Part shown: positions 1-64,000 of the stretch, piece by piece
Layout: each line of letters begins with the position of its first letter
How positions within the stretch are numbered: position 1 is the first letter of the stretch
Source: Alphaproteobacteria bacterium
GTDB taxonomy: Bacteria > Pseudomonadota > Alphaproteobacteria > UBA7879
Assembly (NCBI GenBank): GCA_002869105.1
Contig: PKTP01000010.1
Location: 55,789 to 119,788 of the forward strand
Direction of reading: 5' to 3'
Length of the DNA stretch: 64,000 bases
Translations under genes and position numbers: made by a program
Notes under the pieces: model-generated
The model's database searches: none
What the model was told of the DNA's origin: nothing
What the model saw: only the letters and a program-made list of their open reading frames with translations

Positions 1-816
1 CCCGGCGTTGGGGCTCATGATGCCTTCCTCATGGCTAATTTTAGGGCGGATCGGGTCCGTCAACTTCTCACCGCCCTTACGGCTGAAGACTTCAAAGATT
101 TTAAGCGCGTGCAAACAGTTTTTGATCACCGCTTTTATGGCATGACGGAATATGCCAGTTGGCTAACCCCTCTTATCACCGCCCTTTTCCCCTCCCAGAT
201 GCTCCAGCAAACCCTTGGTGAAGTACTGGAAGAGCAGCAGATGACACAATACCGCCTTGCCGAAACAGAAAAATATGCTCATGTTACCTACTTTTTTAAT
301 GGCGGTCGAGAAGACCCATTTGTCGGGGAAGAGCGCTTGGTCATCCCCACCCCTAAAGTTGCCACTTACGATGAAAAGCCAGAAATGGCGGCCTTAGAGC
401 TAACAGACCACCTGTGCAAAGCCATCGAAAGTCAGCGGTATGATTTAATCGTCGTCAACTATGCCAATGCTGATATGGTCGGGCACACCGGCAATCTTCA
501 AGCGTCCATCAAAGCCGTTGAGGTTCTTGATACTTGTCTCAACAAGATAGAAGCCAGCGTTCTTACAGCAAGGGGGAAACTTCTCATCACGGCAGATCAT
601 GGCAATATTGAACAAATGCTCAGTGAAAAAAATGGCAAGCCTCATACAGCTCATACGTGCTCGCCGGTTCCAGCGGTTTTGATCGGTGCTGATCGAACCT
701 TTCATGATTTGCCGGCAGGCCTTGCAGATATTGCCCCAACTATTTTAGACTTACTCAATATCAAAAAGCCATCTCACTGGGATGGTCAATCCCTTTTAAC
801 GCCGGGCAATTCATGA
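1..816 (+). CDS. gpmI: 2,3-bisphosphoglycerate-independent phosphoglycerate mutase, C-terminal part (5' end lies outside the window)
   Basis: Frame 1 is open from base 1. The ORF-track protein (261 aa) matches the iPGM C-terminal domain, including the ...NYANADMVGHTG... and ...ITADHGN... metal-binding motifs. Conserved alphaproteobacterial gpmI-envC-ctpA synteny follows. Confidence 0.85.
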   Translation, partial: PGVGAHDAFLMANFRADRVRQLLTALTAEDFKDFKRVQTVFDHRFYGMTEYASWLTPLITALFPSQMLQQTLGEVLEEQQMTQYRLAETEKYAHVTYFFNGGREDPFVGEERLVIPTPKVATYDEKPEMAALELTDHLCKAIESQRYDLIVVNYANADMVGHTGNLQASIKAVEVLDTCLNKIEASVLTARGKLLITADHGNIEQMLSEKNGKPHTAHTCSPVPAVLIGADRTFHDLPAGLADIAPTILDLLNIKKPSHWDGQSLLTPGNS

Positions 817-1874
817 AAAGACCGTTATTTCTTCTCCTCTCCCTATATTTAACATCCCCCCCTCTCCAGGCCGAGGTCATTCCAACCCTGAATCAAGCCA
901 TCAAAACAGATGCTTCCTATAAAAAAATCAATCAACAGCTGGTGGAGCTGTCAAAACAAAACCGGTTAACGGAAAGACAGCTCAGCCAAAATGAAACGAA
1001 ACTGTCTGAACTTGATAAAATCAGGCGCCTCAAAACAGCCACACTCAAGAAGATGCATGAACAAATGCAAGAGCTGATCAGCGCCATTGGCCGCCTCTCA
1101 CGGCATGGGCCAGATAATCTTCTGCAGGCATCCATTTCTCCTGATGAATTGATCCGGGGCATTATTCTGATGCGGTCACTCATGAAATGGGCCCATCAAA
1201 ACAATTTAGTCTTACAGCATGAGCTTGGAAATTGTACGTCTCTTCGCCAAGAAATGGACACAGAAAAGACCAAGCTGGAGCAAAACCACCTTGTCTTACA
1301 AAAACAATCCCAGAAAATGAAAAAGCTTTTAACGCAGCGGCGATCTCTTCTTCACAAAGAGCTTGAGAAACGTCGAAAAATTGCTGAGCAGGTCAAAAGG
1401 ATGGCACAAAAAGCGAAAAACATTCGAGACTTGGTCGGCAAAATTTCCAACAAACAGCAGCATCAAACCCTGACTACCATTAGCCCAGACACCACCGGTC
1501 GCTATGAAATTCTCCCTGTGCAGGGATCTATTATTAAAAAATTTGGGGAGGTTTCCCCAGAGAATCTAGATGGTCTTGGCGTTCTCTTTAACACACGCCC
1601 AGGTGCTTGGGTGATTGCTCCCACCACAGGTCAAATTGTTTTCGCAGGTCCATTCCGCCAATATCAAAATATGATTATTATCAGACACCAACGGCAAGGA
1701 TATTTCACCATACTTGCTGGTCTGGGAACTTTATCTGCCGATGCAGGCCAAACCGTTGACACAGGGGAGCCCCTCGGCAATATGCCCGCTGGGCCAACAG
1801 CACACCTTTATCTTGAGCTGCGCAAGAACGATCAAACACTCAATCCCATGAAGTGGATTGAAGGCGTTCACTAA
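813..1874 (+). CDS. EnvC-like murein hydrolase activator: signal peptide, long coiled-coil, C-terminal degenerate LytM/M23 domain
   Basis: 353-aa ORF whose ATGA start overlaps the gpmI stop. It has an N-terminal signal peptide and a Q/K/E/L-rich coiled-coil. The C-terminal M23 fold has lost its Zn ligands (GVLF in place of the HxxxD motif, HLYLE in place of HxH), as in the catalytically inactive EnvC. Confidence 0.7.
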   Translation: MKRPLFLLLSLYLTSPPLQAEVIPTLNQAIKTDASYKKINQQLVELSKQNRLTERQLSQNETKLSELDKIRRLKTATLKKMHEQMQELISAIGRLSRHGPDNLLQASISPDELIRGIILMRSLMKWAHQNNLVLQHELGNCTSLRQEMDTEKTKLEQNHLVLQKQSQKMKKLLTQRRSLLHKELEKRRKIAEQVKRMAQKAKNIRDLVGKISNKQQHQTLTTISPDTTGRYEILPVQGSIIKKFGEVSPENLDGLGVLFNTRPGAWVIAPTTGQIVFAGPFRQYQNMIIIRHQRQGYFTILAGLGTLSADAGQTVDTGEPLGNMPAGPTAHLYLELRKNDQTLNPMKWIEGVH

Positions 1875-3060
1875 GATGAAAAGCCATCTCTATATCATCA
1901 TCTGCACTTTCTTCTGGTCGTTCAACCTTGTTGCTAACTTGTCTGAAGCAGAAACCTTAACACGCTATTTAAAGGCCTTAGAACACATCCAGAAATACCA
2001 CCCCACGCTCAGCCAGAAAAGCTTGGTTGAACGGTCAATCGATTCACTTGCTCAATCATTGGATGCCCACGGAAAGCTTATTGACATGCATGAGCAAGCA
2101 GATCTCCATCAGCAACTTCGGGGCGAGTTTAAAGGTATTGGCGTTTTTATTCAGAAAAAATCCCCACATTTTATCATTGATAGGGTGTTAAGCCATTCAC
2201 CAGCTGAAAAAGCCGGGATTGAAGCCGGTGATATCATTCTGGCCATCAACAACGTACAAACAACTGGGTTAACCCTGAAACAAGTGATGCAGCACGTTCA
2301 AGCGGATCATCCTCAGGGTGTTAAATTCTCCTTACAAAGGCATAACGATACGTTTGATTACACCTTGAAAAAAGAAAAAATACCCCTCAGTGAACCAAAG
2401 CTGACCTATATGAAGGATGTTGCCATTCTAACAATCCCTTCTTTTCTTTCTAAAAATTTTACGGCAAAGCTTCATGAACGCATCAAACAGATTGATGAAA
2501 AAAAAGCGAAAGGCTTGATTATTGATCTGCGAGGAAATGGCGGCGGCCTAATTGAATCCGGACTTACGTTATGTAACCTCTTTATTGAAAACAAAGTCAT
2601 CACCCAAGTTCAAGAACGTGGCACTTCAAACATTAAAAAATATCTGAGCGGGGGTGGGCTTCTTTTTCCAAACCTCAAAATCATCATCTTAGTGGATGGT
2701 GAAACGGCCTCCACATCAGAAATTGTCGTTGGCTGTTTCAAAGATCATAAACGGGCGTTAATTGTAGGCAATCAAACTTTTGGCAAAGCCTCCATCCAAT
2801 CATTGATTCGCATCCATCAAGACTGGCTACTCCAGCTTACAACCCATCATTATCTAACGCCCAACGGCACCTCCATTGATCAACAGGGCATCAAACCAGA
2901 TGTGCCACTTTCTCCAGAAACCTCCAACGATTCAGTGCTGGAGAAAGCATTGACTCTCCTCAACACGGGTCATCCTCTTCAAACAAACAACCCTGACGAA
3001 ACCTCAAAAAAGAGCCAAATATCGGCGATCAACCACCCTCAAAAACCAACCGTAGCATGA
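1858..3060 (+). CDS. ctpA: Carboxy-terminal processing protease (S41 family, PDZ domain)
   Basis: 400-aa ORF with a signal peptide, a PDZ region (GDIILAINN) and an S41 core (DLRGNGGG... and TFGKASIQS Ser/Lys dyad context). It sits in the conserved position after the envC-like gene. Confidence 0.85.
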   Translation: MKAFTKMKSHLYIIICTFFWSFNLVANLSEAETLTRYLKALEHIQKYHPTLSQKSLVERSIDSLAQSLDAHGKLIDMHEQADLHQQLRGEFKGIGVFIQKKSPHFIIDRVLSHSPAEKAGIEAGDIILAINNVQTTGLTLKQVMQHVQADHPQGVKFSLQRHNDTFDYTLKKEKIPLSEPKLTYMKDVAILTIPSFLSKNFTAKLHERIKQIDEKKAKGLIIDLRGNGGGLIESGLTLCNLFIENKVITQVQERGTSNIKKYLSGGGLLFPNLKIIILVDGETASTSEIVVGCFKDHKRALIVGNQTFGKASIQSLIRIHQDWLLQLTTHHYLTPNGTSIDQQGIKPDVPLSPETSNDSVLEKALTLLNTGHPLQTNNPDETSKKSQISAINHPQKPTVA

Positions 3061-3668
3061 TTACTATTTATACAAATATCACCTCTCGCTCACTGTTGGA
3101 TCGCTTTCAAAAGCTCATGTTGCCCATTGCCTATCGCTTTATGCCCCTGGATCAGCACCCAGAAAAGACCGCGGCGATCTTTCTCATGAAGGATGAAGGG
3201 TCTTTGTCTTCAAGCTCTTTCCCGCCGCCAGGATCCACCGTCATTCTGATTACCCAACAAGACTCTCTCTCTTCCAACCAAAAGTCTGTAAAAATATATC
3301 CATTGAAAATCCCTTTTCGCATTCAAGAGTTGAAAATCCTACTCAAAAAAGCAGCGAGGATCTGCTTAACACATGGCTCCATTCAATTAGCCTATGAAAA
3401 GCGCATACTGCTCTGCACAGCGTCCAATAAGAAGGCAATCCTCACCGAAAAGGAAGCGCATATTCTTTTGATTCTTTTTCAACACCCCGATCCAAAAGGG
3501 CTTTTAAAGGCTGACTTGCTGTACAAAGTTTGGGGATACAAGTCAGACATGGAAACGCATACCTTAGAGACCCATCTCTATCGTTTGCGCAAAAAAGTGC
3601 GGGATGAGCTTGGGATAGCGCTGATTGAAACAGGACAGAACCGGGTTTTTTTAGAAAGAAAAACATAG
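3057..3668 (+). CDS. Atypical OmpR/PhoB-family winged-helix transcriptional regulator with a degenerate (non-phosphorylatable) N-terminal domain
   Basis: 203-aa ORF overlapping the ctpA stop (ATGA). The C-terminal 90 aa carry the trans_reg_C signature (LTEKEAHILLILFQHP...THTLETHLYRLRKKV). The N-terminal 100 aa lack the acidic DD pocket and phosphoacceptor Asp of a receiver domain. Confidence 0.5.
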   Translation: MITIYTNITSRSLLDRFQKLMLPIAYRFMPLDQHPEKTAAIFLMKDEGSLSSSSFPPPGSTVILITQQDSLSSNQKSVKIYPLKIPFRIQELKILLKKAARICLTHGSIQLAYEKRILLCTASNKKAILTEKEAHILLILFQHPDPKGLLKADLLYKVWGYKSDMETHTLETHLYRLRKKVRDELGIALIETGQNRVFLERKT

Positions 3669-3674
3669 AAGGAA

Positions 3675-3749
3675 TGGCTGGGGTGGCAGGATTCGAACCT
3701 GCGCATGACGGTATCAAAAACCGCTGCCTTACCGCTTGGCTACACCCCA
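3675..3749 (-). tRNA. tRNA-Gln (anticodon UUG)
   Basis: The 75-nt reverse complement folds as a cloverleaf: acceptor stem TGGGGTG/CACCCCA, anticodon stem GCGGT/ACCGT with loop TTTTGAT (anticodon TTG), T-arm GCAGG-TTCGAAT-CCTGC, and an encoded CCA. Confidence 0.85.
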
Positions 3750-3833
3750 ATTTAATATCCAAAACATAATGACCCTGCCCAAAAAAAGCAAGTGTCTTTT
3801 TGCGCGCATTACTTAGTCAACCTTTCTCTGGCT

Positions 3834-5546
3834 TTATTGAACACTAGCAACGCCTGCAGCGCTGGCTGTCTCTTGACGTTCTCCTTGATTGTAGAATTGC
3901 TGAACAACGCCTTCAACAAAAGTTTCAATAAAACGCGCCGGGACTTTTGAATCTTTAGATCCATGCGGCTGCGCAATTGTCTGATCCCCCACCGTTAAAT
4001 GACTGCCGCGTCTGGTAAGTTTATGGCGCACATATTGCATAAAATGAGAGCCGCTTCTCCCCATCTGTCGGGCTTGCTGGTTTAAAATCTTTCCTAAACT
4101 GCTGAACTTTAAACGGGATTTTTTCCTAAGGTCCTCGAGTGAACGCTCAAGGTCTACAAGAGCCGCTGCTGCAGCGGCGCCTGTGGCAGCTGATCCCGCC
4201 GCAGATGATGAAGATTGCGTCTTTTGTCTTTGTGTATGCTTCTTACGACTCTGTTGTTTTTTCGTTTGTTTCGTAAGTTGCGCCCGCGCTGCCGCATTTT
4301 TTTGTGCCATATCCTTTTGCGGGTCTGCTTGCATAATTTGATCTAAGAGAGACTGCTTCACTTCATCTCGCATTCTTACCAGCGCTGCAGCAGGATTTTC
4401 CTCCCCTTCTTCTGCAGCTTCAAGAGCAGGTAACTCTCTCACAATGCCCAAAAGAACTTGGTAAGCTGTCTGATTGCCTTTTGCATCTGGGTTCTCAATA
4501 ATCTCATCCAGCCAATCCAAATACATTAATTCCAATTCTTGCTGGGTTGGCAGAGGAATAAGATTACTATTTTCACCCCCTAAAATTGTTTTGAATCGTG
4601 CATAATCTCGGTGGTGCTCCAAAATAAGTTGAGTCAATGATGCCCCCGACTCACCAATATAACCGGTGAAAGAAGGATCCTCAATCTGCACACCTTCAAG
4701 GTCCACAGAAGACTTTGAGTTAAGATTTTTGAGGGGATTCATTGAATCACTCAGGCCATTATAAGCACTGACTTCAATTCCTCGCTTATCCTCTCTTAAG
4801 TAAATACCTTTGGCTGCAACGACTTCTCCTTCAGGGTTAATAATAAACGTTCGTGGAACACCTGCTTTCATTTCACCATAGGGAAGCTTAATAAGTTCAT
4901 GCGCATGTGAGTTTTTGGCTCTGGAGAAAAAAGGAACTGGCCCCTGAGCGTTCCAAAAATAGTGCAGTGTTAAGCGATCACTCATGCCCTTAATATTTTG
5001 AAGCGTCCCATATGGATAGGTCACTTGAGCTTTATCCTGGTAATGGAGGTAAGAAAGAACGCTCAACGTCATCCGTTGGAATTGCTTGAATGAGTCTGCA
5101 TAATTCTGTTCAGACAGTTTTTTTAAAAACCCGCTTTCTAATACTGCGCCTATGCGGCTCTGAGTATAGAGAGTTGTCACACTAGAGGCGATATATAAAG
5201 TTGCTCCATGATAGCTTGCTGTAGCGTTTTGAAAAGCCACCATAAGATCATTGTTTGGATCTTTTGCCGTTTTTATTGAGCGCGGGTTTATAAATGTTCT
5301 TTTATACGCCTCTACAAAAGAGATAATGCTCCCTTGAGCCATGGTAGCAACTTGAGTATCAACGGGTGATAAAGGATAATTTGTTCCATCAACACACCAT
5401 TTTTTCTGAAAAAATGGCTGCAGCAGGCACTGTTGCTGATCATCCGAGAGATCTTCATGCTTTCCAACTGGAAAAACCACTGCCTCTACTGACAAAGAAA
5501 AAATAAAGAAAAGAAGAAGATGTTTCATAATAGTTCTATATAACAT
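3834..5546 (-). CDS. Hypothetical secreted protein (signal peptide; C-terminal Ala/Ser-rich and polybasic low-complexity region)
   Basis: 570-aa ORF with an N-terminal signal peptide (MKHLLLFFIFSLSVEA; the start may be the second ATG at 5528). No recognisable catalytic motif. The C-terminus reads KKQQSRKKHTQRQKTQSSSSAAGSAATGAAAAAA. Confidence 0.5.
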   Translation of the reverse strand: MLYRTIMKHLLLFFIFSLSVEAVVFPVGKHEDLSDDQQQCLLQPFFQKKWCVDGTNYPLSPVDTQVATMAQGSIISFVEAYKRTFINPRSIKTAKDPNNDLMVAFQNATASYHGATLYIASSVTTLYTQSRIGAVLESGFLKKLSEQNYADSFKQFQRMTLSVLSYLHYQDKAQVTYPYGTLQNIKGMSDRLTLHYFWNAQGPVPFFSRAKNSHAHELIKLPYGEMKAGVPRTFIINPEGEVVAAKGIYLREDKRGIEVSAYNGLSDSMNPLKNLNSKSSVDLEGVQIEDPSFTGYIGESGASLTQLILEHHRDYARFKTILGGENSNLIPLPTQQELELMYLDWLDEIIENPDAKGNQTAYQVLLGIVRELPALEAAEEGEENPAAALVRMRDEVKQSLLDQIMQADPQKDMAQKNAAARAQLTKQTKKQQSRKKHTQRQKTQSSSSAAGSAATGAAAAAALVDLERSLEDLRKKSRLKFSSLGKILNQQARQMGRSGSHFMQYVRHKLTRRGSHLTVGDQTIAQPHGSKDSKVPARFIETFVEGVVQQFYNQGERQETASAAGVASVQ

Positions 5547-5717
5547 TTAAAAGGATATATTAATGTTTTTTAAAGATTTCAAGGTTGTTAATACTCATGA
5601 AAAATTAAAAAACCATTTAAAAATTCCTTATCCGCGGTATCCCCTTTATATTAAAAGAGGGAATCACCCATATTTTCTCTTGGTTTGGTTGCCACTCAGG
5701 CCTTATAAAGAGGGAAC

Positions 5718-6629
5718 ATGACTATCAACATGAAAAATATTTTAGTGGTCGGCCCAACCGCCTCTGGCAAATCAGGCTTTGCAAAAGCAGTACAAAGCCG
5801 GGCGGGGGGCACCATTGTGAATGCCGACAGTTGTCAGGTTTATCAAGATGTGCCAATTTTATCGGCCCAGCCCCAGTTGAAAGATCTAAAGCAAACGCCG
5901 CACGCTCTGTACACGTTCATTCCACCCGATCACTCCTACAGCGTTGGTCAGTATTTGGATGATGTCCACACCCTTGAAAATACAAAGCCACTTACACCTC
6001 TTACCTTTGTTGGCGGCACAGGCCTTTATCTCAGCGCCCTAACCAAAGGTCTGGATGTTGGGCCTTCCAGTGCAGAAATCCGCAACAAAGCCCATCAGGA
6101 TGCAAAGCAGCTGGGACATGATGTCATCCATCAACGCCTTCAAAAAGCTGCACCAAATTTTTCTGTACACCCCAACAATCATCAACGTCTTTTGCGCGCC
6201 TATGAAATTTATCTGGCTGAAAAGCAAGAAACAGCGCCGCCAGAAACTCAGCCCAAGCCACCTCCTCTTACTGAAGTTTATGTTGTTTTACTCAATCCGC
6301 CCGCAGATGCGTTGCGACAAAAAATCAAGAGTCGTCTTGGCCAAATGATGGAAGAGGGCGCTTTAGATGAGATAGAAGCCCTGAAAAGAAAATACCCAAA
6401 CCTTGGCACCAGCGCCCAAAAAATTATCGGCGTCAAGGAGCTTTCAGACTATCTAGACGGCAAAGGGACGCTCGCAGATGCCCAAGAAAGAATTTACATT
6501 CGCACCTGCCAATACGCCAAAAGACAACGCACGTGGTTTCGCCATAAAATTGCTGTCGATAAAGTCATCGATACAGCGTGGGATCTAGCTGATGTCAAAG
6601 AGGTGGTTCAAAAAATCACATGCCCGTAG
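5718..6629 (+). CDS. miaA: tRNA dimethylallyltransferase
   Basis: 303-aa ORF with the P-loop [10 protein letters not shown] near the N-terminus and the MiaA-conserved [10 protein letters not shown] motif. Confidence 0.85.
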
Positions 6630-7068
6630 AGCCAAATCCACCCGTGCCGCGCTCTGTGCCTTCTGCAATGCTGTCTGTTTGTTGAAATGAGGCGCGTGTA
6701 ACAGGCGCAACAACAAATTGGGCGATGCGCATTCCATGCTCTACTACAAAAGCCGCCTCACAATGATTGATTAACAGAACCTTGATTTCGCCACGATAAT
6801 CAGCATCAATGGTTGCGGGGCTGTTTAAAACCGTAATGCCATGCTTAAAAGCCAGACCCGATCTCGGCCGAATTTGAATTTCATAGCCATCAGGAATAAG
6901 AGCCTTTAAGCCCGTGGGGATCAGCACGCGGGCGCCTGCTGCAACCACAACTGACTTTCCATCCAAAGCTGCACAAACATCAGCTCCAGCGCTTCCAGCA
7001 GTGGCGTAAAAAGGAATCGGGTTATCTCCCGCATGAACCAATCGTTCCATTTTAATATCTACCATCAT
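6616..7068 (-). CDS. dut: dUTP diphosphatase
   Basis: The ORF-track ORF extends to 7110, but Dut homology begins at [18 protein letters not shown] is followed by TAATGATGATG, so the start is taken at the ATG at 7068 (alternatives 7065 or 7071). Dut motifs are present: [34 protein letters not shown]. Confidence 0.85.
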
Positions 7069-7070
7069 CA

Positions 7071-7819
7071 TTACTCCTTCCATGCATGATACGCACGCAC
7101 CACACCACATGCGTAATTTTTAACAGATATAGACTGATAGTTTGCCTCTTCTAAAAGCTGGCAAAATGTCTCTGGCGCCATAAATGTTTCAATGCTCTCG
7201 GCTAAATATTGATAAGCCGCCTCATTTTTGGCAACCCATTTTCCCATCAGGGGCAACAACCCAAAAGCATAGCCATCATAGATCCTTTTAATCACCTGGC
7301 TTTTGGGTTGGCTGAATTCCAAGCAATGAAAAGAGCCGCCGGGCCCCAAACACCGATAACTTTCTTTCAAAGCGGCCTGAACATCAGACACATTTCGAAT
7401 GCCAAAGGCAATGGAATACGAATCAAAAGCATCTGATTCAAAGGGCAAACGCTCTGCATTGGCGTGTATCCAGTCAATATTTTTAAAGAGGCCTTGATTA
7501 AACAGCTGATCCTGGCCCTTTTTGAGCATCTCTTCATTTAAATCAGTTGCAACAATCTGATAATCAAGGTTGTTCTTTTCCAGTCGACGTACAAGGGCGG
7601 CTGTAATATCACCCGTTCCAGCAGCCACATCCAGATGCTTCAGACCAGGCTTTAGCGGAAAGTCAGCAACAAATGATTTTTCCAAAGACGGTGTTGAAAT
7701 CCACTCATTAAGTCGTTCATCAGATCATATAGATCAGAAACATCGGAAAAAATCTTTTGAACACCCTCTCTTTTTTCTTCAGGGGTCACTTTTTGAAAAC
7801 CAAAGGGAGTTTGTGTCAT
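7071..7819 (-). pseudogene. ubiE: ubiE/menG demethylmenaquinone/ubiquinone C-methyltransferase, frameshifted: N-terminal 55 codons (7819..7655) are in a different frame from the SAM-MTase body (7685..7071)
   Basis: The upstream frame from the ATG at 7819 encodes MTQTPFGFQKVTPEEKREGVQKIFSDVSDLYDLMNDLMSGFQHRLWK..., a clear UbiE N-terminus. It runs into a stop at 7652. The body LDVAAGTGD... is in the frame one base off and, taken alone, would need a TTG start. A 5-nt homopolymer (T5 on +, 7677..7681) sits at the junction, and one extra A would restore ...HRLWKKSFVADF.... Confidence 0.7.
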
Positions 7820-7921
7820 GTGGTGCCCTTTCTAACAACCCGCCCAGTTGACCGTATAATAAAAATTTTAAATGTCAAAATTGTCTGTGCGCCCATCTGT
7901 TTTTATACAATTTAAAATAAA

Positions 7922-9163
7922 ATGAGTATTTTTTTAGTTTTACATCCTAGGGTTGATGTTTTAAACCTAATTTCTATGACAGTGCATTCGCTTTACACAT
8001 TCAAAAAAATAATTGGATTCAGTGCCTTAGTCCTATCTTCTGCCTTTGCCATGTTTTGTATGTTCTTTGGCTCAGGCAATCTTATTTTTCCTCTGGCAAT
8101 TGGTCAAAAAACAGGCAGCGCCTATGTGTACGGCATTCTCGGACTCACAATAACCGGTATCATATTACCATTCTTCGGTTTGATTGTGACGTTTTTATTC
8201 CAAGGATCTTATCAAAACTTTTTCAAAAATTTTGATCGTCGATTCGGCATCGTCATGCCCCTTGTTATATTATCACTGATGGGCCCTTTTGCTGTTATGC
8301 CGCGGTGCATTACAGTTGCTCATGGAAGCTTTCTTCTGGTATCGCCCGATACTTCCATCTGGCAATTTAGTCTTTTCAGTTGCTTCATCATCTATATCCT
8401 GTCTTTTGACAAAGGAAAAATCGTTCCCCTTCTTGGCAGCGCGTTAACCCCGATCCTGCTATTTTCACTGGGAATGATTATTTATTCAGGGATCTCCGCA
8501 GCCCCTAAAGTGCCGCTCAACCCAGAGACGCAAAAGGCTTTTTTGACCGGGATGCATGATGGATATCAAATGATGGATTTGTTTGCCGCTTTCTTTTTTT
8601 CTGCAACGGTCGTCTCTTATCTCAAGGCAAAGCTCAGCCATAAAAAAATCTCCGCAACATCGCGCGTACAACTCATCGTAGCCTCGCTCACATTGGGGGC
8701 CGTCTTCCTAGCTGTGATCTATGCCTTTCTCATTTATCTGGGCGCTGCCTACAGTCAAGAATTAGCAATTGTTCCAGTCGAGTCACGCCTGGCTTACATT
8801 GCTCAAAAAACCCTGGGTCATATTGCCGGGCCTATGGTTGCAACCGCCGTGGGTCTGGCGTGCATTACAACGGCTATTGTTCTCACATCGGTGGTAAGCG
8901 ACTATTATCAGAAAGTCCTATTTCGCTCAAAAATATCTAAGGGGGCAACCAATGTCTTGATTCTCACCATAACTTTTTTTATTTCAACGCTCAAATTTAA
9001 CGGCATCGCTCAATACCTCTCCCCAATTCTCACCTTTCTTTACCCTGGCATCATTATGATGACGCTCCTGTCCCTTGGACAAAAACTGTTTAATTGGCCC
9101 TATCCACGCTGGATCATTGTGGCGGTTTTTGTCCTTACCTTTCTACGAATGGTTCTAAATTAG
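7922..9163 (+). CDS. brnQ: Branched-chain amino acid transport system II carrier protein (LIVCS family)
   Basis: 413-aa polytopic membrane ORF with the LIVCS signature FGSGNLIFPLAIGQ near the N-terminus. The true start may be the internal Met at about 7976. Confidence 0.75.
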   Translation: MSIFLVLHPRVDVLNLISMTVHSLYTFKKIIGFSALVLSSAFAMFCMFFGSGNLIFPLAIGQKTGSAYVYGILGLTITGIILPFFGLIVTFLFQGSYQNFFKNFDRRFGIVMPLVILSLMGPFAVMPRCITVAHGSFLLVSPDTSIWQFSLFSCFIIYILSFDKGKIVPLLGSALTPILLFSLGMIIYSGISAAPKVPLNPETQKAFLTGMHDGYQMMDLFAAFFFSATVVSYLKAKLSHKKISATSRVQLIVASLTLGAVFLAVIYAFLIYLGAAYSQELAIVPVESRLAYIAQKTLGHIAGPMVATAVGLACITTAIVLTSVVSDYYQKVLFRSKISKGATNVLILTITFFISTLKFNGIAQYLSPILTFLYPGIIMMTLLSLGQKLFNWPYPRWIIVAVFVLTFLRMVLN

Positions 9164-9250
9164 TAAAAAACCAAATCCTTTTTTATTTTAAGGTTTTTTT
9201 AAAATTAAGAATCAACTAAAGATAAAGAACCCAATAACAAAGGAAAAGAT

Positions 9251-9853
9251 ATGAGTGTACTTGTTGGCCAAGAGGCGCCTAATTTCAAAGCAACAGCTGT
9301 CATGCCTGATAATGCCATTATCGAAAATTTTGATCTCAAAACATATTTAAACGGCGAAAAAGGATTTCTTTTCTTTTATCCGCTCGATTTTACGTTTGTC
9401 TGTCCGTCAGAAATTCTAGCATTTCACAATCGCCATGAAGACTTCAAGAAACGCGGAGCCAAGCTAGTTGGCATCAGCGTTGATTCACAATTCACCCATC
9501 TCGCGTGGCGGAACACGCCCGTTGAAAAAGGCGGGATTGGGCAAATCAGCTTTCCCCTTTTTGCTGATCTAACGAAATCTATTGCCAGAGACTATGACGT
9601 TCTCATCAATGACTCCGTCTCTCTCAGAGGGTCTTTCTTAATTGATGAAGATTTTGTTGTACGCCACCAAGTTGTCAATGATCTTCCTCTGGGCCGCAAC
9701 GTTGATGAAGCACTTCGTATGGTTGATGCCTTGAACTTCCATCAAGAGAACGGCGAAGTTTGCCCTGCCAACTGGCGCACCGGTGAAGAAGGTATGACCC
9801 CCACAGCCGCTGGTGTTTCTTCGTATCTATCGAAGAACGCTTCACGCTTGTAA
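9251..9853 (+). CDS. 2-Cys peroxiredoxin (AhpC/TSA family)
   Basis: 200-aa ORF with the peroxidatic Cys motif FTFVCPSEI and the resolving-Cys region EVCPANW. Confidence 0.85.
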   Translation: MSVLVGQEAPNFKATAVMPDNAIIENFDLKTYLNGEKGFLFFYPLDFTFVCPSEILAFHNRHEDFKKRGAKLVGISVDSQFTHLAWRNTPVEKGGIGQISFPLFADLTKSIARDYDVLINDSVSLRGSFLIDEDFVVRHQVVNDLPLGRNVDEALRMVDALNFHQENGEVCPANWRTGEEGMTPTAAGVSSYLSKNASRL

Positions 9854-9882
9854 ATATATAACAGGCTTTCAGAACAACTCAG

Positions 9883-9909
9883 GAGGGGGGATTTCCCCCT
9901 CTTTTTTTT
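9883..9909. terminator. Rho-independent (bidirectional) terminator between the convergent peroxiredoxin and capD-like genes
   Basis: GAGGGGGG-ATTT-CCCCCTC hairpin is immediately followed by T8 (9902..9909). On the opposite strand an A-run precedes it. Confidence 0.5.
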
Positions 9910-9915
9910 ATGGCC

Positions 9916-11811
9916 TTAATTTTTATGGCCTGAAGCATGTGGCTGCACGATAAACTGATATCCAGATCTTACAAGCGCGTCTTCATCCTCGAAAAGCTCC
10001 TTCACCTGTTTCACAAAAGCGTCAACATCTTTGTAAGGCACCATTTCTTTTGCCTTTGAGCCATCAATGAAATGAACACCATCAATCACATTAAACTGGC
10101 ATTTTTCATCTTTATAATGCAGTTCTTCATTCAATTTTTCCCCCGCGCGCATACCGGTAAAAACAATCGGGATCTGCGTGTAGGGTTTATACCCAGATAG
10201 CTCGATGAGCTTTTCTGCCATTTTAACCACACGGACAGGTTCCCCCATATCAAGAACAAAGACGCCCCCTTGATACGTTTCTTTTAACGTGCCCAGCGCC
10301 CCGGCCTGCAAAACCAAAGAAACCGCTTCTTGGATGGTCATAAAGAATCTTGTCATGTCTTTATCGGTAACCGTGACGGGTCCTCCGCGGGCGATTTGTG
10401 ACTGGAACAAGGGTATCACAGACCCTCGCGATCCTAAAACATTCCCAAAACGAACGGCCGCAAAACGTGTTTTAGATTGGCTCAGATCACACGCCTGACA
10501 GATGATTTCCGCTATTCTTTTGGTAAGTCCCATGGTGTTCGAAGGATTGACGGCCTTGTCGGTTGAAATCAAAATCATTGATTCAGCCTGAAAGTCCATT
10601 GCCAGTTTGGCAACGTTCCATGTCCCAATCACGTTGTTTTCAAAAGCTGCTTTGGGGTTGACCTCCGATAAAGGCACATGCTTCATAGCGGCTGCATGAA
10701 AAATAACGTGGGGGCGATATTTTTTAAAAATTAACCGCATGGCGTCCTGATCAGAAACATCCGCCATCAGCGGTATCCATTCATTGGCACATCGATTTTG
10801 TCGAAGCTGCTGATCGATTTCATATAAAAAATACTCAGATTGATCCAAAATCAGCGCCCTTTTCGGACCAAATTTCATAATTTGGGTAACGATTTCACTG
10901 CCAATGCTCCCCCCTGCCCCCGTGATCAGAATCGTTTTGTCATGGATCAATGTTGCAGGCAGCTCATTGGTCAGCTCCACCCGTTCACGGCTGAGCAAAT
11001 CCTCAATCGCAACTGGCTTCAGCGTTAGCTGGTTGGTTTGCAAAGGATTCAAATCAGCAACCCGAAGTGTTTCAAGATCATGGCTTTTTGCCGCGTCAAA
11101 AATTTGTTCTAATGTTGCTCCAAACAGGCGCGCATCAACCACAATAAACAAAGTACCTTCTCGGTAGGTCCGCTCACCATGCCAGCTCATAAACTTTGAA
11201 AAGGTGAGAACGCGCACACCATGAATTTTTTGGGCGCTATGTTTTTCTTTTTTCTCCGTGACGACGGCATAATCAACCTTAAAAGGATTTTCACGGGTTT
11301 TGTTATAGCGCAGAAAAAGGTCGATACTGGTTAGGTTCCCAAATAAAATCACCTGGGTTTGACCAGCCGCTTTCTTGCGCTCAAACATGAAATATCGATA
11401 GAGCACGCGGGGGAAGGTTAAAAAAGTCAAAAATATAAAGGTCGCAATGATCAGCGTTGTCACCCTGAGCGGGAGGCCAATATGATATACATGCCGCAAA
11501 AGGAACAGACTTAGCAAGAAGCTCAAGTTTGTGCAAACAGCCACATAGGCAATCGACAATAAATCACTAAAGGAGGTGTAGCGCCATGACGGCTGAAACG
11601 TTCGAAAAACGGCAAAGTTTATAATACAGAGCGCCAGATAGATAGTATTAACAGCCCAAAACCCAGCGGTTTTCGGGGATGTCAGAAAACGATCTAATAC
11701 CTCCCACTCAATGGCATAAACGGTAAAATAAAAGGCCGCATATGCAAAAACGACATCTAAAAAAACAACAAATAAATTTCTAAAAAAAGAAGGAGCCATA
11801 TATTTTTTCAT
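9916..11811 (-). CDS. Membrane-anchored polysaccharide biosynthesis protein, CapD/WbpM/PglF-like nucleotide-sugar 4,6-dehydratase
   Basis: 631-aa ORF with four N-terminal TM helices followed by a Rossmann fold (ILITGAGGSIGSEI) and an SDR-extended dehydratase body. Confidence 0.8.
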   Translation of the reverse strand: MKKYMAPSFFRNLFVVFLDVVFAYAAFYFTVYAIEWEVLDRFLTSPKTAGFWAVNTIYLALCIINFAVFRTFQPSWRYTSFSDLLSIAYVAVCTNLSFLLSLFLLRHVYHIGLPLRVTTLIIATFIFLTFLTFPRVLYRYFMFERKKAAGQTQVILFGNLTSIDLFLRYNKTRENPFKVDYAVVTEKKEKHSAQKIHGVRVLTFSKFMSWHGERTYREGTLFIVVDARLFGATLEQIFDAAKSHDLETLRVADLNPLQTNQLTLKPVAIEDLLSRERVELTNELPATLIHDKTILITGAGGSIGSEIVTQIMKFGPKRALILDQSEYFLYEIDQQLRQNRCANEWIPLMADVSDQDAMRLIFKKYRPHVIFHAAAMKHVPLSEVNPKAAFENNVIGTWNVAKLAMDFQAESMILISTDKAVNPSNTMGLTKRIAEIICQACDLSQSKTRFAAVRFGNVLGSRGSVIPLFQSQIARGGPVTVTDKDMTRFFMTIQEAVSLVLQAGALGTLKETYQGGVFVLDMGEPVRVVKMAEKLIELSGYKPYTQIPIVFTGMRAGEKLNEELHYKDEKCQFNVIDGVHFIDGSKAKEMVPYKDVDAFVKQVKELFEDEDALVRSGYQFIVQPHASGHKN

Positions 11812-11891
11812 TCAAGATACTCAATACCGTGTTGAATTTGAAGTTTTTTATTATCTTGCTCAAAAAGCTTTTTTTTAGCTACAATGTTTTC

Positions 11892-12089
11892 ATGTCTTTG
11901 AATTTTGTTGAGATCATCCTACTTATTTCCTTATCTTTGACGCTCATCGTCTTAGCAAGTGGGATTTTTATTATGCTTAAAGGTGGTCACGTGAATAAAA
12001 AATATGGTACAAAGCTCATGTGCTGGCGGGTATTTTTGCAAGGTATAAGCCTTGCTCTCCTCGCCCTGGTCATTTTACAAAGAGGATAA
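11892..12089 (+). CDS. Twin-transmembrane-helix small protein (HIG1-domain-like)
   Basis: The ORF-track ORF 11829..12089 was trimmed to the internal Met MSLNFVEIILLISLSLTLIVLASGIFIMLKGGHVNKKYGTKLMCWRVFLQG..., which has two hydrophobic helices. The stop lies 2 nt before the next gene's ATG. Confidence 0.45.
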   Translation: MSLNFVEIILLISLSLTLIVLASGIFIMLKGGHVNKKYGTKLMCWRVFLQGISLALLALVILQRG

Positions 12090-12091
12090 GT

Positions 12092-12643
12092 ATGGTTCAA
12101 CTCACACGCATTTATACAAAAGGGGGAGACAAGGGAAAAACATCGCTGGGCGATGGCACCCGTGTTTCGAAAAGTGCAGCACGCATCCAAGCCATCGGCG
12201 CTGTCGATGAGTGTAATTCTGTTTTGGGTGTTGCTGCCTTATATCTTGAAGTAATTCCTCTGTCTGATATTCGCCGCATTCAAAATGATCTGTTTGATTT
12301 GGGCGCTGATCTCTGCATTCCCTCAACAGAAAATAAACTGACTGTCTCAGATCAACAAGCCACGTGGCTGGAAAATCAAATTGATCTCATGAATGAAAAA
12401 CTAAATCCGTTAAAATCATTTATACTGCCTGGGGGAACAAAGGCTTCTGCCTATCTTCATCATGCCCGCACAAGTGTCAGATCTGCAGAACGATTGGTTG
12501 TCGGCGTCGCTGAAAAAGAGGCGATCTCAAGCGCTGTTGTTCAGTATTTGAATCGATTGTCCGACTATTTATTTGTTGCAGCCCGCACTGAAAATTCTTA
12601 TGGAGAAAATGAAGTTCTATGGGAACCTGCCAAAAATCGATAG
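12092..12643 (+). CDS. ATP:cob(I)alamin adenosyltransferase, PduO type
   Basis: AGAGGA RBS then the ATG at 12092. The product MVQLTRIYTKGGDKGKTSLGDGTRVSKS...AIGAVDE is the PduO/MMAB N-terminal signature. The ORF-track N-extension (12020) overlaps the preceding gene and is rejected. Confidence 0.8.
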   Translation: MVQLTRIYTKGGDKGKTSLGDGTRVSKSAARIQAIGAVDECNSVLGVAALYLEVIPLSDIRRIQNDLFDLGADLCIPSTENKLTVSDQQATWLENQIDLMNEKLNPLKSFILPGGTKASAYLHHARTSVRSAERLVVGVAEKEAISSAVVQYLNRLSDYLFVAARTENSYGENEVLWEPAKNR

Positions 12644-12754
12644 AGTTTAAAAAGGACTCAAAAAAGGCACCAAAGCACCAAGTTCAATCATCATTGGCAA
12701 ATAAAAGTCAAAAGTCTTCACCTGTTAAAGAAAAAGAGTTAGACCCCACACGTT

Positions 12755-13390
12755 ATGGTGATTGGGTTAAGAATGGTCGTTGCATTGACTTTTGATTCCC
12801 TCCACCTTGATTTAGAAAAAGTGGTTGTGGCCCACCCTCCTGTTTTTTATTCAAAACCCATAAGTTTTAAAGCAAAGAATCGATCGTTGATCCATCTCGG
12901 CGCCAATGGCGCTGGCAAATCTTCTCTCTTAAAAGCCCTGGCAGGTCTAATTTCTGTTTACTCAGGGACGATAAACGGGCGTTCCCCAAAAAACGCCCCT
13001 TCTGACAGGTGTTACCTTTGCACAAACCAGGGGCTTAATAGAGATATCACCGTGAAACAGCAAATAAAGCTGTGGCATTTACCCTATCAAAATCCCACCT
13101 CATGGCAGACCAGCTTAGAGCCGTTTAATATTGAGGGCCTTCTCACTCAATTCATCCGATCTCTCTCCAGCGGCCAACGTCAACGGGTGGCTCTAACAAG
13201 GTTAGTGACAAGTCATAAGCCCATTTGGCTTTTGGATGAGCCCATGAATAACCTAGACAATCAGCATCGAAATTTTTTATCTGATGTGATGAAGCGACAT
13301 ATTAAAAAGGGGGGGATGATTATCTATACCGGCCATGAACCAATGCCAACGCTCTCCCCTCAGATCATTTCTTTAGAGTGCGAAGGATAA
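12755..13390 (+). CDS. ccmA: Heme exporter ATP-binding protein
   Basis: Walker A GANGAGKSSLLKALAGL, ABC signature LSSGQRQRVAL, Walker B IWLLDEP. It is followed by ccmB and ccmC. Confidence 0.8.
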   Translation: MVIGLRMVVALTFDSLHLDLEKVVVAHPPVFYSKPISFKAKNRSLIHLGANGAGKSSLLKALAGLISVYSGTINGRSPKNAPSDRCYLCTNQGLNRDITVKQQIKLWHLPYQNPTSWQTSLEPFNIEGLLTQFIRSLSSGQRQRVALTRLVTSHKPIWLLDEPMNNLDNQHRNFLSDVMKRHIKKGGMIIYTGHEPMPTLSPQIISLECEG

Positions 13391-13394
13391 AGTC

Positions 13395-14048
13395 ATGAGG
13401 TTGCATCTTTATCGTGAATATCTTTTTCTGAAATACAACACCTCCTTAGCCATTATAGCTGTTGGAATATTTGTGCTGTTCTGTCAACTGCTTCACTGGA
13501 TAGGCGTTGAAGCATCTCTCTCCCCCGCCCATTTAAAAAACATGCTTTGGTTGTTGTCTTTGATCGGTTTATTTCTAACAGCAGATCATGTTTTTAAAGA
13601 GGACATTGATCAAGGTCTGTTGATGCATCATCATCTTGAAAACGTGAACTTTTATATCCTGACGTTAATGCGTTTTTTCTCCTACTTTCTTCTAGTTATT
13701 TTACCCCTTGCCCTGAGTAATATCATGATTTCAGGTCTTTTTAATTTAGAACCATTCCTATCCGATTTCAGTTATTTTCTTGTTTTATTTTGCCTGTATG
13801 CTTTTGTGATCTTGAACGCCTCCCTGTTGACACACGGGTCACAACAGCAAAAAGGGCTCATGTTTTTGATTTCCATTCCTTTGATGATTCCAATTTTTCT
13901 ATGCCAAGTTATTTTACTGGATAAAGCCGCCCTTTATTTAACGATAGACAATCCTTTACTATTACTTGCGGGACTATTTTTGTTTTTTGTCCCCTGTTAC
14001 AGTGCTATGGTAATGTATTGTTTGAAGCTCTCCGTAAAAGTATCATGA
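13395..14048 (+). CDS. ccmB: Heme exporter membrane protein B
   Basis: 217-aa ORF with six TM helices, immediately after ccmA, with its stop overlapping the ccmC start. Confidence 0.8.
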   Translation: MRLHLYREYLFLKYNTSLAIIAVGIFVLFCQLLHWIGVEASLSPAHLKNMLWLLSLIGLFLTADHVFKEDIDQGLLMHHHLENVNFYILTLMRFFSYFLLVILPLALSNIMISGLFNLEPFLSDFSYFLVLFCLYAFVILNASLLTHGSQQQKGLMFLISIPLMIPIFLCQVILLDKAALYLTIDNPLLLLAGLFLFFVPCYSAMVMYCLKLSVKVS

Positions 14049-14743
14049 TCACTTTTTTTCAGCCCAAGGTCTTTCAAAATCTATGTAATCGCTCATGGGT
14101 CTGGCTCATGATAGCCATGATGTTTTGTCTTAACATTGGGTATTTTTGGGCCTTGTTTTTCTCACCCATCGATGCACAGCAAGGCCCCATCGCAAAAATC
14201 ATGTTTATCCATGTTCCTGCAGCCTGGATGGCTTTGATGTGTTATGCCTGTCTGGGTCTTTTTTCACTGTCCTACCTTTCTAGTAAAGCCTGGGTTTCTC
14301 TGTATTTGGCGCAGAGCGCCGCTCGGGTTGGATGTGTTTTTACCTTTGTTTGCCTTATATCAGGCAGTCTGTGGGGCCTCCCCACTTGGGGAACCTGGTG
14401 GGTTTGGGATGCCAGGCTTACGTCTGTTTTGATTCTGTTTTTTCTCTATATTTCCTATCTTCTGCTCTCAAGCACGTTCCAGAATCAAGAAAAGGCCACA
14501 AAGTTTTCAAGCGCCCTGGCTCTATTGGGCTTGGTGAACCTGCCAATTATCAAATGGTCCGTGGACTGGTGGTCAACCCTTCATCAACCTGCAAGCATCA
14601 GCAAGCTTTCAGCGCCTTCCATGCACTGGTCTTTTTACGTGCCACTCATCATTATTTCTTTTGGTTGGTTCTGCTACACGGTCTTTGTCATGATGTGCGC
14701 AGCCCAAACAAAACTTATTGAACAATCAAGGAAAAACGTATGA
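14045..14743 (+). CDS. ccmC: Heme exporter protein C (cytochrome c-type biogenesis)
   Basis: ATGA overlap with ccmB. Contains the WWD motif WGTWWVWDARLTS and conserved His residues. The ORF-track start 14018 was trimmed to the Met at 14045. Confidence 0.85.
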   Translation: MITFFQPKVFQNLCNRSWVWLMIAMMFCLNIGYFWALFFSPIDAQQGPIAKIMFIHVPAAWMALMCYACLGLFSLSYLSSKAWVSLYLAQSAARVGCVFTFVCLISGSLWGLPTWGTWWVWDARLTSVLILFFLYISYLLLSSTFQNQEKATKFSSALALLGLVNLPIIKWSVDWWSTLHQPASISKLSAPSMHWSFYVPLIIISFGWFCYTVFVMMCAAQTKLIEQSRKNV

Positions 14744-14865
14744 CTTTCTGGTGCCTGACCCTAAGCTATATCATTGGCTTTTCAAGTTTGTTTTCTCTTC
14801 TGATTTTAACCATCTTACGGTATTATAAAGCTGTTAAAACTAAGAGATCCTCATGTCTAGATTGA
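14740..14865 (+). CDS. ccmD: Heme exporter protein D (small single-TM protein), not present in the ORF track
   Basis: 41-codon ORF whose ATG overlaps the ccmC stop (GTATGA). The product MTFWCLTLSYIIGFSSLFSLLILTILRYYKAVKTKRSSCLD is one TM helix followed by a basic tail, at the canonical ccmD position. Confidence 0.5.
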   Translation: MTFWCLTLSYIIGFSSLFSLLILTILRYYKAVKTKRSSCLD

Positions 14866-15224
14866 CCCTTTTTATATGTCTTTTATCAGTCGCACTCTTT
14901 GAATCTATGGGCGCCCTAGCTGCAAAGTGGCAATCCTCTCGTCAGGGTCAAGAAACCATTGTTGATCACTCTCATCCTAATCCCCCGGCAGAGGTTTCTG
15001 TGCCCAAAAAAGTAGCAGAAAGCCCTGAAGAAGGGTCTGATGAGGTTCTTTCTTCTCTTGACGATGGTACCTTTGAGGAGGAGATACCCACTGAGGAAGC
15101 AGGTATAAACACCGCGGAAGATGACGACGACGACTTAATGCTGGAAGGCTTAGAAGACGATGATGACGACGATGAAATTGAAGACAATGACATGGCTGAT
15201 GATGAAGATTCCAGCGATGCCTAG
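14853..15224 (+). CDS. Hypothetical secreted protein with an extremely acidic poly-Asp/Glu C-terminus
   Basis: 123-aa ORF with a signal peptide (MSRLTLFICLLSVALFESMGALA) followed by EEGSDE...TAEDDDDDLMLEGLEDDDDDDEIEDNDMADDEDSSDA. The tail is encoded by GAT/GAC repeats. Confidence 0.5.
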   Translation: MSRLTLFICLLSVALFESMGALAAKWQSSRQGQETIVDHSHPNPPAEVSVPKKVAESPEEGSDEVLSSLDDGTFEEEIPTEEAGINTAEDDDDDLMLEGLEDDDDDDEIEDNDMADDEDSSDA

Positions 15225-15254
15225 ACAGACATCTTAAACCTTGACCCTTGCCTC

Positions 15255-15749
15255 ATGCAACCGCTCTCTAAACAACTGCTCTCTCTTTATCAAAATATTG
15301 CAACCATGGGGTATGTGGGCTACATGCCCTATCCCGGAACCGCTGCATCATTCGTAACGCTCCTTGTTGGTTATCCGATTGTTTTTTTGATGGGGATTCC
15401 TGTATCCCTTTTTTTGTGCTTACTGGTTTTATTTTTGGGTAGCCTTGCCTGTGCCGTTCTCATGAAAATTCGTCCCCACCTCAAAGATCCGCGCGATTAT
15501 GTCATTGACGAATGCGCCGGGCAATTGATTGTAATTCTCGGCATCATGATGCTCCAGTTCTCTGCTTTATCATCACAGGTGGTGGGTTTTCTTTTATTTC
15601 GTTTTTTTGACGGGATAAAGCCGTGGCCGATATGCCTGATCAATAATTGGCGTCCAACATCGCCTGGCCTGAAGTCCATCGCGTTGATGTTTGATGATGT
15701 TTTAGCAGCTTTCGCCAGCTTGGTTGTTCTCTATTTTATTTATGCCTAA
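15255..15749 (+). CDS. pgpA: Phosphatidylglycerophosphatase A
   Basis: 164-aa membrane ORF with PgpA motifs: YPGTAASFVTLL, DECAGQLIV, FRFFDGIKPWPI. Confidence 0.75.
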   Translation: MQPLSKQLLSLYQNIATMGYVGYMPYPGTAASFVTLLVGYPIVFLMGIPVSLFLCLLVLFLGSLACAVLMKIRPHLKDPRDYVIDECAGQLIVILGIMMLQFSALSSQVVGFLLFRFFDGIKPWPICLINNWRPTSPGLKSIALMFDDVLAAFASLVVLYFIYA

Positions 15750-17575
15750 GAGGATTGCTCTTCAGAATGCCTGAAATAGTTTTCAAGCTTTGCCGTATAG
15801 GTGCGAAAAAGATCGGCCGATCCGTCCTCTTTTGTCAGCCTCTTTGTCTCTGTGACCAACTCTCTTAATTGATGATACGTATCATCAGAAAGATTGTCCT
15901 TCTGCGCCTTAAGTATTTTTTGACAAATATCCAAAACAAACTGCAGTTTTACCCACTCTTGTTCTTTAAGACGAATCGCCATATCATCCTGAGCAGCTTT
16001 AAAACCACTATAAACCATGTGCTCCATTTCGGCCGTCGTAAGCCCATGCCCAGGTTTCACTTCGATAGATTGATATACACCCGTCGTCTTTTCTTGGGCG
16101 CTGACCGTGAGCAACCCATCTGCATCCACATCAAACGTCACTTCGATGCGGGCAAACCCTGCAGGCAGAGGGGGAATACCCTTAAGGCTAAAGCGTCCTA
16201 ACGTTCGACAGTCCGAGGCCATTTCACGTTCACCTTGCACCACATGAATAGACATCGCGGTTTGATCATCTTGATAGGTTGTAAATTCTTGTGTCACTTG
16301 GTCTGGGATCGGACTATTCCGCGACACAATTTTCTCAGCAATGCCGCCCATCGTTTCAAGGCCAAGAGACAGCGGAATCACATCTAGTAAAAGCGAGTCA
16401 CTTCCATGGATCAAGGCCCGTGCTTGAATGGCTGCCCCCTCAGCAACAACATGATCTGGATTGAGATCGGCTAACGGCTTTTTACCAAAATACTGTTCTA
16501 AGAGATCTTGGACCGGTTTTAAGCGAGTCGATCCTCCAACTAAAACACATGCTTGGATGTCCTCTTTTGATAGGTTGGCAGCATCAAATGTTTGGTCCAA
16601 AAGGGTCTCAATTTTGGCCAAAAAGGGCCTCAAAAGTGTCAAAAAGTGGTCAAAATGGATCGAAAAAGACATGTTTTGACCCCTAAAAGAGACATTTTTT
16701 TCAGCTTTTTCTCCCTGCGTGAGCTGTTTTTTTAGGTCTTCGGCAACCTGTAATAGGCTCTGTTCCTCGTTCTGGCTCAACGTCTCAAGCTGATAGCGGT
16801 GCTGCAGATCAATCATCACCAGACGATCAACATCATCCCCGCCTAAAAGCGTGTCACCGCCTGTAGCAAGCACTTGAAAAATATTGTTTTCAAGGTTTAA
16901 CACAGACAAATCAAACGTCCCGCCTCCCAAATCAAAAATCAGAAACAGCCCATTTTTTTTCTGATCTAAACCAAATTTAATAGCCGCTGCTGTTGGTTCA
17001 GAGATCAACCGAAGCACTTTCCAGCCAGCCAGCTTCGCCGCAAGCCGTGTTGCTCCCCGCGCACGCTCAGAAAAATACGCCGGAACGGTGATAACAGCAT
17101 GATTGATCTCTTCTCCTAAAATTTCTTGCGTTTTGATTTTGAGATGTTTTAAAATTTCTGCTGAAATTTCAATAGGATTACTCAGGCGATTGCCAAGGGT
17201 GAAACGGGCCATTTCCCCAGCCTCTGATGGTAAATAGTCTAGTTTGGGCAATGCTTCTTTGAGTTGATGAGTGTCAGGATCCATAAGCCTTTTGACAGAA
17301 GCAATCACATGCTGATGCCCCTTTTTCTGAAGCGCCTTCGCATCTCGACCAACTTGAAATTGGTCTTCTACCAATGCAACGATTGAGGGCACAATAGTGG
17401 CGCCCTCAATTTCAAGTATCTTTGGACCTTGTTCATCAACAATCGACACAAGGGAGTGGGTTGTTCCCAGATCGATTCCAACTGCTTTGATGATATTATT
17501 ATTTTGATGGCTGCCTGTTTGACCAGGTTCCATAATTTGAAGAACCATTTGATTTCCTTTAGCTACATCTCTCAA
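15746..17575 (-). CDS. hscA: Fe-S cluster assembly chaperone HscA (Hsp70 family)
   Basis: 609-aa ORF with the Hsp70 N-terminal signature AVGIDLGTTHSLVS and DLGGGTFD. It lies in the operon with hscB-iscA-iscU-iscS. Confidence 0.9.
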   Translation of the reverse strand: MRDVAKGNQMVLQIMEPGQTGSHQNNNIIKAVGIDLGTTHSLVSIVDEQGPKILEIEGATIVPSIVALVEDQFQVGRDAKALQKKGHQHVIASVKRLMDPDTHQLKEALPKLDYLPSEAGEMARFTLGNRLSNPIEISAEILKHLKIKTQEILGEEINHAVITVPAYFSERARGATRLAAKLAGWKVLRLISEPTAAAIKFGLDQKKNGLFLIFDLGGGTFDLSVLNLENNIFQVLATGGDTLLGGDDVDRLVMIDLQHRYQLETLSQNEEQSLLQVAEDLKKQLTQGEKAEKNVSFRGQNMSFSIHFDHFLTLLRPFLAKIETLLDQTFDAANLSKEDIQACVLVGGSTRLKPVQDLLEQYFGKKPLADLNPDHVVAEGAAIQARALIHGSDSLLLDVIPLSLGLETMGGIAEKIVSRNSPIPDQVTQEFTTYQDDQTAMSIHVVQGEREMASDCRTLGRFSLKGIPPLPAGFARIEVTFDVDADGLLTVSAQEKTTGVYQSIEVKPGHGLTTAEMEHMVYSGFKAAQDDMAIRLKEQEWVKLQFVLDICQKILKAQKDNLSDDTYHQLRELVTETKRLTKEDGSADLFRTYTAKLENYFRHSEEQSS

Positions 17576-18038
17576 TAAGCTGGTCTAGAAACCTTAACCT
17601 CTGCCATAACTCTAACAAGACGTCTTTTTCAATTTCTTTATTGCCTTTTTCAGAAAGCGCGTCAAGAAAAGCCGATACGGTTTGATTCATCCGCACGTTG
17701 ATATCGGCAAGGACACCAGCTTTATCAGTAGGCTGTTGCGCCAGTCTCTCTTCAAGCTCCATAACTTCCATTAAAGTCTCCTGATCTTGAGTAGATGCGT
17801 CACCCTCAATTCCATAATGAAGCAAAAGGTAGCGCGCGGCATTACTTGTTTTTTTCATTTCGGTGTAATACCGATTGATAAGCCCCGCGTTTATCTCTCC
17901 TGTGGCTAAAGATTGCTTTTGATCCGGGTGATTTTGCCGCTGAAGCTCAAAATAAGTGTTTTTTAATTTTTCTGAATCAACTGGTAAAGTTAAGGGAAGA
18001 TCAAAAAGGTCAAAGGGATTGATCCCGGCATCAGACAT
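17559..18038 (-). CDS. hscB: Fe-S cluster co-chaperone HscB (J-domain)
   Basis: J-domain with HPD (YFELQRQNHPDQ). The ORF-track start 18164 overlaps iscA, so the start is set at the Met MSDAGINPFDLFDL (18038), overlapping the iscA stop by 8 nt. Confidence 0.8.
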   Translation of the reverse strand: MSDAGINPFDLFDLPLTLPVDSEKLKNTYFELQRQNHPDQKQSLATGEINAGLINRYYTEMKKTSNAARYLLLHYGIEGDASTQDQETLMEVMELEERLAQQPTDKAGVLADINVRMNQTVSAFLDALSEKGNKEIEKDVLLELWQRLRFLDQLIERCS

Positions 18039-18378
18039 GAAATGACTCTCCACACCCACAACGTCCTTTTTCATTGGGGTTTTTAAAGACAAATCCCGAT
18101 TCAAGCTCTGTTGTTTGAAAATCCATTTCACTGCCAAGAATAAAAAGAATGGTTTTAGGATCAATGAAAACTTTAAAATCCTGACAGTCTATAACTTCAT
18201 CATATTTTTCTTGATGCTCGGCGAACTCTAAGGTGTAAGAAAGTCCGTTACATCCTTTGGTGCGCGTTCCAATGCGCACACCCATGCAAGGTTTTTCCCT
18301 TTGGCTTAGCAGAGCTTTGATCTGATCTTTAGCCCGATCTGTTATCTGAAGAGGCGATTTATCCATCTTTATAATCAA
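18031..18378 (-). CDS. iscA: Iron-sulfur cluster insertion protein IscA (HesB family)
   Basis: 115-aa ORF with the three conserved Cys (GCNGLSY ... CGCGESF). Confidence 0.85.
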   Translation of the reverse strand: MIIKMDKSPLQITDRAKDQIKALLSQREKPCMGVRIGTRTKGCNGLSYTLEFAEHQEKYDEVIDCQDFKVFIDPKTILFILGSEMDFQTTELESGFVFKNPNEKGRCGCGESFHV

Positions 18379-18761
18379 CGATGACTTTTTTTTGTTTGAT
18401 AATCTTTAATCGCTGATTTGATGGCATCTTCCGCTAAAACAGAACAGTGGATTTTAACTGGGGGCAATTCTAAATACTCCGCCACATCTCTATTCTTAAT
18501 TTCAAGGGCCTCATCAATGGTTTTTCCCTTGATCCACTCCGTGATAAGAGAGCTCGAAGCAATTGCCGATCCACAGCCAAATGTTTTGAACTTAGCATCT
18601 TCGATGCGCCCATCATCGCTGATTTTTACTTGAAGCTTCATCACATCACCGCAGGCAGGCGCGCCCACTAAGCCTGTGCCGACCTGATCGTCCTTCGCAT
18701 CTAAACTGCCAACATTTCTTGGTTTTTCGTAATGATCTATTACTTTTTCACTATAAGCCAT
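18375..18761 (-). CDS. iscU: Fe-S cluster scaffold protein IscU
   Basis: 128-aa ORF with GAPACGDVMKL, FKTFGCGSAIASSS, and a Cys in the C-terminal helix. Confidence 0.9.
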   Translation of the reverse strand: MAYSEKVIDHYEKPRNVGSLDAKDDQVGTGLVGAPACGDVMKLQVKISDDGRIEDAKFKTFGCGSAIASSSLITEWIKGKTIDEALEIKNRDVAEYLELPPVKIHCSVLAEDAIKSAIKDYQTKKSHR

Positions 18762-18792
18762 TTTTCTCTCCTTGTACTATATTTTGGTTTTT

Positions 18793-20010
18793 TTAATGAC
18801 CGGACCATTGAATTGATTTCAAATCAATGCCGGCTTGAGCCATTTCCCATAAAGGGCTCATTTCTCGTAGGTGGGTAACAGCAGCGATAATATCCTCAGC
18901 TGCTTGGTCAACTTCTTCTTGGGTTGTAAATCGTCCTATGCCAATGCGCAAAGACGTATGTGCTAATTCTTCATCCACGCCCAACGCCTTGAGAACATAT
19001 GAAGGTTCAAGAGAGGCAGATGTACATGCAGAGCCCGATGAAACAGACAAGTTTTTGATACCCATCATAAGTCCTTCTCCTTCAACGTGGGCAAAACTTA
19101 TATTTAAGTTGCCAGGATAACGCATGACTGGATCTCCATTTAAATAGATCTGAGGCAAGCTTTCCTTGAGCTTTTGATACAATCGGTAACTCAACTTTTG
19201 AATCTGTGCAGACTCTACAGCCATTTCTTTCTGAGCAATTTCACATGCTTCTCCTAATCCGACACATAAGAAAGCAGAAAGCGTGCCCGAACGCATCCCT
19301 CTCTCTTGACCGCCGCCACTGATCTGAGAAACCAGACGCACGCGGGGCTTACGTCGAACATACAACGCACCAATGCCCTTGGGACCGTACAATTTATGAC
19401 CTGAGATGCTCAATAAATCTATGTTCATCTCCTCAACGTCTATGGGAGTTTTCCCCACAGCTTGGGCTGCATCTGTATGGAAAAAGATGCCGCGCTTGCG
19501 GCATAAAGCACCAATTTCTTTCAGCGGCTGTATCACCCCAATTTCGTTGTTAATAGCCATCACCGAAACCATTAACGTCTCTCCACGTATAGCCTTATTG
19601 AGAGTCTCCAAATTTACCAAGCCATTTGGTTCTACATCAAGGTACGTAATGTCAAATCCATTTCTTTCAAGCCAACGACAGGATTCAAGCACACATTTAT
19701 GCTCTGTTTTGCAGGTGATGATATGTGTTTTTTTGTCCCGATAAAATTCTGCAACCCCCTTAATCGCCAAGTTATTTGACTCTGTCGCGCCAGAGGTGAA
19801 GATGATTTCTTTAGGGCTGGCATTAATAATATTGGCAACCTGCTTTCTTGCCTTTTCAATCGCTTGTTCCGCTAGCCAGCCATGATAATGGGTCCGTGAG
19901 TGTGCATTTCCAAAAATCTCTGAAAGAAAAGGCATCATTTTTTCTGTAACACGCAGATCACAGGGTGTTGTTGACTGATAATCGAGGTAAATGTGGTTAT
20001 TTTCTGACAT
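18793..20010 (-). CDS. iscS: Cysteine desulfurase IscS
   Basis: 405-aa class-V aminotransferase ORF. PLP-Lys motif [18 protein letters not shown] and active-site Cys loop SSGSACTS. Confidence 0.9.
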
Positions 20011-20021
20011 AAGCTATCCTA

Positions 20022-21131
20022 CTATTTATTTTGTCTCGTTTGATTAAAAAGCTGAATCCAGGCTTTTGAAAAATGGTCTAAGTCTGATTGCGTTGTTTGC
20101 CAACCACTACTAATACGTAGAGCTGTTTCAGCAACAGAATCCTGAGGTATCATCGCTTTGATAACCCGTGATATCGAAACTTTTCCAGATGAACAAGCAC
20201 TGCCCGCACTAACTGCAAACCCGGCCAAATCCAATGACATCACTTGTGTATGGTTTGGCACACCGGGCATGGTAATATTAGTTGTGTTACAAACACGCGG
20301 CGCTTGCCCGCCAACAACAACAGATTCTGGCGCTGCCGTGCGTAAAACTGTTTCAAGGTGATCATGCCATTTTCTAAGATGCTGCAGATCAGGCATATTT
20401 TCTAAAGCCGCCTGCCAGCCACAAATGGCCATAATGTTTTCAGTGCCAGATCTGCGGCTTTTTTCTTGACCACCCCCGCGCATCAGACTTTGCAAAGAAA
20501 TAGTCTCTCGTAGAACCAAAGCACCTATACCCTGAGGCCCGCCCATTTTATGGGCACAGAGAGTCATGGCATCGATTGCAAGTTTAGAAAATGAAAGAGG
20601 TACCTTCCCCAGTGCTTGCGAAGCATCAACATGTACGAACACGTGATCATATGCATGCGCTAACCGAACAATGTCTTCCAAGGGTTGAATCACACCTGTC
20701 TCATTATTCGGGGAATTAACGGAAATCAGCACCGATCCTTGATCAGCACATGTAGACAGTTTTTTTTCAAGGTGCGCCAGATCAATCACCCCTGATTCAC
20801 TAACCTTCAGCATCTCTCCTTTTTCAAGGGCTTTGAAAGCGCTGTCATGTGCAGTTGGGTCCATTAAGACAACATGCCAAGGAGCTCCTCGCAAAAGATG
20901 GTTGTTACCCTCTGTTCCGCCACTGGTAAAAACAACATGATCTGGATGCGCCTCAATACTTTCAGCAAGTGTTTTGCGCGCTCTTTCCAGAAGTCTTCGG
21001 GTATTTTGGCCCCAATGATGCACTGAAGAAGAATTTCCTAACGTCGTTTGCATTGTATGGCTTATAGCCTCAAGACAAGCAGGAAGCGGGGGCACCGTTG
21101 CATTATAATCCAAGTAAACCCTCTTAAGCAT
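20022..21131 (-). CDS. Second, NifS-like cysteine desulfurase (class V aminotransferase)
   Basis: The PLP-Lys region CAHKMGGPQGIGALVLR and Cys loop SAGSACSSG are present. The start is taken at the Met MLKRVYLDYNAT (21131), overlapping the iscR stop by 8 nt. Tandem nifS-like plus iscS is typical of Rickettsiales. Confidence 0.8.
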   Translation of the reverse strand: MLKRVYLDYNATVPPLPACLEAISHTMQTTLGNSSSVHHWGQNTRRLLERARKTLAESIEAHPDHVVFTSGGTEGNNHLLRGAPWHVVLMDPTAHDSAFKALEKGEMLKVSESGVIDLAHLEKKLSTCADQGSVLISVNSPNNETGVIQPLEDIVRLAHAYDHVFVHVDASQALGKVPLSFSKLAIDAMTLCAHKMGGPQGIGALVLRETISLQSLMRGGGQEKSRRSGTENIMAICGWQAALENMPDLQHLRKWHDHLETVLRTAAPESVVVGGQAPRVCNTTNITMPGVPNHTQVMSLDLAGFAVSAGSACSSGKVSISRVIKAMIPQDSVAETALRISSGWQTTQSDLDHFSKAWIQLFNQTRQNK

Positions 21132-21588
21132 TTTTACTCTCATACATGAAAGAATACGCGGGGTCACTCACTCCAGACTGATGCCTTCTCAGCGCATCTT
21201 TTAGCGAAATGCCCTGTAAATAGGATAGAATTTGGTCTCCAAGATCAGCCCACAAATAATGGGTCAAACAACGCGCACCATTGGCCATACACCCTTTTTT
21301 ACTGTGCGGCACACATCGGGTGACCCGCATAGGCTCATCCACTGCTTGAATCACATCTGCAATAAATATATCTCCAGTGCTCTTGCTCAAACGATACCCA
21401 CCACCAGCGCCTCGGATACTTGATACAATCTGATGACGGCGCAGCTTATTAAAAATTTGCTCAAGATAGCTAAGAGAGATGCTTTGACGCTCCGCAATAG
21501 AAGAAAGTGAAACGGGCCCGTTTTTCTCATTCAAAGCTAAATCGAGAATGGCCATTACGGCGTATCTTCCACGTGTTCCAAGCTTCAT
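21124..21588 (-). CDS. iscR: Rrf2-family Fe-S-sensing transcriptional regulator IscR
   Basis: 154-aa ORF with the wHTH MKLGTRGRYAVMAILDLAL and three cluster-ligand Cys (CVPHSKKGCMANGARC), as the first gene of the isc operon. Confidence 0.85.
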   Translation of the reverse strand: MKLGTRGRYAVMAILDLALNEKNGPVSLSSIAERQSISLSYLEQIFNKLRRHQIVSSIRGAGGGYRLSKSTGDIFIADVIQAVDEPMRVTRCVPHSKKGCMANGARCLTHYLWADLGDQILSYLQGISLKDALRRHQSGVSDPAYSFMYESKNA

Positions 21589-21638
21589 TGTTGTTTTTCC
21601 CTATAAAAAAAGCTAATCTCCATTGAACTTAAACTAAA

Positions 21639-21663
21639 ATACTTGACTAATTTAGTCAAGTTT
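21639..21663. promoter_or_regulatory. IscR type-1 operator in the divergent iscR / hydrolase promoter region
   Basis: ATACTTGACTAATTTAGTCAAGTTT matches the type-1 consensus ATASYYGACTRWWWYAGTCRRSTAT at 24 of 25 positions. It is a perfect 10-bp inverted repeat ACTTGACTAA/TTAGTCAAGT, located 51-75 nt upstream of the iscR start. Confidence 0.5.
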
Positions 21664-21679
21664 AATTGAGGCACACCCA

Positions 21680-22318
21680 ATGGCAGACATCGTTATTCCA
21701 GGCCCCGCAGGGCGGTTAGAAGTAAAGCACCACGCTCAGATAAACAATCCTGAAGCTCCCACGGCTCTTGTTCTGCACCCACACCCTCTTCATGGCGGGA
21801 CCATGAATAATAAAATGACATATACCCTTTACCAATCGTTTTATCGCGCTGGGTTTCACGTTTGTCGGTTTAATTTTAGGGGGATTGGCAAATCCACCGG
21901 CGAGTATGATCATGGTGAAGGTGAGTTAAGTGATACCGCCACTGTTATGGATTGGCTGCAAATACAGTATAAAGATTCGCGAAACTTTTGGATCTCTGGT
22001 TTCTCATTCGGCGCCTGGATCGCCATGCAATTGTTGATGCGCCGGCCAGAAATCACCGGATTCGTTATCGCTTCCCCCCCTGCAAATAAATATGATTTTA
22101 GCTTTTTAGCGCCTTGCCCTGTATCAGGTCTCATCCTTCAAGGAGATCAAGATGATGTTGTTGATCCTACCAGCGTTAACAATCTCGTCAAAAAGCTACG
22201 ACAACAAAAAGATATACAGATCAGCTATGAACCCATTCAGGGGACAGATCATTTCTTTTTAAACAGGCTGCAAGAGGCGTCTCAGCTCATTGAATCTTAT
22301 CTAAAAAAAGAAGTATAA
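21680..22318 (+). CDS. Alpha/beta-fold hydrolase (COG2945-like, about 210 aa)
   Basis: 212-aa ORF with LVLHPHPLHGGTMNNKM...RFNFRGIGKSTGEYDHGEGE and a nucleophile elbow GFSFGAW. Confidence 0.6.
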   Translation: MADIVIPGPAGRLEVKHHAQINNPEAPTALVLHPHPLHGGTMNNKMTYTLYQSFYRAGFHVCRFNFRGIGKSTGEYDHGEGELSDTATVMDWLQIQYKDSRNFWISGFSFGAWIAMQLLMRRPEITGFVIASPPANKYDFSFLAPCPVSGLILQGDQDDVVDPTSVNNLVKKLRQQKDIQISYEPIQGTDHFFLNRLQEASQLIESYLKKEV

Positions 22319-22331
22319 AAAGTTTAAGGAG

Positions 22332-23201
22332 CTACTTAGCTTTTGCGACTATCTTCTGATTCAATGGTCTTAAAATCCGAGCCAGCTTGCTTCGCAGATC
22401 ATGACGATGCACAATCATATCAATCATGCCATGCTTAAGCAGGTGCTCTGCCGTTTGAAAGTCATCTGGCAGCTTCTCACGAATGGTTTCTTCAATAACT
22501 CGACGGCCTGCAAATCCAATCATTGCCTGGGGTTCAGCAATGGCTATATCACCGGCCATTGCAAAAGAGGCTGAAACACCACCAGTTGTCGGATCAGTGA
22601 GTAACACCAAATAGGGAAGGCCGGCACTTTTCATCATTGCAACAGCCACCATGGTTTTTGGCATTTGCATGAGAGAAAAAGCGCCTTCTTGCATCCGCGC
22701 GCCCCCTGAAGCCGTGATAATCAAGAGCGGCTTTTTAAGGCGGAGGGCTTCTTCAGCAGCTTTAACAATGGATTCACCGACAACAATTCCCATTGATCCA
22801 CCCATGAAATTGAAGTCAAAAGCACAAATCACCAATTTTTCATTGGAAATTGTTCCTGAAGCAATGCGAACAGCATCAGAATGCTTGGTTTTATCACGGT
22901 ATGTTTTTAGACGCTCAGAGTATCTTTTGGTGTCTCTAAACTTAAGAGGATCATGCAAAGCTTCCGGCAAGGTGATTTCTTTATACTGACCATCATCAAA
23001 CAAAAACTTTAAGCGCTGCTCTGCCGACATGCGCAAGTGATGATCACACAATGTGCATACATTGTGGTTGCGCTCCAGATCGCGCATGAAAAGCATTTGC
23101 TCACACTTGGGGCATTTGGTCCAAAGGTTTTCAGGCGTTTCGTTCTTAGCTCCTACAAGAGCGCGGAGCTTTGGACGCACATAGTTGCTAATCCAGTTCA
23201 T
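22332..23201 (-). CDS. accD: Acetyl-CoA carboxylase carboxyltransferase subunit beta
   Basis: 289-aa ORF with the N-terminal Zn ribbon CPKCEQ...CTLCDHH and the carboxyltransferase body. Confidence 0.9.
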   Translation of the reverse strand: MNWISNYVRPKLRALVGAKNETPENLWTKCPKCEQMLFMRDLERNHNVCTLCDHHLRMSAEQRLKFLFDDGQYKEITLPEALHDPLKFRDTKRYSERLKTYRDKTKHSDAVRIASGTISNEKLVICAFDFNFMGGSMGIVVGESIVKAAEEALRLKKPLLIITASGGARMQEGAFSLMQMPKTMVAVAMMKSAGLPYLVLLTDPTTGGVSASFAMAGDIAIAEPQAMIGFAGRRVIEETIREKLPDDFQTAEHLLKHGMIDMIVHRHDLRSKLARILRPLNQKIVAKAK

Positions 23202-23285
23202 GTATGATCCTTCATAAGGTCAGCCGAAGCTATCAACTTTATTAAAAAAAAGCAATATCATAGCTTGAGCTGAAAAATGACTTGG

Positions 23286-23516
23286 TTATGAATTAAGACT
23301 TTCGTTCAATGCCTTGCCTGTCCGCGGATCACACCCAACGCGGGGCGTTCGGTGTTTGACATAAAAAGAGCCGAAGCCTCTTAGTTCCACACGATGATTT
23401 TTCTCAAGAGCTTTCACGATAGCATCAAAGAAAATTTTAACGATGTGCTCAACGTCCATTCTTGATTTTTGTGGCATCCTTTTCATAAGACGATCAACTA
23501 ACTCTGACTGCGTCAT
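23286..23516 (-). CDS. HU/IHF-family DNA-binding protein (IHF-beta-like), truncated inside the beta-arm by an in-frame TAA; possible pseudogene
   Basis: 76-aa product MTQSELVDRLMKR...RVELRGFGSFYVKHRTPRVGCDPRTGKA then a stop. A full-length IHF-beta is about 95 aa. After the TAA the frame stays open for 21 more codons to 23223, beginning PSHF (compare the conserved VPHFKPGK). Confidence 0.6.
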   Translation of the reverse strand: MTQSELVDRLMKRMPQKSRMDVEHIVKIFFDAIVKALEKNHRVELRGFGSFYVKHRTPRVGCDPRTGKALNESLNS

Positions 23517-23564
23517 AGCAAACTCCCTGTTATTATATATTTTAGGCTTCTTGGCGGCCTATTT

Positions 23565-24149
23565 TTACTTTACGATTGTGTCATAGCTTTTCTGCCTGGA
23601 AACAAAGGCTTTAGCTAGACCCTTCATGGCAGCGGCTTTGTTTTCAGCGAGCACCTTCCAGTGCCCTTTCAAGCTAACCACATCAAATTGGTATTGTTCG
23701 ATAACTTCTATGAGGTCTTCACAGTTTTTAGCCATGGCTTGAAGGTGTGATTTTTCCAGTCGACTTAAAGTTGTCACCCCTTGAGGCTTTTGTGTTAATT
23801 TTTTAAATACGCCCAGCGGAGAATTATCATCTTCTTGAATGCGTTTTTTATCATCCAAATCATCATCATCATCTTCACCATCTTCGTCTTCGTCATCTTC
23901 GTAGCTGGAAATATATGATCTTTGCTTTTTCTTTTTTTTCTTTTCTTTTTCTTTTTCTCTTTTGATACGCTCATCTTCATCTTCTAGAACACCATAGGTG
24001 TTCGCCAGATTGACTAAGATCAAACAGTGTTTTTTGTATTCCTGCATTTCTTGCTTGGTTTGATCGCAGGATTTTTCATCTTCTACCCTGATAGAATAAG
24101 ACATTAAACACAAAGAGAGCCCAATAAGAATAGATAAAAACTTGATCAA
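23565..24149 (-). CDS. Hypothetical secreted protein with a K/E-repeat and poly-Asp/Glu low-complexity core
   Basis: The ORF-track ORF (to 24305) overlaps the upstream gene. A TTG at 24149 preceded by GGAGG(N5) gives a clean signal peptide MIKFLSILIGLSLCLMSYS. The mature part includes EDEDERIKREKEKEKKKKKKQRSYISSYEDDEDEDGEDDDDDLDD. Confidence 0.45.
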   Translation of the reverse strand: MIKFLSILIGLSLCLMSYSIRVEDEKSCDQTKQEMQEYKKHCLILVNLANTYGVLEDEDERIKREKEKEKKKKKKQRSYISSYEDDEDEDGEDDDDDLDDKKRIQEDDNSPLGVFKKLTQKPQGVTTLSRLEKSHLQAMAKNCEDLIEVIEQYQFDVVSLKGHWKVLAENKAAAMKGLAKAFVSRQKSYDTIVK

Positions 24150-24216
24150 TAAAACCTCCGTGTTGATATTATTATGGGGAACTAATGCATTTTTTGTCAA
24201 TGACAATATCTGCACA

Positions 24217-24681
24217 TCAGTGGGCTGGTGCACCTGCCCACGGCTCTCGAAAACCAATACCAGAATCCTTAGACGCTCGGCTTGATTTATCTTCTTTGAG
24301 CTCAAACTGCTTGAGCCTACTCTTCAAAATATCAGAGGCATATTGGTTTTCCCGTAGCACTTGTTTATTGAAAGAAGGGGGAGATTGATCCGATTGCGTT
24401 GAGAGAAGATTCAACATAAAAATAGGTTGTTTTTTATAGCTTAACCCCAATCCAGGTTTTGTCTTTTTTTCATAACTGCTTGCTCGAAACTGATTATTGC
24501 CTTGTGCATGAAAGCCACGGCTTGCCAAGCCTTTAGTAGGTTTCTTATACACTGATGAATGATAGCCAACATCAAGATTGATTGGCTTTTTTTTCCGGGG
24601 ATAAAACGAGGCACCCATCCCTAAAAAAAGGGGAATAAAAGTTAAAAGAAAAATATATTTTTTATATTTCATTTTGATCAA
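24217..24681 (-). CDS. Hypothetical secreted Lys-rich protein
   Basis: 154-aa ORF with a signal peptide (YIFLLTFIPLFLGMGASF). The rest is basic (K/R-rich), with no recognisable domain. Confidence 0.4.
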   Translation of the reverse strand: MIKMKYKKYIFLLTFIPLFLGMGASFYPRKKKPINLDVGYHSSVYKKPTKGLASRGFHAQGNNQFRASSYEKKTKPGLGLSYKKQPIFMLNLLSTQSDQSPPSFNKQVLRENQYASDILKSRLKQFELKEDKSSRASKDSGIGFREPWAGAPAH

Positions 24682-24716
24682 AACCCTAAAAGTGTTATTT
24701 ACATAAATAGGTTTGG

Positions 24717-25679
24717 CTAAACAAAGGGATCCTCTTCCTCCATGGATTGAACCTGCCTTGGTTGGGATCGTTTAGGGGGATTAAGAATGCTTTCAAGATA
24801 GTGTGTTTTAAACGTGTACAAATCCGGCGCCTGACTTTGAAGCCTGCTTTTCCAATCATCTTTAGATTCACCTTCTCCTTGACTTAACAGGCTTGTATAT
24901 GCCGTTCCAGCTTGTAAGACTGGGATTTTACCCCGAATCGTAGCCATCAAAAGCGGCGCAGACATCTCTGAAGGCCTAAACCCACCAGAAACACCACCAA
25001 TGGCATAGGTCATAACAGGGTCCTTTATTTTAATACCGCTAGGAATAAATTGAAGCTCAGCTAAATTGCCATCGTGAATCCACGCTGTCAGTGCAGATTC
25101 TGAAAAGGACATACTCAAATCCTTCAAATCGTCAACAACTTGATTTTTGAACGCGAGTCCATTATCCGCCCAATTAGCCAATCTATCTTGAGGAATTTGA
25201 CGTCCTTCCCGACGAATAAATGCCACATAATATATCGGATCAACATCCTTATCTGACCTTAAAAGAGCAGAATTTTCAGCAACTGAGGCTTGTGGCCGCG
25301 GCAAAATAAACTCCACCATTTCTTCTGCTTCGTGAAAAGCTCTTTCAAGTGCCATTTTTTCAAGGGCGTTCATTCCACAAACAAGTGCTCTATGCATGGC
25401 ACTTTCAATATTTCTTTTTGGGATGAATTGCTCAGCAAAACTTGGCTCTGCGCAAACATGCCAACAACTCAGCCCACAATCACGGATCCAGGAAAGAACC
25501 TGACGCCTGCCCTTTTCTGTTTTAAGTTGTTGGCGCACACCCTCTACGATGTCTTTTGCATAGGATCCAAGACCGGCCACAGAGCCAATGAGAGCCAGCT
25601 CCACTGGTGTTGTAGCTTTCACAGAAGTAGCCCCAAACACCATCATCACCATTAAAGAAAGAGGGATGATTTTTTTCAT
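24717..25679 (-). CDS. Hypothetical secreted protein
   Basis: 320-aa ORF with a signal peptide (MKKIIPLSLMVMMVFGATSVKA) and a Cys cluster CGLSCWHVC. No family recognised. Confidence 0.5.
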   Translation of the reverse strand: MKKIIPLSLMVMMVFGATSVKATTPVELALIGSVAGLGSYAKDIVEGVRQQLKTEKGRRQVLSWIRDCGLSCWHVCAEPSFAEQFIPKRNIESAMHRALVCGMNALEKMALERAFHEAEEMVEFILPRPQASVAENSALLRSDKDVDPIYYVAFIRREGRQIPQDRLANWADNGLAFKNQVVDDLKDLSMSFSESALTAWIHDGNLAELQFIPSGIKIKDPVMTYAIGGVSGGFRPSEMSAPLLMATIRGKIPVLQAGTAYTSLLSQGEGESKDDWKSRLQSQAPDLYTFKTHYLESILNPPKRSQPRQVQSMEEEDPFV

Positions 25680-25785
25680 TCAATCTACTCAAAAAATGTT
25701 TTTCTATTCTAAATCTTTTGTGCTCAAATGGCGAAGAAAAATTATTAAAAATGCTTCCATAATGTCTATAAGGCTTCTAATTTTC

Positions 25786-25813
25786 TTGACTTTAAAACGG
25801 ACTTTGGTCTAAT
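25786..25813 (+). promoter_or_regulatory. Candidate sigma70-type promoter for the tRNA pair
   Basis: TTGACT (25786..25791), a 16-nt spacer, then TCTAAT (25808..25813), lying 12 nt upstream of the tRNA 5' end. Confidence 0.3.
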
Positions 25814-25825
25814 GAGCATCTAAAA

Positions 25826-25902
25826 GGGCCTGTAGCTCAGTTGGTTAGAGCCCACCGCTCATAACGGTGTTGTCGTAGGTTCGAGTCCTACCGGGCCCAC
25901 CA
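25826..25902 (+). tRNA. tRNA with CAU anticodon (elongator Met or, more likely, lysidine-modified Ile2)
   Basis: 77-nt cloverleaf: acceptor GGGCCTG/CGGGCCC, anticodon stem CACCG/CGGTG, loop CTCATAA, T-arm GTAGG-TTCGAGT-CCTAC, encoded CCA. It is not an initiator (no three G-C pairs at the base of the anticodon stem, and position 1:72 is paired). C4:G69 and C5:G68 are TilS identity elements, and the body resembles tRNA-Ile. Confidence 0.85.
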
Positions 25903-25964
25903 AAAAACTCGGATCAAAAAGATTGCATCCTCTTTTTTTTGTGATATGATCCGGCCATATTTAA

Positions 25965-26039
25965 GCGGGCGTAGCTCAGTGGTAGAGCACAACCTTGCCA
26001 AGGTTGGGGTCGAGGGTTCAAATCCCTTCGCCCGCTCCA
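25965..26039 (+). tRNA. tRNA-Gly (anticodon GCC)
   Basis: 75 nt: GCGGGCG...anticodon loop TTGCCAA...T-arm GAGGG-TTCAAAT-CCCTT...CGCCCGC-T-CCA. Confidence 0.9.
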
Positions 26040-26101
26040 AATATTTCCCCTTCTCACTTTTTTTTGATAACCTCACTTATACAAATTAATGATGACCTTA
26101 T

Positions 26102-29100
26102 TTGATGATGAGAAAAAAATCACTTCCTGACTCTAAACCCCGGGCTGCGTCTAAAAATATTTTTTTAAAGAATTTATCGCTATCGGGCACCCCTAAAGAT
26201 TTACTAGCTCTTTTGCTTGATGATCCCTCAACCAGTGGTGAGGACTTAGAGGAGCTTGGAAAAGCAGACCTTGAGCTTCTGTTAACAGAAAGCGTCAACT
26301 GCATAAAGAATACCGCCGCACAAGAAATTGTTATAGAATTTCTAATGCTCTCACATGAACCAAAAAACAAAACCGCTGTTTTAATTCACAACCAGGATAA
26401 ACCATTTTTGGTAGATTCCATTACAAACTGTCTACGCCTGGAACAACTAAATGCTGATTATTTCTTTCACCCCATCTTTAGACGAAAAATAAGCAATACA
26501 GGCAATCTCTCTCTTATTGCGCCAGACGAAGAAAAGCCACATGAAAATGAATCTCTGATTATCATTGTTATCAATCAGGACCTTCAAAAAGAGCAAAAAA
26601 AACAATTACATTTGAGCCTAGAGCATGTTCTCAGCCAAGTTGGACTAGCTGTTACAGACTGGGAAGAAATGCTCAAGAAAATGACCCAAGCCAAGAGCAA
26701 TATTGATCTGGGTAAAAAGCATTTTAAATCTACTTTCCTGAGTGAAATAAAGAATCTCCTGGAATGGTTTGAGCAGGGTCATTTTACATTTTTAGGATTC
26801 CGGGAATATATCTTTGAAGATCAAAACCCAAAAATCACTCAAAAGCTTGGCATTACCAAAGCACAAAGTTCTTGTTATTTTAAGCTGAATTGTACCCTGA
26901 ATGATGAAGGGCAAGACTTTCTACCAACAGATGAGCTCTTTATCATCACCAAAACCATCAGTCGCTCTTGGGTCCACCGATCAACACCCATGGATGTTAT
27001 TCGGCTCAAAAAATTTAATAATACTGGAGAAACTGTTGGGGAATATGAGTTTATTGGTTTGCTGACCTCCACGGCCTACAATATCAGTATTAAGCACATT
27101 CCCCTCCTTTCACAAAAATTAGAAATCGTTTTAGCAGCAAGTAAAACGCATCAAAACACCCATACACAGAAATCAATCATCCATATTCTAGAAACACTGC
27201 CCCGCGATGAATTCTTTCAATTCAGTGATGCTGATTTAATCTCCCTTGTACGGCACATTTTACAACTCCAAGATCGTGATCGTTTTCTCACTTATATTCG
27301 TCCTGATCCACTTGGACATTTGATTTCTGCGTATGTTTACCTTCCCACACAAAAATACAGCGATATGCTTCGTCAGAAAATTCAAGTTATTTTAGAACAA
27401 AGGCTTCAAGCACACGTCAACTCCTACAAACCAAATTTAGATCCCGATACCACCTATGCACGCATCTCATTTTCTCTTGCAAAAGCATCCGATCAAAAAA
27501 CCAAACTAAACACAAAAGAGCTTCAAAAAGAAATTGAAGAAGCTTCACAATCTTGGTCAGAAAGGTTCAAGGCCCTTTTGCTCAATGAGAAAGGTATTCC
27601 ATTAGAGTTTTCAGAGGCATTTCCAAAAAACTATCAGCTCCACCACACGCCCACTGAAGCCCTCTACGATACTAGAAAAAGCTTACAATCTCAAAATGAT
27701 GGCGACAAAATCGTTCATTTAGAACTCCATCAGGATCAAACATATAAAGTCAAGATTTACTATCCAGGACCTGCGGCGCCTTTAACAGAGTTAATGCTTG
27801 TTTTTGAACTCATGGGGCTAACCATAAAGTCTGCAATGAGTTACACAGTTGATAAAGCAGGAACAGCTTGTTTATTTACGATTCACGATTTTATTATTTC
27901 CATCCCTCAGGAAGTCAAGAGCAAAAACCCAAATCATTTAGGCAACATCGAGGATGGCGTTCAATCTATTCTAAGGGGCTATTACGAAAATGACTTCTTA
28001 AATTCTCTTATCTTTTATGCCAACTTGACTGTGTCACAGGTTAATGTTTTCCGGGCTTATTTCAAATATCTAAAGCAAATACGGTTTCCTTACAGTTTTC
28101 GGCTGATTTCTTCTGTTTTGAAAGAAAATGTAGCGTTTACCCAAATCATATGGTCTCTTTTTGAGAAGCGCTTTGACCCAAGTCTTAAAAATCAAAATTT
28201 AAATCACCTTCATTACAAGATTGACCGTTATCTTAAAAAATTAAAATCCCTTGAAGAAGATAGTATCTTTAGAGCGCTTTATACCCTAATCAAGGCTAGT
28301 CTTCGTACAAATCACTTCCAAAGAAAGTTGGCTGTATCACCCATAATTATAAAATTGGACTGTGCTTCCATTAACTTCCTACCAGAACCAAAGCCCATGA
28401 TTGAGCTCTTTGTCTATCACAAAGACTTTGAAGGCGTTCATTTGCGCACGGGTAAGGTAGCACGCGGTGGCATGAGATGGTCTGATCGGATTGAAGATTT
28501 TAGAACTGAAATTCTAGGCCTGATGAAAGCACAAAAGGTTAAAAATACGGTCATCATTCCTGTTGGCGCTAAAGGGGGATTTGTTCTCAAGAAAGCATTC
28601 AAACCTGAAGAACGCGATGAGAAACAAGCTTTTGGGATCGCGTGCTATCAGAAAATGATCCAAGTTATGATTGATATCACCGATAATGTGATTAACGATA
28701 AGCCCAAGCACCCTAAGAACATTGTGTGCCATGATGACTATGACCCCTATCTTGTTGTTGCAGCTGACAAAGGAACCGCCACATTTTCTGATTATGCAAA
28801 TGAGATTGCTCTAGAAAATAAATTTTGGTTGGGTGATGCTTTTGCCTCAGGGGGATCAAATGGTTACGATCATAAGAAGATGGCCATTACCGCAAAAAGT
28901 GCCTGGAAGTCCGTTCAACATCACTTCCGAAAACTCGGCGTTGATGTTCAGGAAACCCCGATTGATGTTGTTGGTATTGGCGATATGTCCGGGGATGTTT
29001 TTGGCAATGGCATGCTTTGCTCTGATAAAATCAGACTGATTGCCGCTTTTAATCACCAGCATATCTTTATTGATCCAAACCCTGATCCCAAGAAAAGTTA

Positions 29101-30868
29101 TGATGAGCGCCAAAGAATGTTTCAGCTTAAAAGGTCGACATGGCAGGACTATAATCAGGATATGCTATCCAAGGGTGGGGGTATTTACAGTCGCTCTGAT
29201 CGAGAAATTGATCTGTCTTCCCAGGCCCAAAAAGCTCTTAAAATTTCAAAAAAAAGAGTCAATCCCAATGAATTAATAAAAATAATTTTAAAAGCTCCGG
29301 TTGATCTCCTCTGGTTTGGGGGAATTGGAACTTACGTAAAAAGCCGTCAAGAAACCCAAGATAGTGTCAATGATCACAGCAATGACGATATTCGTATTAA
29401 TGGATCTGACCTGAAATGTACAGTTGTTGGAGAAGCTGCAAATTTGGGCATGACTCAGCTTGGACGCATTGAATTTGCGCTTGAAGGCGGACATGTTAAT
29501 ACTGATGCCATTGATAATTCCGCGGGTGTTGACTGCTCGGATTATGAAGTTAATATCAAGATCCTTCTTCGCAAACTTCTCCTTGAGAAAAAAATTACAG
29601 AACAGCAGCGCAACACGCTCCTCAGGGGCATGGAAGAAGAAGTTTCTGAATTGGTTCTATTTCATAATACGGCTCAGAATAATGCCATTTCTATTATTCA
29701 AGAAAGAGGGCTTAAAGTCCTGAGTAGGCAACAACGTTTTATGCGTTTTTTAGAATCAAAAGACTATTTAAACCGGCAATTAGAATTTTTACCCAGTGCA
29801 GATGGTATGCTTGAAAGACAAAATGAGCGAATGGGTCTGACGCGCCCAGAGATCGCTGTCTTGCTCGCCTATGGAAAAATTTTCACCTATGATCAAGTTT
29901 TAAAAAGTTGCCTCTTTGAGCAAAGATATTTTGTGAAAAATCTGAAAGACTACTTTCCAAAAGCACTGTCTCAGAAGTATCTCTGGGCTATAGAAGAGCA
30001 TCCATTAAAAAAAGAGATCATTACGACATCTATCTGTAATGAAGTTGTGAATCAACAAGGTCCGTCTTACCTAACAGAGATCATGTCAATAACCAACGCA
30101 GAAGCTGAGATTATATTACTCTATTATTATCTGATTCGAGATAGCCTGAGTATCAAAAATCTCTCCCAAGCGATTAATGATCTGAAAGCAAATATCCCCT
30201 TTGATTCCCAACAAAAATTAACCCTTGAGCTGATGACGGCACTGGATTACTGCGTGATATGGGCTGTGTCAAATTTAGAGGTGCATAAAAAGAAAAATTT
30301 TGATTTAGAAACCACAATCACACACACCCATCAAAAAATTTCTGCTTTACGAGAAAAACTCCCTCAAATACTCGATAAGCTCTCCCTGAGAGAACTCGAA
30401 AAAGCCAAGGGCGCCTATCTAAAGAAAGGCGTTCCTGAAAAATTAGTACATCATGCTTTAGCCAATCGTCATCTAAAATACGCCTGGGTTTTTCTAAAAA
30501 TCAGTCAAGAACAACACCATGATTTTCTCAAGGTCGCTGAAATCTTTTTTATGCTGAATGGCTTCCTTCACCTTCCTTGGTTCCATGAAAAAAATGAGCT
30601 TCTGAGAACAGATGATCCATGGCGAAAAAAGAATATCACACAGATCAAAACTGAACTTGACAGAGCTCATTTTAAATTAACAAAACAGGTGTTATCAAAG
30701 ATGCCCTCCAAAAAATCCTCTGTGTCCCATTGTTTTGAAAACTGGAAAGATCAAGCTCAAGTCAAGGAGTATCAGAAACTCATGAAAGAATTTATAGGCT
30801 GTCAAAAAATAACCATGGACATGCTAAGAATTGCATTAAACTCTCTGTTATCCCTGATGCAGGAATAG
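26102..30868 (+). CDS. gdh: Large NAD-specific glutamate dehydrogenase (about 180 kDa)
   Basis: 1588-aa ORF with the Bac_GDH catalytic core (ARGGMRWSDR...IIPVGAKGGFVLK...VAADKGTATFSD). This length is typical of the large NAD-GDH class. Confidence 0.9.
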   Translation: MMMRKKSLPDSKPRAASKNIFLKNLSLSGTPKDLLALLLDDPSTSGEDLEELGKADLELLLTESVNCIKNTAAQEIVIEFLMLSHEPKNKTAVLIHNQDKPFLVDSITNCLRLEQLNADYFFHPIFRRKISNTGNLSLIAPDEEKPHENESLIIIVINQDLQKEQKKQLHLSLEHVLSQVGLAVTDWEEMLKKMTQAKSNIDLGKKHFKSTFLSEIKNLLEWFEQGHFTFLGFREYIFEDQNPKITQKLGITKAQSSCYFKLNCTLNDEGQDFLPTDELFIITKTISRSWVHRSTPMDVIRLKKFNNTGETVGEYEFIGLLTSTAYNISIKHIPLLSQKLEIVLAASKTHQNTHTQKSIIHILETLPRDEFFQFSDADLISLVRHILQLQDRDRFLTYIRPDPLGHLISAYVYLPTQKYSDMLRQKIQVILEQRLQAHVNSYKPNLDPDTTYARISFSLAKASDQKTKLNTKELQKEIEEASQSWSERFKALLLNEKGIPLEFSEAFPKNYQLHHTPTEALYDTRKSLQSQNDGDKIVHLELHQDQTYKVKIYYPGPAAPLTELMLVFELMGLTIKSAMSYTVDKAGTACLFTIHDFIISIPQEVKSKNPNHLGNIEDGVQSILRGYYENDFLNSLIFYANLTVSQVNVFRAYFKYLKQIRFPYSFRLISSVLKENVAFTQIIWSLFEKRFDPSLKNQNLNHLHYKIDRYLKKLKSLEEDSIFRALYTLIKASLRTNHFQRKLAVSPIIIKLDCASINFLPEPKPMIELFVYHKDFEGVHLRTGKVARGGMRWSDRIEDFRTEILGLMKAQKVKNTVIIPVGAKGGFVLKKAFKPEERDEKQAFGIACYQKMIQVMIDITDNVINDKPKHPKNIVCHDDYDPYLVVAADKGTATFSDYANEIALENKFWLGDAFASGGSNGYDHKKMAITAKSAWKSVQHHFRKLGVDVQETPIDVVGIGDMSGDVFGNGMLCSDKIRLIAAFNHQHIFIDPNPDPKKSYDERQRMFQLKRSTWQDYNQDMLSKGGGIYSRSDREIDLSSQAQKALKISKKRVNPNELIKIILKAPVDLLWFGGIGTYVKSRQETQDSVNDHSNDDIRINGSDLKCTVVGEAANLGMTQLGRIEFALEGGHVNTDAIDNSAGVDCSDYEVNIKILLRKLLLEKKITEQQRNTLLRGMEEEVSELVLFHNTAQNNAISIIQERGLKVLSRQQRFMRFLESKDYLNRQLEFLPSADGMLERQNERMGLTRPEIAVLLAYGKIFTYDQVLKSCLFEQRYFVKNLKDYFPKALSQKYLWAIEEHPLKKEIITTSICNEVVNQQGPSYLTEIMSITNAEAEIILLYYYLIRDSLSIKNLSQAINDLKANIPFDSQQKLTLELMTALDYCVIWAVSNLEVHKKKNFDLETTITHTHQKISALREKLPQILDKLSLRELEKAKGAYLKKGVPEKLVHHALANRHLKYAWVFLKISQEQHHDFLKVAEIFFMLNGFLHLPWFHEKNELLRTDDPWRKKNITQIKTELDRAHFKLTKQVLSKMPSKKSSVSHCFENWKDQAQVKEYQKLMKEFIGCQKITMDMLRIALNSLLSLMQE

Positions 30869-30887
30869 TCATAAATAGGATAAAATC

Positions 30888-32063
30888 ATGAAATATCAAT
30901 CAGTCAAAACATTCATTCATAATCCCAAAAATGTGGGCCTCTTGCTAACTATCTCAACCATTATTGCTCTTGTGTGGCAAAACAGCCCTTGGCGCCCTCT
31001 TTATACAGATCTGTTTTCAGCCCAGCTTTCTCTGCCATTGGGAGTGGTGACAATTAATAAGTCCGTATCGCTCTGGATCAACGATGGATTAATGGCAGTT
31101 TTTTTCTTGCACGTTGGTTTGGAAATCAAACGGGAACTCTTACAAGGAGAACTCAACTCTTTCAAAAAAGCACTACTCCCCGCGATAGGTGCGATGGGAG
31201 GGCTTATCATACCAATTGTACTTTATAAACTGTTTGTTGACAGTGCATCAGCCTATGCTAATGGTTGGGCCATACCTGCTGCAACGGATATCGCCTTTGC
31301 ACTTGCACTTTTATCTCTCGTTTCTTCAAAAGTGCCTCAATCCCTTAAAATCATTCTTTTAGCCATGGCAATTATTGATGATATTGCTGCCGTCATTATC
31401 ATTGCCTTTTTCTACACACCCCATTTAGACATAAGTTTTTTACTATGGGCAATAATTCCTCTCTTTGGTTTATGGACCCTGAACCGAAGAGGCATAGGTG
31501 TCACAGGCTTTTATATACCCTTGGGATTCTTGTTGTGGGTTTTGATCCTAAAATCCGGCATTCATGCAACCCTCGCAGGAATTATGTTCGCTTTTTTCAT
31601 TCCTATAAAAGCCAATAAGCAAAATAAGTCTATGTTGATCACGTTAGAGAAAAAGCTGCATGTCGTTGTCATGGGTTTTATTTTACCTCTTTTCGCGCTG
31701 GCGAATGCCGGTATTCCTCTCACAAATATTTCCATTGAAAACCTCACACATCCCATGACCTATGGAATCATGGCGGGATTGTTCTTTGGTAGTCAGATTG
31801 GTGTTTTTGGAAGTGTGAGAATAGCGAAACTCCTGGGTGTTTGCACGCTTCCTGATAACATTCGCTGGTCCCACTTTTATGGTCTCTCAGCACTGATGGG
31901 AATCGGGTTTACCATGAGTCTTTTCATTGCCAATTTATCCTTTACCGATCCTGATATTCTTGATCGGGCACGATTAAGCATCTTACTGGGGTCATCTGCC
32001 TCAGCCATTTTAGGATACAGCATCCTGAAGCTTATTCCAGCAAAAGCCCGGATTCAGTATTGA
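30888..32063 (+). CDS. nhaA: Na+/H+ antiporter NhaA
   Basis: 391-aa ORF with 12 TM helices and NhaA signatures WINDGLMAVFFLHVGLEIKRE and AIIDDIAAVIIIAFFYT. Confidence 0.85.
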   Translation: MKYQSVKTFIHNPKNVGLLLTISTIIALVWQNSPWRPLYTDLFSAQLSLPLGVVTINKSVSLWINDGLMAVFFLHVGLEIKRELLQGELNSFKKALLPAIGAMGGLIIPIVLYKLFVDSASAYANGWAIPAATDIAFALALLSLVSSKVPQSLKIILLAMAIIDDIAAVIIIAFFYTPHLDISFLLWAIIPLFGLWTLNRRGIGVTGFYIPLGFLLWVLILKSGIHATLAGIMFAFFIPIKANKQNKSMLITLEKKLHVVVMGFILPLFALANAGIPLTNISIENLTHPMTYGIMAGLFFGSQIGVFGSVRIAKLLGVCTLPDNIRWSHFYGLSALMGIGFTMSLFIANLSFTDPDILDRARLSILLGSSASAILGYSILKLIPAKARIQY

Positions 32064-32162
32064 GTTTATTAAAAATATTTGCTAAACAGATTTTAATTTC
32101 AATTCAAGTCTGCTATGTTAAATCCCATATTTATTATAAGGCTTTGTTAAGTAGGAACTTCT

Positions 32163-32972
32163 ATGAATCATCAACTTCTTAAAGGTAAGCGCGGCCTCAT
32201 TATGGGGGTTGCTAACGAATTTTCAATTGCATGGGGCATCGCTAAAGCTTTTGCCGAAAATGGCGCCGAGCTTGCATTCACCTATCAAAATGATCTACTT
32301 TTGCGTCGGGTCAAACCCCTGGCAGAAAGCATTAGATCAGATTATATCATTGGCTGCGATGTTGCCAATGACGCTGACATTGACCAAACATTTGAAAACA
32401 TTCAGCAAAAATGGGGTGAACTTGATTTTGTTGTTCACGCGATTGCTTTCTCTGATAAAAACGAACTCAAAGGCAAATACTGCCATACAAGCCGCGGCAA
32501 CTTTAACACTGCATTAGATATCTCATGCTATTCTTTCACAGCTGTCTGTCAACGTGCTTATCCCCTTATGAAAAAGGGTGGAAGCTTCTTAACCATGAGT
32601 TACTATGGTGCTGAGAAAGTGATGCCCAACTACAACGTTATGGGTGTTGCAAAAGCTGCTCTTGAATCAAGCGTAAAATATATTGCGGCCGACCTTGGAG
32701 AATACCAAATCAGAGTTAACTCTATTTCAGCAGGCCCCATGCGGACATTGGCGGCTAGAGGAATTGGTGATTTCAATTACATTCTTCAGTGGAACCAAAG
32801 AAATGCGCCTCTACGCCGCAACACAACAATGGATGACATTGCTGGATCTGCCCTCTACCTAGCAAGTGATCTAGGTGCTGGTGTCACAGGTGAGAACCTT
32901 CACGTTGATGGGGGGTATCACGTGGTGGGTATGAAAGCAATTGAAGCCGAAGATATCCCTCTCGTTCGCTAA
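32163..32972 (+). CDS. fabI: Enoyl-[acyl-carrier-protein] reductase (NADH)
   Basis: 269-aa ORF with GLIMGVANEFSIAWGIAKAF (glycine-rich) and the Y-x6-K catalytic region (MSYYGAEKVMPNYNVMGVAKAALE). Confidence 0.9.
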   Translation: MNHQLLKGKRGLIMGVANEFSIAWGIAKAFAENGAELAFTYQNDLLLRRVKPLAESIRSDYIIGCDVANDADIDQTFENIQQKWGELDFVVHAIAFSDKNELKGKYCHTSRGNFNTALDISCYSFTAVCQRAYPLMKKGGSFLTMSYYGAEKVMPNYNVMGVAKAALESSVKYIAADLGEYQIRVNSISAGPMRTLAARGIGDFNYILQWNQRNAPLRRNTTMDDIAGSALYLASDLGAGVTGENLHVDGGYHVVGMKAIEAEDIPLVR

Positions 32973-32979
32973 AACCACC

Positions 32980-33300
32980 ATGAATGCAGTACTCTATCCA
33001 TTATTAAAGATTTTATTATTTGCTCTCTCTGGATATAAGGTCCTGCTGCTCGCCTATGCCCTGTTAAGCTGGCTTTATCTTTTTGGAATTATTCGCCCGG
33101 ACAGCAACTTTTTTGCCGCTGTCAATCAGTTCCTTACCTCGATTACTGAGCCGATCCTGGTACAAATAAGAAGATTTGTGCCTTCTCCAGGAGGCATTGA
33201 TCTCTCTTTTATTGTGCTATTTATTGCCATTCAAATGTCTTCAGAAATTGTTAGGCGATTTTTAGTCAGCCTGAGCCATCAGGCTGACTATATCATTTAA
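32980..33300 (+). CDS. YggT-family small membrane protein
   Basis: The ORF-track ORF was trimmed to the Met at 32980, after the fabI stop. The product has two TM helices and the YggT-like ...LSWLYLF...TEPILVQIRRFVPSPGGIDLSFIV. Confidence 0.6.
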   Translation: MNAVLYPLLKILLFALSGYKVLLLAYALLSWLYLFGIIRPDSNFFAAVNQFLTSITEPILVQIRRFVPSPGGIDLSFIVLFIAIQMSSEIVRRFLVSLSHQADYII

Positions 33301-33302
33301 AA

Positions 33303-34295
33303 CTATAGTTTGACGGTGCCGCCCAGTGCAGCTGAATAGGATTTAAACGTTCCACCGCGAAAATAGTCCCCTAACGTTTGCTGATTGGTTTTGACGGACC
33401 CGCGCTTAATCTTAAAGTATTTCATACCAACATCTGCTGACATGTTAAAAGTCTGCGTGAGTTGAGCGGTTACCCCAACTTTGGCTTCCCCGCCATAGGT
33501 ATTGCTAGAATCACGATAAGAGTGACTTGGTCATTTACCATTTCCTTTAAACCAACCATACATCAGCTTAAGTAGGCCTTGTCCTTTAACGTTACTGCTA
33601 ATTTCCAAGTTCATATCTCCCCCGACCCACGGGCCATAAATTTTCATTTTATAAGTGCCACGCTTTCCACTGAATACTGTCCCAACAGCAGGAGGGGCGT
33701 TGTTGGCCCCATTATTCGGGAAAATATTATAATTGGCTTGGCTCGAGACCGTTTGTTTTGTATCACGCATTTCATAATCACGGCTTGTATAGAATGCCCC
33801 AGCAAGCGCTCTAAATTGATCCGCATCTAAAAAAGCAGCCCCCACACTTCCATCTAGTGCCGATCCTACAACTTTGCTCTGAGACTCCGACCACATCAGT
33901 GTTTTATTACTCCCTGAATAATCCCGATCAATCATTTTTCCTTTTTTGCGCAGCACACCATAAAAAACTTCATAGATCACTGGAATGCCCATGGCTTCAG
34001 CCTCCCCTGAAAGCCCTCCACCCATCACATGTATATTTTTCCAATCAAGCGTCGAAACCACATTAGGTGTGCCATTTTTATAACCAATGCCAATATCAAA
34101 ATTTTCAATGGCATACCGAACAGCCGGCTTCATTACAACCTTAGGTTTTTTTTGGGGGCCAGATGAGCCAAACATCCCTCCCATTATACCAGAAGGGCTT
34201 GATCCAAATCCTCCAAGGGTTTGGGCAGCCTCTAAAGATACAACAGAAAAAAACAACACTAAAAACACATAAATAAAAAAGAAAGATTTTTTCAT
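33303..34295 (-). CDS. Putative outer-membrane beta-barrel protein (MipA/OmpV-like) whose reading frame carries an internal TGA at 33531..33533; possible pseudogene or read-through
   Basis: Signal peptide MKKSFFFIYVFLVLFFSVVSLEA, then G/S-rich alternating beta-strand sequence. The ORF-track ORF ends GNGK-TGA at 33531. The same frame continues for 77 codons (PSHSYRDSSNTYGGEAKVGVTAQLTQTFNMSADVGMKYFKIKRG...GGTVKL) to a TAG at 33303, exactly filling the gap up to the yggT stop. Confidence 0.55.
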
Positions 34296-34405
34296 AAGCC
34301 CGATGTCCCTGCTTTACTCATCAAGAGGATATTAAAATATCAACTATTTTAACGTTTACATTATCATCAGAAAGCGCCTTATCCTACAAAAAAACAGATG
34401 CAAAC

Positions 34406-35206
34406 CTATCGATTAATAAGGTGGGGCCCTTGAACAATGGGAAGGATTTCCCGGCACAACCCTGTTTCATCATCTGTGGTGATTAACGTACCACTCAGTG
34501 TTCCAGGGCCTTCGGCTGGTGACAATCTCTCTGTCGGTCCATGTTTAAGAAAGCGTTTCACAGGCTGTTCTGAGCAAAAACCAACAACCGAATTGTAATC
34601 ACCGCACATGCCTAAATCCGTTTGGTACCCCGTTCCTCTTGGTAAAATTCTTGTATCAGATGTAGGAATATGCGTATGCGTTCCAACAACAGCAGACACA
34701 CGGCCATCCAAAAAATAGCCCATGGCATTTTTCTCACTGGTTGCCTCAGCATGTACATCAACAATTGTAGCGGCAACATCTTTTCCAAGATCATAAAAGT
34801 TAACAACATTTTCAACGGCTGGAAAAGCAAGGTTCAGGCTATCCATAAACAAGTTACCCATCACATTAATAACCAAAACTTTTCTTCCATAGGCCAATTT
34901 ATGAACCACATATCCTTTGCCAGGTGCTTGCTGAGGATAATTTAAAGGACGAATGACGGTAGGATTGTTCTCGATATCATGAGCAAAGTCTCGCTGATCC
35001 CACACATGGTTGCCGGTTGTAATCACATCAACGCCACAATCATAGAATTCTTGGCAAATTTTTTGATTAAGGCCAAACCCATGGGCGGCGTTTTCACCAT
35101 TTACAATGATGAGGTCAAGGCTATGTTTCTTTTGTAGTTCTGGTATATAAGACTTTATCGCCTCACGACCTGACTTACCAACCACATCACCACAAACCAA
35201 TATTTT
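34406..35206 (-). CDS. YmdB-family metallophosphoesterase (2',3'-cyclic-nucleotide phosphodiesterase-like)
   Basis: MKILVCGDVVGKSGREAI...GNHVWD...HAEATSEK motifs. The start is trimmed to MKILV (35206). Confidence 0.75.
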   Translation of the reverse strand, partial: KILVCGDVVGKSGREAIKSYIPELQKKHSLDLIIVNGENAAHGFGLNQKICQEFYDCGVDVITTGNHVWDQRDFAHDIENNPTVIRPLNYPQQAPGKGYVVHKLAYGRKVLVINVMGNLFMDSLNLAFPAVENVVNFYDLGKDVAATIVDVHAEATSEKNAMGYFLDGRVSAVVGTHTHIPTSDTRILPRGTGYQTDLGMCGDYNSVVGFCSEQPVKRFLKHGPTERLSPAEGPGTLSGTLITTDDETGLCREILPIVQGPHLINR

Positions 35207-35272
35207 CATATTCTCTCTTAGTACTTGTGGCCCCAACGGTACCAGAAATAATTCAAATCAGCAAAAAAATCC

Positions 35273-35824
35273 TTAATAAGTATGAACCCTCTTTTCTGTA
35301 ACAACCATGTTCAAAGGAATATCATGCGTCTCTGAAGTTAAGGCTGAGCAATAACTCATTGAAAAACCAATGCCAATAAGAGTAGGTCGTTTCTCCACCT
35401 TTGAAAAGGTGCGGTCATAATGCCCTTTACCAAACCCTAAACGCACGCCTGTGGGGCCAAAGGCAACAAGCGGCACCAGAACAACATCCGGCCATAAAGC
35501 GTTATCCGTTGACTTGGGCTCTTGCATGCCATGAGAAGATGTTTTAAAGGCCGTTTTTTCTGTCACGTGGAAAAAGTGAAGCGCCTGATAAGAATCATGC
35601 ACACCAGGAAGAAGTAGCCGATTTTGCTGCATCAAAGACGCATTGATCCATGTCAAATCCACCTCAGCATCAAAGGCAAGATAGCTCGCAACCAGTCCCT
35701 CATCAGGCAAAATCTGCGTCAGCTTTTTCGCAATCTCTAAGCTATAGTCTTTGTGAAGATTGGGAGCGGTTTCCTGAAAGATACGCCTTTGGTTCCGATA
35801 CTGCTTACGCCATTTTTCTTTCAT
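35273..35824 (-). CDS. 5-formyltetrahydrofolate cyclo-ligase
   Basis: 183-aa ORF with LVPLVAFGPTGVRLGFGKGHYDRT, the characteristic 5-FTHF cyclo-ligase motif. Confidence 0.75.
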   Translation of the reverse strand: MKEKWRKQYRNQRRIFQETAPNLHKDYSLEIAKKLTQILPDEGLVASYLAFDAEVDLTWINASLMQQNRLLLPGVHDSYQALHFFHVTEKTAFKTSSHGMQEPKSTDNALWPDVVLVPLVAFGPTGVRLGFGKGHYDRTFSKVEKRPTLIGIGFSMSYCSALTSETHDIPLNMVVTEKRVHTY

Positions 35825-37263
35825 CAGTTGTCAGCATTTTCTTTAATTTTCTCATAAGCTGACAGTGCGCGATCGCGCGTCGCTTTCAAATCAACCATGG
35901 GTTTAGGGTAGTCTTTCCCCAGAACAACCTTATAATTTTCTTGAATATCACTTTCCTTTTCCCAGGGCGCGTGAATCACAGCGTCATCAATGCCTTTCAA
36001 CTCCTGCACCCATGAGCGGATGTAAGCACCCTCTGGATCAAATTTTTTACTTTGCAAGACAGGATTAAAGACCCGAAAATAAGGAGCTGCATCGGCGCCT
36101 GATCCAGCAATCCATTGCCAACTTGCGGTGTTACTAGCGGGATCTGCATCATAGAGATGTTCCCAAAAATAGGCCTCCCCCTCTTGCCATGGAATCAGGA
36201 GATTCTTCGTTAAAAAAGACCCAACCACCATTCGAATCCGGTTATGCATATAGCCTGATTGGTTAAGTTGACGCATGCCGGCATCCACCAATGGGTAACC
36301 TGTTTTACCTTGCTGCCAGCGTTTCAAATCTTCTTGATAGTCTTCCTTTTGACGCCAAGGGAAAGCATTGAATTTAGACTGATAGTTTACTTTGCCAAGT
36401 TCAGGAAAATGATAAAGTAAATTATAAGAAAATTCACGCCAACCAACTTCGGATAAAAACTTATGCATGGCTTTGCCACTGGCTTTGTTGCGCACATAAT
36501 GCCAGATCTGTCTGGGTGAAATGTTGCCAAATCGTAGGTATGCTGAAAGCTCTGATGTTGATTTTTCAGCTGGCATATCGCGTCCTGTGGCATAATTTTC
36601 AAGACGATCCTCAACAAACATTTCAAGCTTCTCCCAGGCTGCTTTTTCATCAGGATCGCCCACGCGATCAGACGTTGGACATTTCACATCAACCTTGATA
36701 GAAATCTCTTCCAGTGAATGTTTGGCAAATTCAACTTTGTCAGGCGCAGGCAAATCAGGGCCGATTCGATCTTCATGCTCAAGGCAGTTTTTCCAAAAAG
36801 GGGTAAAGACCTTAAAAAAGTCGCCTTGTTTGGTTTGAACCGTCCACGGCTCAAACAACAGAGAGCCATTATAAGAATGAGCATCAACCTCCAACTCTTT
36901 CAGAGACTGCTTCAACCGTTGATCTCTCTCAATGGCTGGCTTTTCATAGAGCCGATTCCAATGAATGCCCAAAACATTATACTCTTTGGCTATTTGGGGG
37001 ATCCATTTTTCAGGCTCTCCCTTAAGATACACCAGTCCACCCCCTTGCTTTTTCAGGTCTTGATGAAGCTTGAGTAAACTTTGGTGCCGCCACCATGTGC
37101 TGTTACTGCCATCGGGCCGGGGCCAACTGTCGATATACACAGCTAAAACGGGGCCAAGATTGGCAGCCTGATAGAAAGCAGGGTTGTCCTTTAATCTTAA
37201 ATCGTTGCGGAACCAAACTAATTGTGTCGACATACTTGAATCGTTTTTATGGTCATAGTACAC
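35824..37263 (-). CDS. phrB: Deoxyribodipyrimidine photolyase (class I CPD photolyase)
   Basis: 479-aa ORF with the N-terminal LVWFRNDLRLKDNPAF and the FAD-binding domain (TGYPLVDAGMRQL, WQWIAGSGADAAPYFR). Confidence 0.85.
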   Translation of the reverse strand: MYYDHKNDSSMSTQLVWFRNDLRLKDNPAFYQAANLGPVLAVYIDSWPRPDGSNSTWWRHQSLLKLHQDLKKQGGGLVYLKGEPEKWIPQIAKEYNVLGIHWNRLYEKPAIERDQRLKQSLKELEVDAHSYNGSLLFEPWTVQTKQGDFFKVFTPFWKNCLEHEDRIGPDLPAPDKVEFAKHSLEEISIKVDVKCPTSDRVGDPDEKAAWEKLEMFVEDRLENYATGRDMPAEKSTSELSAYLRFGNISPRQIWHYVRNKASGKAMHKFLSEVGWREFSYNLLYHFPELGKVNYQSKFNAFPWRQKEDYQEDLKRWQQGKTGYPLVDAGMRQLNQSGYMHNRIRMVVGSFLTKNLLIPWQEGEAYFWEHLYDADPASNTASWQWIAGSGADAAPYFRVFNPVLQSKKFDPEGAYIRSWVQELKGIDDAVIHAPWEKESDIQENYKVVLGKDYPKPMVDLKATRDRALSAYEKIKENADN

Positions 37264-37339
37264 CTTAAATGAATAAATTTTAATGGGTTTTTTTGAGCCA
37301 CATTCATCGCAAGTTAATCTTTAAAAAGGCACCCCTCTA

Positions 37340-40057
37340 ATGGCAGACACCCCCAAGAACCTCTTTCTGATTGACGGCTCGGGCTTTATTTTTCGGGCTT
37401 ATTATGCCTTACCTCCCTTAACCAGGCCTGATGGCACACCTATTTCCGCCGTCTTAGGTTTTACCAACATGATTTTAAACTTAAGGGAAAATTTAAAAGC
37501 CCATCACATAGCGGTGGTCTTTGACAGTAAACGCCGGAATTTCCGCCATGCCATTTATCCTGACTATAAAGCCAATAGAAGTGAAGCCCCCGAAGATCTT
37601 GTGCCCCAATTCCCCCTAATGCGAGAGGCCTGTGACGCTTTTCAAATCCCAACGCTAGAGCTAGAAGGCTACGAAGCAGATGATCTCATCGCAGCCTATA
37701 CCCACAAAGCCAGACAACAAGGCTATCATGTCACCATCGTGTCCTCTGACAAAGACCTCATGCAATTGGTTTCAGAGAATGTCACCATGTATGATCACAT
37801 GAAAAGCACCTACATCCATCCAAAACAAGTGTTTGAAAAATTCAATGTCCCACCTGAAAAAGTTCGAGACGTTCTAGCGCTGGCTGGGGATAGTTCTGAT
37901 AATGTGCCTGGTGTGCCAGGCATTGGCCCCAAAACCGCTGCAACGCTTATCAATGATTTTGGAAGTTTTGATGCTTTATTTGAAAACTTAGATCAAATCA
38001 AACAACCCAAACGGCGAGAAACGCTAAGGAATAATTTTGCTCAAGCCAAGCTATCGCGTGAATTGGTTTCACTCTGTGGAGATATTCCAAGTTTAAGGGA
38101 GATTGATAATCTTGTTCAAGGTCCAATGGATGAAGAAAAATTGGCCGAGTTTTTAGACATGCAAGGATTTAAATCAATTAAAGCGCGCCTCCAAGTCAAC
38201 AGAAAATCGGAGGCACTCCCCACTCCTGCCAAGCCTAAAGTTAAAGCAAATTACAGCGGGATTACAACTGAAGAGGCCTTGCGCTCTTGGGCTGCTAAGG
38301 TCAAGAAAATGGGCTATGTTGCTTTTGATACAGAAACCACAGGTCTTGATGTGCACCATGACAAAATTGTTGGTTTATCGCTGGCCATTTCTGAGGGTGA
38401 AGCATGCTATATTCCCCTCGCTCATCAAACAGAGAGCACCCTTTTAAACCAACAGACAAATCAGCAACTCAGCATCCAAACAGTTGTAGAGATATTAAAA
38501 CCCCTTTTCGAAGATCCCACTATTCTTAAGATTGCGCATAACGCCAAATTTGATGCCCATGTTCTAGGGTATATCGGCATTCATGTTAACCCTGTTGACG
38601 ATACCCTCATCATGGCAGCGCTCTTGGAATCTGGAGGAAAAAGTCTTGATGAGCTGATCAGCAAGTATTTTGATCACCCCATGATCGGCTTCAAAGATTT
38701 GGTCGGAAAAGGGTTGGCCGAAAGCTTTGCCAAAGTTCCCATCGACCAGGCCATTACCTATGCTGCTGAAGATGCTGATTATACCCTAAGGCTATGGAAG
38801 CTATATCAAACGCAGCTCTTTTCACATCATCTCTATACGCCTTATTATACTGTTGATCGTCCTATGATCTCGGTTCTTCTTCAAATGGAACGCCGCGGGA
38901 TTACCATTGATCAAGCATTACTTACCAAACTCGGGCAAAAATTTGATCATGAAATGATCGGACTCGAGCAAAAAGTTTATGCTCAAACGGCCGCGCCCTT
39001 CAACATCGGCTCCCCCAAACAACTTGGCATTGTCTTATTCGAAGAGCTTGGTTTACCTGGAGGCAAGAAAGGAAAATCAGGCGCCTATGCAACCGGCGCT
39101 GATGCGCTCGAAAAACTCTCCTATGACGGCCATCAAATTGCCAAAGACGTTCTGGAGTGGCGGCAATTTTCCAAATTGAAATCAACTTATGTTGAAGGAC
39201 TGTTGCGTGAGTGCAACCCCCAAACAGGGCGTGTTCATACCAATTACACCCTCTCCTTAACTTCGACAGGTCGGCTTTCTTCGACAAATCCAAACCTTCA
39301 GAATATTCCCATTCGCACAGAGATAGGCCGACAAATTCGGCAAGCGTTTATTCCAGCTTCTGGCTACACGCTGGTGGCTTTGGATTATTCACAAATCGAA
39401 CTCAGACTCCTCGCCCATATGGCCCACATTGAGGTTTTGCAAAATGCTTTCAGAGCCAATCAAGATATTCATTGCCTGACAGCAAGTCAGGTTTTTGATG
39501 TGCCCTATGCAGAGATATCGAAAGAGCAACGGCGTCAAGCAAAGGCCATTAACTTTGGTATCATCTATGGAATTAGTGGCTATGGTCTAGCCCGTCAACT
39601 GAACATTGGTATGTCTGAAGCCAATGAATACATCAAGCGGTACAAAGAGCAATATCCCGGTATCACCCTGTATATGGAACACACCATTGAACAAGCCCGC
39701 CATCATGGATATGTCAAAACGCTGTTTGATCGACCTTGTTACGTTCCTAATATTACGTCTAAAAATCCGATGATGAAGAACTATGCGGAACGACAAGCCA
39801 TCAATGCCCCTCTCCAAGGATCCAATGCAGATATCATCAAGCGGGCCATGGCTAAAATACCCCACATGATAGAGCAGTATCATTTTGATGCGCATATGCT
39901 TTTACAGGTGCACGATGAACTCATTTTTGAAGTACGCCCTGATCAGGTTGAAGATTTCATCCAAAAAACAAAAAAACTGATGGAGCAACAAGCCAGCCTC
40001 TCTGTGCCATTGGTTGTAGATGCCGGCACGGGTCAAAATTGGGCTGAAGCTCATTGA
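37340..40057 (+). CDS. polA: DNA polymerase I
   Basis: 905-aa ORF with the 5'-3' exonuclease (LIDGSGFIFRAYYA), a 3'-5' exo-like domain, and the polymerase motifs DYSQIELR and QVHDEL. Confidence 0.95.
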   Translation: MADTPKNLFLIDGSGFIFRAYYALPPLTRPDGTPISAVLGFTNMILNLRENLKAHHIAVVFDSKRRNFRHAIYPDYKANRSEAPEDLVPQFPLMREACDAFQIPTLELEGYEADDLIAAYTHKARQQGYHVTIVSSDKDLMQLVSENVTMYDHMKSTYIHPKQVFEKFNVPPEKVRDVLALAGDSSDNVPGVPGIGPKTAATLINDFGSFDALFENLDQIKQPKRRETLRNNFAQAKLSRELVSLCGDIPSLREIDNLVQGPMDEEKLAEFLDMQGFKSIKARLQVNRKSEALPTPAKPKVKANYSGITTEEALRSWAAKVKKMGYVAFDTETTGLDVHHDKIVGLSLAISEGEACYIPLAHQTESTLLNQQTNQQLSIQTVVEILKPLFEDPTILKIAHNAKFDAHVLGYIGIHVNPVDDTLIMAALLESGGKSLDELISKYFDHPMIGFKDLVGKGLAESFAKVPIDQAITYAAEDADYTLRLWKLYQTQLFSHHLYTPYYTVDRPMISVLLQMERRGITIDQALLTKLGQKFDHEMIGLEQKVYAQTAAPFNIGSPKQLGIVLFEELGLPGGKKGKSGAYATGADALEKLSYDGHQIAKDVLEWRQFSKLKSTYVEGLLRECNPQTGRVHTNYTLSLTSTGRLSSTNPNLQNIPIRTEIGRQIRQAFIPASGYTLVALDYSQIELRLLAHMAHIEVLQNAFRANQDIHCLTASQVFDVPYAEISKEQRRQAKAINFGIIYGISGYGLARQLNIGMSEANEYIKRYKEQYPGITLYMEHTIEQARHHGYVKTLFDRPCYVPNITSKNPMMKNYAERQAINAPLQGSNADIIKRAMAKIPHMIEQYHFDAHMLLQVHDELIFEVRPDQVEDFIQKTKKLMEQQASLSVPLVVDAGTGQNWAEAH

Positions 40058-40145
40058 GTGGTTGAAACAGGAAAGGATAAAGTCAGTCTTGACGTGCAAG
40101 CAATAACTTGCCAATATAATGTGTTAATAATTAGGACTTCAAACC

Positions 40146-40907
40146 ATGTCTGATCCCATCTGGAACGAATCTTCATACGAAGCACGCAGCACAAAAGAAT
40201 CCATCTTAACGTCCAAGTGGTTCACCATCGCATTGGCAGTTCTAGCAGGCGTTATCGGGCTGGTCATTTTATATTATCTTTTTTATCCAAGCGCTCAAAA
40301 AAACAACAAGCACTATGTGATTGGGCGTGAAGAACTTCCTTTAAAACAAAAACCAGCAAATCCAGGCGGCGTACAATTCCCACATCAAGACAAAGTCGTT
40401 TATGAAAATTTGTTGGGCAAAAATAGAGCCGTGGTTGAACCGGAAGAAGAAGTGGTTTTAAGCAACGATCCAGAAAAACCCATGGAAATCATTCAAAGAA
40501 CTGCGCCTGTAAATACCGAGGAAAGAACCAAGCAGCCGCTTACCGTTGAAGAAATCACGCCTGTCATCGAAAAAGTTGTTGTTGAAGAACCGGTTATTGT
40601 TGCAACACCCCCATCAAATCCCGTTATGAAACCAGCGCCTAAACAGGCTAACAAACGTGAAAAAGTTTATCGGGTGCAGTTGGCGTCTTTTCCCAATAAA
40701 AAACGTGCTGAGATGGCTTGGAATTCTCTAAAACGCAAACACAAAAAGTTAGTTTCTAGCGAAAAAATGATGATTGATAGCAAAACAATCCCTGGCAAAG
40801 GCACCTTCTACCGTGTTCAAGTGGGTGCTTTCCCCACCCATGATCAAGCAGCTACCTTCTGCAATAAAATCAAAGCAGACAAAGGCCAGTGCTTCGTTGC
40901 TAAGTAA
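40146..40907 (+). CDS. SPOR-domain cell-division/peptidoglycan-binding protein (single N-terminal TM helix)
   Basis: TM anchor WFTIALAVLAGVIGLVILYYLF, a Pro/Val-rich linker, and a C-terminal SPOR domain (YRVQLASFPNKKRAEMAW...FYRVQVGAFPTHDQAATFCNKI). Confidence 0.65.
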   Translation: MSDPIWNESSYEARSTKESILTSKWFTIALAVLAGVIGLVILYYLFYPSAQKNNKHYVIGREELPLKQKPANPGGVQFPHQDKVVYENLLGKNRAVVEPEEEVVLSNDPEKPMEIIQRTAPVNTEERTKQPLTVEEITPVIEKVVVEEPVIVATPPSNPVMKPAPKQANKREKVYRVQLASFPNKKRAEMAWNSLKRKHKKLVSSEKMMIDSKTIPGKGTFYRVQVGAFPTHDQAATFCNKIKADKGQCFVAK

Positions 40908-40962
40908 AACTCTTTCCTTCGTCTAAGCCTAAATACTTGGTTAGATAATGTTCTGTAGACTG

Positions 40963-41553
40963 TTATGCTGCAATAGCGACAGCGTTGTTCTTTTGGTAAA
41001 GCGCATATTCATTGCTTAAGCGCCTGACTTTCACCGCAAGTTTTTTTTGCGGCAACTCTAAAATAGCATCTAATGAACGTGTTCGGCTATGGTCTGATTG
41101 ATAACGCTGGGTCCATGTTTCTCCAAAACCTAATTCAACAGAGTTATTCATTCTTTGATTGAATCTCATAGACGCATCACCCAGCAGTGGGCACAGATAA
41201 AAATGAAAATCACGCACCCATGCTTGCAAATGTGATGTCTTCATTTCTAATAATCCATCAAGGCGCTTGCCTTGATCCTGTATAGACTGTTTCCTTAGAC
41301 GCCTCTCCCAGGCAACATCAACCGGCTGAAGCGGGTGAACAAAAATATCAGGAAGGGCGTTGTTGTTTACAACATTTGGTTGAGTAAGAACGGCTGGCTC
41401 TTCAATGCCCGCTGGAACTTGGTTTACAAAACCTTGAACGGGCAGATCATCATGCCCAAAATCATCAGAACTTTGAGATAAAACATTTTGAGCGTAAACC
41501 AAAAACATCCATACAAAAATATGGCGCGCAACAAAGGAGAGAAGAGTTTTCAT
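40963..41553 (-). CDS. Hypothetical secreted protein
   Basis: 196-aa ORF with an N-terminal signal-like segment (HIFVWMFLVYAQNVLSQ). No recognisable domain. Confidence 0.4.
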   Translation of the reverse strand: MKTLLSFVARHIFVWMFLVYAQNVLSQSSDDFGHDDLPVQGFVNQVPAGIEEPAVLTQPNVVNNNALPDIFVHPLQPVDVAWERRLRKQSIQDQGKRLDGLLEMKTSHLQAWVRDFHFYLCPLLGDASMRFNQRMNNSVELGFGETWTQRYQSDHSRTRSLDAILELPQKKLAVKVRRLSNEYALYQKNNAVAIAA

Positions 41554-41705
41554 TTTTTCCTCTTTTAAATTTAAGATGGGGATTTAAATCCAAATCAATA
41601 CTCAAAATAGGAAGGAGAGAGTCAAAATTCAAGGGCAGAGAAATCGATCTTCCAATGCTACTTGTCGCATTAAAAACCAAAAATTTAGAAGGTGTTTTTA
41701 AATGG

Positions 41706-43133
41706 TCATCCCATGAGAAAAGGACTTGTGCCCAAGCCCAGCAGTTGCCACCAGAGGCTTCCAACTCCCCACCAAACAACAATGTAAAACAATCCAAGGA
41801 CAAACCCAATTTTCCACCAGGTTTTGACCGTCAAGTAATTCCCTCCAAAATATACAGGGGCAGATCCTGTCCCGTAATGGGTAATACATGACGACAAGCA
41901 ACTAAACGCAGCCAACGTCATAGCCGCTTGAAACCCATCAATCCCTTTGTTGATCAAAACAGCTAAGAATACGCCAAACATGGTGCTGATTAAAGCCGTT
42001 GTACTGGCAAAGAAATAATGCGTGTAAAAATAAACAGCCGAAATAATCACAAACGCCATCACAGGACTTTGGGTGGCAACAAGATCAGCCACGCCTGCCC
42101 CAAACCAATCGATGATGCCAGACTTGCTGATTTCATGGGCATACATAATCAAGGCCCCAAACCAAACAAACGTATTCCAAGCTGACTTCTCTTTAATCAT
42201 ATCATCCCAGCTAATAACCTTAGCCATCACCAGCAGAACAATCCCAATCATCGCTGCAAGGGTGGCATGAATGCCGTATGAGGCGCCACCCGCCCACATC
42301 AATAACAATCCAGCAAAAATAAAGGAGAGAATCTTCTGTTTTTGATCCATGGGGCCCATGTGCCCTAATTCCTTTTTGGCCATTTGCCGAGCATCAACCG
42401 ATTCAAGTTTTTCCGGTTTCAAGAAGGGATAAATGATCACCGGAATCAAGGCCAAACAGATCAAACCAGGCAAGCTTCCGGCCAAGGCCCATTTACCCCA
42501 GGAAAGCTCTATCCCTTGCTGGGCTGCAAAATCAGCCGCAAACGGGTTACCCGCAATCGCTGTTAAGAACATGGTACTGGTGATGATATTTGCTTGAAAT
42601 GCGCTTTTGATTAAAAAGGGCCCCAGCGCTCCTTTTTTATCAGGGGTAACGCGGTTGCCGTCAAAAGCATTAATCAAAGACCTAATAATGGGGTAGATAA
42701 TACCACCCCCTCTCGCTGTATTACTGGGTATAGCAGGCGCCAAGATTAAATCCGTTAAAACAAAACTATACGCAAGTCCCAACGGGCTCCGCCCAAACCG
42801 CGCCAAAATATGATACGAAATCCGCTGTCCCAAACCCGTAAGAGTCAAAGCCTGGGCAATAAAAAACGCAAACAAGATCAGCCAAACAATCGGTTTACCA
42901 TAAGCAGATAAGGCATCCTGGATAGTCAGAACACCCGTCAAACAGGCCGAGGAAATTGACAGCGTAATCAATGCACCAAGGGGAAGCGGTTTAAAGATAA
43001 TGGCAACAATCGTTGCGATAAATATAATAAAAAGGTGCCAGGCATGCTCTGTCAAACCAGAGGGCACAGGTATATACCAAAAAACAACCGCTAAAAGAAC
43101 AATAATTCCAAGGTTAATATAGTCTCTCATCAA
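41706..43133 (-). CDS. DASS-family (SLC13-like) anion:sodium symporter, likely a di/tricarboxylate transporter
   Basis: 475-aa ORF with about 12-14 TM segments and the DASS N-terminal region GIIVLLAVVFWYIPVPSGLTEHAWHLFIIFIATIVAII, plus duplicated hairpin-loop motifs. Confidence 0.65.
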   Translation of the reverse strand: MMRDYINLGIIVLLAVVFWYIPVPSGLTEHAWHLFIIFIATIVAIIFKPLPLGALITLSISSACLTGVLTIQDALSAYGKPIVWLILFAFFIAQALTLTGLGQRISYHILARFGRSPLGLAYSFVLTDLILAPAIPSNTARGGGIIYPIIRSLINAFDGNRVTPDKKGALGPFLIKSAFQANIITSTMFLTAIAGNPFAADFAAQQGIELSWGKWALAGSLPGLICLALIPVIIYPFLKPEKLESVDARQMAKKELGHMGPMDQKQKILSFIFAGLLLMWAGGASYGIHATLAAMIGIVLLVMAKVISWDDMIKEKSAWNTFVWFGALIMYAHEISKSGIIDWFGAGVADLVATQSPVMAFVIISAVYFYTHYFFASTTALISTMFGVFLAVLINKGIDGFQAAMTLAAFSCLSSCITHYGTGSAPVYFGGNYLTVKTWWKIGFVLGLFYIVVWWGVGSLWWQLLGLGTSPFLMG

Positions 43134-43205
43134 AAATTTACCTCTATAATTTCAACATGAAATAAGCCGAGATTATGCGATTTTTAATAGTATTTGTAAA
43201 GCAAT

Positions 43206-43946
43206 CTAATAGTCAACCCGTTCAAAGTAAAGACCTTGGGCAGGTGCTGTGGGCCCAGCTGCACGCCTGTCTTTAGCATCGAGAATATCTTGAATGTAAG
43301 AAGGGCGCCATTTTCCGCGACCAATTTCAACCAACGTGCCGACCATGATACGTACTTGATGGTGCAAAAAAGAGCGCGCCGATACATAGACAAAAAGGCT
43401 CTCTTTTTGCCGGGTAATCATTATTTTGTTCAGAGTTTTGACAGGGGAAAGGCTCTGGCATTGACTATCGCGGAAACTACTAAAATCATGATGTCCCATC
43501 AAGCATACGGCAGCCGCTGTCATGGCGTCACAATCAAGCCCTTGATAGACCTGCCACGCTTGGGTGCGTTGCCATGTAAGCGGCGCACATCGATTGAGGA
43601 TGTGATAATAATAATGCCGCTCTCTGGCATCAAAGCGGGCATGAAATTGATCTAAGGTCGGCTCAATCGATACAACAGCGATACCAGTATTTTTCAAAAA
43701 GTGGTTTGTTGCTGACATTAACGTATCACAATTCCATTTCTCCCCCTCAACATCCACATGAGCCACCTGTCCCAGGGCATGAACGCCCGCATCTGTTCGC
43801 CCGGATCCAACTACTTCAACAGACCGGCCTAAAAATTGTTTAAAAGCCTCTTCGATGGTTTGTTGAATGGTTGGAGCATTCTCTTGCTTTTGCCACCCCG
43901 AATAGGATGTGCCGTCATATTCAAGGGTTAGTTTATAACGTGTCAT
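43206..43946 (-). CDS. truA: tRNA pseudouridine(38-40) synthase
   Basis: MTRYKLTLEYDGTSYSGWQKQ N-terminus, with the catalytic Asp in GRTDAGVHA. Confidence 0.9.
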   Translation of the reverse strand: MTRYKLTLEYDGTSYSGWQKQENAPTIQQTIEEAFKQFLGRSVEVVGSGRTDAGVHALGQVAHVDVEGEKWNCDTLMSATNHFLKNTGIAVVSIEPTLDQFHARFDARERHYYYHILNRCAPLTWQRTQAWQVYQGLDCDAMTAAAVCLMGHHDFSSFRDSQCQSLSPVKTLNKIMITRQKESLFVYVSARSFLHHQVRIMVGTLVEIGRGKWRPSYIQDILDAKDRRAAGPTAPAQGLYFERVDY

Positions 43947-44890
43947 TACTTGACCTGAGTGCCAGGGTGAATTTTGAAACCGCGCAAAAAGTCATCTCGA
44001 TTCATCGGCTTTCCCCCTGGCTTTTGCAGGATAACCGGTCGTATCATTCCTGCACCACAGGCAATATCAAAACTGTCAGAGAGAATCGTTCCTGGTTTTT
44101 GATGGGGCGCGCAAACATGGTCATCGATCACATGAGCTTGATAGAGTTTTAATTTCTGATCTTCATAGCGAAACCAAGCAACCGGATTTGGGTTCATCGC
44201 CCGCACTTGGCGTTCAATATCAACGGCCGATTGATGCCAATCTATTTTTGCCATTTCTTTGGTAATTTTCGGCGCATAACTCTGTCCCTGAGTGGATTGG
44301 GGTTTCGGCTCCAGTTGATTGGATAAAATTTTAGGTAAGACGTCTGCTAAAGCCTCAATACTCAAACGCTCCATTTCCCAATAAAGATCTGCGCTGGTTT
44401 CCTGCCCCGTAAGTTGAATCGGCATCATCTGATAAATGGGCCCCGTATCAAGACCTTCATCCATCTTCATAAAACAAACCGCTGTCTTTGTATCTCCGGC
44501 CCAAATCGTATGTTGAATAGGCGCTGCCCCACGCCAGCGCGGCAAATGAGATGTATGAATATTCATACAGCCCAAACGGGGGGCTTCTAAAATTTCTTTG
44601 GGTAACAGTAACCCATAAGCCACCACCACAGCCATATCAGCCGCAAGCTCCTTAAAGTGAAGTTGATCTGCTTTGGGCTTTAAAGAAATCGGCGTTTCAA
44701 CCGGCAAATCATACAGCTCGGCAAGACGATGGACGGGGCTTTTGGTCACTTTCTTTCCACGACCTTGGGGGCGTGGCGGCTGAGTATAGACGGATGCAAT
44801 GGTGTAGTTTTGAGAGTGAATAAGTGATTCTAAAATCCTGGCTGAAAACGCGGGGGTGCCCATAAAGATCAAGCGTGGTTTTTGCGTCAT
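43946..44890 (-). CDS. fmt: Methionyl-tRNA formyltransferase
   Basis: 314-aa ORF with LIFMGTPAFS and HTSHLPRWRGAAPIQ (formyltransferase active-site region). It follows def. Confidence 0.9.
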   Translation of the reverse strand: MTQKPRLIFMGTPAFSARILESLIHSQNYTIASVYTQPPRPQGRGKKVTKSPVHRLAELYDLPVETPISLKPKADQLHFKELAADMAVVVAYGLLLPKEILEAPRLGCMNIHTSHLPRWRGAAPIQHTIWAGDTKTAVCFMKMDEGLDTGPIYQMMPIQLTGQETSADLYWEMERLSIEALADVLPKILSNQLEPKPQSTQGQSYAPKITKEMAKIDWHQSAVDIERQVRAMNPNPVAWFRYEDQKLKLYQAHVIDDHVCAPHQKPGTILSDSFDIACGAGMIRPVILQKPGGKPMNRDDFLRGFKIHPGTQVK

Positions 44891-45420
44891 TCGGATTGAG
44901 ATTCTTTTTCCTGTTCACGCTGGTAACGGATGGATTTATTGAGCAACATCTTCCGTTTTAGGGGAGACAAATGATCAATATAAAGCTTACCGACAAGGTG
45001 GTCATACTCATGCAAAATGCACCGCGCCTGCCAGTGACAAAAGTCATTTTCATGCTCTTTAAAGTCCCGATCTAAATACTGAACACGGATCTTTTCTGGG
45101 CGGGTCACTTCAGCACTCACACCTGGAAGCGACAAACACCCCTCTGTTAAAGTAACCATTTCATCAGACATATACGTGATTTGGGGGTTAATAAAAACCT
45201 GAAGATGCTCCCCCTCACGTGTTTCTTTATCAGAAATATCCATAACAAAAAATGTTTTATGGATCCCAAACTGGGGGGCAGCAAGACCCGCGCCGTTTTC
45301 TCTGTACATAAGCTCAATAGCTCCATCAACCAAGCTAGATGTTTCCGGGCCGAAATCATCAACCAGGTCCGCTTTGATGCGTAATTTTGGATTTGGTACA
45401 GTTAACAACGTGTATGTCAT
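44887..45420 (-). CDS. def: Peptide deformylase
   Basis: 177-aa ORF with the PDF motifs GAGLAAPQ, EGCLSLPG and HEYDHL. Confidence 0.9.
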   Translation of the reverse strand: MTYTLLTVPNPKLRIKADLVDDFGPETSSLVDGAIELMYRENGAGLAAPQFGIHKTFFVMDISDKETREGEHLQVFINPQITYMSDEMVTLTEGCLSLPGVSAEVTRPEKIRVQYLDRDFKEHENDFCHWQARCILHEYDHLVGKLYIDHLSPLKRKMLLNKSIRYQREQEKESQSE

Positions 45421-45425
45421 ATCAT

Positions 45426-45758
45426 TTACCTTTCATTTACAATACATAAATGACTCTTACTTAAAATCAACCCTTTCATTTGAATTTTAAGAGACACTGC
45501 ATGGATGGGCCTTGGAATCAAATCATCTAAAATTTTATAAACCAGTCGCTGTCTATCTAAAAGCCTGAGTCCTTCAAACTCGCTTGCCCATAAGCTCAGC
45601 TTAAAATGAGATTCCTGATGTGAGACATCTTTCATTGCTTGATGACCGGCGTGCAAATGACTTTGGTTTTCAACGTCTAAGTAAACCAAATCAAGCGCCT
45701 GACTTAAGCGTGTTTTGATGATATCTTCGACTGGCTTTTTAAGATCTTGAGTCATCAT
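45426..45758 (-). CDS. BolA-family protein
   Basis: 110-aa ORF with the BolA core HLHAGH...HFKLSLWASEFEGLRLLDRQRLVYKIL...IHAVSL. Confidence 0.6.
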   Translation of the reverse strand: MMTQDLKKPVEDIIKTRLSQALDLVYLDVENQSHLHAGHQAMKDVSHQESHFKLSLWASEFEGLRLLDRQRLVYKILDDLIPRPIHAVSLKIQMKGLILSKSHLCIVNER

Positions 45759-46373
45759 TTTTTAATCCAACAGCGTGCTATCTTGAAAAGCGCATTCAGC
45801 CCGATTATAGTTCAGGTTATGGCTCCTAACAAAGATAAGTTTTTCACCTTAAATTATACCGCTTCTGCCGAAGAAGCCAATAAACTATTGTGCTCTCATC
45901 AAGGTTGCACTCAACCGGGTGAACATAGGGCGCCCAAAAGCCGAGAAACTTTACATGATTATCTCTACTTTTGTACTAAGCACATCGCCAATTATAATGC
46001 CAACTGGAATTATTACAAAGGTATGAGCCCTGAACAGGTCGCCCGCGAAAATGATATTGATCTTACATGGCGGCGCCCCCGGCATCTCTTTGGCACACGA
46101 TATAAAGATCAAAAAAAATACTGGCAAACCAATCCTTATGATCTTTTCAGTCAAGAATCAGCCAACACCCCGGTATCTGATATTCCTGAAACCGTTCATC
46201 AAGCCTTGAGAAGGTTTGAATTAAATTATCCCTTTACCTCAACAGAACTTAAAAAACGCTATCGACTTCTGGCTAAAAAATATCATCCGGATACCTCTTC
46301 AGATGCTCAGACCACCGATCAGTTCTTCAAAGTTCTCAAAGACTATCAGCTATTACGAGGGTATGCTCTGTAA
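45747..46373 (+). CDS. J-domain protein (C-terminal DnaJ domain with HPD; Cys-rich N-terminal region)
   Basis: The C-terminus TELKKRYRLLAKKYHPDTSSDAQTTDQFFKVLKDYQLL is a J-domain. The N-terminus has CSHQGC...C..H. The real start is probably the internal Met (about 45819), since the ORF-track start overlaps bolA. Confidence 0.55.
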   Translation: MSHHFLIQQRAILKSAFSPIIVQVMAPNKDKFFTLNYTASAEEANKLLCSHQGCTQPGEHRAPKSRETLHDYLYFCTKHIANYNANWNYYKGMSPEQVARENDIDLTWRRPRHLFGTRYKDQKKYWQTNPYDLFSQESANTPVSDIPETVHQALRRFELNYPFTSTELKKRYRLLAKKYHPDTSSDAQTTDQFFKVLKDYQLLRGYAL

Positions 46374-55309: not shown

Positions 55310-56538
55310 TGTCTGACGGTGGGTCCAACCCTTATCGCCATCCGTTTGTCCGCTGGCTTGAAAAGCGTTTGCCGATCATCAGCTTTGTAGAGCACGCCCT
55401 CAAAGGCTACCAGGTCCCTAAAAACCTCTCGATCCTCTGAACAAGTGGGTTTATCGCCGGCTTCATGCTGGTGGTGATGATCCTCACTGGGATCTTGCTC
55501 GCCATGCATTATGTCCCCCATCCCGATCATGCCTTTGATAGCGTTGAGCGCATCATGAGAGAGGTTAATTTCGGCTGGCTCATTCGCTATCTTCATGCCA
55601 ACGGTGCGTCGCTGTTTTTCTTGGTTGTGTATATGCACATGTTCCGGGCGCTCTATTACGGCTCCTACAAATCACCGCGAGAAGTGTTATGGATCATCGG
55701 CATGATTATTTTCCTGGTCATGATGGCCACCGCTTTCTTAGGCTATGTGTTGCCCTGGGGGCAGATGAGTTATTGGGGCGCCACAGTCATCACCAATCTT
55801 TTTACAGCGATCCCCTGGATTGGGGATAGCATTCTTGAATGGCTGCTTGGTGCACCTTACGTAGGGGCGCCTGCTTTGAACAAATTCTTTGCGCTCCATT
55901 ATTTGCTTCCCTTCCTCATGTTTTTACTGGTCTTTATTCACATATGGGCCCTGCACACCCATGGATCCAATAATCCCACCGGTATTGAACCTAAAACCGC
56001 CGAAGACACCCTTCCCTTCCATCCCTATTACACTGTTAAGGATCTCCTTTCTATCGCCGGATTTATGGTGATTTTTGCTTTTTTCATTTTCTTTGCGCCC
56101 AACTTTTTTGGGGAGCCCGAAAATTACATCCCCGCTGATCCAATGGTCACCCCCGACCACATTGTGCCTGAGTGGTACTTTCTTCCGTTTTATGCGATTT
56201 TGCGCGCCATTCCCGATAAATTAGGGGGCGTTGTTGCCATGATTTCATCGATTTTGGTGTTGTTTGTGTTGCCCTGGCTTGATGGCTCCAAAGTTAAAAG
56301 CTGCACGTTCCGACCGATTTTTCGGGCCCTGTTCTGGGTTTTTGTTCTCGATGTTCTCATTCTAGGCTGGGTAGGTGCTAAACCAGCTGAAGGGCATTAT
56401 ATTGGAATCGGGCAATGGGCCACCGCTTATTACTTCATTCACTTTTTAATTTTGGTGCCCCTCGTAAGCCGTTTTGAAAAGCCCAGTGGCTTGCCCGACT
56501 CTCTCTCTGCCTACTATCGAGACAAGGGCTGTTCATGA
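55309..56538 (+). CDS. petB: Cytochrome b of the bc1 complex; full-length frame carries a single in-frame TGA at 55438..55440
   Basis: TAATG overlap with petA. The frame from 55309 encodes [70 protein letters not shown]..., collinear with cytochrome b N-termini (...PKNLNYWWNFGSLAG...). The ORF-track ORF 55465..56538 is the downstream 357 aa in the same frame, with heme-ligand His residues intact. Confidence 0.85.
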
Positions 56539-57311
56539 TCCAGGTCATTTTCATCCTTGCCTCTCTTCTTTCAACCTTTCAAGTCAGCGCCCTTGAGGAA
56601 GCAAAAGTCCCTCCCAAACATGCCTGGAGCTTTAATCACATGCTTGGTACCTTTGATAGAGCGTCAGCGCAACGGGGCTATAAAGTCTATCGTCAGGTGT
56701 GTTCAACCTGTCACAGCCTTAGACATGTTCGCTACCGCCATTTGGAAAAAATTGGCTTCAGCAAAGCAGAAGTGAAGGCCATTGCAGCCGAGTATCAAGT
56801 GCGTGATGGGCCCAACGACGAAGGCGAAATGTTTGATCGGCCCGGCAATCCTTCCGATCGTTTTGTGGCGCCTTACAAAAACAAGAAAGCCGCAGAGGCA
56901 GCCAATGATGGCTCCTACCCCCCTGATTTAAGCCTAATCACCAAAGCACGCGCGGGCGGCGCAGATTATCTTTATGCTCTATTAACGGGTTACCAAGAAA
57001 GTCCCCCGGCGGGGATAGACCTTGTCCCCGGCAAATATTACAACCCTTATTTCCCTGGCGGACAAATTGCTATGGTTCCACCCCTGATCGAAGGCGTGGT
57101 TTCATATGAGGATGGCACCCTGGCAACTCCCAAACAAATGGCTCACGATGTGACAACATTTTTGGCATGGGCCTCTGAACCAGAACTCGAAGAACGGCGT
57201 CGCCTTGGGGTGCAGTGGCTGATTTTCTTAACCGCATTCGCTTTTATCTGCTATCTGGTGAAGCGTTCTTATTGGCGGCCGTTATCTCAAAAAGTCATAA
57301 AAAAGAAGTAG
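56535..57311 (+). CDS. petC: Cytochrome c1
   Basis: ATGA overlap with petB. Signal peptide, heme motif CSTCHSL, and a C-terminal TM anchor ([15 protein letters not shown]). Confidence 0.85.
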
Positions 57312-57362
57312 CTTTCTTTTTAGAAGGTTAATAGACTTAAGGGCAATAAACAGTGTGGCATT

Positions 57363-58199
57363 GTGATCAATACTTTCACTTTCAGATTCGTTCTTCTTTT
57401 TTTTAGTGCTGTTGTATCCGCTGAGCACATTCAAACCGTCAAAATTGAAGAAATCCGTTGTGATCTTCCTCACAATAAAGACGCTGATGATTTTGCCAAA
57501 ATTGAAATCATTGACTATCAAAAATGCCAAAAAGATTTTTCATACGCTCTCGATCGCTTTCTTTGGGGCTATCAAACCATTCAATCCTGTCCAACTCTTC
57601 AAAACAAGGCGGGCCAAAAACGCGCTGAATTAGGCAAAGTTGCCGACTGCCTAGCTGTTTACGATGCACCTTTTTTGAATAAAATCGTTTCGGAGCAATT
57701 GATGGCGGCTCGTAAGAGTCGTGACCAGAAATCCAAACGTTCTTCACACCAACGGTATCCCCATGTATCGCCCGCCAACACAGAACTTTATGCTCTTCTA
57801 GATCAGTATAGCCCTCTCTATCAAATTCTAGATGCGATCATTCGTTATCTTGAGAGCCCGACACCACACATTGCCCAAAAGCAAACGATTGTCCCCCTAA
57901 ATTCAAATAAATCAATTTCCATTAATGTTGCAGAGCTCATCAAACAGTTTGAAGCACATGCTCAATCAGTTGAGCGGGGAGTTAACAAAAAAGAAAATTT
58001 AAAAATCCTCAAAGCACAAAAGATAGTGCTGTATCTGATTGACTCTCTTATTCCAAAAGTATCACCTCATCTTTACGTGTGTGCCTGTGGCGACAAACGA
58101 TACATCATCAATGCCACCACCCTTAAAAAAAATCCCGAAAAATTCTTCGTGCTTTTCCCTCAAGTTTTAGAATTTATTGAATCCAATCAGTGCGCCTAA
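57363..58199 (+). CDS. Hypothetical secreted protein
   Basis: 278-aa ORF with a GTG start and signal peptide MINTFTFRFVLLFFSAVVSA. Several Cys. No family recognised. Confidence 0.45.
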   Translation: MINTFTFRFVLLFFSAVVSAEHIQTVKIEEIRCDLPHNKDADDFAKIEIIDYQKCQKDFSYALDRFLWGYQTIQSCPTLQNKAGQKRAELGKVADCLAVYDAPFLNKIVSEQLMAARKSRDQKSKRSSHQRYPHVSPANTELYALLDQYSPLYQILDAIIRYLESPTPHIAQKQTIVPLNSNKSISINVAELIKQFEAHAQSVERGVNKKENLKILKAQKIVLYLIDSLIPKVSPHLYVCACGDKRYIINATTLKKNPEKFFVLFPQVLEFIESNQCA

Positions 58200-58322
58200 A
58201 ATGAAAAAAAACGAAATTATAGCCTTCTGTCAAAAGCCGTTACGGGTGTTGATTTCAAGCCTTTAGCCCAGACAAAATTCAATAAGCATCCCCAAATCTT
58301 TGGCCCTCTTGCTCAAAAAACG

Positions 58323-59837
58323 TTGCAAGAACTAGATAAAATGACCGATGTTAACAGTCTCATGGTCGGGTTTTTTAAGGCTCTTGCACGCGGTCAAGAA
58401 ACAGCCACCATCCCCAATGAAAAGTTTAACCATTCCCGCACACACCCCCAGCAAGGCGAAAAAAAGATTTTTGCCACCGCCCAGTACACCGTTGATACCC
58501 AAAAGCTTTTGACGCTGTTAACCTCTCTGCCCGTTCAAAAAATAAGTCCCTCAGATTTTACCAATTTCTTTCTCGAATCTATTCTCACCTCTCTTGATGC
58601 AAGCTATGCCCAAGAGCTGCCCAAAAACCTCCAAGAGGGCATCAAAAACTCCAGCAGATCTCTCGCTGAAACCAACCTTCTGGGGTGCAAGATCAAAGAA
58701 ACAGGTGCAGACTTTCATGTTCTTTTTGACCCCAAAAAATGTACAAACCTCGTGTATGCTTTTTCACATCTCTACAGACTCTTCATTTTTGCCAAAGACT
58801 GTCAGACGAATAGTTCACAACCCATGACAAAAGCCCGGGAATGTTTAAAAACCGCAACAAAATCCTTTGAAAAGAATCCCACGTATCCGCCAGAACTCAA
58901 ACAGCCCTTGGGGGAAATTTCACATCAAATGAACGTTGAGACAGCTCTTCGTTCTTTTTCAAAGGCGCTAGAAAATATCAACCCCAAAGGACAGTTTTCA
59001 TCTCAGTTCTCCTCCCATAGCCCTGCCGGTCGCACCACCCTTCAAAACAGTTCCATGATCACCTTTTCGATCGCGGGTCTTGTCAAACATGTTCGCAACG
59101 CCATCAACCAAAAGCTCGCTGATGATGTTGCCCTCATGAAAAAATATCAAGCCCCCCGAACGCACAACCAAGCGCTGAAGGAACTTGATCAACAGCAGGC
59201 CTCTCAAGCACAAGCTTCTTTAACGTACATCTCGCAAAAAATTAAGAGCGGGCTCTCTGAGCGCATGGTCTGTCCATCCTCCCAGTCAGACATATATATA
59301 AACCGCTTTGCCTGCTCTCTGGGGGATATCGCTCTTCTCAACACCCTTTATGACATCGTTGCCTTTCAGCCAACGTGCAAGGAAGAACTCAACGTTCAAA
59401 AGTCAAAATTAGTGTCCAAATGCTTCACCTATTTTGAACAGGCAAACGAGAGCGGCTTTAAAAGTCTTTCTGCTGATCAAATGAAAACGTTGGCTCAAGC
59501 TCATTTTTCTCTCTTTAACTTTTTGAAAAGCTACACCAACGCTGTTAAAACGTTTTCAGAGTCCTTTAACGTTCCCATAGGTTTTCCTGAAGTTCAGGAA
59601 ATAACGTTCACGGTTAAAGAGGTGAATGAGGCCATACGCAAAAGCCAGGCCCACAAAGCCACAGACCCCCATAATCAACGACGGGCTGGCGCCGTGTTCA
59701 ACGCTCTTTATCAGTTGATCCTTCTTAAAAGATCAGACCTATACAATAAGAAGGCGCCGCCGGCTCCCAAAAAACGAAAAAAAATGGGGCGATTCTTTCC
59801 TAAGAAGAAACAACAATCAAAAGCAAAAAAAACCTGA
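58323..59837 (+). CDS. Hypothetical cytosolic protein with a C-terminal polybasic, nuclear-localisation-like tail
   Basis: 504-aa ORF with no signal peptide or TM helix. The C-terminus reads NKKAPPAPKKRKKMGRFFPKKKQQSKAKKT. Confidence 0.45.
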   Translation: MQELDKMTDVNSLMVGFFKALARGQETATIPNEKFNHSRTHPQQGEKKIFATAQYTVDTQKLLTLLTSLPVQKISPSDFTNFFLESILTSLDASYAQELPKNLQEGIKNSSRSLAETNLLGCKIKETGADFHVLFDPKKCTNLVYAFSHLYRLFIFAKDCQTNSSQPMTKARECLKTATKSFEKNPTYPPELKQPLGEISHQMNVETALRSFSKALENINPKGQFSSQFSSHSPAGRTTLQNSSMITFSIAGLVKHVRNAINQKLADDVALMKKYQAPRTHNQALKELDQQQASQAQASLTYISQKIKSGLSERMVCPSSQSDIYINRFACSLGDIALLNTLYDIVAFQPTCKEELNVQKSKLVSKCFTYFEQANESGFKSLSADQMKTLAQAHFSLFNFLKSYTNAVKTFSESFNVPIGFPEVQEITFTVKEVNEAIRKSQAHKATDPHNQRRAGAVFNALYQLILLKRSDLYNKKAPPAPKKRKKMGRFFPKKKQQSKAKKT

Positions 59838-59847
59838 ACGGGGGCCT

Positions 59848-60477
59848 TCAGCCTTCTTTTTTTAACAGTGCTTGAATAGGTCTGTAGCTGCGTCGATGAT
59901 ACGCTGACACGCCATATTGATCGAGCGCCATCTGATGGGCCTTGGTGCCATAACCGGCATTTTTCACCCACCGATATTCCGGATGAAGCTTGTCTAATTC
60001 AGCCATATACCTATCCCGGCTTACCTTGGCTGCAATGGAAGCGGCGGCAATACTATAACTTTGTTGATCGCCTTTAATAATCGGCTGGACGCGGCAAGGC
60101 AGAACGGGGGTCATCGTGCCATCTACCAACGCCAGCTCAGCCTCTAAAGCAAGCGCTGCAAAGGCACGTTCCATGGCTTTCAAAGCAGCCCCTCGAATAT
60201 TTAACTGATCAATCTCTGCCAGAGAAGCAGAGGCGACAGCAACCTGAACACCAACAGCGGGATAGCCATCCAACAGATCCTGTCGTTTTTGAGGAGTTAA
60301 CTTTTTCGAATCATGAATGTGCTGCAGGAAATGAGCTGGAACCGTCTCTGGAACGTAAGCTGCGGCCGCAAAAACATCCCCGGCCCAACAGCCCATCCCC
60401 GCTTCATCAAGACCAACAACTAGCCCCTCAACGTGGTTTTCAAACCCAAAAGAGGGACGGTGGCCGTTTTCAATCAT
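59848..60477 (-). CDS. rnhB: Ribonuclease HII
   Basis: VGLDEAGMGCWAGDVFAAA (DEAGRG-type catalytic motif) and the RNase HII fold. Confidence 0.85.
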   Translation of the reverse strand: MIENGHRPSFGFENHVEGLVVGLDEAGMGCWAGDVFAAAAYVPETVPAHFLQHIHDSKKLTPQKRQDLLDGYPAVGVQVAVASASLAEIDQLNIRGAALKAMERAFAALALEAELALVDGTMTPVLPCRVQPIIKGDQQSYSIAAASIAAKVSRDRYMAELDKLHPEYRWVKNAGYGTKAHQMALDQYGVSAYHRRSYRPIQALLKKEG

Positions 60478-60563
60478 ACGATCACCCGTTACTTGCTGAT
60501 CATTTTTTAAAGTATTGATGAAGAGTTGTAATTTGTGTGCGAATCCATTGTACTTCCGGGCGA

Positions 60564-61772
60564 TTATATAACCTCAAAGAATTCTTTAAGCGTCTTTTGA
60601 GATTTTTTTGGATAAGCACCCAATTTACAAAGCCGCTGCGCCCCCAGCATCCAGATGGGGCTTAACAACAACGATAACACTGTCAAACAAATCACCAAAT
60701 CGCCTTCCGCTTTACTCAACAGGTTTTGATCCAGACCAATGGTTGCCAGCACGAATGAAAATTCTCCAATCTGCGCCAGCACCAAACTACTTAGCAACGC
60801 TGTTTCAAGTGGCTGGCCAAAATACTTCAAAAATAGGGTGTTCAAAACGGTTTTAACAACGAAGATCATCGAGAGCAAAATAACAACCTTTAACCAATTG
60901 TGGGCCATGTACTCAAGATCAAGCAACATCCCAACCGAAAGGAAAAAGGTCATTAATAAAATGCTTTGTGTTGGATGCGTTGCTTTGATAATGGCATGTC
61001 GATCGGCGGTGTTTCCCAAAATCAACCCCGCCACAAACGCCCCATAAGCAGCTGATACCTCTAAAAACCCACTCAATGCTGCAGCTAAAAAGCAAAACGC
61101 CAAGCCCATTAAAGGATACAATTCTTTTCGTTGGCCAACGGCGTCTAAAAAAGGAATCCGAACGCGCTCTTTTTTTGAGAGGTAAAGAATAATCACAACC
61201 AAGCCGCCGATGGCACAGACAATTTTAAAGATCGTTAGCAGAGAGAATCCTTGAGCATTACCAAAGCTTTTGAGAATCAACGTCATCGGCACAAAGGCAA
61301 GGTCTTGCGCAATCAGAATACCGATTGTCAACTTACCCGCCGTTGATTTCAGCTCGCCAATATTTTCCAGTGTTGCCACCGAAACAGCCGTACTACTAAG
61401 GGCAGTGATAAACCCAATCAAAAGGGTTGTTCCCACCGAGAAATTAAAAATAAAAGCGGCGCCTGTCATCATAACCAGCGCACTGGTCACCTGCAAGGCC
61501 ACACAACCCAAAGCAATATGCCAAATTTCACGGAAGGTTCGAAGGTTCATCTCAAGGCCCAAGATGAACAGAAGCAGTAAAACGCCTAATTCAGCCATGA
61601 ATCCGATCAGTTCTCTGTTTTCAATCAGTGAGAGCCCCGACGGTCCTAAGATAAGTCCTGCGATTACATAGCCCAAAACAGCCGGCTGACGGAGCCTTGT
61701 AAACAAAAATCCACTGATTAAAGCAACAAAGGCAACAAGAGCAATTTCAGTTAAGTTTCCAGCGCTATGCAT
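60564..61772 (-). CDS. CPA2-family monovalent cation:proton antiporter (Kef/NapA-like membrane domain, no KTN domain)
   Basis: 402-aa ORF with about 12 TM helices and the Na_H_exchanger pattern (GYVIAGLILGPSGLSLI...ELGVLLLLFILGLE). Confidence 0.7.
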   Translation of the reverse strand: MHSAGNLTEIALVAFVALISGFLFTRLRQPAVLGYVIAGLILGPSGLSLIENRELIGFMAELGVLLLLFILGLEMNLRTFREIWHIALGCVALQVTSALVMMTGAAFIFNFSVGTTLLIGFITALSSTAVSVATLENIGELKSTAGKLTIGILIAQDLAFVPMTLILKSFGNAQGFSLLTIFKIVCAIGGLVVIILYLSKKERVRIPFLDAVGQRKELYPLMGLAFCFLAAALSGFLEVSAAYGAFVAGLILGNTADRHAIIKATHPTQSILLMTFFLSVGMLLDLEYMAHNWLKVVILLSMIFVVKTVLNTLFLKYFGQPLETALLSSLVLAQIGEFSFVLATIGLDQNLLSKAEGDLVICLTVLSLLLSPIWMLGAQRLCKLGAYPKKSQKTLKEFFEVI

Positions 61773-61866
61773 TTTCTAAAGTTTTTTCCGTATCATAGTA
61801 AAAGGGATCCACAACCACAAGTAAATATGTTTAGAACCTCTGTAGCCAAAGAAGAGGCTAAGGTTT

Positions 61867-63285
61867 TTAAGGTTTTGACTCTTGATTTTCGATCACGTGT
61901 GCCAGTCTTTGACCTATGTCAGAGATCATATCTCTGTTATCTCCTTCAACCATGATGCGAATCAAAGGTTCTGTCCCAGACTTACGCACCAGGATGCGTC
62001 CTTGATCGCCAAGATTTTTCTCCTCAAGCTTCAAGGCGTCTTGGAAAGGCGCAGACGATAAAAGCGCAGCGGCATCTCTCACCCGAATGTTTGTAAGGAT
62101 TTGGGGAATCGCTGTAAAGGGGTGGCCAACGACACTGGCAGGCTGTTTTTTTCGACACATGATTGCCAAAAACTGCAAGGCACTGATTATGCCATCCCCC
62201 GTCGTGGCATAATCTGATAAAACGATATGGCCCGACTGTTCTCCCCCCAGGTTATAGCCCTTCTTACGCATGGTTTCGAGCACATATCGATCGCCAACGT
62301 TGGTTCGTTCTAACTGAATGCCCGCTTTTTGTAGATATCTCTCTAGCCCCAAATTTGACATCACCGTTGCAACAACCGTTGGTTTGGCAAGCTTGCCCAT
62401 TTCTTGCCAATATGTTGCGATGCGGCCCAAAATCGCATCCCCATTGATGGTTTGTCCCATTTCATCCACAATGATAACGCGATCCCCATCACCATCCAGG
62501 GCAATACCAATATCAGCCTGCTCCTCTAAAACCCGGGCCTGAAGGGTTTCTGTTGCTGTCGCGCCGCAATTGACATTAATGTTCATCCCATCTGGGTCAA
62601 CACCGATCGGAATGATTTCAGCCCCCAATTCCCACAAAACCTGGGGGGCAATCTTATAGGTGGCACCATTAGCACAATCAAGAACGATTTTAAATCCTTC
62701 CAACCGTTGGCCGCGGGGGAAGGTATTCTTGGCATATTCAACATAACGCCCTTGGGCATCTTGCAGGCGTTTTGCTTTGGCCAGGGCCGGGGCATCGACA
62801 AGATGATCATCCAAGGACTGTTGATAAAGCGTTTCAATCTCAAGTTCTTTAGCATCACACAACTTAAAGCCATCGCTGTTGAAAAACTTAAGGCCGTTAT
62901 CCTCGGGCGGATTATGGGAGGCAGAAATCATCACCCCCAAATCAGCGCGTAACGACCGGATAAACATGGAAACAGCGGGGGTTGGCACCGGGCCAAGATA
63001 CGTCACACGCATCCCCGCTGACAAAAATCCAGAAGCCAATGCTGATTCAACCATATAGCTTGAAAGCCGGGTATCCTTTCCAATCACAACCGTTGGCTGC
63101 ATCGATCCTTTTTGACGGCACACAAGCGCAGCTGCCTGCGCAATTTTAACCAGAGCAGCCGGTGTTAGTTTGCCCTGATTGGCCCGTCCTCGGATGCCAT
63201 CTGTTCCAAAAAATTGCCGTTTTGTTTTTTCCACGTTAAGCCTTTGGTTTGGAGTCAGATCTTGGCTTTTTTTCTTTTTTAGCAT
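61867..63285 (-). CDS. glmM: Phosphoglucosamine mutase
   Basis: FGTDGIRGRAN N-terminal motif and the active-site Ser loop GVMISASHNPPEDNGLKFF. The ORF-track start (63285) overlaps ftsH by 50 nt. An in-frame GTG at 63234, 1 nt after the ftsH stop, is the more likely start. Confidence 0.85.
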   Translation of the reverse strand: MLKKKKSQDLTPNQRLNVEKTKRQFFGTDGIRGRANQGKLTPAALVKIAQAAALVCRQKGSMQPTVVIGKDTRLSSYMVESALASGFLSAGMRVTYLGPVPTPAVSMFIRSLRADLGVMISASHNPPEDNGLKFFNSDGFKLCDAKELEIETLYQQSLDDHLVDAPALAKAKRLQDAQGRYVEYAKNTFPRGQRLEGFKIVLDCANGATYKIAPQVLWELGAEIIPIGVDPDGMNINVNCGATATETLQARVLEEQADIGIALDGDGDRVIIVDEMGQTINGDAILGRIATYWQEMGKLAKPTVVATVMSNLGLERYLQKAGIQLERTNVGDRYVLETMRKKGYNLGGEQSGHIVLSDYATTGDGIISALQFLAIMCRKKQPASVVGHPFTAIPQILTNIRVRDAAALLSSAPFQDALKLEEKNLGDQGRILVRKSGTEPLIRIMVEGDNRDMISDIGQRLAHVIENQESKP

Positions 63286-64000
63286 CCGCCTCTGCTAAGC
63301 CATCAATAGAGGAGGTTCTTTTTTGACGCGGTTTTGTTGTGAGGGGCTCGCGGTGAAGAGTGCCCTCGGTCAAAAGTGTTTTGATTTCATCAGCCATCAA
63401 CGTTTCGTATTCAATCAATTTTTCGGCAAACAAGTGCAATTTATCGATGTGCTTTTCCAGAATTTCTCGGGCGCGCTCATATCCCCGGGCAACAAATTTT
63501 CGTACTTCCGCGTTGATCAAAGCCGCTGTTTCTTGTGATACATTCTGGATGCTGGTTTGATCAAACATCCCGCGGTCTGAATAATTCAACGGGCCAAGGG
63601 CGTCACTCATCCCAAACTCCACAACCATGGCATGGGCAATCGAGGTTGCCTGGCGAAAATCAGATTGCGCACCTGTCGTGACTTTTTCTTTACCAAAGAT
63701 CAATTCTTCGGCAACACGTCCACCCATGGACAAGGCGATATGCGCTTCTAAATCAGCTTTTGTATCGGGGTGGCGTTCATTGTCCGGCAGCGTTTCCACA
63801 AACCCGCCCACACCACTGGTCCGGGGGATAATGGTTGCTCTATTAATAGTTCCTTTAACCGGTAAGAAGAAGCCAACCAACGCATGACCTCCTTCATGGT
63901 AGGCAACCAATTTCTTTTCTTCATCGGACATCGCTTTTGATTTTTTCTCTGGCCCCATCGCAACCTTATCGCGTGCGGCATCTAATTCAGTCATGCCAAC
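63236..64000 (-). CDS. ftsH: ATP-dependent zinc metalloprotease FtsH, C-terminal protease domain (5' part of the gene lies beyond the window end)
   Basis: Frame open to base 64000. Zn-binding HEGGH (AYHEGGHALV), the M41 peptidase body, and a basic C-terminal tail. Confidence 0.9.
   Translation of the reverse strand, partial: VGMTELDAARDKVAMGPEKKSKAMSDEEKKLVAYHEGGHALVGFFLPVKGTINRATIIPRTSGVGGFVETLPDNERHPDTKADLEAHIALSMGGRVAEELIFGKEKVTTGAQSDFRQATSIAHAMVVEFGMSDALGPLNYSDRGMFDQTSIQNVSQETAALINAEVRKFVARGYERAREILEKHIDKLHLFAEKLIEYETLMADEIKTLLTEGTLHREPLTTKPRQKRTSSIDGLAEADAKKEKKPRSDSKPKA

Follow-up and report, generated by a model that had tools for sequence, protein, structure and literature searches.

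The window analysed here is a stretch of 64,000 nucleotides from contig PKTP01000010.1, part of a metagenome-assembled genome held at NCBI under the name 'Alphaproteobacteria bacterium', with locus tags of the form C0582_*. It is densely coding, has a GC content of 43.6%, and includes among its genes ccmABC, the isc operon, genes for the F0 part of ATP synthase, and a bc1 operon encoding the Rieske protein, cytochrome b and cytochrome c1. A cluster mate of the cytochrome b, at 90% identity or more, bears the NCBI label 'Rickettsiales bacterium'; nothing seen within the window suggests an endosymbiont genome that is strongly reduced.

The ubiE locus and its two reading frames

The minus strand of the window carries a ubiE gene, predicted to encode a C-methyltransferase of the UbiE/MenG/Coq5 type, in which the following parts can be told apart:

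7071..7819, minus strand: the whole ubiE locus, with a 1-nt deletion inside it, recognized by its TIGR01934 score, by protein P0124 and by alignment with PDB 4OBW
7652..7819, minus strand: ORF of the N-terminal fragment, comprising 47 genuine UbiE residues, eight out-of-frame residues and a TAA stop; it matches PF01209
7677..7681, minus strand: run of five A on the coding strand (five T on the plus strand), the site of the change from A6 to A5, where the two frames join, located by comparison of contigs
7071..7685, minus strand: C-terminal ubiE frame, 204 codons counted from a TTG, with the SAM-binding motif LDVAAGTGD; it matches PF01209

The N-terminal ORF starts with the ATG at 7819, just 5' of which stands AAAGGG, and extends for 55 codons: MTQTPFGFQKVTPEEKREGVQKIFSDVSDLYDLMNDLMSGFQHRLWK, then NHLLLTFR, then the TAA at 7654..7652. 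Its 47 UbiE residues form a typical UbiE/MenG N-terminus, ending in YDLMNDLMSGFQHRLWK. The remainder of UbiE is held by the C-terminal ORF (7685..7071), which is in the -1 frame relative to the first, and the two frames meet in the sequence TGG AAA AAT, at the A5 of 7681..7677, exactly where a preliminary description of this DNA had placed the junction. That description had also noticed that the frame opened by the ATG at 7819 encodes the start of UbiE, as the PF01209 match bears out, and that the annotated C-terminal ORF is cut short at its N-terminal end; the upstream residues are indeed cut off, although they number 47 and not the 45 or so that had been estimated. At NCBI the two parts stand as separate entries, the first as 'hypothetical protein C0582_05105' (PLX29258.1) and the second as a 209-aa UbiE (PLX29257.1).

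Addition of one A to the run joins the frames through ...HRLWKKSFVADFPLKPGLKHLDVAAGTGD... into a protein of 249 aa that scores 232.7 bits against TIGR01934 (cut-off 158.35), and each fragment matches PF01209 on its own. The repaired protein is the same, residue for residue, as P0124, which comes from other metagenomes. Because this very protein exists elsewhere, the repair by exactly one A, as it had been proposed, is proven. With the family it shares the stretch YDLMND...HRLWK and the SAM motif DVAAGTGD, and by this match (TIGR01934 and PF01209, with the structures 4OBW and 4OBX) it is predicted to be a UbiE/MenG/Coq5-type C-methyltransferase; the gene in the window differs from the family in that its first 47 residues are in another frame as a result of the 1-nt deletion. 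The two ORFs are one UbiE gene interrupted by the loss of a single base, and not a chance arrangement.

The position of the break is informative. Residues 16-242 of the repaired protein align with yeast Coq5 (PDB 4OBW), and 17 residues upstream of the break are invariant in an alignment of nine family sequences, so that the break sits within the folded domain and not in a dispensable leader. The invariant residues of the alignment include Y31-D36, H43, R44, W46 and K47, as well as D64, A66, G68, T69, G70 and D71. A split enzyme, with the C-terminal piece translated independently, was considered and found unlikely: the piece would have to start at a TTG or an ATT that is without an SD-like sequence (none was seen in the sequence examined upstream of the TTG at 7685), and it would be without residues located within the Coq5 fold.

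Strains and assemblies carrying the long and the short run

A search with the repaired protein led to a cluster at 90% identity that contains both forms of the gene, namely intact proteins of 249 aa (P0124 among them) and truncated proteins of 204 or 209 aa, and the DNA was fetched for every member. In all 16 of the conspecific contigs from other samples the junction reads GG-AAAAAA-TC, that is, A6. The shorter run was found only in the window and in three further contigs, all from the source sample: L013 (ENA ERZ794996, SPAdes NODE_1, coverage about 17), L014 (Logan assembly of SRR5894286) and L019 (JGI 3300007102, a contig of 224,710 bp). These match the window at 100% identity for 14-17.7 kb and are three assemblies of one source population; they probably share one read set, and hence lend no independent read-level support to one another. 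The gene in the window is split at A5, whereas in the 16 conspecific contigs it forms a single ORF. Homologues listed at 42-72% identity are likewise single proteins, of 245-290 aa, with the lone exception of a 217-aa entry that covers 87% of the query. A6 is the ancestral state, and A5 is a change private to one sample. Conspecific contigs are present in at least 15 other metagenome samples. A pattern scan of metagenome contigs that allowed for either A5 or A6 brought no further carriers of the short allele and one A6 contig that had already been counted, and the matches listed by a contig scan with UbiE alignment were relatives at 39-46%, with no close relatives among them. The literature yielded nothing when searched for the accessions of the sample, the assembly and the proteins.

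The nearest other strain (ENA ERZ24794615 and ERZ24794578; Logan SRR28060602) is 99.9% identical to the source and carries A6. Its relation to the window is particularly close around ubiE. Contig L017 shows no substitution in 1,011 bp and L015 shows 13 in 11,758 bp; the ubiE A-run is the sole gap against either of them, and the sole indel against L016 as well. Since L017 has no other difference from the window across ubiE, and the gene consequently bears no further degenerative change, the lesion must be very young if it is real.

A single-base indel in a homopolymer is a classic type of artefact, and the preliminary description had listed a sequencing error among its possibilities. On such an account the organism would have A6 and an intact ubiE, one A having dropped out of a single sample's reads or consensus. 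This would agree with the restriction of A5 to assemblies of one sample, with the complete identity of the gene to the intact allele but for that base, and with the retention of genes that depend on quinol. The genome retains Rieske, cytochrome c1, ccmABC and ATP synthase genes, which point to a requirement for quinone, and a true null should therefore be costly. The consensus, moreover, is not perfectly stable, in that at one position the window departs from two further assemblies of the source sample. That position is 47952, in a patatin-like gene (47848..49203, minus strand), where the window has T but G stands in both the JGI and the Logan assembly, as in every outgroup checked (Leu to Ile); it is the sole difference in 20,720 bp between the window and the other same-sample assemblies, and points to a polymorphism within the sample or to a third assembly version behind the window.

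Other evidence runs against an error. A5 is the reading of all three assemblies (JGI, ENA-SPAdes and Logan), with no disagreement at the ubiE run. When 29,061 bp of the window were compared with the sister strain (L015, L101 and L105), only the ubiE run, out of 274 A/T runs of at least 5, differed in length; the 273 that were unchanged include 42 of 7-9 nucleotides, which are far more prone to error and of which none (0/42) varied. As the sole indel among 274 runs, the ubiE deletion is unlikely to reflect a systematic homopolymer artefact. The source genome also has a private nonsense substitution, from GAA to TAA, which is not the kind of change that homopolymer errors produce:

58197..58199, plus strand: in-frame TAA (from GAA) that splits an 824-aa hypothetical gene (57363..59837), identified by comparison with L105, L106, P0292, P0293 and P0295

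This codon cuts the gene into pieces of 278 aa and 498 aa, entered at NCBI as PLX29310.1 and PLX29311.1, both hypothetical proteins. Position 58197 is G (GAA) in L105 and the gene is a single one of 824 aa in L106, which makes the TAA private to the source. The hypothetical protein evolves fast, with a pN/pS of about 0.5 against L106. Polarised by outgroups, the changes on the source tip comprise 5 synonymous, 4 nonsynonymous, 1 nonsense and 1 frameshift, and those on the sister tip 5 synonymous and 8 nonsynonymous; such a surplus of protein-altering changes is the pattern expected of very recent variation that has not been purged. Taken together, the assembled sequences argue that A5 is probably a real mutation, and an error of sequencing or consensus is unlikely.

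Decoding of the shortened run

A gene with both frames open around an A-run invites the question of recoding. The preliminary description had pointed to transcriptional slippage, as documented in reduced endosymbiont genomes. In functional recoding, useful full-length UbiE would be made from the A5 allele, either by an RNA polymerase that adds an A or by ribosomes that slip by -1. For the ribosomal variant the slip would fall on G AAA AAU and would yield ...WKNSFV..., with an Asn that is tolerated there in homologues (P0008 reads WKN at the same site). The junction is indeed an A-run, and it lies in a 72-nt overlap over which both frames are open. In addition, frameshifts in repeats of 4A-5A were reported to leave detectable, sometimes physiological, activity of another methyltransferase expressed in E. 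coli (PMC3812077). A run of five, though, is far below the tracts at which slippage is efficient: efficient transcriptional slippage in bacteria is associated with runs of about 9 or more A/T (PMC5009743), insertions by slippage climb exponentially as the run gets longer (PMC5574713), and the usual hotspots are mostly at least 10 nucleotides long (PMC3812077). Nor does the sequence G AAA AAU conform to the canonical X XXY YYZ heptamer, and re-pairing in the P site would fall on GAA. Folding of the 87 nt downstream gave -20.2 kcal/mol against a mean of -22.4 for shuffled sequences (z = +0.74), no better than the shuffles, and there is thus no stimulatory structure in that segment. The flanks are the same as those of the ordinary A6 allele, so that nothing in them is adapted to recoding, and the split is found in no relative. 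Functional recoding is, on these grounds, very improbable.

Comparison with known systems leads in the same direction. The slippage-rescued poly(A) genes of Buchnera and Blochmannia (cited in PMC5009743) resemble ubiE in having a frameshift at an A-homopolymer in a housekeeping gene with both frames open; there, however, the tracts are of about 9 or more, the frameshifted state persists across lineages, and the genomes are AT-rich and reduced, whereas the ubiE tract is A5, its split is confined to one sample without conservation in relatives, and the window, at 43.6% GC, gives no evidence of such a genome. The parallel with reduced endosymbionts is not supported. Programmed -1 frameshifting, as in E. 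coli dnaX and the transposases of IS elements, likewise combines a downstream frame in -1 with an A-run at the junction; ubiE differs in its lack of a canonical heptamer and of a stimulatory hairpin and in the single-ORF state of its relatives, and no upstream SD-like stimulator was noted. There is a likeness also to the bypass described by Rockah-Shmuel et al. 2013 (PMC3812077), which concerned 1-nt deletions in A repeats of 5-6 nt, between conserved motifs, in a methyltransferase gene. That work was done by laboratory drift and plasmid expression in E. coli, whereas the ubiE of the window is known from sequence alone. Frameshifting indels in repeats of 4-5 nt were bypassed there at a low level, about 3.4-fold more for each added nucleotide, and given such bypass the A5 allele may not be fully null. 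Trace amounts of full-length UbiE are possible, as noise and not as a mechanism; a programmed rescue is not supported.

The reading that we prefer, and hold to be likely, is a genuine and very recent deletion from A6 to A5 that has left a null or strongly hypomorphic ubiE allele. One A of the Lys-Lys codons AAA AAA would have been lost by replication slippage in the population sampled as SRR5894286 / JGI 3300007102, and the 47 conserved residues of the N-terminus would thereby have come to stand in another frame than the methyltransferase core. Ordinary decoding should then give a stub of 55 aa and, at best, a poorly initiated C-terminal piece that is without part of the fold; full-length UbiE would arise only by rare, unprogrammed slippage of RNA polymerase or ribosome on the short A-run. 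Two points are inferred: the presence of A5 in the reads themselves and the inactivity of the enzyme. The allele would be a young loss-of-function mutation, segregating or just fixed, in other words an incipient pseudogene, in a lineage that bears further disruptive mutations not yet purged. An early pseudogene had been among the options of the preliminary description, and it is the one favoured by an ancestral A6 and an A5 private to one sample. Young pseudogenes and segregating loss-of-function alleles in bacteria are, accordingly in kind, the category that the gene fits with no difference of substance: there is a single disabling lesion with no secondary decay, the ancestral state is intact in all relatives, and the tips show an excess of protein-altering changes. 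The case is ordinary in that respect, a further instance of a gene disabled in a natural population by an indel in a homopolymer, and would matter more if lesions in short tracts prove to be phenotypically rescued in nature. For the public record of this genome, the truncated 'UbiE' and the 'hypothetical protein' should be joined as one frameshifted gene.

Cytochrome b, quinol-dependent respiration and other features of the window

The bc1 operon of the window contains a lesion of another kind:

55438..55440, plus strand: TGA in the reading frame of cytochrome b (gene 55309..56538), in place of an invariant Trp codon, identified by comparison with homologues and contigs

Every homologue examined has the Trp in question. 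The window carries the TGA, as do L103/L104 from the source sample and L105 from an independent sample (ERZ24794615), and the codon is TGG in the six more distant conspecific contigs L106-L111, which belong to relatives at 95-98%. A reading of TGA as Trp (code 4) was ruled out, for TGA is an ordinary stop that terminates many well-supported genes of the window, and no suppressor tRNA was found within the window. The TGA is a real nonsense codon rather than a change of code, and older than the ubiE lesion, since it is common to the source and the independent sister while A5 is seen in the source only. Given its recurrence in an independent sample, and the private change from GAA to TAA in the 824-aa gene, disruptive mutations genuinely persist in this lineage. 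NCBI has no protein between the Rieske protein (PLX29308) and c1 (PLX29309), a gap that is, in our view, consistent with cytochrome b having been handled there as a pseudogene. In metabolic reconstructions of the source genome neither ubiE nor cytochrome b should be counted as intact.

A separate observation concerns P0290, encoded on an ENA contig of 2,463 bp, which is an N-terminal fragment of cytochrome b of 45 aa that ends in ...NLSILSH as against ...NLSIL*. The contig may be broken exactly at the TGA/TGG site, which would hint at a mixture of alleles in that sample.

The co-occurrence of the two lesions could mark the point at which this lineage begins to lose quinol-dependent respiration. 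It alone lends the case some mild interest, and the case would gain weight if the lineage truly sheds quinone-dependent respiration. On that account the loss of the ubiquinol-cytochrome bc1 branch would be directed: cytochrome b would have been inactivated before ubiE, which then lost its selective value and is now decaying. The order of events would suit such a sequence, with the TGA common to the source and an independent sister and the ubiE A5 in the source only. The roughly 6% of the window's coding sequence that ubiE and bc1 make up also contains two of its three lesions, a suggestive but weak coincidence, for which a post hoc estimate is about p = 0.01. Substitutions in cytochrome b point the same way, with 5 protein-altering to 11 synonymous changes on the branch of the TGA clade where the other branches have 4 to 26, but this difference is not significant (p = 0.24), and the pairwise pN/pS of the gene is an ordinary 0.07; a relaxation of selection on the gene in that clade was on these counts rejected. 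Against a directed loss there stand, further, the intact Rieske protein and c1, the sister strain whose ubiE is perfect despite the TGA in its cytochrome b, and the other quinone-dependent enzymes, which would still need quinone. No other ubi genes are annotated in the window. On balance it is rather unlikely that ubiE decays in consequence of the loss of cytochrome b. With the same reserve one might doubtfully picture a lineage caught in the course of dismantling its ubiquinol-cytochrome bc1 branch, by a cytochrome b nonsense codon in two independently sampled strains and then a ubiE frameshift in one of them. Both lesions could be 'leaky', being a UGA at a Trp codon and an indel in a short A-run, and could leave trace activity as bridging intermediates.

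Elsewhere on the minus strand, at 23565..24257 and 24217..24672, there are ORFs of 230 and 151 aa that have no Pfam match and share 41 nt, which they read in different frames. The sister contig L101 has the same arrangement, and the pair may represent either a gene that was frameshifted at an earlier date or a genuine overlap.

The window also encodes a giant NAD-glutamate dehydrogenase of 1,587 aa and Na+/H+ antiporters of three families (NhaA, NhaC and CPA-type), at the following positions:

26105..30868, 30888..32063, 46543..47838 and 60564..61772: NAD-glutamate dehydrogenase and Na+/H+ antiporter loci

As a guess, the antiporters together with the NAD-glutamate dehydrogenase may speak of a saline or alkaline habitat. 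On the plus strand, finally, 49374..51743 encodes a protein of 789 aa with two tandem D-Ala-D-Ala ligase modules (Dala_Dala_lig_N/C twice), which by its domain matches appears to be an unusual fused and duplicated Ddl.

Follow-up and report, generated by a model that had tools for sequence, protein, structure and literature searches.

The window analysed here, the whole stretch of 64,000 nucleotides of contig PKTP01000010.1, contains three consecutive minus-strand genes (termed g1, g2, and g3 herein), which are probably vertically inherited core genes of one uncultured, mostly marine Holosporaceae clade and not an insertion, encoding three unrelated orphan proteins predicted to be exported by Sec. 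All three open reading frames (ORFs) are present at the positions given for them in the preliminary description. They encode proteins of 320 amino acids (g1, positions 24717 to 25679), 151 amino acids (g2, 24217 to 24672), and 194 amino acids (g3, 23565 to 24149), and the two gaps between them measure 44 and 67 nt. Downstream of g3 follow, on the same strand, an ihfB-like gene (23286 to 23516) and the conserved neighbour accD (22332 to 23201). The tRNA pair described earlier was located on the plus strand, with tRNA-CAU at 25826 to 25902, divergent from g1, and tRNA-Gly(GCC) at 25965 to 26039. ARAGORN assigns the former to Met, and it is not initiator-like.

Biased composition, the non-ATG start of g3, and the absence of database annotation could suggest that at least one of the ORFs is spurious, above all g2 or the low-complexity g3. 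We give this hardly any credence, and conservation refutes it: orthologues with identities down to 28 to 41% keep motifs and reading frames, and ribosome-binding site, start codon, and promoter are all conserved. In comparison to the sister strain L016, dN/dS is well below 1 for all three genes (0.09 for g1, 0.21 for g2, and 0.13 for g3; 0 to 0.17 for the flanking genes), showing that they are under purifying selection of a strength similar to that on the flanking housekeeping genes. Several database gene calls have wrong starts, with g3 over-extended to 226 to 230 amino acids and g2 truncated to 121 amino acids.

As proposed before, each protein is predicted to be secreted and carries one N-terminal Sec-type signal peptide. 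Signal peptides were called from hydropathy and motif: each protein has exactly one hydrophobic segment, which is N-terminal, and an AxA-like cleavage motif was found in the window proteins or their orthologues. Hydropathy and cleavage motifs thus fit the signal peptidase I type, which is defined by a positively charged n-region, a hydrophobic h-region of 10 to 16 residues, and a small-x-small motif that orthologues keep. The absence of recognisable domains was likewise borne out, with no match for any of the three proteins in Pfam, NCBIfam, PHROGs, PADLOC, or PDB sequences. Pfam searches with single sequences and with all g1 and g3 family members found nothing, even at E ≤ 1; NCBIfam and PADLOC searches of g1, g2, and g3 gave no match, PHROGs returned only noise (E > 0.003), and PDB sequence profile searches yielded nothing relevant. 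No paralogues were found within the 64-kb window, and our literature search on UBA7879 and on secreted orphans of Holosporales found nothing specific.

The proteins had been suspected to be lineage specific and to belong to a host-associated bacterium, and both suggestions hold. Each family comprises 5 to 7 protein clusters among billions of proteins (5 for g1 in an exhaustive HMMER search), and all relatives come from marine or other metagenomes and Holosporaceae metagenome-assembled genomes (MAGs), the two relatives with a taxonomic label being Holosporaceae MAGs. Holosporales are obligately host associated (PMC11909080). The sampling covers about 5 to 7 lineages, mostly on short contigs, and the g2 and g3 searches used a word-index prefilter, so that very distant relatives could be missed. 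Scans of metagenome contigs for further loci found nothing.

The position of the genes argues against recent acquisition. The order GDH, tRNA-Gly, tRNA-CAU, g1, g2, g3, ihfB, accD, hydrolase, iscR, iscS is kept in L004, L008, L009, and L016, and a search for patchy presence or an empty site found g1 to g3 at the same position in these four loci. The tRNA pair is part of the syntenic interval in L004 and L008 (tRNA-CAU is also kept in L001), whose synonymous sites are saturated relative to the window (pS of 0.65 to 0.89). At these distances, protein identities are 59 to 60% for g1, 58 to 67% for g2, and 70 to 77% for g3, compared to 75 to 90% for the flanking proteins. The preliminary description had named conservation of position across distant relatives together with a housekeeping annotation as the pattern that would contradict its reading; the position is indeed conserved, but a housekeeping annotation is lacking.

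That reading took g1 to g3 for an islet beside tRNA genes as integration hotspots. We consider it very improbable, and already largely refuted, that the three genes entered the genome horizontally at the tRNA-CAU/tRNA-Gly pair and are what is left of an islet whose integrase has since been lost. Two tRNA genes do adjoin g1 to g3, which encode orphan proteins, and the GC content of g2 and g3 is slightly low (z-scores of −1.9 and −2.6), which is explained by their content of Lys, Glu, and Asp. However, the whole interval including both tRNAs is kept in relatives with saturated dS, and deeper relatives keep g3 attached to ihfB with no tRNA nearby. The suggested check of GC and codon usage showed native synonymous codon usage: the synonymous-codon likelihood z-scores (−0.15 for g1, +0.96 for g2, and +2.2 for g3) lie within or above the window background, and therefore the genes are not foreign; their GC3 matches that of the adjacent GDH gene. 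Islands that target tRNA genes insert at the tRNA 3′ end, but g1 to g3 lie on the 5′ side of both plus-strand tRNAs. No att-like repeat of a tRNA 3′ end was found between positions 21500 and 27000, and tblastn searches of phage and plasmid collections gave no match to g1 to g3. Neither an integrase nor a remnant of one, nor any other pseudogene remnant, was found within 23565 to 25679, where coding sequence takes up 2004 of the 2115 nt and leaves no space for what might remain of an integrase.

The three genes are predicted to form two separate transcription units, g1-g2 and g3-ihfB(-accD). A sigma-70-type promoter is predicted at 24171 to 24200 on the minus strand (TTGACA-18-CATAAT, matching at 11 of 12 positions and lying 51 nt ahead of the g3 start codon), and TTGACA-17/18-NATAAT occurs 50 to 57 nt upstream of g3 in seven of seven loci (the window, L016, L004, L008, L010, L011, and L018), suggesting that g3 heads its own transcription unit. 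Upstream of g1, a promoter-like region at 25706 to 25768 (minus strand) contains TAGACA-16-AATAAT and TCGCCA-17-TAGAAT, and L004 and L008 share part of it (TTCTTCGCCATTTG). Linkage follows the same division: each of the seven g3 loci examined has ihfB immediately downstream of g3, g1 and g2 are adjacent in 8 loci with at least 4 different flanks, and in distant relatives g1-g2 and g3-ihfB are located on different contigs. From spacing and promoter position, g3 and ihfB are probably cotranscribed. The stretch between g3 and ihfB has at most weak hairpins, none of them convincing as a terminator; a hairpin at 23543 to 23561 was rejected since its T-run is on the plus strand only.

The ihfB-like gene had been described as decayed, which proved incorrect: there is no frameshift but a clean 48-nt in-frame deletion between GG[T/C]AAGGCA direct repeats (junction 23318/23319), leaving 76 instead of 92 amino acids. 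The 16 residues missing relative to L016, L004, and L008 are INVxxRYIPFFKxGKA. The IHF-beta-like protein of the window matches only positions 1 to 70 of the Bac_DNA_binding profile and does not have the full fold with both beta-arm strands; a full-length orthologue reaches 108.5 bits, below the curated IHF-beta cutoff of 115.

The g1 protein, acidic with a pI of 5.5, begins with a predicted signal peptide (MKKIIPLSLMVMMVFGATSVKA|TT, cleavage motif VKA|T), followed by a Gly-zipper-like segment (ELALIGSVAGLGSYAKD) and then a Cx3Cx3C motif. This is the CxxxCWHxC cluster noticed earlier, located as C68-GLS-C72-WHV-C76. The three cysteines are invariant in 8 family members and the His is not; a heme CxxCH-like site was rejected on this ground. 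The lipobox Cys of bacterial lipoproteins is missing from g1 and g2. AlphaFold2 with 4 sequences gave a g1 model with a pLDDT of 34, a low confidence that is too poor for use.

For g2, a TTG at 24681 would give 154 amino acids, and the ATG at 24672 (MKYKK...) is the more likely start, the one called in L001/L002 and L016. The protein is Lys rich and basic, as had been stated (pI of 10.1, 27 K+R), and its cleavage motif is GA|S. In the window, a 13-nt deletion removes the ancestral stop codon and adds 7 codons. The gene lies downstream of g1 in all 8 loci with a readable flank on that side of g1, at distances of 11 to 45 nt.

The g3 gene has the TTG start (24149) and the GGAGG ribosome-binding site (24155 to 24159, minus strand, 5 nt before the TTG) ascribed to it, and GGAGG-TTTTA-TTG is identical in L016, L004, and L008. 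Cleavage motifs in g3 orthologues are [IV]KA|E, IRA|E, or LKA|E. A lipoprotein signal (signal peptidase II) was rejected, since the Cys of the window's LSLC is a Tyr in L016 and is missing in other orthologues. In the protein, a variable, charged linker separates a conserved N-terminal motif (EMxEYKKHCxxLVNLAxTY, containing C42) from a C-terminal domain that is also conserved (containing C143); both cysteines are invariant. AlphaFold2 with 7 sequences gave an all-helical model, which at a pLDDT of 55 is of low confidence and too poor for use, and a Foldseek search of this model against the PDB returned only noise (E ≥ 4.9).

All three proteins had been called low complexity, a description that fits only the g3 linker; g1 is not of low complexity, and g2 is merely basic. 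Within the linker, the K/E repeat (REKEKEKKKKKKQR) is encoded by a polypurine tract on the minus strand that contains the A8 reported for it (23932 to 23939), but the uninterrupted run is 39 nt long (23925 to 23963) instead of about 45 nt. The D/E run expected after the repeat is present at about 23849 to 23900. The K/E block is missing from distant g3 homologues, and judged by such comparisons the K/E-D/E segment is a variable linker. The polypurine tract had also been thought prone to slippage, of which the strains compared give no sign: A8 does not vary between the window, L001, and L002, and the sister strain L016 reads A5GA2 at this place. The test of g3 as a phase-variable contingency gene found no homopolymer length difference among the strains compared. 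The sole length change in the linker is a 9-nt (GED) in-frame tandem duplication in the D/E run of L016.

It is improbable, in our estimate, that g1 to g3 are ordinary proteins of envelope biogenesis that have diverged to an extreme degree, for example, a Skp/OmpH-like g3 and an SppA-like g1. The gene sppA precedes ihfB in many Alphaproteobacteria. Positions conserved beside housekeeping genes and purifying selection would fit this explanation, as would the length of g1, which equals that of a 36K-type SppA, and its GGVSGG, which is reminiscent of the S49 nucleophile motif; g3 is helical in its model, charged, predicted to be periplasmic, and similar in size to Skp. However, no family member of any of the three matches Pfam or NCBIfam, even at E ≤ 1, and PDB sequence profiles gave nothing relevant. 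For g1, no Pfam, NCBIfam, or PDB match to SppA or peptidase S49 was found, distant homologues do not retain the Ser of GGVSGG, and distant relatives have no g1 beside ihfB; a decayed SppA was rejected as the identity of g1. For g3, the Skp/OmpH profile (PF03938) matched none of seven family members at E ≤ 1, and a PDB profile search for Skp/OmpH-like proteins yielded nothing relevant.

We favour vertically inherited, clade-specific exported proteins and propose the following model. Sec would export the three proteins, signal peptidase I would remove their signal peptides, and the mature forms may work in the periplasm or outer envelope. The g1-g2 pair would stay together wherever it is located in the genome, and acidic g1 might pair with basic g2 (pI of 10); g1 may present a glycine-zipper-like helix and its three invariant cysteines on one helix face. 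The g3 gene, with its own conserved sigma-70 promoter, would head the g3-ihfB(-accD) unit. In the g3 protein, a putative C42-C143 disulfide could tie an N-terminal helix to a helical domain at the C terminus, with the charged linker looping out between helix and domain as a flexible spacer, which in the sub-clade of the window would happen to be K/E and then D/E. Because of the low AlphaFold2 confidence, the helical, disulfide, and complex ideas are not backed by structure. The role of the proteins likely lies in the envelope architecture or at the host interface of a protist-associated bacterium.

Alternatively, g1 to g3 could be host-directed effectors that, after export by Sec, leave the periplasm or outer membrane for the host cell and act on host structures; the highly charged g3 linker, for instance, might bind host nucleic acid or cytoskeleton. 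The lineage is host associated (PMC11909080), signal peptides are predicted, the distribution is clade restricted, and the genes evolve faster than their housekeeping neighbours (59 to 77% versus 85 to 90% identity). In addition, periplasmic 89-kDa and 63-kDa proteins of Holospora are reported to be released during infection (references listed in PMC11909080). Nevertheless, we regard an effector function as unlikely: the low dN/dS values (0.09 to 0.21) give no sign of diversifying selection, Pfam searches found no eukaryote-like domains, no second-step secretion system is linked to g1 to g3, and the ancient, tight linkage of g3 to ihfB-accD and the consensus housekeeping promoter suit a constitutive envelope gene better.

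The value of the finding lies mainly in a correction and an annotation resource, and it does not challenge current understanding. Adjacency to tRNA genes and orphan content do not make an island, and g1 to g3 are better viewed as core, clade-defining exported proteins of uncultured protist-associated bacteria. Should their site of action be the host interface, they could serve as candidate markers of, or handles on, a lineage from which nothing has been cultured, and the g3-ihfB unit with its conserved promoter offers a concrete case of regulation that can be tested. A bolder version, which we hold to be quite doubtful, is that g1-g2 and g3 are unrecognised envelope or host-interface factors that define the marine Holosporaceae clade and that the g3-ihfB coupling ties factor production to the level of a nucleoid regulator. 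If true, this endosymbiont lineage would have a regulatory arrangement of its own, in which a single conserved promoter has long coupled g3 to ihfB.

Several known systems invite comparison. Like tRNA-linked genomic islands, g1 to g3 adjoin tRNA genes and encode orphan proteins, but they have neither integrase nor att repeat, lie on the wrong side of the tRNAs, and show native codon usage and synteny across saturated dS. Like the homopolymer contingency loci of phase-variable surface genes, g3 has an A8 tract inside the coding region of an exported protein, but across three independent assemblies this tract does not vary in length, and in the sister strain a G interrupts it (A5GA2). The mature N terminus of g1 (ELALIGxVAGxGxYAKD) resembles glycine-zipper proteins (Rick_17kDa_Anti, PF05433; Gly-zipper_Omp, PF13488) in the small-residue spacing directly after the signal peptide; however, g1 matches none of these families in Pfam at E ≤ 1, the zipper-like segment has too few residues to form a transmembrane helix, and the remaining ∼270 amino acids have no counterpart in them. 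At locus L012, a true PF05433 protein is encoded two genes upstream of the g1 homologue.

The small Tim proteins of the mitochondrial intermembrane space have twin Cx3C helix motifs. As a lead only, the cysteines of g1 are likewise spaced i, i+4, i+8 in a predicted helix of a protein of an oxidising compartment, but in g1 the three cysteines form a lone Cx3Cx3C, with no partner motif to pair with. For Holospora obtusa, lineage-specific periplasmic proteins of 89 kDa, 63 kDa, and 5.4 kDa are described (references listed in PMC11909080). The family searches with g1 to g3, which returned only proteins of uncultured Holosporaceae or metagenomes, gave no sequence relationship to them. While much smaller, g1 to g3 resemble these proteins as predicted Sec-exported Holosporales proteins with no recognisable domains that would act at the envelope or host interface.

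The three consecutive minus-strand ORFs g1 (24717-25679; 320 amino acids), g2 (probable ATG start at 24672; 151 amino acids) and g3 (23565-24149; 194 amino acids, TTG start) were found exactly where the preliminary description had placed them, and their sequence conservation indicates that they are real genes. Compared with the sister strain L016 (dS of 0.06 to 0.20), dN/dS was 0.09 for g1, 0.21 for g2 and 0.13 for g3, and 0 to 0.17 for the flanking ihfB, accD, hydrolase, iscR and iscS genes; orthologues reach down to 28 to 41% identity with sharply conserved motifs. The g3 start lies five nucleotides behind a GGAGG motif (24155-24159, minus strand), as described, and this GGAGG-TTTTA-TTG arrangement is shared by L016 and the more distant L004 and L008, which favors the 194-amino-acid model over the 226 to 230 amino acids called for the database proteins P0006 and P0009. 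For g2, the ATG at 24672 is the likely start, and the gene calls of the close assemblies L001 and L002 and of L016 all use its equivalent; the 121-amino-acid database call in L008 is too short, and an ATG further upstream restores the signal peptide. At the g2 C terminus (24217-24240, minus strand, versus 3975-4000 in L016), a 13-nucleotide deletion in the window abolishes the ancestral stop and adds seven unrelated codons (EPWAGAPAH where L016 has QENF).

Just beyond g1 lie the two plus-strand tRNA genes that had been reported to adjoin the cluster, tRNA-CAU (25826-25902) and tRNA-Gly-GCC (25965-26039), and this location had led to the proposal of an islet acquired at a tRNA integration hotspot. 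The evidence favors core genes instead. L016 and the more distant lineage of L004, L008 and L009 have exactly the window's gene order, GDH, tRNA-Gly, tRNA-CAU, g1, g2, g3, ihfB, accD, hydrolase, iscR, iscS (tRNA pair confirmed in L001, L004 and L008). Between the window and that distant lineage, synonymous sites are saturated (pS of 0.65 to 0.89) and housekeeping proteins are 75 to 90% identical. Codon choice in the three genes is at least as native as in the window's 53 other ORFs (synonymous codon z-scores of −0.15, +0.96 and +2.2 for g1, g2 and g3), GC3 of g2 and g3 is 0.34 to 0.37 versus 0.365 in the adjacent GDH gene, and the Lys/Glu/Asp content of these two genes accounts for their low overall GC. 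No att-like repeats were detected around the cluster, no paralogues within the window, and no phage or plasmid relatives in our searches; with 2,004 of its 2,115 nucleotides coding, the cluster has no space for an integrase remnant. Finally, tRNA-targeting integrases insert at the 3′ end of tRNA genes, and g1, g2 and g3 are on the 5′ side of both.

The tRNA-CAU was called Met by ARAGORN. It has G1:C72, C4:G69 and C5:G68 pairs, an Ile-like 5′ half and no GGG/CCC anticodon stem; it is not an initiator and may be the lysidine tRNA-Ile2. The block TTAGACCAAAGT...TTTAAAGTCAAGAAAATTAGAA (25780-25825), conserved with L004 and L008, adjoins its 5′ end and, since its plus strand contains TTGACT, probably serves both tRNA genes as a promoter pointing away from g1. 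Elsewhere, the window encodes an 802-amino-acid tandem Ddl fusion (49335-51743, plus strand) with two D-Ala-D-Ala ligase N- and C-domain matches, a 456-amino-acid patatin-like phospholipase (47848-49218, minus strand), a family often discussed as virulence or host-interaction factors of intracellular bacteria, and two large ORFs with no Pfam match at an E value of ≤1e−5 (3834-5546, minus strand, 570 amino acids; 58323-59837, plus strand, 504 amino acids).

The three genes had been treated as one unit, which distant relatives contradict. The g1-g2 pair is adjacent in eight loci (gaps of 11 to 45 nucleotides) with differing neighbors: L012 has a thioredoxin and a glycine-zipper protein there, L013 and L014 a hexapeptide acetyltransferase, L015 groES, and L020 yet another context. 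In all seven loci found, g3 is immediately upstream of ihfB; in the deeper loci L010, L011 and L018 this occurs without nearby g1-g2 and without tRNA, and GCA_964351045.1 carries the two modules on separate contigs. A near-consensus promoter, TTGACA-17/18-NATAAT, is predicted 50 to 57 nucleotides upstream of the g3 start in 7/7 loci despite diverged surroundings (24171-24200, minus strand, in the window; 11472-11501 in L004; 2826-2855 in L018; also in L008, L010, L011 and L016) and probably drives g3-ihfB(-accD). The g3-ihfB spacing is 22 to 75 nucleotides, and no conserved terminator separates the two genes in the loci compared; the simplest reading would be one g1-g2 operon and one g3-ihfB(-accD) operon. 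The gene divergent from g3 in L011 (3-1160, minus strand) and L018 (1370-2749, minus strand) encodes a weak M36 (fungalysin-like) metallopeptidase homologue. A few kilobases upstream of g1-g2, the distant Holosporaceae MAG represented by L013 encodes an Ntox11 toxin-domain protein (7602-8714, plus strand) and a Phage_integrase-family recombinase (1940-2881, minus strand).

The ihfB gene (23286-23516, minus strand; 76 amino acids instead of 92), previously described as eroding, carries a precise 48-nucleotide in-frame deletion between GG[T/C]AAGGCA direct repeats (junction 23318/23319). Comparison with IHF-beta suggests that the 16 missing residues, INVxxRYIPFFKxGKA, contain the returning strand of the arm that binds DNA. 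Two independent samples, L001 and L002, share the deletion; it is absent from L016, which is otherwise 100% identical to the window protein, and from all other relatives, indicating a recent, strain-specific event rather than gradual erosion, with no relation to any island.

A slippage-prone tract had also been proposed in g3. The polypurine run encoding the K/E block, followed by the D/E run, is present, with 39 uninterrupted nucleotides (23925-23963, minus strand) rather than about 45, and contains A8 (23932-23939, minus strand). However, the A8 run does not vary in length among the window, L001 and L002, and L016 has A5GA2; the linker differs in length only by a 9-nucleotide in-frame duplication (GED) that L016 carries in its D/E run, so these four assemblies give no evidence of phase variation at A8. 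Separately, L002 has seven clustered SNPs within g3 (equivalent of 23757-23820) in an otherwise identical 2.6-kb stretch, and two of its variants within AATTCACCGC equal the L016 allele, suggesting a short recombination patch between strains.

The families are rare. An exhaustive HMMER search with the g1 profile found no more than five clusters among 1.84 billion representative proteins; for g2 and g3, word-indexed profile searches covering 5.8 billion proteins gave seven clusters each. All of these come from metagenomes or MAGs. Both species-level genomes with the families, UBA7879 and the uncultured Holosporaceae bacterium GCA_964351045.1, are labeled Holosporaceae, and Holosporales are obligately host associated, in most cases with protists (PMC11909080). 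No member had an above-noise match in Pfam, NCBIfam, PADLOC, PHROGs or PDB sequences, in agreement with the reported lack of recognizable domains. The suggestion of lineage-specific effector or surface proteins is partly right: they are clade-specific exported proteins of a host-associated lineage. A host-directed effector role is unlikely.

Each protein has one strongly hydrophobic stretch, always N-terminal, and small-x-small cleavage motifs occur either in the window proteins or in orthologues of them, bearing out the signal peptides first noted. The best-supported mechanism would be that two constitutive transcription units supply these proteins for Sec export to the periplasm or envelope. 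The label "low-complexity" fits the g3 linker and nothing else; g3 has two conserved blocks with one invariant Cys each (C42 and C143), joined by a linker that varies in both length and sequence and whose K/E-then-D/E pattern is confined to the sub-clade of the window, L016, L004 and L008 and absent from homologues of 36 to 41% identity. AlphaFold2 gave poor models (pLDDT of 34 for g1, for which structure prediction had been proposed, and 55 for an all-helical g3), so fold comparison carried no information. The mature proteins g1 and g2 have opposite character, g1 being acidic (pI 5.5) and g2, as described, basic (pI 10.1), which together with their invariable gene adjacency suggests that the two form a complex. 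The Cys cluster reported in g1 is present as CGLSCWHVC; a heme-type site there is disfavored because the His is not conserved among homologues. These are ordinary conserved hypothetical envelope proteins of an under-studied lineage. After its signal peptide, g1 has a strongly conserved segment (T-x-x-E-L-A-x-I-G-x-V-A-G-x-G-x-Y-A-K-D), then KTEKGR and a helix with invariant C68, C72 and C76; this first segment, although too short to span a membrane, resembles a glycine zipper.

What the first reader, a model, noticed from the sequence alone, without database searches (positions are those of the whole stretch)
33303..34295. Outer-membrane protein ORF terminated by UGA-C but followed by 77 in-frame sense codons that fill the entire downstream gap
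The 254-aa ORF ends ...MYGWFKGNGK-TGA. Reading on in the same frame gives 77 codons without a stop (PSHSYRDSSNTYGGEAKVGVTAQLTQTFNMSADVGMKYFKIKRGSVKTNQQTLGDYFRGGTFKSYSAALGGTVKL), ending 2 nt from the convergent yggT stop. The chance expectation for 77 stop-free codons at this GC content is about 2-3%. The extension has the alternating polar/hydrophobic pattern of beta-barrel strands, so the ancestral gene was about 331 aa. UGA followed by C is the leakiest stop context in bacteria. Together with the petB case this raises the possibility of UGA read-through or recoding rather than two independent nonsense mutations.
Basis: seen in the sequence. Interest (0 to 1): 0.65.

Follow-up and report, generated by a model that had tools for sequence, protein, structure and literature searches.

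The report
Nonsense-mutated porin gene in endosymbiont
An outer-membrane barrel protein gene in an uncultured Holosporaceae bacterium carries a recent Trp-to-stop (TGG to TGA) mutation; it is one of several ordinary gene-killing lesions nearby and shows no sign of a special way of reading UGA.

Summary
The 254-codon ORF at 33531..34295 (-) ends in TGA-C. It is followed by 75 in-frame sense codons (not 77), which end 2 nt from the yggT stop.

The read-through product is a full-length member of Pfam PF17251 (Pom, Protochlamydia porin family). A model of its 95%-identical intact homologue folds as an omptin-like 10-stranded barrel. The TGA replaces a Trp that is invariant in all 45 family members aligned, and it removes strands 8-10. 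Two sister strains (96.8-97.2% nt identity, same synteny) have TGG at this codon.

The TGA allele appears in two further metagenome assemblies as well as the source sample, so it is not an assembly error.

The recoding idea fails on four counts:
- TGA terminates 19 of 63 ORFs in the window, and the checked ones have conserved C-termini.
- Only 2 of 227 Trp positions are TGA.
- No RNA structure follows the stop.
- The same contig also carries an in-frame TAG in ctaD, an in-frame TAA in an 824-aa hypothetical gene, and a frameshift in ubiE.

The best reading is a young nonsense allele in a genome that is eroding, with its respiratory chain hit repeatedly. Passive low-level read-through by tRNA-Trp, which would restore the wild-type protein, cannot be excluded.

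The parts
33534..34295 (-). The 254 sense codons of the truncated Pom-family outer-membrane protein gene. They encode the signal peptide, a Gly/Ser-rich linker and barrel strands 1-7.
   Evidence: Pfam PF17251, 31.6 bits against a cutoff of 22.4. AF2 model of the 95%-identical homologue P0001.
34221..34295 (-). Predicted N-terminal signal peptide, MKKSFFFIYVFLVLFFSVVSLEAAQ.
   Evidence: Read from the sequence. AF2 gives a helix at residues 2-22, followed by a low-confidence linker at 20-43. No signal-peptide predictor was available.
33531..33533 (-). Premature TGA (codon 255, next base C). It replaces a TGG Trp codon.
   Evidence: TGG in six L001-type contigs, in L013/L014 and in L015. Trp in all 6 close homologues. 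This Trp is one of only 6 invariant columns among 45 family members.
33306..33530 (-). 75 in-frame codons, no longer reached by normal translation. They encode barrel strands 8-10 and the C-terminal strand (...SYSAALGGTVKL).
   Evidence: 96% aa identity to the sister strain, no indels; 7 synonymous and 3 non-synonymous differences from L001.
33303..33305 (-). The original TAG stop of the full-length gene, 2 nt from the yggT stop.
   Evidence: All sister-strain genes end at this same TAG.
33303..33443 (-). Spurious 46-aa ORF (MSADVGMKYFKIKRG...) inside the orphaned 3' part. A 46-aa protein covering this C-terminal stretch exists as its own entry in the protein library.
   Evidence: P0146 (46 aa) matches profile positions 283-328; I did not retrieve its sequence.
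32980..33300 (+). Convergent neighbour yggT (106 aa). It bounds the locus, and the synteny YmdB-Pom-yggT-fabI is conserved in all relatives.

Best explanation
The locus is the single-copy, syntenic Pom-family (PF17251) outer-membrane beta-barrel gene of an uncultured Holosporaceae-related alphaproteobacterium (MAG protein PLX29286.1, locus tag C0582_05260). In this strain lineage one G-to-A transition changed the invariant Trp codon 255 from TGG to TGA.

RF2-dependent termination at that codon gives a 254-residue product with only strands 1-7 of a 10-stranded barrel. It lacks the C-terminal strand. By general knowledge of barrel assembly by BAM (inference, not tested here), such a fragment cannot close a barrel or insert in the membrane. 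The allele is therefore a null, or at best a severe hypomorph.

The 75-codon tail still looks intact because the mutation is young. It is one of at least five independent lesions on about 84 kb of this contig, three of them in the quinol/bc1/oxidase branch of respiration. That pattern fits ongoing reductive erosion in a host-restricted bacterium.

Shown here: the homology, the ancestral Trp, that the allele is real, normal use of TGA as a stop, and the other lesions. Inferred: loss of function and the genome-erosion framing.
For: - Family and length: the Pfam Pom profile is covered only when the TGA is read through. Homologues are 308-328 aa and align to the last residue.
- Ancestral state: the site is Trp in all 6 close homologues and invariant in 45 diverse members. 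It is TGG in two sister strains at 96.8-97.2% nt identity with identical synteny.
- Allele is real: the independent Logan assembly of SRR5894286 is 100% identical over 20.7 kb. The allele is also present in ENA ERZ24794615 (L022) and Logan SRR28062646 (L023).
- Structure: the AF2 model of P0001 (pLDDT 88.9, pTM 0.82) is a 10-stranded barrel. The Trp sits in the connection between strands 7 and 8, so strands 8-10 are lost.
- TGA is a normal stop: 19 of 63 ORFs end in TGA. polA, the photolyase gene and the symporter gene end where their L007/L008 orthologues end.
- Other lesions on the same contig:
  - petB, TGA at a Trp codon.
  - ctaD, TAG at a Trp codon.
  - The 824-aa hypothetical gene has TAA where L012 has GAA.
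  - ubiE has a run of A5 where L025 has A6 and an intact 249-aa gene.
- petB also carries a window-specific A283D change in the otherwise conserved TPAHIVPEWY motif.
- The substitution spectrum on the window's branch is ordinary.
Against: - The tail shows no decay at all. Private changes on the window's branch are about 3 synonymous and 1 conservative Val/Ile change. That is also what continued translation would predict.
- Three of the four nonsense lesions hit Trp codons, and two of those are TGG to TGA. The mutational expectation for TGG to TGA is about 10% of nonsense mutations, giving P of about 0.03 for 2 of the 3 lesions inside the window. This is a post hoc test on a tiny sample. It hints that leaky UGA-at-Trp alleles survive preferentially.
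- The TGA allele persists in at least three read sets. It is therefore tolerated, even though the gene is conserved and seemingly single-copy.
- RF2 and tRNA-Trp of this genome could not be examined.
Confidence: 0.8

Rival explanations
1. Passive but functionally meaningful read-through. Wild-type tRNA-Trp (anticodon CCA) occasionally reads UGA, and the UGA-C context terminates weakly. A fraction of ribosomes would then insert Trp and make the exact wild-type 330-aa barrel. The allele would be a tolerated hypomorph, and TGG-to-TGA changes would survive selection better than other nonsense mutations.
For: - Read-through by tRNA-Trp would restore the ancestral residue, since the site is Trp in all homologues.
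- The next base is C. By my knowledge of E. coli work, UGA-C is among the weakest termination signals. UGA-C is also the leakiest tetranucleotide in yeast (abstract of PMC4748822).
- Two of the three in-window nonsense lesions are TGG to TGA, against about 10% expected.
- The tail is intact, and the allele persists across read sets.
Against: - The petB TGA is followed by A, not C.
- TAG and TAA lesions and a frameshift occur on the same contig. Tolerance of dead genes therefore needs no read-through.
- No stimulatory RNA structure follows the stop (z = 0.59).
- Typical bacterial UGA leak is around 1% or less (my knowledge), which is little for an abundant porin.
- Only 2 of 227 Trp positions are TGA, so TGG-to-TGA changes are clearly selected against.
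Confidence: 0.13
2. Sequencing, assembly or consensus artefact: the organism actually has TGG, and the A is an error or a minority variant.
For: The source is a MAG assembled at about 17x coverage (contig name). The change is a single base.
Against: The same base is present in an independent assembly of the same run. It is also present in contigs from ERZ24794615 and SRR28062646. The petB TGA is likewise shared with ERZ24794615.
Confidence: 0.04
3. Genuine recoding: UGA reassigned to Trp (genetic code 4 or an ambiguous intermediate), or programmed insertion of selenocysteine or another residue at this codon.
For: Two in-frame TGAs fall at invariant Trp positions within 64 kb. A metagenome gene caller read through the TGA on the short contig L023.
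Against: - 30% of ORFs terminate in TGA, and the checked ones end where their orthologues end.
- 225 TGG against 2 TGA at Trp positions.
- Sister strains have TGG.
- In-frame TAG and TAA also occur.
- No SECIS-like hairpin and no Rfam hit. Homologues have Trp at this site, not Cys.
Confidence: 0.02

Closest known systems
Pom porin family (Pfam PF17251; PomS/PomT of Protochlamydia amoebophila, PMC3561449)
   Same: The Pfam hit is above the gathering score. The protein has a signal peptide followed by a beta-barrel of about 300 aa, and 188 representative relatives of similar length exist. Like the Protochlamydia proteins, it belongs to an intracellular bacterium of protists.
   Different: The host lineage is an alphaproteobacterium (Holosporaceae), whereas the 2013 paper described the family as restricted to Parachlamydiaceae. 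This copy is truncated by a stop codon. Porin activity was not tested for this clade.
Omptin outer-membrane proteases (OmpT, Pla; 10-stranded barrel)
   Same: Omptins are the best structural match (Foldseek E = 2e-12, TM 0.65-0.73). The family profile finds OmpT by sequence at E = 1e-5. The invariant D-x-D motif (D123/D125) aligns with the OmpT stretch 'DRDW', which I take to contain catalytic D83/D85; that residue numbering is from memory, not from the tool output.
   Different: There is no Pfam Omptin hit, and identity is only about 15%. A counterpart of the second catalytic pair (Asp210/His212) was not identified. Protease activity is unknown.
Leaky UGA nonsense alleles read by tRNA-Trp in bacteria (natural suppression)
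   Same: A UGA at a Trp codon in a weak termination context. Any read-through by tRNA-Trp would regenerate the wild-type protein.
   Different: Nothing here shows that read-through actually occurs or matters. There is no conserved stop, no stimulatory signal, and other stop types also interrupt genes nearby.
UGA-to-Trp reassignment (code 4: Mycoplasmatales, Hodgkinia, Nasuia, Zinderia, Ca. Organicella; PMC8204192)
   Same: An endosymbiont lifestyle, and in-frame TGA at Trp positions.
   Different: In this genome TGA is a frequent and conserved terminator. In-frame TGA accounts for under 1% of Trp positions, GC content is about 43%, and TAG and TAA lesions co-occur.
Early-stage pseudogenes of host-restricted bacteria undergoing genome reduction
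   Same: Single inactivating lesions sit in otherwise intact, syntenic genes. Several lesions of different types occur per about 80 genes. Older lesions are shared between sub-strains and newer ones are private.
   Different: The sampled region is only about 84 kb, so the genome-wide pseudogene load is unknown.

Membership tests
Pom (PF17251) outer-membrane barrel family | Match to the Pfam HMM above the gathering score over the full profile | tested here: met
   the read-through product scores 42.8 bits (cutoff 22.4) over profile 23-278 of 285. The truncated ORF scores 31.6 bits over profile 23-176 only.
Pom (PF17251) outer-membrane barrel family | N-terminal signal peptide and a closed beta-barrel | tested here: met
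   the AF2 model of P0001 (95% identical) has pLDDT 88.9, an N-terminal helix at residues 2-22 and 10 antiparallel strands. The signal peptide was judged by eye only.
Pom (PF17251) outer-membrane barrel family | Pore-forming (porin) activity in the outer membrane | not testable with these tools
   Shown only for P. amoebophila PomS/PomT (PMC3561449).
Omptin proteases (PF01278) | 10-stranded barrel fold | tested here: met
   Pla and OmpT are the top hits, with TM 0.65-0.73.
Omptin proteases (PF01278) | Sequence match to the omptin family model | tested here: not met
   no Omptin hit at E <= 1. Only a weak profile-to-sequence match to OmpT was found (E = 1e-5).
Omptin proteases (PF01278) | Both catalytic pairs (Asp83/Asp85 and Asp210/His212) | tested here: inconclusive
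   The invariant D123-x-D125 aligns with OmpT 'DRDW'. No clear Asp/His counterpart was seen. The invariant Trp lies in the connection between strands 7 and 8.
Programmed stop-codon read-through / recoding site | The in-frame stop is conserved among relatives | tested here: not met
   Sister strains and all homologues have TGG/Trp. The TGA is shared only by near-identical (99.9% or more) sub-strains.
Programmed stop-codon read-through / recoding site | Downstream stimulatory RNA structure or SECIS element | tested here: not met
   MFE z-score of 0.59 against shuffles; the only Rfam hits in the window are three tRNAs.
Genetic code 4 (UGA = Trp) | TGA not used as a terminator | tested here: not met
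   19 of 63 ORFs end in TGA. polA, the photolyase gene and the symporter gene end at the orthologous C-terminus.
Genetic code 4 (UGA = Trp) | TGA common at conserved Trp positions | tested here: not met
   225 TGG against 2 in-frame TGA in 20,128 codons.
Genetic code 4 (UGA = Trp) | Loss of RF2 (prfB) and a UGA-reading tRNA-Trp | not testable with these tools
   Neither gene lies in the window or the fetched flanks.
   Pom is the only Pfam family found at E <= 1.
Pseudogene formed by a nonsense mutation | An intact full-length orthologue at the same locus in close relatives, with the lesion derived | tested here: met
Pseudogene formed by a nonsense mutation | Relaxed constraint or decay downstream of the lesion | tested here: not met
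   no indels and mostly synonymous private changes. This is consistent with a very young lesion, but it is not positive evidence for loss of function.

The most novel reading that the evidence does not exclude
This Holosporaceae lineage may tolerate TGG-to-TGA changes in important genes (its only Pom barrel gene, cytochrome b) because tRNA-Trp reads UGA at a useful rate and so regenerates the wild-type proteins. If so, it would be a natural example of the 'ambiguous intermediate' stage on the path to UGA = Trp, in a genome that still uses RF2 and still has 30% TGA stops.
Probability: 0.06. Interest if true: 0.6.

Novelty: already known. Interest (0 to 1): 0.18.

Why it matters
The main practical point is annotation. 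The 254-aa 'hypothetical protein' (PLX29286.1) and the 46-aa downstream ORF are two pieces of one Pom-family gene broken by a nonsense mutation. petB is likewise split into 43-aa and 357-aa calls, and ubiE into 55-aa and 204-aa calls.

Biologically, the lesions together point to a strain that is losing an outer-membrane barrel protein and parts of its quinol-to-oxygen respiratory chain. That is typical of reductive evolution in protist endosymbionts.

The finding does not reveal a new decoding mechanism. It would only matter for genetic-code evolution if UGA read-through were later shown to be efficient in this organism.

Tried and rejected
- **Code 4 or reassignment.** Rejected on stop-codon usage, conserved C-termini of TGA-terminated genes, and the TGG/TGA census.
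- **Selenocysteine or a structured read-through signal.** Rejected: there is no hairpin and no Rfam hit, and homologues have Trp, not Cys.
- **Assembly error.** Rejected by identical calls in an independent assembly and in two other read sets.
- **Hypermutation or DNA damage artefact.** The private substitution spectrum of the window's lineage resembles that of both sister lineages.
- **MipA/OmpV or OmpW membership.** No hits.
- **'petB case' location.** I first looked at 40963..43133, which turned out to be a Na/sulfate symporter plus small ORFs. The real petB is at 55309..56538.
- **JGI metagenome scan** for the TGR pattern gave one contig only, with TGG.
- **Contigs found through YmdB** in other samples ended before the TGA site and gave no information.
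- **Literature search by run accession** found nothing.
- **tRNA-Trp and prfB** were not found in the window or in the 20 kb of flanks fetched.

Full report
**1. The observation**

On the minus strand an ATG-initiated ORF runs from 34295 to 33531. It has 254 codons and ends ...MYGWFKGNGK-TGA, followed by C. The same frame stays open for 75 more codons, to TAG at 33303..33305. That TAG lies 2 nt from the stop of the convergent yggT gene (32980..33300).

The full reading is 254 + TGA + 75 + TAG = 331 codons. At this base composition, a stop-free run of 75 codons has a chance of roughly 1% (my arithmetic). Of the 63 ORFs in the window, four have 75 or more open codons after their stop, and the other three each have a specific explanation.

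**2. What the gene is**

Pfam places the product in PF17251, 'Pom' (Protochlamydia outer membrane protein). The truncated ORF covers only profile positions 23-176 of 285. The read-through product covers 23-278 of 285.

A search of 5.8 billion proteins found six homologues at 95-50% identity and 308-328 aa. All of them align through the extension to the final ...GG.VKL/F. A profile search of 1.84 billion representatives found 188 family members, almost all 290-400 aa.

In a 45-member alignment only six columns are invariant: S81, D123, D125, G166, W253 and G297 (P0001 numbering). The position of the window's TGA is W253.

AlphaFold2 on the 95%-identical P0001 with that alignment gave pLDDT 88.9 and pTM 0.82. 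The model has a signal helix, a disordered Gly/Ser linker and ten long antiparallel strands. The invariant Trp sits in the short connection between strands 7 and 8. The TGA therefore deletes strands 8-10.

Foldseek against the PDB puts the omptins Pla and OmpT first (E = 2e-12, TM 0.65-0.73). The family profile detects OmpT by sequence at E = 1e-5, with the invariant D-x-D aligned to the OmpT stretch 'DRDW'. The barrel is therefore omptin-like. It is not MipA/OmpV or OmpW.

**3. Whose genome it is, and the ancestral state**

The exact 254-aa product is NCBI PLX29286.1, 'MAG: hypothetical protein C0582_05260 [Alphaproteobacteria bacterium]', on a 224.7-kb contig. The nearest named genomes carrying the gene are Holosporaceae MAGs.

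Two sister strains are represented by eight further metagenome contigs: L001-L006 at about 96.8% nt identity, and L013/L014 at 97.2%. They share the synteny photolyase - 5-FTHF cyclo-ligase - YmdB - Pom - yggT - fabI and encode an intact 328-aa protein. In the DNA alignments the only difference at this codon is TGG against TGA. The lesion is thus a derived single G-to-A transition.

Downstream of the stop the window differs from L001 by 7 synonymous and 3 non-synonymous changes, and from L013 by 7 and 1. There are no indels. The changes private to the window's branch are about three synonymous plus one Val/Ile. The tail has not started to decay.

**4. Is the base real?**

The Logan assembly of run SRR5894286 is 100% identical to the window over 20.7 kb, including the TGA. 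A contig from ENA assembly ERZ24794615 (L022, 3 mismatches in 4,285 nt) has its Pom gene call ending at the same stop. A Logan contig from SRR28062646 (L023) is identical across the site.

The allele therefore belongs to a strain seen in at least three read sets. It is not an assembler artefact.

**5. Testing the recoding idea**

(a) Stop usage. TGA ends 19 of the 63 ORFs in the window, often in ATGA overlaps. The TGA-terminated polA, photolyase and symporter genes end where their orthologues in L007/L008 end.

(b) Trp codons. The window's ORFs contain 225 TGG and only 2 in-frame TGA.

(c) RNA signals. The 121 nt around and after the stop fold no better than shuffled sequence (z = 0.59). Rfam finds only three tRNAs in the window, and none is tRNA-Trp.

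(d) The petB case is real. The gene starts at 55309 and has TGA at 55438-55440, where all relatives read PKNLSILW. The sister strain has an intact 409-aa gene. The near-identical strain in ERZ24794615 shares the TGA.

(e) Other kinds of lesion occur on the same contig:
- A TAA at 58197-58199 splits an 824-aa hypothetical secreted protein. L012 has GAA there, and the TAA is reproduced in the Logan assembly.
- ubiE is frameshifted at an A5 run near 7676. L025 has A6 and an intact 249-aa gene.
- About 7.4 kb upstream of the window, ctaD (COX1) has an in-frame TAG at the conserved Trp of ...IHFW....

All three stop codons and a frameshift are thus represented. This contradicts a UGA-specific decoding mechanism and fits independent inactivating mutations.

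**6. What remains slightly odd**

Three of the four nonsense lesions hit Trp codons, and two are TGG to TGA. With the observed substitution spectrum and codon usage, TGG to TGA should make up about 10% of nonsense mutations. That gives P of about 0.03 for two of the three in-window lesions. The sample is tiny and the test is post hoc.

Still, it is what one would expect if UGA-at-Trp alleles are the least harmful nonsense alleles, because rare misreading of UGA by tRNA-Trp regenerates the wild-type protein. I keep this as a rival at about 13%, and the 'ambiguous intermediate' version as the novel case at about 6%.

The private substitution spectrum of the window's lineage is ordinary. DNA damage or hypermutation does not explain the pattern.

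**7. Mechanistic reading**

Shown here: a derived TGG-to-TGA change at an invariant Trp, loss of the last three of ten strands, normal use of TGA as a terminator, and several other lesions. Two of these (the Pom and petB TGAs) are shared with a sub-strain, and two (the TAA and the ubiE frameshift) are private to the window's sample.

Inferred: a 7-strand fragment lacking the C-terminal strand cannot be assembled by BAM, so the allele is null or strongly hypomorphic. The lesions in petB, ctaD and ubiE, together with the A283D change in the conserved TPAHIVPEWY motif of cytochrome b, suggest the strain is shedding its quinol-bc1-oxidase branch. Such loss is a common course for energy-parasitic endosymbionts (my knowledge).

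**8. Comparison and novelty**

The gene belongs to a known family (Pom), here in an alphaproteobacterial endosymbiont rather than the Parachlamydiaceae where it was first described (PMC3561449).

Interest is low. The main value lies in correcting the annotation of the split genes, and in noting the coherent erosion of respiratory genes.

Noticed in passing
window 55309-56538 (+); TGA at 55438-55440: petB (cytochrome b) has an in-frame TGA at the conserved Trp of PKNLSILW. Gene callers split it into 43-aa and 357-aa ORFs. The TGA is shared with the 99.7%-identical contig L012 (ERZ24794615), while sister strains have an intact 409-aa gene. petB also carries a window-specific A283D change in the conserved TPAHIVPEWY motif.
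   Followed up: yes
window 57363-59837 (+); TAA at 58197-58199: An 824-aa hypothetical secreted protein with no Pfam hit is split by an in-frame TAA. Contig L012 has GAA (Glu) at that codon and an uninterrupted frame. The TAA is reproduced in the Logan assembly of SRR5894286.
   Followed up: yes
window 7071-7818 (-); A5 run near 7672-7676: ubiE (ubiquinone/menaquinone methyltransferase) carries a -1 frameshift in a homopolymer. Its N-terminal 47 codons are in a different frame from the 204-aa body. Contig L025 (ERZ24794615) has one more A and an intact 249-aa gene.
   Followed up: yes
L024 1592-3163 (same MAG contig, about 7.4 kb upstream of the window start); TAG at L024 2861-2863: ctaD (cytochrome c oxidase subunit 1) has an in-frame TAG at the conserved Trp of ...GKIHFW..., and the remaining 99 codons are intact. 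Together with petB and ubiE, this makes three lesions in the quinol-bc1-oxidase branch of respiration.
   Followed up: partly
Pom family alignment A4 and model mea823f2aecce (window gene 33303-34295): The Pom family (PF17251) folds as an omptin-like 10-stranded barrel. Its invariant D-x-D motif aligns with the OmpT stretch 'DRDW', which I take to contain catalytic Asp83/Asp85 (numbering from memory). The second catalytic pair is not evident. Whether Pom proteins are porins only, or also hydrolases, is open.
   Followed up: partly
L023 809-1099 (Logan SRR28062646_119908), equivalent to window 33303-33593: A metagenome gene caller produced one 96-aa ORF straight through the in-frame TGA on this 1.1-kb contig. 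I presume it chose a translation-table-4 model for a short contig, but did not check this. Calls like this can hide or mimic recoding.
   Followed up: no
window 34395 (YmdB-Pom intergenic T run): The window has T7 where three other read sets (L018, L019, L020) have T8, about 100 nt upstream of the Pom start codon. This could be a real indel in a promoter region or homopolymer noise.
   Followed up: no
window 41553-41706, compared with L001 1425-2741: The sister strain (L001) carries an extra 243-aa gene with a faint ankyrin-repeat hit between the Na/sulfate symporter gene and the 196-aa hypothetical gene. The window and L013 lack it. This is strain-variable gene content of a kind often seen among endosymbiont effectors.
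   Followed up: no
window 49335-51743 (+): An 802-aa ORF has two sets of D-Ala-D-Ala ligase N- and C-terminal domains. It looks like a tandem-fused double Ddl, which is unusual.
   Followed up: no
window 26102-30868 (+): A 1,588-aa NAD-specific glutamate dehydrogenase of the large Bac_GDH type lies next to nhaA. It is intact in the window and present at the same locus in relatives.
   Followed up: no
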